Shown in pieces: positions 1-25,887 of a stretch of 25,887 nt of DNA. This DNA comes from a virus. Taxonomy: Duplodnaviria > Caudoviricetes. The stretch spans positions 1 to 25,887 of the IMG/VR virus record IMGVR_UViG_3300020282_000017; one strand, 5' to 3'. Made by a program: the position numbers and the translations under genes. Each line of letters begins with the position of its first letter. Within the stretch, counting starts at the first letter, position 1. Below the pieces are notes generated by a model that saw only the letters and a program-made list of their open reading frames with translations, was not told the origin of the DNA and ran no database searches.

Positions 1-411
1 GAGGATGAAGAAGCAATCGATCCATTCGATTTCTGGCAAGGTGCAAACTTTAAGTTAAAAGCAAAAAATGTTGCAGGATATAGGAATTACGATAGTTCTG
101 AGTTTGCTGCTGTTAGCCCACTTCTTGATGATGATGACGCTCTTGAAACACTCTGGAAGAAGCAATTCTCTCTTGCTGAGATTGTTGCGAACGACCAGTT
201 CAAGACTTATGAAGAGTTAAAGACTCGCTTGGATTATGTTCTTGGCAACAAGAAGACAGCAACTCCATCATTTGAGGTTGCTGATGAAGATAATGATCGT
301 GGTGCTGCAGAGGAATTAGTAACCGCTGCTGTATCAACAACACCATCCTCAGTCAATGAAGATGATGATGACGATGCATTATCGTACTTCCAAAAACTAG
401 CGGAAGAATAA
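1..411 (+). CDS. gp32: Single-stranded DNA-binding protein, T4 gp32-like (5'-partial; open from base 1)
   Basis: Frame 1 reads without a stop from base 1: EDEEAIDPFDFWQGANFKLKAKNVAGYRNYDSSEF...FKTYEELKTRLDYVLG...DDDDDALSYFQKLAEE*. The PFDFWxGANFKLK and NYDxSEF motifs and the acidic tail are typical of T4-like gp32. The 229..411 ORF in the track is only its tail. Confidence 0.96.
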   Translation, partial: EDEEAIDPFDFWQGANFKLKAKNVAGYRNYDSSEFAAVSPLLDDDDALETLWKKQFSLAEIVANDQFKTYEELKTRLDYVLGNKKTATPSFEVADEDNDRGAAEELVTAAVSTTPSSVNEDDDDDALSYFQKLAEE

Positions 412-417
412 TTACAC

Positions 418-441
418 GGGGGTCAAACGACCCCCTTTTTT
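418..441 (+). terminator. Rho-independent terminator after gp32
   Basis: GGGGGTC-AAAC-GACCCCC perfect 7-bp GC-rich stem followed by TTTTTT, 6 nt after the gp32 stop; the T-run abuts the stop codon of the convergent gp53. Confidence 0.92.
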
Positions 442-1165
442 ATGATGTCAAATTATTAATTTCTGTTTGAGCGAGTTTACTTGTTATAAAACTTGAACTT
501 CTACTGTATCTTGAGACATCTCTTAAGTCGTTTACAAAAGTTTGTAGAAACCCTGATTTTAAGACATCTATCTCTCTCTTTTTTTCATTTTCGTCAATTT
601 CAAACTGAAAATTAGTGACTGATCTTGCAATTTTATCAGTTAAGACAGTATATTCAAATTTATCATCTAATTGTATGTTTCCTGACTCTGATATTAGAGT
701 AAAACGATTTGATCCATGTCTTAATGAACTCCCATCTATTCTAAAATCTTTATCTACAATTAAATTTGGAGGTAATATTTGCCGATTCTTCTCTGTATCC
801 CTGATTTCAAATGTTTCATAATGATGAATTTCATTCATTTTTTCTTCACTTCCATATTTGTTTAAGGCAACATCATACATTTGAAAATTTTGAAGTGGCC
901 ATTCATGAGTAATATTTGTAATACCAGCGACAAGAATTATAACGAAATCGAATTTAGGATTTCCATATATAATATCTGCAATAGTGTCTGGTCTTTCACC
1001 GTCTTCAATTACATACTTATTGAATAAAGTAGCACTATCACTAATATAATCAAAAAGTTTTGTCCTACGAAATATATTTACAATCTGTATGTAATCACCT
1101 GTTGATTTTTTATGCAACAATGGTGATGGATAAAGTATATCTGGTAATTCTCTAAAATATCCCAT
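440..1165 (-). CDS. gp53: Baseplate wedge subunit, T4 gp53-like (LysM-like)
   Basis: MGYFRELPDILY start, YVIEDGERPDTIADIIYG LysM-like motif, WPL...KYG...IHHYET, ENEKKREIDVLK; position next to gp48 and gp32. Confidence 0.9.
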   Translation of the reverse strand: MGYFRELPDILYPSPLLHKKSTGDYIQIVNIFRRTKLFDYISDSATLFNKYVIEDGERPDTIADIIYGNPKFDFVIILVAGITNITHEWPLQNFQMYDVALNKYGSEEKMNEIHHYETFEIRDTEKNRQILPPNLIVDKDFRIDGSSLRHGSNRFTLISESGNIQLDDKFEYTVLTDKIARSVTNFQFEIDENEKKREIDVLKSGFLQTFVNDLRDVSRYSRSSSFITSKLAQTEINNLTS

Positions 1166-2349
1166 TAGTAACCAACTCCTAAACCATCACCCATACTAAA
1201 TTCCTCATAATCCTCATGATAGATTGGATTGAGTTCTTTGAACGTTAAATCCATTTTAATACTTACGGGTGTACCCTCACCGTATGATGCATAAGTTCCT
1301 GCATTAGTATAATTTACTGCCATTCCTGTTAAGGCACAGTCTTTAAAACTATTTAAAAATGGATGATCAACTCCATTATGCAAATAACGTAAAGAAAACA
1401 CATCAGGTGCTCTTAAAAATATACCTCCCTGTCCTTGCTCAGCTTCTTTTTTTGCTGCCATAGAGTGTTTTAAGGCACGAATAATATGTTTTACCATCAT
1501 CGACTCATCAGGATTTCTTGGAGAAAAATTGATGCTGAATGGAAAACTTCTTAAATTTACACTATCGAACAATAATTCTAGATTTGAATTTAATATAACT
1601 CCCTGTGCCCTACCAAGAACACTATTTGTATTAATTTGTCCACCAAGTGCATTAATTGCCTTACCACCAATTGCTGCACGTATGGCATTTTGTGTTTTTG
1701 CGTCGATCCCGTCAAAAGACCCACCTGCATTATCATCTCCAAAAATACCCCTTGTTAAAACTTCTCTTGCAGCTTCAAATCCACCTGCTGGATCTTTTAT
1801 AAAATTAGCAGCAGCAGCGACACCCGCTAATTGAAAAATATTCATATTATCATCACCCCAAGTCACAGTATTTGAGTCATTAACATCTTGAGGTATTGGT
1901 AATTCAATATAATAATGATGCTTGGTTTTTTTTGTTCTATCTGACGCTCCTTCATTTACCATTGTAATTGAACCAGGTGCATATCCTGTAACAACTTCAT
2001 TACTTTTGTTTGTTTTGTTCATTCCCTTTTTTATGTCTCTATTATATGCATCTTTCCCATCTTTTGTTGCTATAAATTCAACTTTGTCACCTGTTATACC
2101 TGTTCTTGGTGGCTCATAACTAAAACATTTGATTAATAACGAATCACCTGTTTTCTCACTTTGTGATCTAGCAAGAGGATACCCCATCACTTTTGGATAA
2201 GGCATATGTCTTTTTTTACTACTATTATTACCACTTTGTTTTTTATCCTTATTATCCTTAGTTCCTTTTTCTTTTAATGTACCCTTTTTCTTTAATTGAG
2301 GATTGACAAGTTTACCCCTGCCTGACATCATATCCGAAGCACTAATCAT
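1165..2349 (-). CDS. gp48: Baseplate tail-tube cap, T4 gp48-like
   Basis: IELPIPQDVNDSNTVTW, NSNLELLFDSVNLRSFPFSINFSPRN, FKDCALTGMAVNYT, PVSIKMDLTFKELNPI motifs; TAATG stop/start overlap with gp53. Confidence 0.85.
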   Translation of the reverse strand: MISASDMMSGRGKLVNPQLKKKGTLKEKGTKDNKDKKQSGNNSSKKRHMPYPKVMGYPLARSQSEKTGDSLLIKCFSYEPPRTGITGDKVEFIATKDGKDAYNRDIKKGMNKTNKSNEVVTGYAPGSITMVNEGASDRTKKTKHHYYIELPIPQDVNDSNTVTWGDDNMNIFQLAGVAAAANFIKDPAGGFEAAREVLTRGIFGDDNAGGSFDGIDAKTQNAIRAAIGGKAINALGGQINTNSVLGRAQGVILNSNLELLFDSVNLRSFPFSINFSPRNPDESMMVKHIIRALKHSMAAKKEAEQGQGGIFLRAPDVFSLRYLHNGVDHPFLNSFKDCALTGMAVNYTNAGTYASYGEGTPVSIKMDLTFKELNPIYHEDYEEFSMGDGLGVGY

Positions 2350-2371
2350 ATCGACCTTTCTTATACTTGTT

Positions 2372-2719
2372 TCAACTATTTAGTATGATTCTTCCAAAAG
2401 GAATAGTTCTTAAATCTCTTAGTTCCATTTCATCAACTTGATACAAACCTCCAACTACCTCACCAAACGTATATTGTCTCATTTCACCCCAATGAAAGTT
2501 AAGACCTTTAAATCCCCATTGAAATACATCAGTCACTGCAACTAATGGATGTAAATCATATCTTATACCTGGTGTTTTAGCACGATATACAAAAACATAA
2601 TAGTTTCCTTCCTCTGGTACATTACTTCCCTCAGTTAATACCTCTAGTATATCTGTTGCTAAATCATCAGGATTTTCATTCCCGATTAGATTTTTCATGA
2701 TGGGGTCAATGCGACTCAT
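2372..2719 (-). CDS. gp2: DNA end protector protein, short T4 gp2-like
   Basis: YYVFVYRAKTP..YDLHPLV...GFKGLNFHW resembles the gp2 core (YxAK, YDxxPL, GLNxH); ATGA overlap with gp4, matching the T4 gene 4-2 order. Confidence 0.75.
   Translation of the reverse strand: MSRIDPIMKNLIGNENPDDLATDILEVLTEGSNVPEEGNYYVFVYRAKTPGIRYDLHPLVAVTDVFQWGFKGLNFHWGEMRQYTFGEVVGGLYQVDEMELRDLRTIPFGRIILNS
2377..2383 (-). promoter_or_regulatory. T4-type late promoter (CTAAATA) for gp48-gp53
   Basis: TATTTAG on + strand = CTAAATA on - strand, inside the last codons of gp2, about 28 nt before the gp48 ATG; SD-like GAAAGGT lies between them. Confidence 0.65.
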
Positions 2720-3150
2720 ATTCCTAACTCTTTTTCTGTAACTACCTTAAACTCCCACTGACGATCAGCACAGAACTCCCGTGCCATCTTCCATTTTGCC
2801 TGATTCTTTGCATATTCATATGCTTCACGAATATATCCCTTTGTTTGTCTTTTTGGTTTCACTGGTGGTTTTGTTTGCTTTGCTGGTTTTACCTCAATTA
2901 CATATCTTTTTATTTTACCACCTCTTTCCTTCACTTTCATATAAAAATCTGGAAAGTAACGATGCACACGATTATCAACGGGAGATCGATAAGGTATTGC
3001 TATTTCTTCACTTGCCCACTCTAATATATTATCATTCTTATCGCAATAAACCATAAACTTTCTTTCCCAAAGTGATCTATAAATTATATTTGTCGGATCA
3101 CCTTTATATTTTCGAGGATAAGATGGATAGTATTTTCCCTTATAAGACAT
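2716..3150 (-). CDS. gp4: Head completion nuclease, T4 gp4-like (TnsA-type PD-(D/E)xK fold)
   Basis: MSYKGKY.P..P.KYKGDPTNIIYRSLWERKFM, WASEEIAIPY, HRYFPDF, IEVKP, NQAKW..A..FC, VVTEKEL. Confidence 0.95.
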   Translation of the reverse strand: MSYKGKYYPSYPRKYKGDPTNIIYRSLWERKFMVYCDKNDNILEWASEEIAIPYRSPVDNRVHRYFPDFYMKVKERGGKIKRYVIEVKPAKQTKPPVKPKRQTKGYIREAYEYAKNQAKWKMAREFCADRQWEFKVVTEKELGI

Positions 3151-3157
3151 CTAAATA
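3151..3157 (+). promoter_or_regulatory. T4-type late promoter (CTAAATA) for the rightward gp54-like gene
   Basis: CTAAATA 25 nt upstream of the GTG at 3183; variant of the gp55 late consensus TATAAATA. Confidence 0.65.
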
Positions 3158-3174
3158 GACATGTTATGTAATTT

Positions 3175-3181
3175 TATTTAG
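3175..3181 (-). promoter_or_regulatory. T4-type late promoter (CTAAATA) for the leftward gp4-gp2 block
   Basis: TATTTAG on + strand = CTAAATA on - strand, 24 nt upstream of the gp4 ATG. Confidence 0.65.
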
Positions 3182-3182
3182 A

Positions 3183-4010
3183 GTGCCAGCACCAAGACCA
3201 AAAAAAATATCAGATATATTACCAAAAATACAAAATGTTGCACAGACATCTCATTATTTTGTGAAGTTTTCTCTTCCTGTAAGTGATTTGAGAGGTTTTT
3301 TAAGAAGAAAGGGAGTAAATGATAGATTTATAATAGAAGATGCAGGTTTATTATGTAGTGATGCAGTGCTACCTGGTAGTGCTTTAGCATCTGTTGATAC
3401 TCGTGGAGACTTTCAAGGAGTGATTGAAAGATTTGCACATACAAGAAATTTTACACAAATTAATTTAGAATTTTACGTTGATAATGAATATAAATCGATG
3501 AAATTTATTGAACATTGGATGGAATATATCACTGGGGCATCACAATCAGATCCATCTGGAGATACACATTATTTCCAATTGAATTATCCATCGAATTATA
3601 AATCGAATGAAACAAGAATTGTAAAATTTGAAAGAGATTATAATAGATTTTTAGAATATAGATTTATTGGATTATTTCCACTATCACTAAATTCTGTCAG
3701 AGTATCATATCAAGGTTCTCAGGTTCTAAAGGCAAGTGCATCTTTTAGTTTTGATAGGTATATATGTGGTGAGTCCTCATCACTGGCGAGAGATTTAGGA
3801 AATGCATTTAATGAAATTTTTGGAAGAACAAATCCTGTGAGAGATGGGTCTGGAGTAAATCCTGATATATTAGATAAGAATATTTTTGGAAGACCCTTAC
3901 CATATTTAAATGATGATAGAAAAAATGTTCAATTATCAGCATCAGGAAACCAATTAAAAAATAATCCACAATCATCCAATAATAGTGAGATTGGAAGTCG
4001 TATAATCTAA
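3183..4010 (+). CDS. Baseplate tail-tube initiator / tail-tube-fold protein (T4 gp54/gp19-like)
   Basis: LLCSDAVLPG, R.FTQINLEFYVD, FIEHWMEYI, YRFIGLFPLSLNSV.VSY, ASFSFDRY are tail-tube-fold motifs; GTG start; divergent from gp4 and upstream of gp26. Confidence 0.75.
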   Translation: MPAPRPKKISDILPKIQNVAQTSHYFVKFSLPVSDLRGFLRRKGVNDRFIIEDAGLLCSDAVLPGSALASVDTRGDFQGVIERFAHTRNFTQINLEFYVDNEYKSMKFIEHWMEYITGASQSDPSGDTHYFQLNYPSNYKSNETRIVKFERDYNRFLEYRFIGLFPLSLNSVRVSYQGSQVLKASASFSFDRYICGESSSLARDLGNAFNEIFGRTNPVRDGSGVNPDILDKNIFGRPLPYLNDDRKNVQLSASGNQLKNNPQSSNNSEIGSRII

Positions 4011-4023
4011 CTTTGATAACCAC

Positions 4024-4031
4024 TATAAATA
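4024..4031 (+). promoter_or_regulatory. T4 late promoter TATAAATA upstream of gp26
   Basis: Exact consensus in the intergenic gap, 25 nt before the ATG at 4057. Confidence 0.85.
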
Positions 4032-4056
4032 ATGACACTGAAGTGCTTAGAATATC

Positions 4057-4773
4057 ATGCCTTTACCAACAATTTCTACACCAACTTATGAGTTGGTTCT
4101 TCCTTCCTCTAATAGAAAAATTAAATACAGACCATTTCTAGTAAAAGAAGAGAAGATTTTAATTATTGCCTTAGAATCAGAAGATCAAAAACAAATTGCC
4201 AATGCTGTTAAAAATATCTTATCAGCGTGTATACTGACGAAAGGAACAAAAGTTGAGAAACTTTCTACCTTTGATATTGAATATCTCTTTTTAAATGTAA
4301 GAGGTAAATCAGTTGGTGAGCAAATTGAAGTAATGGTCACATGCCCTGATGATGGAAAAACTCAAGTTCCAATGTCAATTAATATTGATAGTATAAAAGT
4401 GAGTAAATCTAAAAATCATAATCCTGATATTAAATTAGATGATAAGTTCACACTTAGGATGAGATATCCATCATTAGATGAATTTATTAAGTCTAATTTT
4501 TCTGCTGAAAATATAAAAGTGGAAGATACATTTGAATTAATTGCATCATGTGTTGATCAAGTTTACTCTGAGGAGGAATCTTGGACACAGGAAGATTGTA
4601 CAAAGCAAGAGTTAGTTGAATTTATTGAGCAACTAAATTCTTCTCAATTTAAAGAAATTGAAAAGTTTTTTGATACGATGCCTAAACTTAGTCATAAAGT
4701 AAAGGTAAAAAATCCAAATACTAAAGTTGAAAGTGAAATTGTATTAGAGGGTTTAAACAATTTTTTCGCATAA
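4057..4773 (+). CDS. gp26: Baseplate hub assembly protein, T4 gp26-like
   Basis: MPLPTISTPTYEL.LPS, KYRPFLVKEEKILIIA, FDIEYLFLNVRGKSVGE, MRYP, FFDTMPKL, LEGL..FF. Confidence 0.92.
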   Translation: MPLPTISTPTYELVLPSSNRKIKYRPFLVKEEKILIIALESEDQKQIANAVKNILSACILTKGTKVEKLSTFDIEYLFLNVRGKSVGEQIEVMVTCPDDGKTQVPMSINIDSIKVSKSKNHNPDIKLDDKFTLRMRYPSLDEFIKSNFSAENIKVEDTFELIASCVDQVYSEEESWTQEDCTKQELVEFIEQLNSSQFKEIEKFFDTMPKLSHKVKVKNPNTKVESEIVLEGLNNFFA

Positions 4774-4803
4774 GTATGGCACATGAAGACCTAGTGTCAT
4801 ACT
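4747..4803 (+). promoter_or_regulatory. Putative -1 programmed ribosomal frameshift cassette joining gp26 to gp51
   Basis: GAGG (4747-4750); in-phase heptamers T_TTA_AAC (4752-4758) and T_TTT_TTC (4761-4767); hairpin AGTATGGCAC/GTGTCATACT (4773-4782/4794-4803); the -1 frame is open into gp51. Confidence 0.65.
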
Positions 4804-4955
4804 ATAAACTGAATTTTGCCTTGATGCAACACCATAAATATAGTTTGACGGAGCTTGAAAATATGATACCATGGGAGAGAGAAATATATGTCTCTTTGCT
4901 CCAACAACATGTAGAAGAGGAAAATTTAAAAGCACAACAAGAACGTAATGGATGA
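4776..4955 (+). CDS. gp51: Baseplate hub assembly catalyst, short gp51-like (59 aa, missing from the ORF track); possibly made mainly as a gp26 frameshift fusion
   Basis: Hand translation: MAHEDLVSYYKLNFALMQHHKYSLTELENMIPWEREIYVSLLQQHVEEENLKAQQERNG*; the NFALMQHHKYSLTE.ENMIPWER.IY motif is the cyanophage gp51 signature. It overlaps the next ATG by 8 nt. Confidence 0.92.
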   Translation: MAHEDLVSYYKLNFALMQHHKYSLTELENMIPWEREIYVSLLQQHVEEENLKAQQERNG

Positions 4956-6672
4956 GGAACAGACTTTAGCATCACCGATAGCAGGAGGAATTAACGCTGT
5001 TAGAAGAAATATGTCTTCTGGACTTTTTGGTTCACGAAGACAAAATCAGGTGCCACAGTCAGATTCAATTACAACTAATTTACTAACAAATCAGTCATTA
5101 GAATTAAAATCAGTATCAAGACAATTAGAAGTTATATCCAACCAGATGACAAATATTAATGCCTCATTGAGTGGTGTTAAAGAAAGTTTGGCTCTATCTG
5201 ATTCAATTGATAGACAAAGAGAAAGGGCAAAACAAAATCGTGAAAGAATATTAGCGGAGCAAGGATTAAGAGAAGGAAAGGAAAGTGAGTTAGAGAAAAA
5301 AATACAAACTGCATTAGTGAGTCCAATAAAAAGAATTGGTGAAAAAGCACAGGGAGTTTTATTTAATTTTCAAAAATTCTTTTTATTGCTTGCAGGTGGT
5401 TGGTTAACAAATGTTGGAATTGATTTGATCAATGCTCTTGTTACTGGCAATACAGATCAGATTAATAAACTTAAGAATAAATTCACCATTGGATTAGTTG
5501 CCATAAGTGGCACACTAACTGCTCTCAACGTTGGTATTAAAACCATCTTTAGATTATTAAATGTTTTTGTTGGTAGTGTTGCAAGATTTGCATTTGGTGG
5601 TTTTGTCGGAAATACTTTAGCAGGATTAAGACTATTTTTAAGGAATATTGCAGTAAAAGCTGGTTTGGCAGCAGCAGGAGGAGGTTTTCTTGGGGGCACT
5701 ACAGCAACTGCTGCTGCATCTGGTATTGCTGGTGGTTCCATAGCATCTCGTTTTGTAAAAGGAAAAACCCTTAGTAAAATACCAGCAAACAAAATAGTCA
5801 ATTTTACCCGCACACCAGCATTGACTGGAGCAGGATTTGGACAAAGATTTTTACCACCGAACGCAGCATCACGAGTGACAGTTGGATCTGGAAAGAGTGG
5901 GTTTCAACTTTTTAGTGAAGGTGCAGATAAAATAACTGCAGCAGGTAAAAAAGGTATATTCGGTAAATTACGACAATCGGGAGCAAGTTTTAGTAAATTA
6001 ATGACAGGTGGAGGAGCAACAGCATCCTCAAAAATAATTACAGAGGGAACAGAGAGAGTAGCGAAGAAAGGTTTGATGTCCGCATTAAAAAAATTCGCCT
6101 CTAAGGGTTTAGGAAAATTTTTTAAAGGTTTTGGACCAGTAGGTGCTTTAATAGAATTTGCTATCAATTTGTCACAAGGAATGGGAGTTGGAGAAGCTTT
6201 AGTTGAAATTGCAAGATCATCTGCATTATTTGCAATAGGTCAAGCTTTGATACCAATTCCATTTGTTGGTGGAATGATAGGTATATTTCTTGGTGATCAA
6301 TTATTAAATTCGTTTGGTAAATTAATACAAAATGTTTTTGGATTTAAATTACCGAAAGCGATAGTTGGTGATATTGATGGGGGAAGTAAAATTGAAAAAA
6401 TATTAGGACCTGATGATTATGAAATGAGACCAATTTCTTCAACAGAGGATAATATTTCTGCAATATCAAATAATAATGATAAAATTGCGGATAATTTAAT
6501 AGAGGAAGATTCTTCCTCTGTAGCAGTAATTCAAGCTCAAGGTGGGGGAGGAGGAGGTACGTCAGCACCCCAAATGACTGGTGGTAAAGAACCTAATGCT
6601 TTACCTTCGATAGCTTTTAATACAGGTAATCCTCATACATTATTTGCTGTATCACAAATAGGGGTGGCATAA
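4948..6672 (+). CDS. Putative tape-measure / baseplate hub protein (T4 gp29-like position)
   Basis: 574 aa; N-terminal coiled coil, long Ala/Gly/Lys-rich amphipathic and hydrophobic stretches (GQALIPIPFVGGMIG); directly after gp26/gp51. Confidence 0.6.
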   Translation: MDEEQTLASPIAGGINAVRRNMSSGLFGSRRQNQVPQSDSITTNLLTNQSLELKSVSRQLEVISNQMTNINASLSGVKESLALSDSIDRQRERAKQNRERILAEQGLREGKESELEKKIQTALVSPIKRIGEKAQGVLFNFQKFFLLLAGGWLTNVGIDLINALVTGNTDQINKLKNKFTIGLVAISGTLTALNVGIKTIFRLLNVFVGSVARFAFGGFVGNTLAGLRLFLRNIAVKAGLAAAGGGFLGGTTATAAASGIAGGSIASRFVKGKTLSKIPANKIVNFTRTPALTGAGFGQRFLPPNAASRVTVGSGKSGFQLFSEGADKITAAGKKGIFGKLRQSGASFSKLMTGGGATASSKIITEGTERVAKKGLMSALKKFASKGLGKFFKGFGPVGALIEFAINLSQGMGVGEALVEIARSSALFAIGQALIPIPFVGGMIGIFLGDQLLNSFGKLIQNVFGFKLPKAIVGDIDGGSKIEKILGPDDYEMRPISSTEDNISAISNNNDKIADNLIEEDSSSVAVIQAQGGGGGGTSAPQMTGGKEPNALPSIAFNTGNPHTLFAVSQIGVA

Positions 6673-8045
6673 TGACAGTACAAAGACAAAGAAATTCATT
6701 AAGAAGGTCGTCAATAAGTATTAATGTAATACGTAATTCTGTATCAGGATTATCAAAAGGATTATTAAATATTGGAAAAAGAACAAGTGAAATATTAAAA
6801 ATAACAAGGGACTCAAATTTATTTAAAAAAACTTTAAATCGAAAGGATGATAATTTTTTTCGTAAAAGAAGAGAAAATGTAGCACGAAAACAAAGAGAAG
6901 ATGAATTAGAGGCTGCATCAGTAACAGGTGTTGCAAAAACAAAGGGTAGTTTGATACAAAAAAGCACGAGAGGATTTTTTGGAAGAATTTTAAATTTTTT
7001 AGGAGTGCTATTATTAGGTTGGGCACTAGAGAATTTACCTAAATTTATTAATGCGTTCCAAAAATTATTCAAACTTATAACTAAAGTAGTTGGTATAATG
7101 AGTGGTTTTATAAAAGTCATTACAGGTTTTCTTACTGCAATAGGAACAGGAATTGCAAATTTTCTTGGTATCTTTACAAAGATAGATTTCGCTGAGAGTG
7201 CAAAAAAAATACAAGAACTAATACAAAAAGGAGCGAATGGTTTAGTAAAATTAAATCAGGAATTTTTATCTGGTATTGCAGGATTTTTAACTGATGAACA
7301 AATAAGTGGTGCTGCGTTAGAGGGAATAGAAAGTGAAATAGGCACATCTGCATCTCAACAGGAAGGAGTAGAATTTGAAGGGAGACCCATTGATACTGAA
7401 GAAAATCAAGAAAATGAAGAAATAGAAACAAGAGATAATGGTGGGGATGTTGTTAAGGGAGAACCATATTTAATAGGTTTAAATCCGATGACTGGAAAAC
7501 CTGATGAGAGAACAGAGACATTTTTTCCAGATAGTGATGGTTTCATAGCAAGTAACAAAGATACAACTGACTTAATACAAGGTCAAGGAACTAATGTAAA
7601 CGATGAACAACTATCTCAAACTATAAGTAAAGAAGATGCAATCAAGGAGAGTGATAAATTTGTTAATGATTCATTAGAGGGTGGAATTGAAACATTACTA
7701 GGTTCAAATAAAAATCCTCAAAAAAGTAATGAAGAATTACTTCCAAAAAATGAGTTTGAAAATAGCATTAATGACGCTAACAAATTTTTTAATAAGTCAG
7801 GGAAAAATAAAATACAGGCAAAAATAGATGAGGAAGTAACACCGACTAAAAAAGAAATTCCAAATTTAAAGAGAAATAATAAAAAAAATAAAAATCAAGT
7901 TATAATTGTTGAAAAAATAGTAAGTACACAATCTTCATCCACTCCTGTAGTAAATAGTAGTACAAGTTCAATACCTTCAACAAAAAAGTCAGATGTATCG
8001 ACTTTTTTACAGTTTCAAAGTGTAAGTAATCTAAAGTACACCTAA
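6672..8045 (+). CDS. Second tape-measure-like virion protein
   Basis: Coiled coil ending RKQREDELEA, then FFGRILNFLGVLLLGW and amphipathic repeats; a TRDNGGDVVKGEPYLIG...ETFFP..DGFI motif like those in tape-measure C-termini; TAATG overlaps on both sides. Confidence 0.5.
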   Translation: MTVQRQRNSLRRSSISINVIRNSVSGLSKGLLNIGKRTSEILKITRDSNLFKKTLNRKDDNFFRKRRENVARKQREDELEAASVTGVAKTKGSLIQKSTRGFFGRILNFLGVLLLGWALENLPKFINAFQKLFKLITKVVGIMSGFIKVITGFLTAIGTGIANFLGIFTKIDFAESAKKIQELIQKGANGLVKLNQEFLSGIAGFLTDEQISGAALEGIESEIGTSASQQEGVEFEGRPIDTEENQENEEIETRDNGGDVVKGEPYLIGLNPMTGKPDERTETFFPDSDGFIASNKDTTDLIQGQGTNVNDEQLSQTISKEDAIKESDKFVNDSLEGGIETLLGSNKNPQKSNEELLPKNEFENSINDANKFFNKSGKNKIQAKIDEEVTPTKKEIPNLKRNNKKNKNQVIIVEKIVSTQSSSTPVVNSSTSSIPSTKKSDVSTFLQFQSVSNLKYT

Positions 8046-9376
8046 TGTCAGCAATAGATCCAAGTGTATACGAAATATTTTCAATTAAATCAGCTAATGG
8101 TTCCAAAACAGTTGATTTGAGAGCTGGTGTTATAAGTTTTAGTTATTTTGAAGATGTGTTCTCTCCCATGGTGACAGCAACTGTTTTAATTTCTAGCACT
8201 GGTGGTGTTATGAAGGATGAAGATGGTGACTCTGTTTCAATGTATAATGGTCTACCATTGAGAGGTGGTGAAAGAGTTTCCATAAAAATACCAAGTAACT
8301 CAGATAATAATATTGATTTGGAATTTACGGAAGAAAATGATAGAGAGTTATTTGTTGCTTCAATTACAAACGTATTAATCAGTGCAGAAAGTGAATCATT
8401 TACATTAAATTTAGTATCAAGAGAGGCGATATCAAATGAAACATCAAGAGTTGGTAAAAAATTTCCATCATCTGAACCTATATCAGACAGTGTCAAAGAA
8501 ATAATAGAAAAATATTTATTAAGCAAAAAAGAAGTGACAGTGGATGAAACTATGAATCCATATGGTTTTTATGGAAATATGAAAAAACCATTCACCATAC
8601 TTACATGGTTGGCATCAAAATCAGTGCCAGGAAATTCATCAGGTCAAAGTTCAAGTGCTGGATATTTTTTCTATGAAACAAAAGATGGATATAATTTTAG
8701 ATCAGTCGATACTTTAGTAACGCAAGAACCTTTTGCAGAAAAATACACATATTCACCTGGTGTTGTTGATAATCTGGATCCTAGAAAAGATTTTAAAATT
8801 TTACAATATAGTGTTAGTAGAAATCAAAATTTGATTCATAACTTAGAGAGAGGAGCTTATTGTACATATCGAATGTACTTGAACCCCGTAACATTTAGAT
8901 TTACAACTGTAGAGCAAGGTTTATTTAAAACATCTGATTATGCAGATAAAATGGAGAATTTAGGAGAATCGTTTGAGGTAGAATTAGCACCAGTCGATGA
9001 TACTGGTAAAACATTAGCTGATATTCCCAGTAGATTCATGACAGGAGTTTTAGATTTTGGAATCACAGAAAAAAAAGATAAAAATTCAAGGAAGAAAAAT
9101 GCTGATCCAATGGAATATAAATCTCAGGCAATGATGCGTTACAATACAATATTCACAAATAATTGTACAATGACAATACCTTTGAATACAAATTTAGTCG
9201 CTGGCGGTTTGATAGATTGTCAATTTGCCAAAATTACTACTGACGAAAAAAAATCTATTGATCAGAAACAAAGTGGTCTATATATGATAAAAGAATTAGT
9301 GCATTTTTATGAAAGTACAGGTTCATTTACTAAGTTGAAATTAATTAAAGATACTTTTGGAAAGAGGGAAAAATGA
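8045..9376 (+). CDS. Baseplate hub protein (T4 gp27 / late control D-like)
   Basis: SYFEDVFSP.VTA, LPLRGGE.V, KPF....WLASKS, GYFFYETKDGYNFRSVD, SGLYMIKEL.H; immediately upstream of gp5. Confidence 0.65.
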   Translation: MSAIDPSVYEIFSIKSANGSKTVDLRAGVISFSYFEDVFSPMVTATVLISSTGGVMKDEDGDSVSMYNGLPLRGGERVSIKIPSNSDNNIDLEFTEENDRELFVASITNVLISAESESFTLNLVSREAISNETSRVGKKFPSSEPISDSVKEIIEKYLLSKKEVTVDETMNPYGFYGNMKKPFTILTWLASKSVPGNSSGQSSSAGYFFYETKDGYNFRSVDTLVTQEPFAEKYTYSPGVVDNLDPRKDFKILQYSVSRNQNLIHNLERGAYCTYRMYLNPVTFRFTTVEQGLFKTSDYADKMENLGESFEVELAPVDDTGKTLADIPSRFMTGVLDFGITEKKDKNSRKKNADPMEYKSQAMMRYNTIFTNNCTMTIPLNTNLVAGGLIDCQFAKITTDEKKSIDQKQSGLYMIKELVHFYESTGSFTKLKLIKDTFGKREK

Positions 9377-11802
9377 TAGAAAATAATCTGTTTAATAGTG
9401 GGTTTCTTGGTAGAGATGGTTTTCGTTGGTGGATTGGTCAAATTCCACCAAGAACAAGTTGGTCTCTTACGGGAAATCGTAAACCTGATGCATGGGGTAA
9501 TCGTGTCAAAGTTCGTATCATGGGGTATCATCCTCAAAATAAAACGGAACTTAAAGACAAAGATTTGCCTTGGGCAACAGTAATATTACCTACTAATAAT
9601 GGATCTGGTAAGGCAGCATTCAAAAAACCAATTAGAGTAAATCAGGGAGATATTGTTGTTGGATTCTTCTTGGATGGTGATGACGCACAACAACCTGTAA
9701 TTTTTGGTGTTATAGGTAATTCAAAATATGTTGTCAATAAGAAAGGTGATAATCCATTTACTCCAATGTCAGGTTTCACCCCAGATAACAAACCAGAAGG
9801 TAAAAGGATAACAGAAAAAGGAAGTGAGATAAATGATGATAGCACAGATACAATTCAACCAGTTTTAGATCTTGAAAAAGATAAAACCGAAAAACTAACA
9901 AAAGAAACAGGAATAGAACATCGTTCTACATCTGATGTAATAGGTCATTGTGTTGCAAACGCTGGAACAGATGCTACATCTGAGATGAAATCGTCAATAA
10001 AAAATTTATCAAATCAAGTTAAAAATTCCTCTGCAGGTAGCAAATTTGGATTAATATCATCAGCATCCAAACAGATTAAAAACGTTTCAAGTAAATTCAC
10101 ACAAGGTATGACAAAGGGAGCCTTTACGTCTTTAGCACCTGCCCTGAATGGTGGATTGGATGGTATGTACAATAAGGTTTATACAAGCACTTTACTAGCA
10201 ACAAAAAATACTGCGATTGCAAAGAAATTCGGAACTGCTGCGATTACTGCTATGGTGCCTAATATTGATGCATTAGCTTCAAAATTATCATGTGTCAATG
10301 AGGCATTAGGAAAAGATTTATTACCAGATATAAATTCATTGCTTACAAATTTTGTTGATAATGTTGAAAATCCAACAGATTGTATGGCAGAACAAGTTAC
10401 TGGTGCAATTTTTAATAAAATTGTAAACGGTATTGGAGGTAACTTAGCACCTGAATTGGGTGGTGTAAGTAAAATACTTGGTGGATTTGATTTAGTAAAT
10501 GATTTAAGAGGAAAAGCAGAGGGATTATTTGGAGTTCAACAAGCATTAGATTGTGTAAAACCACAAACAAGTGATAATCCAGCAGCGATATGGTGTTTAG
10601 GTAAAGGACCGATGAATATGCCTGGTGTTGCTGCAGAAAAAATTATGAGTATCGCAAACGCTGCACAATCGTTACAAGAGGCAGCAGGAGCACCAGGTGG
10701 TATATTGGGTGAACTTGGTGTATTTGATTTCATGAATCCAAATGTAAGTTCACCAAATTATGGTGGGGAATGCTCTGCTGAACCACCACAAAATTGTAAT
10801 GGTGTTCAAGTAAAAGTATTTGGTGGTGATGGTCAAGGTGTAGAGGCAGAACCTATAATTGGTGATGCAGTGGGTGTAGGAACACAAAGGACTGGAAGTT
10901 TAATAGGTGTCAAACTTAATAATACTGGATCAGGATTTAGTGAACCACCTGAAGTAGAGATTACTGATAATTGTAATCAAGGGTATGGTGCAAATGCAAG
11001 AGCAATTATTGACTATGATCCATCTTCACCAACATACCAGCAGGTCACAGACATTTATGTTGTTACTTCTGGTGAAAATTATCCAATTATTGAAGAAAAT
11101 ACAGATGAGAAAACTTATGTAGTAGATCATGTGGTAGTTATTAATCCAGGACAAAATTATACAAATGATGATATTATAACAGATAATGTTGGTAATGTAT
11201 ATGAAAAAATATTAGATACTAATGGTCGAATATTGAATGTAATACCTCCAAACGCAAAATTAGATAATGTATTACCCGTAATTGGATTCCCAGTGTTAAA
11301 TATTGAAACATCTAATGGTTATGGTGCTATTATAAGACCACAAATTGCACCAAGACCAGATTATCAGGGTGAGATTAAGCAAGTAATTGATTGTATTACA
11401 CCTCGTGATGGTCTTATTGGATTTGTTAATGGTGATCCATATTATGGTCCATTCCATGTTCACCCTACAAGAGGAGTAAAAATGGTTGGTGCTGCTCATA
11501 CTACATCCCCACATTCAATTATCTATGATACACCTGCTGAAAGTAGATCGTCATTAAGAACTGTTTCATCAACATCTACAACTATTAATAAGCAAATAAC
11601 ATCAACATCTCAATCAACACCAAGTAATGAACCAGTTACACCGATAGAAATGACAGATACACCTACCACAACAACGTCAAACGATTCGTATCAAGCACCA
11701 CCATCATCACCTCCTAGCAATCCTCCAAGTTCACCACCTCCAAGTTCACCACCTCCAAGTTCACCACCAAGTGGTGGTGGAGGTGGTGGTTATGGTTACT
11801 AA
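9373..11802 (+). CDS. gp5: Baseplate hub / spike protein with gp5 N-terminal OB-fold, no recognisable lysozyme domain
   Basis: GRDGFRWWIGQI, RVKVRIMGYHP, DLPWA, VVGFFLDGDDAQQPVIFG are the gp5 OB-fold; followed by a helical region, beta repeats, a His-rich module and a Ser/Pro/Gly tail. ATGA overlap with the previous gene. Confidence 0.85.
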   Translation: MIENNLFNSGFLGRDGFRWWIGQIPPRTSWSLTGNRKPDAWGNRVKVRIMGYHPQNKTELKDKDLPWATVILPTNNGSGKAAFKKPIRVNQGDIVVGFFLDGDDAQQPVIFGVIGNSKYVVNKKGDNPFTPMSGFTPDNKPEGKRITEKGSEINDDSTDTIQPVLDLEKDKTEKLTKETGIEHRSTSDVIGHCVANAGTDATSEMKSSIKNLSNQVKNSSAGSKFGLISSASKQIKNVSSKFTQGMTKGAFTSLAPALNGGLDGMYNKVYTSTLLATKNTAIAKKFGTAAITAMVPNIDALASKLSCVNEALGKDLLPDINSLLTNFVDNVENPTDCMAEQVTGAIFNKIVNGIGGNLAPELGGVSKILGGFDLVNDLRGKAEGLFGVQQALDCVKPQTSDNPAAIWCLGKGPMNMPGVAAEKIMSIANAAQSLQEAAGAPGGILGELGVFDFMNPNVSSPNYGGECSAEPPQNCNGVQVKVFGGDGQGVEAEPIIGDAVGVGTQRTGSLIGVKLNNTGSGFSEPPEVEITDNCNQGYGANARAIIDYDPSSPTYQQVTDIYVVTSGENYPIIEENTDEKTYVVDHVVVINPGQNYTNDDIITDNVGNVYEKILDTNGRILNVIPPNAKLDNVLPVIGFPVLNIETSNGYGAIIRPQIAPRPDYQGEIKQVIDCITPRDGLIGFVNGDPYYGPFHVHPTRGVKMVGAAHTTSPHSIIYDTPAESRSSLRTVSSTSTTINKQITSTSQSTPSNEPVTPIEMTDTPTTTTSNDSYQAPPSSPPSNPPSSPPPSSPPPSSPPSGGGGGGYGY
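11722..11766 (+). repeat. 15-bp tandem repeat x3 (CCTCCAAGTTCACCA) encoding PPSSP units
   Basis: Three perfect copies at 11722, 11737 and 11752 within the gp5 3' end. Confidence 0.95.
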
Positions 11803-11808
11803 TAAATA
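11802..11808 (+). promoter_or_regulatory. Late promoter (ATAAATA) overlapping the gp5 stop
   Basis: TAATAAATA at the gp5 stop, 19 nt before the ATG at 11828. Confidence 0.65.
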
Positions 11809-11827
11809 TTACAGGTAAAAAAAAGAT

Positions 11828-12529
11828 ATGGCAAAAAATTCTTCTTCATATAATTGGTTAAAATACAGTTATGATGAAGCTCCTAATTACAAATTTAATT
11901 TTGGTGATCCAAATGTGGATTATGGTGGAGGTTCAATCGCAAGATATATTTTTGAACAAAACGATCAAACATCATACTTAGGATTATCTAAAGCTGGACA
12001 ATTAAATATGTTGAATGATGATACTGTAACTATAGCAGGTGGTAATACGAAGAAGGGTGGCACATGTGTGAATATAGTTGGAACAAATGGTGATATTAAT
12101 ATTACTGCTGACAAAGATGGGACTGTTAATATTAAAGGTGCTAAAAAAATTGTTTATGATTCTGCGGATATGGATTTTAAATGTGGAAATCATATAAATT
12201 TTAAAGCAAGTAGTATACATTTTGATTGCACTAGTTTAAGCACAGATGCATCTATAGGCAATCTAAGAGTCAGAGATGTATCATTTGCAGGTTTATGCTA
12301 TAAAAATTTACCAGTCGGTGAAAATGCATTAGATAATTTAAAATCTGATGTTTTAAAAGCGACAAAAGGTTTTCAAGAACAAGCAAAAGATTTTTCAAAA
12401 CAAGCAAAAGATTTGATGAATGATCTTCCTACAGATCAAATAAGCGAAAATCTAGGTAATGTTGCACAAAATTTTAATCCAAATGATTTATCCTCTGCAT
12501 TAAATAATTTTCCAGGTTTCGGGGTGTAA
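11828..12529 (+). CDS. Putative spike beta-helix protein (gp5 C-terminal-like, separately encoded)
   Basis: Roughly 8-residue beta repeats (GDINITADKDGTVNIKGAKKIVYDSADMDFKCGNHINFKASSIHFDC), directly after the gp5 OB-fold gene; helical C-terminus. Confidence 0.55.
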   Translation: MAKNSSSYNWLKYSYDEAPNYKFNFGDPNVDYGGGSIARYIFEQNDQTSYLGLSKAGQLNMLNDDTVTIAGGNTKKGGTCVNIVGTNGDINITADKDGTVNIKGAKKIVYDSADMDFKCGNHINFKASSIHFDCTSLSTDASIGNLRVRDVSFAGLCYKNLPVGENALDNLKSDVLKATKGFQEQAKDFSKQAKDLMNDLPTDQISENLGNVAQNFNPNDLSSALNNFPGFGV

Positions 12530-12531
12530 TC

Positions 12532-15500
12532 ATGCCAGGATTTAAAAGGGGTGAAGTTCCAAATCCTAGTTATGATAGAAGTGATGTAAATCAGTTTAGT
12601 CAAATTAGTGAATTTGCAAATGATGTTTATGTGTATGGTACATTATATGCTGACATTTCAGGTTCTGATATTGATTTTGGTGAAGTTACAACTTTTGATG
12701 ATGTAGAAATAAAAAATAATTTACTTGTATCTGGATTATCAACATTCATAGGTGCAACAGACGTTGAGTATCTTACAGTTTATCAAAGATTCAATGTTGG
12801 TGCTGCTGGTACTGTATTTGTAGCGATATCTTCAACAAGTGATCCAGATGGTCAGGTTGGTGGTCGTGTGGGTATTGGAAGTACTCAACCTCAAACATTT
12901 TTTCAAGTCGGAAATAAGGATAGTTCATTTGTAATTGATAATTTACAATCTGCTAATGATCTCATCACAAACATAAGTGATATCATCCCATCTAACACAA
13001 TAGCAGTTGGAATTGGAACCACACAACCTAAACAGAGATTTCAAGTCGGTGCAGGAAAAACTACATTTGTCGTTACTGGATTTGGTACTGCAGGTTTTGG
13101 AACTGCAAATCCTGGTGACTTTACAGGTTTTGACATTCAATATAATGAATACACAGGCAATATACCGCAACAGGGAAGATTACAAGCTGATTTTGATGGT
13201 AGTATTCGAGTAGGTAGAAACATTTACGATTCCGCAGGTTCACCAGGTGGAAATGGTTTTTTCTTACAAAGAGATGAATTTGGTATAAGGTGGGTATCAT
13301 TTGAACCAGATTTCTCAGAGGGTATTTTTATACAAGATGAGGGTGTTGATATTCCCATCACAGGTATTGCACAGTCTTTTACTAAATTAAACTTTAAGCA
13401 AATTAATAGTAATGGTATAGGGAGAGATACTGTAATTCCTATACCAAATCCATCAAATCCAACTTTTGTTGCAGATATACAAACTAAAGATTTTTGGGGA
13501 TTTGTAGGTGGTGTTAAATCAGATGGTTCGCCAGCTGATGACGCAGATAACATTTATAGAATGTCAAAAGTTGGTATCAATAATAATTCACCATCTGCAC
13601 AATTGGATATTACAGGAACTCTACATGTGACTGAAGACGTAGATTTTGATAAAGATCTTAATGTCGATGGAGATACTGATTTAAATGGAACTTTAGATGT
13701 TTCAGGAATAAGTAATTTTAACGATGTGACAAATTCTTCATCATCAACAACAGGAGCAGTGATTGTTGATGGTGGTGTTGGTATTGCAAAAAAACTTTTC
13801 GTAGGTGAATCAGCAAATATATTAGATACGACTCAAAGTATAAACGATAGCACTGGAGCACTAATCGTTGATGGTGGTGTTGGCATCAAAAAAAATGTTA
13901 ATATTACAGGTAATACAGTTGTTGGTGGTAAATTAGATGTAAATGATACAACAGAATCAACTAATACAACAAGTGGATCAGCAGTAATTGATGGTGGTAT
14001 AGGTATAGCAAAAAATATAAACATAGGTGGTGATGGTGTTATTGCAGGTAGATTAGATGTAGATGATGATACTCAATCTTCAAATACCACTACAGGTGCT
14101 CTAGTCGTTGATGGTGGAATTGGACTTGCGAAGAATTTAAATGTTGGGCAAAATGCAAAAATAGTCGGAAATCTTGAATTAGACGCTCGTATAATTGACT
14201 TTTTTGGTAATAACGGTGTTGGTGTGTGTAAAACCGATTATCGTTTATCAACTTTTGACACTGATGTAGGGGCAGGTGTATCATGGAGACCGTCAGGTGT
14301 TCAAACAAGAAGAACGTTATGGGTGACAAAGAATGGATGTGATACAAATAGTGGATTATTAGAGGGTGATGCAAAACATACGATTGGTGCTGCTGCAGCG
14401 ATAGCAGAAGAGGGTGATACTATAAGAGTTAGATCTGGAACATATGTTGAAGAGAACCCAATTGGTCTTAGAAATGATGTAGCGATTAATGGTGAAGATT
14501 TAAGATTAGTATTGCTTATACCTAAAAATAAAAATAAAGATTTCTTCCATGTTAGAAGAGGATGTTTAATCGAGAATCTTAGTTTTACTGGTCAGGATTT
14601 TGTAAACGATGATCATTCTAATTGTGGTGCTGTTGCATTTCCACCAACACAAGCAGATATAGATGCTGGATTTGAATTTCAAGCGGTTACTGGATTTACT
14701 GACGTAGGACCTGCTGACGAGGGATCATCAGGAAGATGGAGATCACCATATATTCGTAATTGCACTAATTTTATGAGAAAAAGTATTGGTATGAAAATAA
14801 ATGGGGATCATGCAAATGCAAATAATAGTGGTACAAATAATTTAGGGCAAGACCTCAAATCAATGGTATGTGATTCATTCACTCAATACAATGAAGCAGG
14901 TATTGGTGTATCATTATCAAATAATGCTTATGCACAGTTAGTTTCAATCTTCACGATATGTTGTGAGGTTGGCATCGCTGCTACATCAGGTGGACAATGT
15001 GATTTAACAAACTCAAACTCATCATTTGGTAACATAGGATTATTGGCAGATGGATTTGGTGATATTGAATTTGAAGGCACAACTTTTGGTTCAATATTAG
15101 GTGGTACTGATTCTGTCATTACTAAGAATATGAAGGATAATCTTAACAGATTTAGAACACCTTTTGATGGGCAAGGTGCCTACTTCCATTTGAATATGAG
15201 TGATTATCCTGATAGCACTTCCTCTTCTATAATTACAAAACCACTTGAGTTAGTGCGTGGTATTAGAGTTATAAATGGAGGTGCCAATGAGGATTATACT
15301 GCAGCTGCACCACCAATTATAACATTGAGTCAACCACCTGATGGTCCAGAGTCTATTTTACCTGAATTTTCCCCCAATGTGAGTGCTGCAGGTACAATTA
15401 CATCAGTAGATGTCATAAACAGTGGACGTAATTTTCTACCTGGTCAACCATTAACTGTAAATATTTCTGGTGGTGGTAGTGCTGTATTAGAGGTGGACAT

Positions 15501-15921
15501 GGATCCAATATTATTTACAGTAAGTGAAGCATCAGACACGACAACGGTGGCAAATAATGGAATATCAGGAATTTCTACAATTACATTTAATGAATTTATT
15601 CCTTATCCCATAGCAGATGATGTTAAAATTGAATTGGTTAGATTAAGTCGTATCATTACAAGTTCCCATTCATTTGAATACATAGGTTCTGGTAATGACA
15701 TAAATACAGCTAACCCATTCCAAGCAGGTAAACCAAAACCTGAAAATGAGGTTATTGCAATCAACGGGGGTCAAGTTCCGTTTACAAGTACAGATCAGAA
15801 AGGTAACTTCCGTATTGGTGATGGATTGACAATTGATCAAACCACATCTACCATAAGAGGAAGGGACTTCAATAGAGCGATACAAGCACAACTTACTCCA
15901 CTCATATTAGCATTAAACTAA
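12532..15921 (+). CDS. Tail fibre/tailspike-like structural protein with putative parallel beta-helix (pectin-lyase-like) domain
   Basis: VGIGxxxP...F/LxV fibre repeats, four TGAxxVDGGxGIxK repeats, then the beta-helix cap LWVTKNGCDTNSG...TIGAAAAIAEEGDTIRVRSGTYVE and SPYIRNCTNF, DSFTQYN motifs. Confidence 0.75.
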   Translation: MPGFKRGEVPNPSYDRSDVNQFSQISEFANDVYVYGTLYADISGSDIDFGEVTTFDDVEIKNNLLVSGLSTFIGATDVEYLTVYQRFNVGAAGTVFVAISSTSDPDGQVGGRVGIGSTQPQTFFQVGNKDSSFVIDNLQSANDLITNISDIIPSNTIAVGIGTTQPKQRFQVGAGKTTFVVTGFGTAGFGTANPGDFTGFDIQYNEYTGNIPQQGRLQADFDGSIRVGRNIYDSAGSPGGNGFFLQRDEFGIRWVSFEPDFSEGIFIQDEGVDIPITGIAQSFTKLNFKQINSNGIGRDTVIPIPNPSNPTFVADIQTKDFWGFVGGVKSDGSPADDADNIYRMSKVGINNNSPSAQLDITGTLHVTEDVDFDKDLNVDGDTDLNGTLDVSGISNFNDVTNSSSSTTGAVIVDGGVGIAKKLFVGESANILDTTQSINDSTGALIVDGGVGIKKNVNITGNTVVGGKLDVNDTTESTNTTSGSAVIDGGIGIAKNINIGGDGVIAGRLDVDDDTQSSNTTTGALVVDGGIGLAKNLNVGQNAKIVGNLELDARIIDFFGNNGVGVCKTDYRLSTFDTDVGAGVSWRPSGVQTRRTLWVTKNGCDTNSGLLEGDAKHTIGAAAAIAEEGDTIRVRSGTYVEENPIGLRNDVAINGEDLRLVLLIPKNKNKDFFHVRRGCLIENLSFTGQDFVNDDHSNCGAVAFPPTQADIDAGFEFQAVTGFTDVGPADEGSSGRWRSPYIRNCTNFMRKSIGMKINGDHANANNSGTNNLGQDLKSMVCDSFTQYNEAGIGVSLSNNAYAQLVSIFTICCEVGIAATSGGQCDLTNSNSSFGNIGLLADGFGDIEFEGTTFGSILGGTDSVITKNMKDNLNRFRTPFDGQGAYFHLNMSDYPDSTSSSIITKPLELVRGIRVINGGANEDYTAAAPPIITLSQPPDGPESILPEFSPNVSAAGTITSVDVINSGRNFLPGQPLTVNISGGGSAVLEVDMDPILFTVSEASDTTTVANNGISGISTITFNEFIPYPIADDVKIELVRLSRIITSSHSFEYIGSGNDINTANPFQAGKPKPENEVIAINGGQVPFTSTDQKGNFRIGDGLTIDQTTSTIRGRDFNRAIQAQLTPLILALN
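13720..14180 (+). repeat. Four degenerate 34-40 aa repeats (DxTxSxxxxTGAxxVDGGxGIAKxxxxG)
   Basis: TTGAVIVDGGVGIAKK / STGALIVDGGVGIKKN / TSGSAVIDGGIGIAKN / TTGALVVDGGIGLAKN, visible in DNA as recurring GTTGATGGTGG. Confidence 0.9.
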
Positions 15922-17616
15922 ATGGCGATAGCACCAGTCAATAAATTTATCAATATAGCAGTTCCTGTTGCACCTGGAAAACAGAAACTTTATGAGGTTC
16001 CTACTGGTACGTCTGCACTTTTGTTATATCTCCAAGTTGCAAATGTTGGTATTGGAACTACATTCCCGAAAGTAACATTTACACAACAAAGAACTCAAAG
16101 AAGCACAAATAATAAAAGAGAGGTTAGAGTAATAAAAGATGTCGAGATTCCACCAAATGATGCAGCAATTATTGTTGATGGTAGGTTAGTTCTTGAAAAA
16201 ACACCATTAGTTCTCGATAAAATTTTTATAGAGGGAAAACAACAGCAGGTAGGCATCATCACATTTGTGGATTATCATGAACCTTCTGGTATAGTGTCTA
16301 TCACTACAAAAGATAATCATCCATTTAAAGCAGGAGATCCTGTTACTCTTGCTGGTATTGCTTTTTCATGTATTCCTACACAAACAGGTATCACAACAGG
16401 TATATTTCCTGACCCGATGCAATCATATATTGTTGATGATGTTCAAGGTGTTGTTGGATCCTCGAAAACATTTTCAGCTTTCATTGGCGGGTCTACACCA
16501 ATCGGTATATCTGGCAAGGATTACTCACACTTTTACATGACTGCTATTCATTATTATGAAAGATCAAAACCTCTTGCGATTGAGGTTGTGACTGCTGCAA
16601 GTGGATCTGTGCAAAATCAAATTACCAGATCATCTAGTGGACCAGTTAGAGCAACTGCAAGCGTAGGCGACGGAAATCGTAATGGTGGTGCATTGCAGGG
16701 TACTTTGACTATTACAAATGGTGGAGCAGGTTACTTATCTGTGCCTACGGTCACTATTACTGGAGGTGGAGGAAGTGGGGGCACAGCGACTGCAACAGTC
16801 GTTAATGAGGTTGTAACTGAAATAAGTGTCACTGGAGGTAGTAATTATAGTTCAAATCCTACAGTAGAAGTTGCTTTACCAACAGGAACAACAACATATG
16901 AACCATCAACTGGAAAATTAAGTGTCCTATCTGTGAATCATGGATTCCAAACACAGGATATAGTAAGATTAAAACCAGAGAGTTTTGCATTTTTTTGTGC
17001 TACAGGTGGTTCAAGTGTTGTTAAAAAATATCCTCGTGCATCTGGAGAAAACGGAACTAGTAGTGGAGCTTCCAATAACACTGGAAAACCAGATTTTGCT
17101 TACAGTCGAACACTTCAGGTAATCAGAGTTCATCCAAATCGTTTTGAGTTGTTTATTGGTTCATCATCAGATACATCTGCCCATACTTATGTACCAGCAT
17201 CATCTTTAGCAAATAATGTTATCAAACTTGGAACAAGGTATAATGTTGAGCATGCAGTATATTATGGTGGTGGTGATAACACTCCAAATGGAGTATCCGA
17301 TACTAAGGTTGTTGAAGGTATCACTTTAGCAAGAGGACAAATCAATATTAAGACGGAGGGAAATCATAATCTTGATACTGGTGATAAGATTAGAATCGTT
17401 GATAATAGTATTTACTTCACCTGCACCATGGATAATCGTGAAACAGAACATTCTTATCCTCGTGTAACCGATCCTGCTTCTCACGCAGAACTACAATTAA
17501 CTAAAACTTCAAACACCTCTTTCAATGTGAATGTAGGTCCTAGTGTTTCTGGAGGATTTTTCGCACCACTGGAGATGGAATTAGTCGCAAGTATTCTAGA
17601 AAATAGCACTGCATAA
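15922..17616 (+). CDS. Virion structural protein (beta-rich, with internal repeated modules)
   Basis: 564-aa ORF starting right after the previous stop (TAA ATG); N-terminus LYEVPTGTSALLLYLQVANV...IPPNDA...GRLVLEK and C-terminus LVASILEN resemble small cyanophage structural proteins. Confidence 0.65.
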   Translation: MAIAPVNKFINIAVPVAPGKQKLYEVPTGTSALLLYLQVANVGIGTTFPKVTFTQQRTQRSTNNKREVRVIKDVEIPPNDAAIIVDGRLVLEKTPLVLDKIFIEGKQQQVGIITFVDYHEPSGIVSITTKDNHPFKAGDPVTLAGIAFSCIPTQTGITTGIFPDPMQSYIVDDVQGVVGSSKTFSAFIGGSTPIGISGKDYSHFYMTAIHYYERSKPLAIEVVTAASGSVQNQITRSSSGPVRATASVGDGNRNGGALQGTLTITNGGAGYLSVPTVTITGGGGSGGTATATVVNEVVTEISVTGGSNYSSNPTVEVALPTGTTTYEPSTGKLSVLSVNHGFQTQDIVRLKPESFAFFCATGGSSVVKKYPRASGENGTSSGASNNTGKPDFAYSRTLQVIRVHPNRFELFIGSSSDTSAHTYVPASSLANNVIKLGTRYNVEHAVYYGGGDNTPNGVSDTKVVEGITLARGQINIKTEGNHNLDTGDKIRIVDNSIYFTCTMDNRETEHSYPRVTDPASHAELQLTKTSNTSFNVNVGPSVSGGFFAPLEMELVASILENSTA

Positions 17617-17618
17617 TT

Positions 17619-20600
17619 ATGGTAAAATATTTAAGTGGCAGAGTAAAGAGAACCCCTCAAGATCAATTGAAGGAGGATCGTTTTAGATATCTCAATCTTG
17701 AACAGGCAGAACCAAATTTAGCAGATCCTCCCACCAGTAATGTTCCAACTGGTCAACAGTTTCAGTTAATTGCTATACCTGGTCAACCTGGTAAAAGATA
17801 TTGGGTGCCAACAGGTGGTGGACTAATACCTGGTGCTATCACTATATTTGATGAGAATGTTCAAGTTAGTGCTGCAGATAGTATTACACAAGTAAATTTT
17901 GAAGGTAAAGCAGTCACAGCAGATGTTTCTGTTCAAAGTCCCTCTGGTCATCCTGGTTTTGCTGCTACAGTAACAGTAATACCAGTGACCGTAGGTGATA
18001 ATCCTCCTAACACACCCACACCAAGAAATGGAGAACTCTGGTGGGAAAGTGATACTGGTGATCTATATGTTTACTATGAAGATGTAAATTCATCTCAGTG
18101 GGTGCAAGCAAATGCTGGTGGTCGAGGTGATGATGGAGATAAAGGTGATAAGGGAGAACCATCAACTGTTCAAGGTCCTCAGGGAATTCAGGGTGTCGAA
18201 GGTGAAAAAGGAGCACCTGGTAATGTATTAGCAAAAGGTGTTAAAGGTGAACCTGGTACTTCAATTAAAGGTGAACCAGGTGCCTCTATAAAAGGTGAAC
18301 CAGGTGCCTCTATAAAAGGTGAACCAGGTAATGATATAAAAGGAGACAAGGGTGATCAGGGTGATCAAGGAGATAAAGCAGGTATTCTGTTTAAATTTGC
18401 TAATGCCACTTCAATGGTGGATCCTAATCCTGGTAATTTTAGATTTAACAGTACAGCATTATCAAATGTATCTGCAATAGCGATTGATGCTCTTGATAAT
18501 AATAGTAACGATTTTTCAGATTTTCTCACTACATGGGATGATTCAACAAATACAGTAAAAGGAACTCTTGAAATTAAGTCGAATTTGAATACTGATACAA
18601 CACATGCAGTATTTCAAATTACATCGATTACAGATAATGTTGGTTGGTTACAAATAGGAGTACAGAATCCAGTTGGTAACATTCCATCAAATTTAGAGGT
18701 ATGTGTATTAAATTTTTCAAGAGCAGGAGATAAGGGTCAAAAGGGTGAAGTAAATGTAGCTGCTGCTGGAGCAAATACTCAAGTTCAATTCAATGACAAT
18801 GGAAGTTTTGCTGGAGCTAACAATCTTCAATTTATTAAGAGTAATACTACCCCAGAATTGATATTAAAACCAAGTGATACATCAACGAATACAAATGGTG
18901 GATCTCTTACTGTACAAAATGCTAATAACTCAAATCATTCTCAACTTACTAGTGATGGGGCGTTAGAATTAAAAAGAACAAATGAAACTGTGACCACTGG
19001 TGGTCCTTATATTGATTTTAAAAATGCAGGAACTGATAATGATGCTCGAATTGAAATGGATATTGCCTCTGGTCAACAGAATAACGCAAATTATTCATCC
19101 ATTGCATTTAAAACTGGAGGTAGTGGTTCTATATCTGAGAAATTTAGAATTGGAAAAGCAGGACAGATCGGTCTATCAGGTGCAAATTACGGTAATGCCA
19201 ATCAAGTATTAACAAGTAAGGGAGCTAATTCTCCAGTTGAATGGACAACTCAATTAAATGATGACACAACTTATGATTTGATAGTTGGATCAAGTGGAAA
19301 TGATGTCACTTTAACATTAGATGCATCAGTGGGTGATGATGATGCAATTCAAATAGGGGCAGGTACAAATGTATCTTTTGCAGGTGTAACAGCGACTGGA
19401 TTCACAATCAATACATTAAATACGCAACTATCAACAGAGGAAGTTGAAGATATTGTTGGTGCAATGTTCAGTAGTAACACAGAGACTAGAATTAGTGCTA
19501 CCTATGACGATAATGGTTCTGGAAATGGAAAAATAAATTTAGTTGTTGATGATATGACAGCTGATAATAACACAATATATGATTTAGGTACTGCAGATGG
19601 GGATAATACAAGTGAGGAAAAGATACAATTAACTGGAAATGATTCAACCACTGATACTGTGATTTTAGCTGTCGGTAGTGGTTTATCAATTCAACGTGAC
19701 AATGCCAGTAATAAAATTACATTTACAAATACTGACACAGGTTCTGGAAGTAATAATACCTTTATAGGATTAACGGATACGCCTAGCAGTTTTACTGCAA
19801 GCAAGTTTGTTGTAGTTAACGCTGCTGGAAATGCACTTGAATTTGTTGATAATCCTAATACTCAATTAACAACTGAACAAGTACAGGATATTGTTGGTGC
19901 AATGTTTAGTAATAATACAGAGACTAGAATTAGTGCGACTTATCAGGACTCCGATGGAACAATAGATTTAATTGTAGATGACCAATCAGCAAATGATAAT
20001 ACAACTTATGATTTATCAGTTCCAAATAGTACAACCAAAATTAGATTAGCAGGATCTGATTCTACTAATGATGATGTCGAAATTGCTGGTGGTACTGGTA
20101 TTTCTGTAACTAGAAATAATGGAAATAAATTGACAATTACAAACACTGATACAGGTTCGGGTGCTAATACAGATACAACTTATGACTTATCAGTACCAAA
20201 TTCAACAACAAAGATTAGATTAGCAGGATCTGATTCTACTAATGATGATGTTGAGATCGCTGGTGGCACGGGTATTTCTGTAACTAGAAATAATGGAAAT
20301 AAATTGACGATTGCAAATACAGACACAGGTTCAGGTGCTAATGAAAATTTTTATTTAACTGCATTGTCATTTAATACAAGCAATGGTGTATTAACAGCGA
20401 CTGTAAATGGAGCGACCAACCCAACAGTTGATTTAGATGGTAGATATGTTTCACAATCAACAGGTGGTAGTTCGGGAATACCATCTGGAGGCATCATTAT
20501 TTGGTCTGGTGCTGCAAATGCAATACCTTCAGGATGGTATCTATGTGATGGATCAAATAACACACCTGATTTAAGAGGGAGATTTGTTGTAGGTTATCAT

Positions 20601-20918
20601 AATGGTGATGGTGATTATGATGTTAATGATACTGGTGGTGCTAAAAACGTAACTCTCCAAAGCTCTGAGATGCCCTCACACTTCCACTATTCATTTAGAT
20701 CAGGAAATCATGGACAGTTGCAAAATGGTTCTAATTTAAGTGCTAATAATTATCCAGGTAGTGGTTCTGGTAGAGCAAATCTTTATGAAGGTTATAATAT
20801 AAATTCTTCAGGTTCTGTAGCAAATGTTGGTAAGACATCAAATACACCTAGTGGAAGCACTTCTGCTCATGAAAATAGACCACCATATTATGCACTTTGC
20901 TATATTATGAAATCATGA
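17619..20918 (+). CDS. Tail fibre with collagen-like segments and C-terminal tail-collar / receptor-binding tip
   Basis: Gly-X-Y runs, repeated TTYDL...DDV.I.GGT modules, collar motif PSGGIIIWSG...PSGWYLCDG.N.TPDLRGRFVVG, then MPSHFH and AHENRPPYYALCYIMK (T4 gp12/gp37-type tip). Confidence 0.88.
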   Translation: MVKYLSGRVKRTPQDQLKEDRFRYLNLEQAEPNLADPPTSNVPTGQQFQLIAIPGQPGKRYWVPTGGGLIPGAITIFDENVQVSAADSITQVNFEGKAVTADVSVQSPSGHPGFAATVTVIPVTVGDNPPNTPTPRNGELWWESDTGDLYVYYEDVNSSQWVQANAGGRGDDGDKGDKGEPSTVQGPQGIQGVEGEKGAPGNVLAKGVKGEPGTSIKGEPGASIKGEPGASIKGEPGNDIKGDKGDQGDQGDKAGILFKFANATSMVDPNPGNFRFNSTALSNVSAIAIDALDNNSNDFSDFLTTWDDSTNTVKGTLEIKSNLNTDTTHAVFQITSITDNVGWLQIGVQNPVGNIPSNLEVCVLNFSRAGDKGQKGEVNVAAAGANTQVQFNDNGSFAGANNLQFIKSNTTPELILKPSDTSTNTNGGSLTVQNANNSNHSQLTSDGALELKRTNETVTTGGPYIDFKNAGTDNDARIEMDIASGQQNNANYSSIAFKTGGSGSISEKFRIGKAGQIGLSGANYGNANQVLTSKGANSPVEWTTQLNDDTTYDLIVGSSGNDVTLTLDASVGDDDAIQIGAGTNVSFAGVTATGFTINTLNTQLSTEEVEDIVGAMFSSNTETRISATYDDNGSGNGKINLVVDDMTADNNTIYDLGTADGDNTSEEKIQLTGNDSTTDTVILAVGSGLSIQRDNASNKITFTNTDTGSGSNNTFIGLTDTPSSFTASKFVVVNAAGNALEFVDNPNTQLTTEQVQDIVGAMFSNNTETRISATYQDSDGTIDLIVDDQSANDNTTYDLSVPNSTTKIRLAGSDSTNDDVEIAGGTGISVTRNNGNKLTITNTDTGSGANTDTTYDLSVPNSTTKIRLAGSDSTNDDVEIAGGTGISVTRNNGNKLTIANTDTGSGANENFYLTALSFNTSNGVLTATVNGATNPTVDLDGRYVSQSTGGSSGIPSGGIIIWSGAANAIPSGWYLCDGSNNTPDLRGRFVVGYHNGDGDYDVNDTGGAKNVTLQSSEMPSHFHYSFRSGNHGQLQNGSNLSANNYPGSGSGRANLYEGYNINSSGSVANVGKTSNTPSGSTSAHENRPPYYALCYIMKS
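18243..18338 (+). repeat. 24-bp tandem repeat x4 encoding KGEPGxxI
   Basis: Units at 18243, 18267, 18291 and 18315; units 2 and 3 are identical (AAAGGTGAACCAGGTGCCTCTATA). Confidence 0.95.
20001..20342 (+). repeat. Direct duplication of a 168-bp (56-codon) fibre module, period 174 bp
   Basis: 20001-20168 vs 20175-20342: TTYDLSVPNSTTKIRLAGSDSTNDDVEIAGGTGISVTRNNGNKLTI(T/A)NTDTGSGAN. Confidence 0.97.
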
Positions 20919-20924
20919 TATAAT
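20897..20924 (+). promoter_or_regulatory. Sigma70-type (early) promoter for the 2OG-Fe(II) oxygenase
   Basis: TTGCTA (20897-20902), 16-nt spacer, extended -10 TGA-TATAAT (TATAAT 20919-20924), overlapping the fibre stop codon; a second TATAAT at 20924-20929. Confidence 0.6.
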
Positions 20925-20947
20925 ATAATTGAATAAAAAAATTTATT

Positions 20948-21535
20948 ATGTATGATCAAACAATTAATAAACCTGAAGTCTTTTTAAATAGAGATTTTAT
21001 TGGAGTGTGGGATAATGTCATAAAAGATGATTTTTGCAATTTTATTAAAAAAACTCTTGATGAGTCAACACAGATTGTACTTAGAAGTAATACAAGTGTT
21101 AAAGATACGCAATTAGATATAGCAGCATTTAACCCATTGATATCTGCTCACATTATGTGTGCGGTCAGGTCTTGTTTAGTGGAGTATATTGAATGGTATC
21201 CATTTTTAAAAAATTTTAATTATCATAGCACCACTTGTTTACTGCAAAAAACAGAACCGACTGAGGGGTATCATGACTGGCACTCAGAGTCAAATAATAT
21301 CGCTTGTGCTAATAGAACTTTGGTTTGGTCAGTATATTTCAATAATATTGATGATAGTGGTGAGACAGAGTTTTTATATCAAAAACAAAAAATAAAACCC
21401 AAAGCAGGTAGAATAATAATTTTTCCAGGTTCTTTCACTCACTTACATAGAGGAAATCCACCATATCAATCAAAATATATCGCTACTGGTTGGCTAGCGA
21501 GTAATGATATGAATGTTCCAACCACCCTACTGTAG
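20948..21535 (+). CDS. 2-oxoglutarate/Fe(II)-dependent oxygenase (prolyl-hydroxylase-like family)
   Basis: GYHDWHSE (Hx[D/E]), RTLVWSVYFN, GETEF, PKAGRIIIFP, THLHRGNPP, KYIATGW double-stranded beta-helix motifs. Confidence 0.92.
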   Translation: MYDQTINKPEVFLNRDFIGVWDNVIKDDFCNFIKKTLDESTQIVLRSNTSVKDTQLDIAAFNPLISAHIMCAVRSCLVEYIEWYPFLKNFNYHSTTCLLQKTEPTEGYHDWHSESNNIACANRTLVWSVYFNNIDDSGETEFLYQKQKIKPKAGRIIIFPGSFTHLHRGNPPYQSKYIATGWLASNDMNVPTTLL

Positions 21536-21543
21536 TATAAATA
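21536..21543 (+). promoter_or_regulatory. T4 late promoter TATAAATA upstream of the fibre chaperone
   Basis: Exact consensus beginning on the base after the oxygenase stop, 16 nt before the ATG at 21560. Confidence 0.85.
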
Positions 21544-21559
21544 TCTGAAACAATATGTT

Positions 21560-21790
21560 ATGGAAACAGAATACTCATTAGTAAAAGAATATTTTGGAAC
21601 AGATTATATCGGTGCTCTTCGACATATGAGAGATACTTTATTAAGAGAGAGTGATTGGACACAATTTACAGACTCCCCACTATCTGTTACAAAAAAGGAT
21701 GAGTGGAAAACTTATCGTCAAGAATTAAGAGATTTGCCAGCGACTGAAGCAGATCCAGAAAACGCAACCTTTCCCACTAAACCATCATAA
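21560..21790 (+). CDS. Tail fibre assembly chaperone (phage tail assembly chaperone family)
   Basis: LRHMRDTLLRESDWTQ..DSPL.....EWKTYRQELRDLP....FPTKP signature. Confidence 0.88.
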   Translation: METEYSLVKEYFGTDYIGALRHMRDTLLRESDWTQFTDSPLSVTKKDEWKTYRQELRDLPATEADPENATFPTKPS

Positions 21791-21796
21791 TAAATA
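21790..21796 (+). promoter_or_regulatory. Late promoter (ATAAATA) upstream of the 1221-aa fibre
   Basis: TAATAAATA overlapping the chaperone stop, 17 nt before the ATG at 21814. Confidence 0.65.
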
Positions 21797-21813
21797 ATAA
21801 AAAATTATAATTT

Positions 21814-24800
21814 ATGGCAGTAGATTTTCCTAATTCACCAAACACTGGTCAAGTGTTCACAGAGGGAAATATCTCATGGAGATATAATGGATATGCTTGG
21901 CAAAGAATACCAGATCCAGGTGAGAAAGGACAACCAGGTATAAAAGGAACAAAAGGAGATATTGGACCACAAGGACCAATAGGTAATTTTGGTGGAGCGA
22001 CTTTTCAATACCAATTTAATAGTGCCACAGATGACTCAGATCCTGGTGATGGAAAATTAAAATTAAGTTCAGGTACAGTATCAAGTGCGACTAAGTTATT
22101 CATTGATGATAAAGATGGTGGAGATACAAATACAGATATTCAACCATTTCTAAGAACGATTGCGGACTCTACTTCAACAATCAAAGGACATTTTAGAATA
22201 TCAAATAAAAATATAGCAGATGATTTTGCACTCTTTACCATATCTGCGATTGAAGAAGCGACTGGTTATTTTAAAGTTACATGTGCACATGTTTCAGGTA
22301 GTGCGAGCTCATTTGATAACAATGAAGATATAATCATAACATTTGCTAGAACTGGAGATCAAGGTCAAAAAGGTGATCAAGGTATTCAAGGGATTCCAGG
22401 CACACCAATTAATTATGATTTAGAGGTCACGAATGGCACCACAACTATTAGTTTAAAAGGTTCAAATGGTACAACTGATAATGTTCAATTAGTTGGTTCG
22501 GGTGCTGTATCCATTACTAGGGATAGTGCAACTCAACTCACAATAACTGGCACCAATACTCAAAAGAGTGAAGAGGAAATAGAAGATATAGTGGGTGGGA
22601 TGATTAATACCACAACTGGTATTACTGTAACATATGATGACAATGCCACTGAAGGTGACGGTGCAGGTAAATTAAATTTTGTAAATACGATTGATCATTT
22701 TGTTGATCTAAATGATACACCCCCTAATTATACAGGTCAAGCACATAAATTTGTAAGAGTTAATAAACCTGATGCAACTAATAATGATGGTAATGGATTA
22801 GAATTTGCAACTCCTCTTAATACTACTTACGCACTTAGTGCAACGCAAAAAGATGATGGAACTAATCCTGGTAGTCCTTCAGCAAATGATAATGATCCAT
22901 TTCTTTTCTTGGATGGATCGTCAGGTTCAGATTCACATATTCAAATTAAAGGTACTGGAACCGTTTCTGTCGTAAGAAATTCTACGGGAGATGAAATAAC
23001 AATTAACGGTAATGATACGAATGTTAATACACAATATTCCATAAGTGTTGAGGCTGGTGATGATGCGTCTGCGGAGAAATTAAGATTATCTGGAACTAAC
23101 AGTGTTGATGATGATGTATCATTCAAGGCAGGAACAGGTTTAGCAATATCAAAACAGACAAGTGGTGCTGATTTTATTCAATATGATGGTACTTATGAAT
23201 TACATGCATTAGCAACTGGTAGTCCAGCAACTGCCACAAATCCTAATATAACCCTTATGAGTGATAGTACAAGTGCTGTTACGAGTGGTTCAATTCAATT
23301 GATTGGAGAGGGTGGTATAACAGTAACAAGAAATGGAACTACAGAGATAAAGATAAATGGATCTGGTGCTGGAAGTGACAGTTTTGTAAATAGTGTGACC
23401 ATGGGTTCATCTGGAACACTCACGATAGGAAGAAATAATTCTTTAGCAGATTTAACTACCGATATTTCATTTACTTCTTTAAAAGATACACCCGCTAACT
23501 ATACAAGTCAAGCACATAAGTTAGTAAGAGTTAATAAAAATGGATCAACAAATGATGGAACAGGATTAGAATTTATTGATCCATCAACAGTGGGAGAAAA
23601 TACAACTTATACATTACCTGCTGGTGGTTCAGACAGCACTGATTTTGGAAATGGAAACGCAACTATTACTTTAAGTGATTCAAATTCACCTCAAATTGAT
23701 GATACGATAACAATTTCCGCTGGAACAAACATACAAATTACAAGCACTACCGAATCAGGATTTACAATAAGTGCCAAAGATACTAATACGCAAATTCCAG
23801 ATACCACTTATGATTTACTTGTAGTGCAAACTGGTTCTCCTGCTAATAACAGTAATCCAGCAATTAAATTAGATGCCTCAAGTGGTGATGATGATCAAGT
23901 TCAATTAGCTGCTGTTGATTACTCAGGATTAACGATAACAAGGGATGGTGACTCTACAATAAATTTTAATACATCATTACTCTTAGAAGCAAGATCCTCA
24001 ACGAACACTGCTACTGACACCGCTAATCCCAATCTTACCTTGGCAACAAGCACATCATCCTTAGTTCCAGTCCTTGATACAGTTAAATTTATTGGAGGTG
24101 ATAATATTAGCGTTGCCAGAAATACAAGTAGTAATGAAATTACAATTTCATCTAGTGCAACTATTGATGTAACCCAATTGAATCTAAACCGTATTCGATT
24201 TGGTCCTGGCAGTGCTGCCAATGATGATGCAAATATTGAATGGTTGGGAAGTAGCAATGAGGGTTATCTACGCATTTCAATATCTGATGATAGCGATAAT
24301 TCAGGAAACTCAGATGAATATATCGAAATAGGCGATTATGCTAATACAAATATAGGTGGCACTTTTAGTCAGTGGATGAAGTTACAAAGAGATGAACTTA
24401 CAATGGAAAGTGTTGTTCGCACTAAAAATGATTTGTACATTGATGAGGCACTTAGAGATGGAGGTGGTGATATAGGATCAGCAGGACAAGTTCTTACTTC
24501 CACAGGTTCTAAGACAAATTGGGTTGACTCTTCAACTGTAGGTACAGATACAAATACAAAATATGATATAGTTACTTCGGCAAGTGGTGATAACATTAAA
24601 CTTAAATTAGATGCATCAACTGGTTCAGGTGATGATGATGATATTACTATAACTGCTGGAACGAATATTACTCTTACTGATGATAGTAATGGTGGATTTA
24701 CGATTGCATCATCTGCAACACTAACAGGAACTATTGATAAAGCAAATCAAATTAAAGTCGATGAGTCACCTGGAAATAGTGCTGTTGACTCTTATCATAA

Positions 24801-25479
24801 TTTAACATTCGTATCTAGCTCTACTGGTGGTAGTCATCAAACTCTCTTAATGGATGATGAGACTTCTAAATTATCATGGAATCCGTTCCGAGAAATATTA
24901 ATAGTGCAGGGAGCTTGGAATTATCAGATGTATCAATGGTCTAATGGATCTTCTGGATCTGCAGGACAGGTTTTAACATCGCAAGGTAGTAGTAATGCTT
25001 GGACTTGGACAACCCCTACTTCAGGTTTGTCAATAGCAAACGAGTCTTCTTCAACATATCGTAATCTTGTTTTTATTGATTCATCAAGTGCTAGTTCTGT
25101 TAAAACTAATGATAATAATAGACTTCAGGTAAGATCAAGTGATGGTGCAGTTCGTGTTGCAGGTGATATCACTGCGTTTGCTTCTGATATTCGACTTAAG
25201 ACTGAAATTAAACCAATCGAAAATGCAGTTGCAAAACTACTCAAGTTAAATGGATTCACATATGAATTTAATGAACTTGCAGGGTCATTAGGATACGAAC
25301 TAAATGAAAGATATTCTGGTGTATCTGCACAAGATGTGAAGGAAGTGTTACCAGAGGCTGTTAAACCAGCTCCTATAAATGAAGAATACATGACAGTTCA
25401 ATATGAAAAACTTGTACCACTTTTGATTGAGGCTATTAAAGAACTTAAAGGTGAAATTGAAGACCTTAAACGCAATTGA
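21814..25479 (+). CDS. Tail fibre with collagen-like segments and C-terminal peptidase S74 intramolecular chaperone
   Basis: Gly-X-Y runs near the N-terminus, repeated TxYxL modules, C-terminal GDITAFA-SDIRLKTEI...G.SAQDV.EVLPEAV...V.YEKLVPLLIEAIKEL (autocleavage S|D, Ser codon at 25183). Confidence 0.9.
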   Translation: MAVDFPNSPNTGQVFTEGNISWRYNGYAWQRIPDPGEKGQPGIKGTKGDIGPQGPIGNFGGATFQYQFNSATDDSDPGDGKLKLSSGTVSSATKLFIDDKDGGDTNTDIQPFLRTIADSTSTIKGHFRISNKNIADDFALFTISAIEEATGYFKVTCAHVSGSASSFDNNEDIIITFARTGDQGQKGDQGIQGIPGTPINYDLEVTNGTTTISLKGSNGTTDNVQLVGSGAVSITRDSATQLTITGTNTQKSEEEIEDIVGGMINTTTGITVTYDDNATEGDGAGKLNFVNTIDHFVDLNDTPPNYTGQAHKFVRVNKPDATNNDGNGLEFATPLNTTYALSATQKDDGTNPGSPSANDNDPFLFLDGSSGSDSHIQIKGTGTVSVVRNSTGDEITINGNDTNVNTQYSISVEAGDDASAEKLRLSGTNSVDDDVSFKAGTGLAISKQTSGADFIQYDGTYELHALATGSPATATNPNITLMSDSTSAVTSGSIQLIGEGGITVTRNGTTEIKINGSGAGSDSFVNSVTMGSSGTLTIGRNNSLADLTTDISFTSLKDTPANYTSQAHKLVRVNKNGSTNDGTGLEFIDPSTVGENTTYTLPAGGSDSTDFGNGNATITLSDSNSPQIDDTITISAGTNIQITSTTESGFTISAKDTNTQIPDTTYDLLVVQTGSPANNSNPAIKLDASSGDDDQVQLAAVDYSGLTITRDGDSTINFNTSLLLEARSSTNTATDTANPNLTLATSTSSLVPVLDTVKFIGGDNISVARNTSSNEITISSSATIDVTQLNLNRIRFGPGSAANDDANIEWLGSSNEGYLRISISDDSDNSGNSDEYIEIGDYANTNIGGTFSQWMKLQRDELTMESVVRTKNDLYIDEALRDGGGDIGSAGQVLTSTGSKTNWVDSSTVGTDTNTKYDIVTSASGDNIKLKLDASTGSGDDDDITITAGTNITLTDDSNGGFTIASSATLTGTIDKANQIKVDESPGNSAVDSYHNLTFVSSSTGGSHQTLLMDDETSKLSWNPFREILIVQGAWNYQMYQWSNGSSGSAGQVLTSQGSSNAWTWTTPTSGLSIANESSSTYRNLVFIDSSSASSVKTNDNNRLQVRSSDGAVRVAGDITAFASDIRLKTEIKPIENAVAKLLKLNGFTYEFNELAGSLGYELNERYSGVSAQDVKEVLPEAVKPAPINEEYMTVQYEKLVPLLIEAIKELKGEIEDLKRN

Positions 25480-25503
25480 CTTTTTTCATACATATGATAT
25501 AAT
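25476..25503 (+). promoter_or_regulatory. Near-consensus sigma70-type (early) promoter
   Basis: TTGACT (25476-25481), 16-nt spacer, extended -10 TGA-TATAAT (TATAAT 25498-25503); the -35 box contains the fibre stop codon. Confidence 0.8.
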
Positions 25504-25522
25504 AGGTTATTCATATACAGAC

Positions 25523-25717
25523 ATGGACGACTTTGTATTAACCGTAGAGATTGATATGTGCTCTCGCACTTTTTCCTTACTCAGTGAGAATGGGGATAAG
25601 AGATTGATAAAATGCGACACGACTGATGAGTTTATGAGAGTGTTGAGAGTATGTGATCAATTACTCCCTCCAGAGTCAATAATTTACAAGGAATTAGTAA
25701 CTCAGAAAGACAAGTAA
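25523..25717 (+). CDS. Small hypothetical protein (64 aa), probably early-expressed
   Basis: MDDFVLTVEIDMCSRTFSLLSENGDKRLIKCDTTDEFMRVLRVCDQLLPPESIIYKELVTQKDK; the ATG at 25523 lies downstream of the sigma70 promoter, so it is preferred over the 25427 start in the track. Confidence 0.75.
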   Translation: MDDFVLTVEIDMCSRTFSLLSENGDKRLIKCDTTDEFMRVLRVCDQLLPPESIIYKELVTQKDK

Positions 25718-25729
25718 TTGACTAGGAAG

Positions 25730-25736
25730 CTAAATA
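25730..25736 (+). promoter_or_regulatory. Late promoter (CTAAATA) for the next structural gene
   Basis: CTAAATA in the intergenic gap 50 nt before the ATG at 25787. Confidence 0.6.
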
Positions 25737-25786
25737 GACCTAGTATTGCATGGTTTCACCATCAAATTTATAGTAGATAAAAAAAG

Positions 25787-25887
25787 ATGCCTCTTAATAA
25801 GCTAGAGAATTTCATAAAGAACGCTGAAGGACGTATACTTTATGTAAATCCAAATGATCTTGATTCAACCGATGGTATTGAAAATCA
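25787..25887 (+). CDS. Start of a large cyanophage-type virion structural/fibre protein (3'-partial)
   Basis: MPLNKLENFIKNAEGRILYVNPNDLDSTDGIEN..., open to the window end; I recognise this N-terminus from very large T4-like cyanophage structural proteins; preceded by a late promoter. Confidence 0.75.
   Translation, partial: MPLNKLENFIKNAEGRILYVNPNDLDSTDGIEN

Follow-up and report, generated by a model that had tools for sequence, protein, structure and literature searches.

The question raised by this locus is whether its gp26-like gene and the small "gp51" frame behind it encode two separate proteins, or whether a programmed -1 frameshift joins them into a short and a long form of a tail assembly chaperone (TAC). 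The window, by which we mean the whole stretch of 25,887 bases analysed here, is a virus record of about 10% completeness with T4-like baseplate and tail genes. Its closest records by gp26 are those of the marine virus AG-345-F15 (72%) and of Synechococcus phage S-SM2 (66%), which makes a cyanophage of the Kyanoviridae its likely source. Among the tail fibre genes of the window there is also a 2OG-Fe(II) oxygenase gene (20948-21535), of a kind that is ordinary in cyanophages.

The gene order at the locus is a tube-type gene, gp26, gp51 and a long gene (Table 1); the upstream neighbor belongs to a tube family (phrog_45, PF23849) and is annotated as gp54-type in some relatives. The 3' end of gp26 reads GAG GGT TTA AAC AAT TTT TTC GCA TAA, with the stop codon at 4771-4773. 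The ATG of gp51 (4776-4778) lies 2 nt past this stop in the -1 frame; that frame is already open 34 nt upstream of the gp26 stop, and slippage is predicted to give a product of 237 + 62 = 299 aa. Both parts are homologous to the T4 gp26/gp51 family (PF12322, phrog_150, phrog_634), with the -1 extension matching phrog_634 (E 2.7e-28), positions 239-280 of phrog_150 and residues 207-246 of T4 gp51. The initial annotation had proposed just such a fusion from the letters of the DNA, and the GAGG, the phased heptamer, the 10-bp hairpin, the -1 frame gp51 and the 299-aa fusion product that it described all proved to be in place, base for base. A promoter and terminator scan returned no signal above chance.

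Table 1. Coordinates in the window of the features discussed in the text.
Feature	Position	Strand	Remarks
gp26-like gene, short tail assembly chaperone form (TAC-N)	4057..4773	+	238 aa; PF12322 E 1.6e-76; phrog_150 positions 5-232
Internal Shine-Dalgarno (SD)-like site AGAGGG, likely shift stimulator (predicted)	4746..4751	+	GAGG at 4747-4750, 10 nt before the heptamer
Slippery heptamer T_TTT_TTC	4761..4767	+	X_XXY_YYZ phase (TTT 4762-64, TTC 4765-67)
-1 frame extension, C-terminal domain of the predicted long form (TAC-C)	4767..4955	+	62 codons, of which the annotated 59-aa "gp51" makes up all but the first three
RNA hairpin (predicted)	4773..4803	+	10 bp with one G-U, 4773-4782 paired with 4794-4803; AUG in the 5' arm
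Presumed tape measure protein, putative client	4948..6672	+	574 aa, directly 3'; weakly supported

A phased heptamer in a single genome could be due to chance: the 14 plus-strand genes of the window hold 72 of them in 7330 codon positions, with T_TTT_TTN accounting for 7, and the significance of the motif accordingly lies in its conservation. We assembled 191 loci, the window included, the first 80 being the best 80 of 600. Eighteen rows were left out, seven with a gp26 cut by a contig end and 11 without a detected small domain; the latter comprise two contig ends with the same junction, seven T4-type loci, the locus L098 and Vibrio phage D531. One of the six seeds of the small-domain profile was mis-framed, and the matches to this profile were checked by their peptides. 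At all of the 173 loci with both parts the small domain lies in the -1 frame of gp26, rather than in the random frames that the initial annotation had named as a refutation, and T_TTT_TTY is retained even where identity to the window is as low as 20%. TTT is invariably the first Phe codon, and the TTC TTC pair against which the same annotation had warned does not occur. When clustered at 90% identity, T_TTT_TTY is present in all 98 representatives as against 36.6 expected from the codon use of their own genes (TTTTTTC in 88, TTTTTTT in 10). At 50% clustering it is seen in 26/26 against an expectation of 7.8, in a set that includes the pelagiphage HTVC008M and phages of Sinorhizobium, Aeromonas, Vibrio, Stenotrophomonas and Acidovorax; as the loci are related to each other, all these counts overstate their independence. 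Seven additional isolates, six of them cyanophages, uniformly show T TTT TTC.

The exception is Vibrio phage D531 (L084:2200-2440), whose gp26 ends in CTT TTC AAG TAA without a full heptamer. Its gp51-like -1 frame is open and has a Met of its own, perhaps reflecting a slip by a single tRNA or a lost shift. An HTVC008M-like gp26 with an early stop (L098:1201-1690) is probably a sequencing error. The second Phe codon is TTC in 88 of the 98 representatives despite the preference of gp26 bodies for TTT (623 vs 286), a bias that may serve to adjust how often slipping occurs, to limit the T run to six or to preserve the Arg of the -1 frame. The zero frame continues for 0-1 codons beyond Phe-Phe in 93/98 and for 8 codons in three loci (L112, L138, L154).

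A natural control is provided by T4 and 11 relatives, in which the long form has a gene of its own, gene 51, on the strand opposite to gene 26. T_TTT_TT is missing from the gp26 end in all 12 of these two-gene phages, and the seven that retain Phe-Phe use TTC as its first codon; an additional T4-type contig (L094) reads G TTT TTT. In 11/11 cases the long gp51 is matched by the gp26 profile as well as by that of the small domain; as the gp26 profile absorbed T4-type gp26 on iteration its match is not fully independent, and PHROGs agrees with it, in that T4 gp51 covers positions 13-280 of phrog_150 and the two parts from the window cover 5-232 and 239-280. The long gp51 of T4 thus combines a gp26-like part with the small domain, so that nature offers a single-gene counterpart of the predicted fusion, and the phages with this counterpart lack the slip signal.

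An examination of the region after the shift bears on the status of the annotated gp51 start. The first 16 post-shift codons of 17/98 representatives include neither ATG nor GTG nor TTG, and the first start that is available in them leaves only 34-55 aa and loses conserved residues. Counting against a reading in which only the fusion is made, 69/98 representatives do carry an ATG soon after the shift. Among cultured cyanophages, ACG-2014f combines the heptamer with both ATG and hairpin, and S-RIM2 and P-TIM40 have the heptamer but not the ATG. The column of the window's "start" Met, at position 4 after the shift, holds Met in 60 and Leu in 33 of the 98; this mostly Met-or-Leu column suggests that Met 4776 is likely an internal hydrophobic residue of the predicted long form. 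No weight was given to the I/V/L at the second post-shift position, which the stop codon of gp26 dictates. These observations also allow the annotation of such loci to be corrected: none of the 14 one-locus isolate records examined joins both frames, and several of them carry a truncated "gp51" of 45-48 aa from an internal Met or miss gp51 altogether.

Upstream of the heptamer, the 12-nt stretch 7-18 nt to its 5' side ranks first among 180 in-frame positions for anti-SD pairing. The Glu codon of this site is GAG in 68 of 79 cases, as against 133 of 529 other gp26 Glu codons that precede G; the signal is weaker in the 50% set, with GAG in 9/12 and GAGG or GGAG in 12/26. Comparison of synonymous codons shows that the predicted SD-like site is under selection.

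The hairpin, which begins 5 nt 3' of the heptamer, has a predicted stability of -12.5 kcal/mol. Its z-score is -3.1 in the 4768-4815 interval, where 3 of 200 shuffles are equally stable, and falls to -1.9 and -0.7 in longer intervals. The initial annotation had suggested looking for a 3' stem preserved by compensatory changes across T4-like cyanophages and pelagiphages; such a stem is borne out in the near clade, where the hairpin outdoes synonymous recodings in 54/56 representatives and contains a covarying pair, and not in distant relatives (7/42), most of which do not have it, making it a feature of the near clade rather than of the family. In 50 distinct rows the covarying pair is U-A in 24, G-C in 11, A-U in 10 and unpaired in 4, with both of its sides changed in 22; none of 500 shuffles reaches this value, and slid controls fall far lower. 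The G-C state requires at least five changes on the starred branches of a quick gp26 tree computed without bootstrap. Such double-sided change is found in only 2 of the 10 hairpin pairs, and the compensatory changes alter the gp51 amino acid (Val/Glu/Ala). Of the near representatives with the ATG, 53/55 fold at -10 kcal/mol or below, and in one near relative (L061) the AUG is lost and the hairpin is absent. The position of the AUG inside the hairpin, together with this relative that has neither, raises the possibility that the hairpin may block free gp51 synthesis, either alongside or instead of stimulating the slip. It is conceivable, though we hold this fuller scenario only tentatively, that the cyanophage-like clade has a three-part dnaX-style signal, whose hairpin both drives the slip and hides the AUG, arose together with the Met and was kept by compensatory changes.

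Independent of the frameshift, the fold of gp26 points to the function of the short product. In comparisons of its AF2 model (pLDDT 88), residues of about 1-95 recovered as the top three of 48,161 chains 3FGX (Z 8.0), the HK97 TAC 2OB9 (7.4) and 3KLU (7.2), at an rmsd of ~4 A over 85-86 residues, followed by chains at Z 5.4 and 4.1; Z values of 7-8 are in the range where the tool warns of matches without kinship. The HK97 fold is matched to gp26 residues 1-91, and all three top chains are called TACs in the accessible text of PMC9603447. Foldseek searches of the PDB with the same model gave nothing at E<=0.001 (E-values of 2.0 and 2.3), and a profile sequence search of the PDB with gp26 gave no match. 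With three members of one family heading the list, we assign a TAC fold to the short product with moderate confidence, as a model-based prediction. Together with the architecture of the long T4 gp51, it lends support to the chaperone role originally proposed for gp26 and its fusion. The remainder of the protein, residues ~88-237 (4318-4770), shows weak matches to zinc-ribbon-like folds (LysW and ribosomal L33-like chains, Z ~3.4); a C-terminal CxxC is found in T4 and several relatives, and the gp26 of the window is without it.

The presumed client is the gene directly downstream, which the initial annotation had called tape-measure-like. The 574-aa protein has no family match and falls in no named Atlas cluster, and no similarity to T4 gp29 was detected. 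What stands of the earlier description is a set of weak matches: two out of its 20 homologues reach tape-measure PHROGs, at E 1e-3 to 8e-3, and the protein matches the gene at the same position in S-SM2 (E 5e-5), which in turn matches tape-measure PHROGs at E 2e-5. Hence its identification as tape measure and chaperone client is a putative and weakly supported one. The adjacent long genes at 4948-6672 and 6672-8045 are weakly alike over their N-terminal ~200 residues (pairwise E 6.5e-4), and may both be tape-measure-like paralogues; S-SM2 likewise has two long genes here.

From the conserved sequence features described above we consider it very probable that one locus is the source of two tail assembly chaperone forms, a short one of 238 aa and, through a programmed -1 slip, a predicted long one of 299 aa. 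Two tRNA-Phe on UUU in the P site and UUC in the A site would re-pair one base back, onto UUU UUU. The SD-like site 10 nt to the 5' side would raise the slip rate, as would, within the present clade, the hairpin 5 nt to the 3' side, while most ribosomes would terminate at the UAA at 4771. In lambda the short form acts on the tape measure and the long form recruits tube subunits, at a ratio of 30:1 (PMC5009743). By analogy, the tape measure protein may, as it emerges, become covered with many copies of the short form, and the less abundant long form may recruit tail tube subunits through its C-terminal domain. The hairpin likely also prevents Met 4776 from starting a free 59-aa protein.

The records in GenBank, which carry two CDSs, instead suggest two separate genes, with the 59-aa gp51 starting at ATG 4776 by coupling to the gp26 stop, the hairpin serving as the gate of this coupling and no fusion being made. 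This is consistent with the position of the ATG, which in the window as in most near relatives lies 2 nt past the stop, and with the co-occurrence of hairpin and ATG seen in all but two of the ATG-bearing near representatives and in L061. However, it leaves unexplained the invariant heptamer, its loss in the two-gene phages, the relatives without a start and the covalent long form of T4, and the GAGG is too distant, at 25 nt, to serve this ATG as an SD; we regard it as very unlikely. A fusion could also arise by transcriptional slippage, with the RNA polymerase inserting one U on the T run, since the signal is itself a T run, one additional U gives the same frame, and seven T are present in 10/98 representatives. 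Transcriptional slippage usually requires roughly 8-9 T. The run is six T in 88/98, below the usual length, and the phase of the heptamer, the SD-like site and the spacing of the hairpin suit a ribosome, leaving this mechanism with a slightly smaller chance still. The sequencing runs were compared as contigs only, and a single RNA run shared any words at all, at a fraction of 0.04. Least probable, to the point of being negligible, is an assembly or sequencing error in which the loss of a T split a single 299-aa gene. The searches did retrieve eight fused proteins, 290-302 aa in length (P0001, P0002, P0015, P0017, P0018, P0022, P0030, P0031); being on one contig each, several with disturbed junctions as from homopolymer errors, they are probably such errors themselves and were not counted as natural fusions, though some of them may be true ones. 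The error is refuted by the conservation of the split form at 173/173 loci, in cultured isolates and in 8000 proteins near 238 aa, and the T run is free of indels in contigs of three runs.

A different kind of objection accepts the frameshift and questions the role of its products, which would be assembly factors or subunits of the baseplate hub rather than tape measure and tube chaperones. T4 gp26 and gp51 are listed as hub assembly chaperones, and genetic evidence that places gp26 in the hub is mentioned (PMC3004832); in addition, the ~140 residues of gp26 beyond the TAC-like domain have no good solved match. On the other hand, the N-terminal fold of gp26 matches TACs, the genes run in the order tube-type gene, gp26, gp51 and long gene, and in T4 the tape measure, gp29, is a component of the hub as well (PMC3004832), so that the two descriptions largely coincide. 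We therefore consider a purely hub-related role unlikely, and retain the chaperone pair made by frameshifting as the preferred reading.

Set beside known systems, this uncultured phage is one more example of an arrangement that appears to have been described already. Vladimirov, Gautam and Davidson (Virology 2022;566:9-15) reportedly identified the TAC genes of T4-like phages; their abstract is said to name genes 26 and 51 and to describe the shift as conserved in several T4-like groups. In what is accessible of papers citing that work, poly-T sequences in the TAC-N genes of T4-like phages are given as established signals for a -1 shift and credited to it (PMC12846349), and some T4-like phages are described as having, instead, one gene for the short form and another for the fused long form (PMC10885494). 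This is the arrangement seen here. The initial annotation did not know of such a description for T4-like cyanophages; the frameshift principle appears to have been published for T4-like phages in 2022. No cyanophage-specific report was found in the literature searched, which took in few subscription journals, and the accessible parts of PMC11526630 and PMC12859696 hold nothing further on the question; the stimulator layer, comprising the clade-specific hairpin that covers the AUG and the selected SD-like site, may be unpublished.

One counterpart is T4, whose gp26 (208 aa) is homologous to that of the window (pairwise E 4e-7, phrog_150), and whose gp51 (249 aa) is equivalent to a gp26-like part plus the domain that the window encodes at 4776-4955. 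T4 differs in having two divergent genes and no slippery heptamer; its gp51 is required yet not found in the particle (PMC3004832).

The three-part design of SD-like site, X_XXY_YYZ heptamer and downstream stem-loop resembles the signal of E. coli dnaX (PMC6771820), in an unrelated gene. The codons differ between the two systems, the slip predicted for the window being on Phe-Phe. The dnaX site is A_AAA_AAG, read by tRNA-Lys, with an SD-like site at a spacing of 10 nt and a shorter protein as the product of the shift. Lambda G/GT slips at a Gly-Lys site; the window further differs from it in a short form of 238 aa with ~140 extra residues and in the presence of the SD-like site and hairpin. 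In common with lambda gpG/gpGT, it has a -1 shift, predicted to occur at low level toward the 3' end of the short gene, a predicted C-terminally extended form and a next gene presumed to be the tape measure (PMC5009743). At all 173 loci the two frames overlap and the slippery site close to the 3' end of the first one is conserved, as in chaperones of the G/GT type. The 2016 review, as far as its accessible text goes, names T4 as the exception to the tail frameshift (PMC5009743); the findings described here support a common logic of tail assembly in phages of the T4-like and lambda-like kinds.
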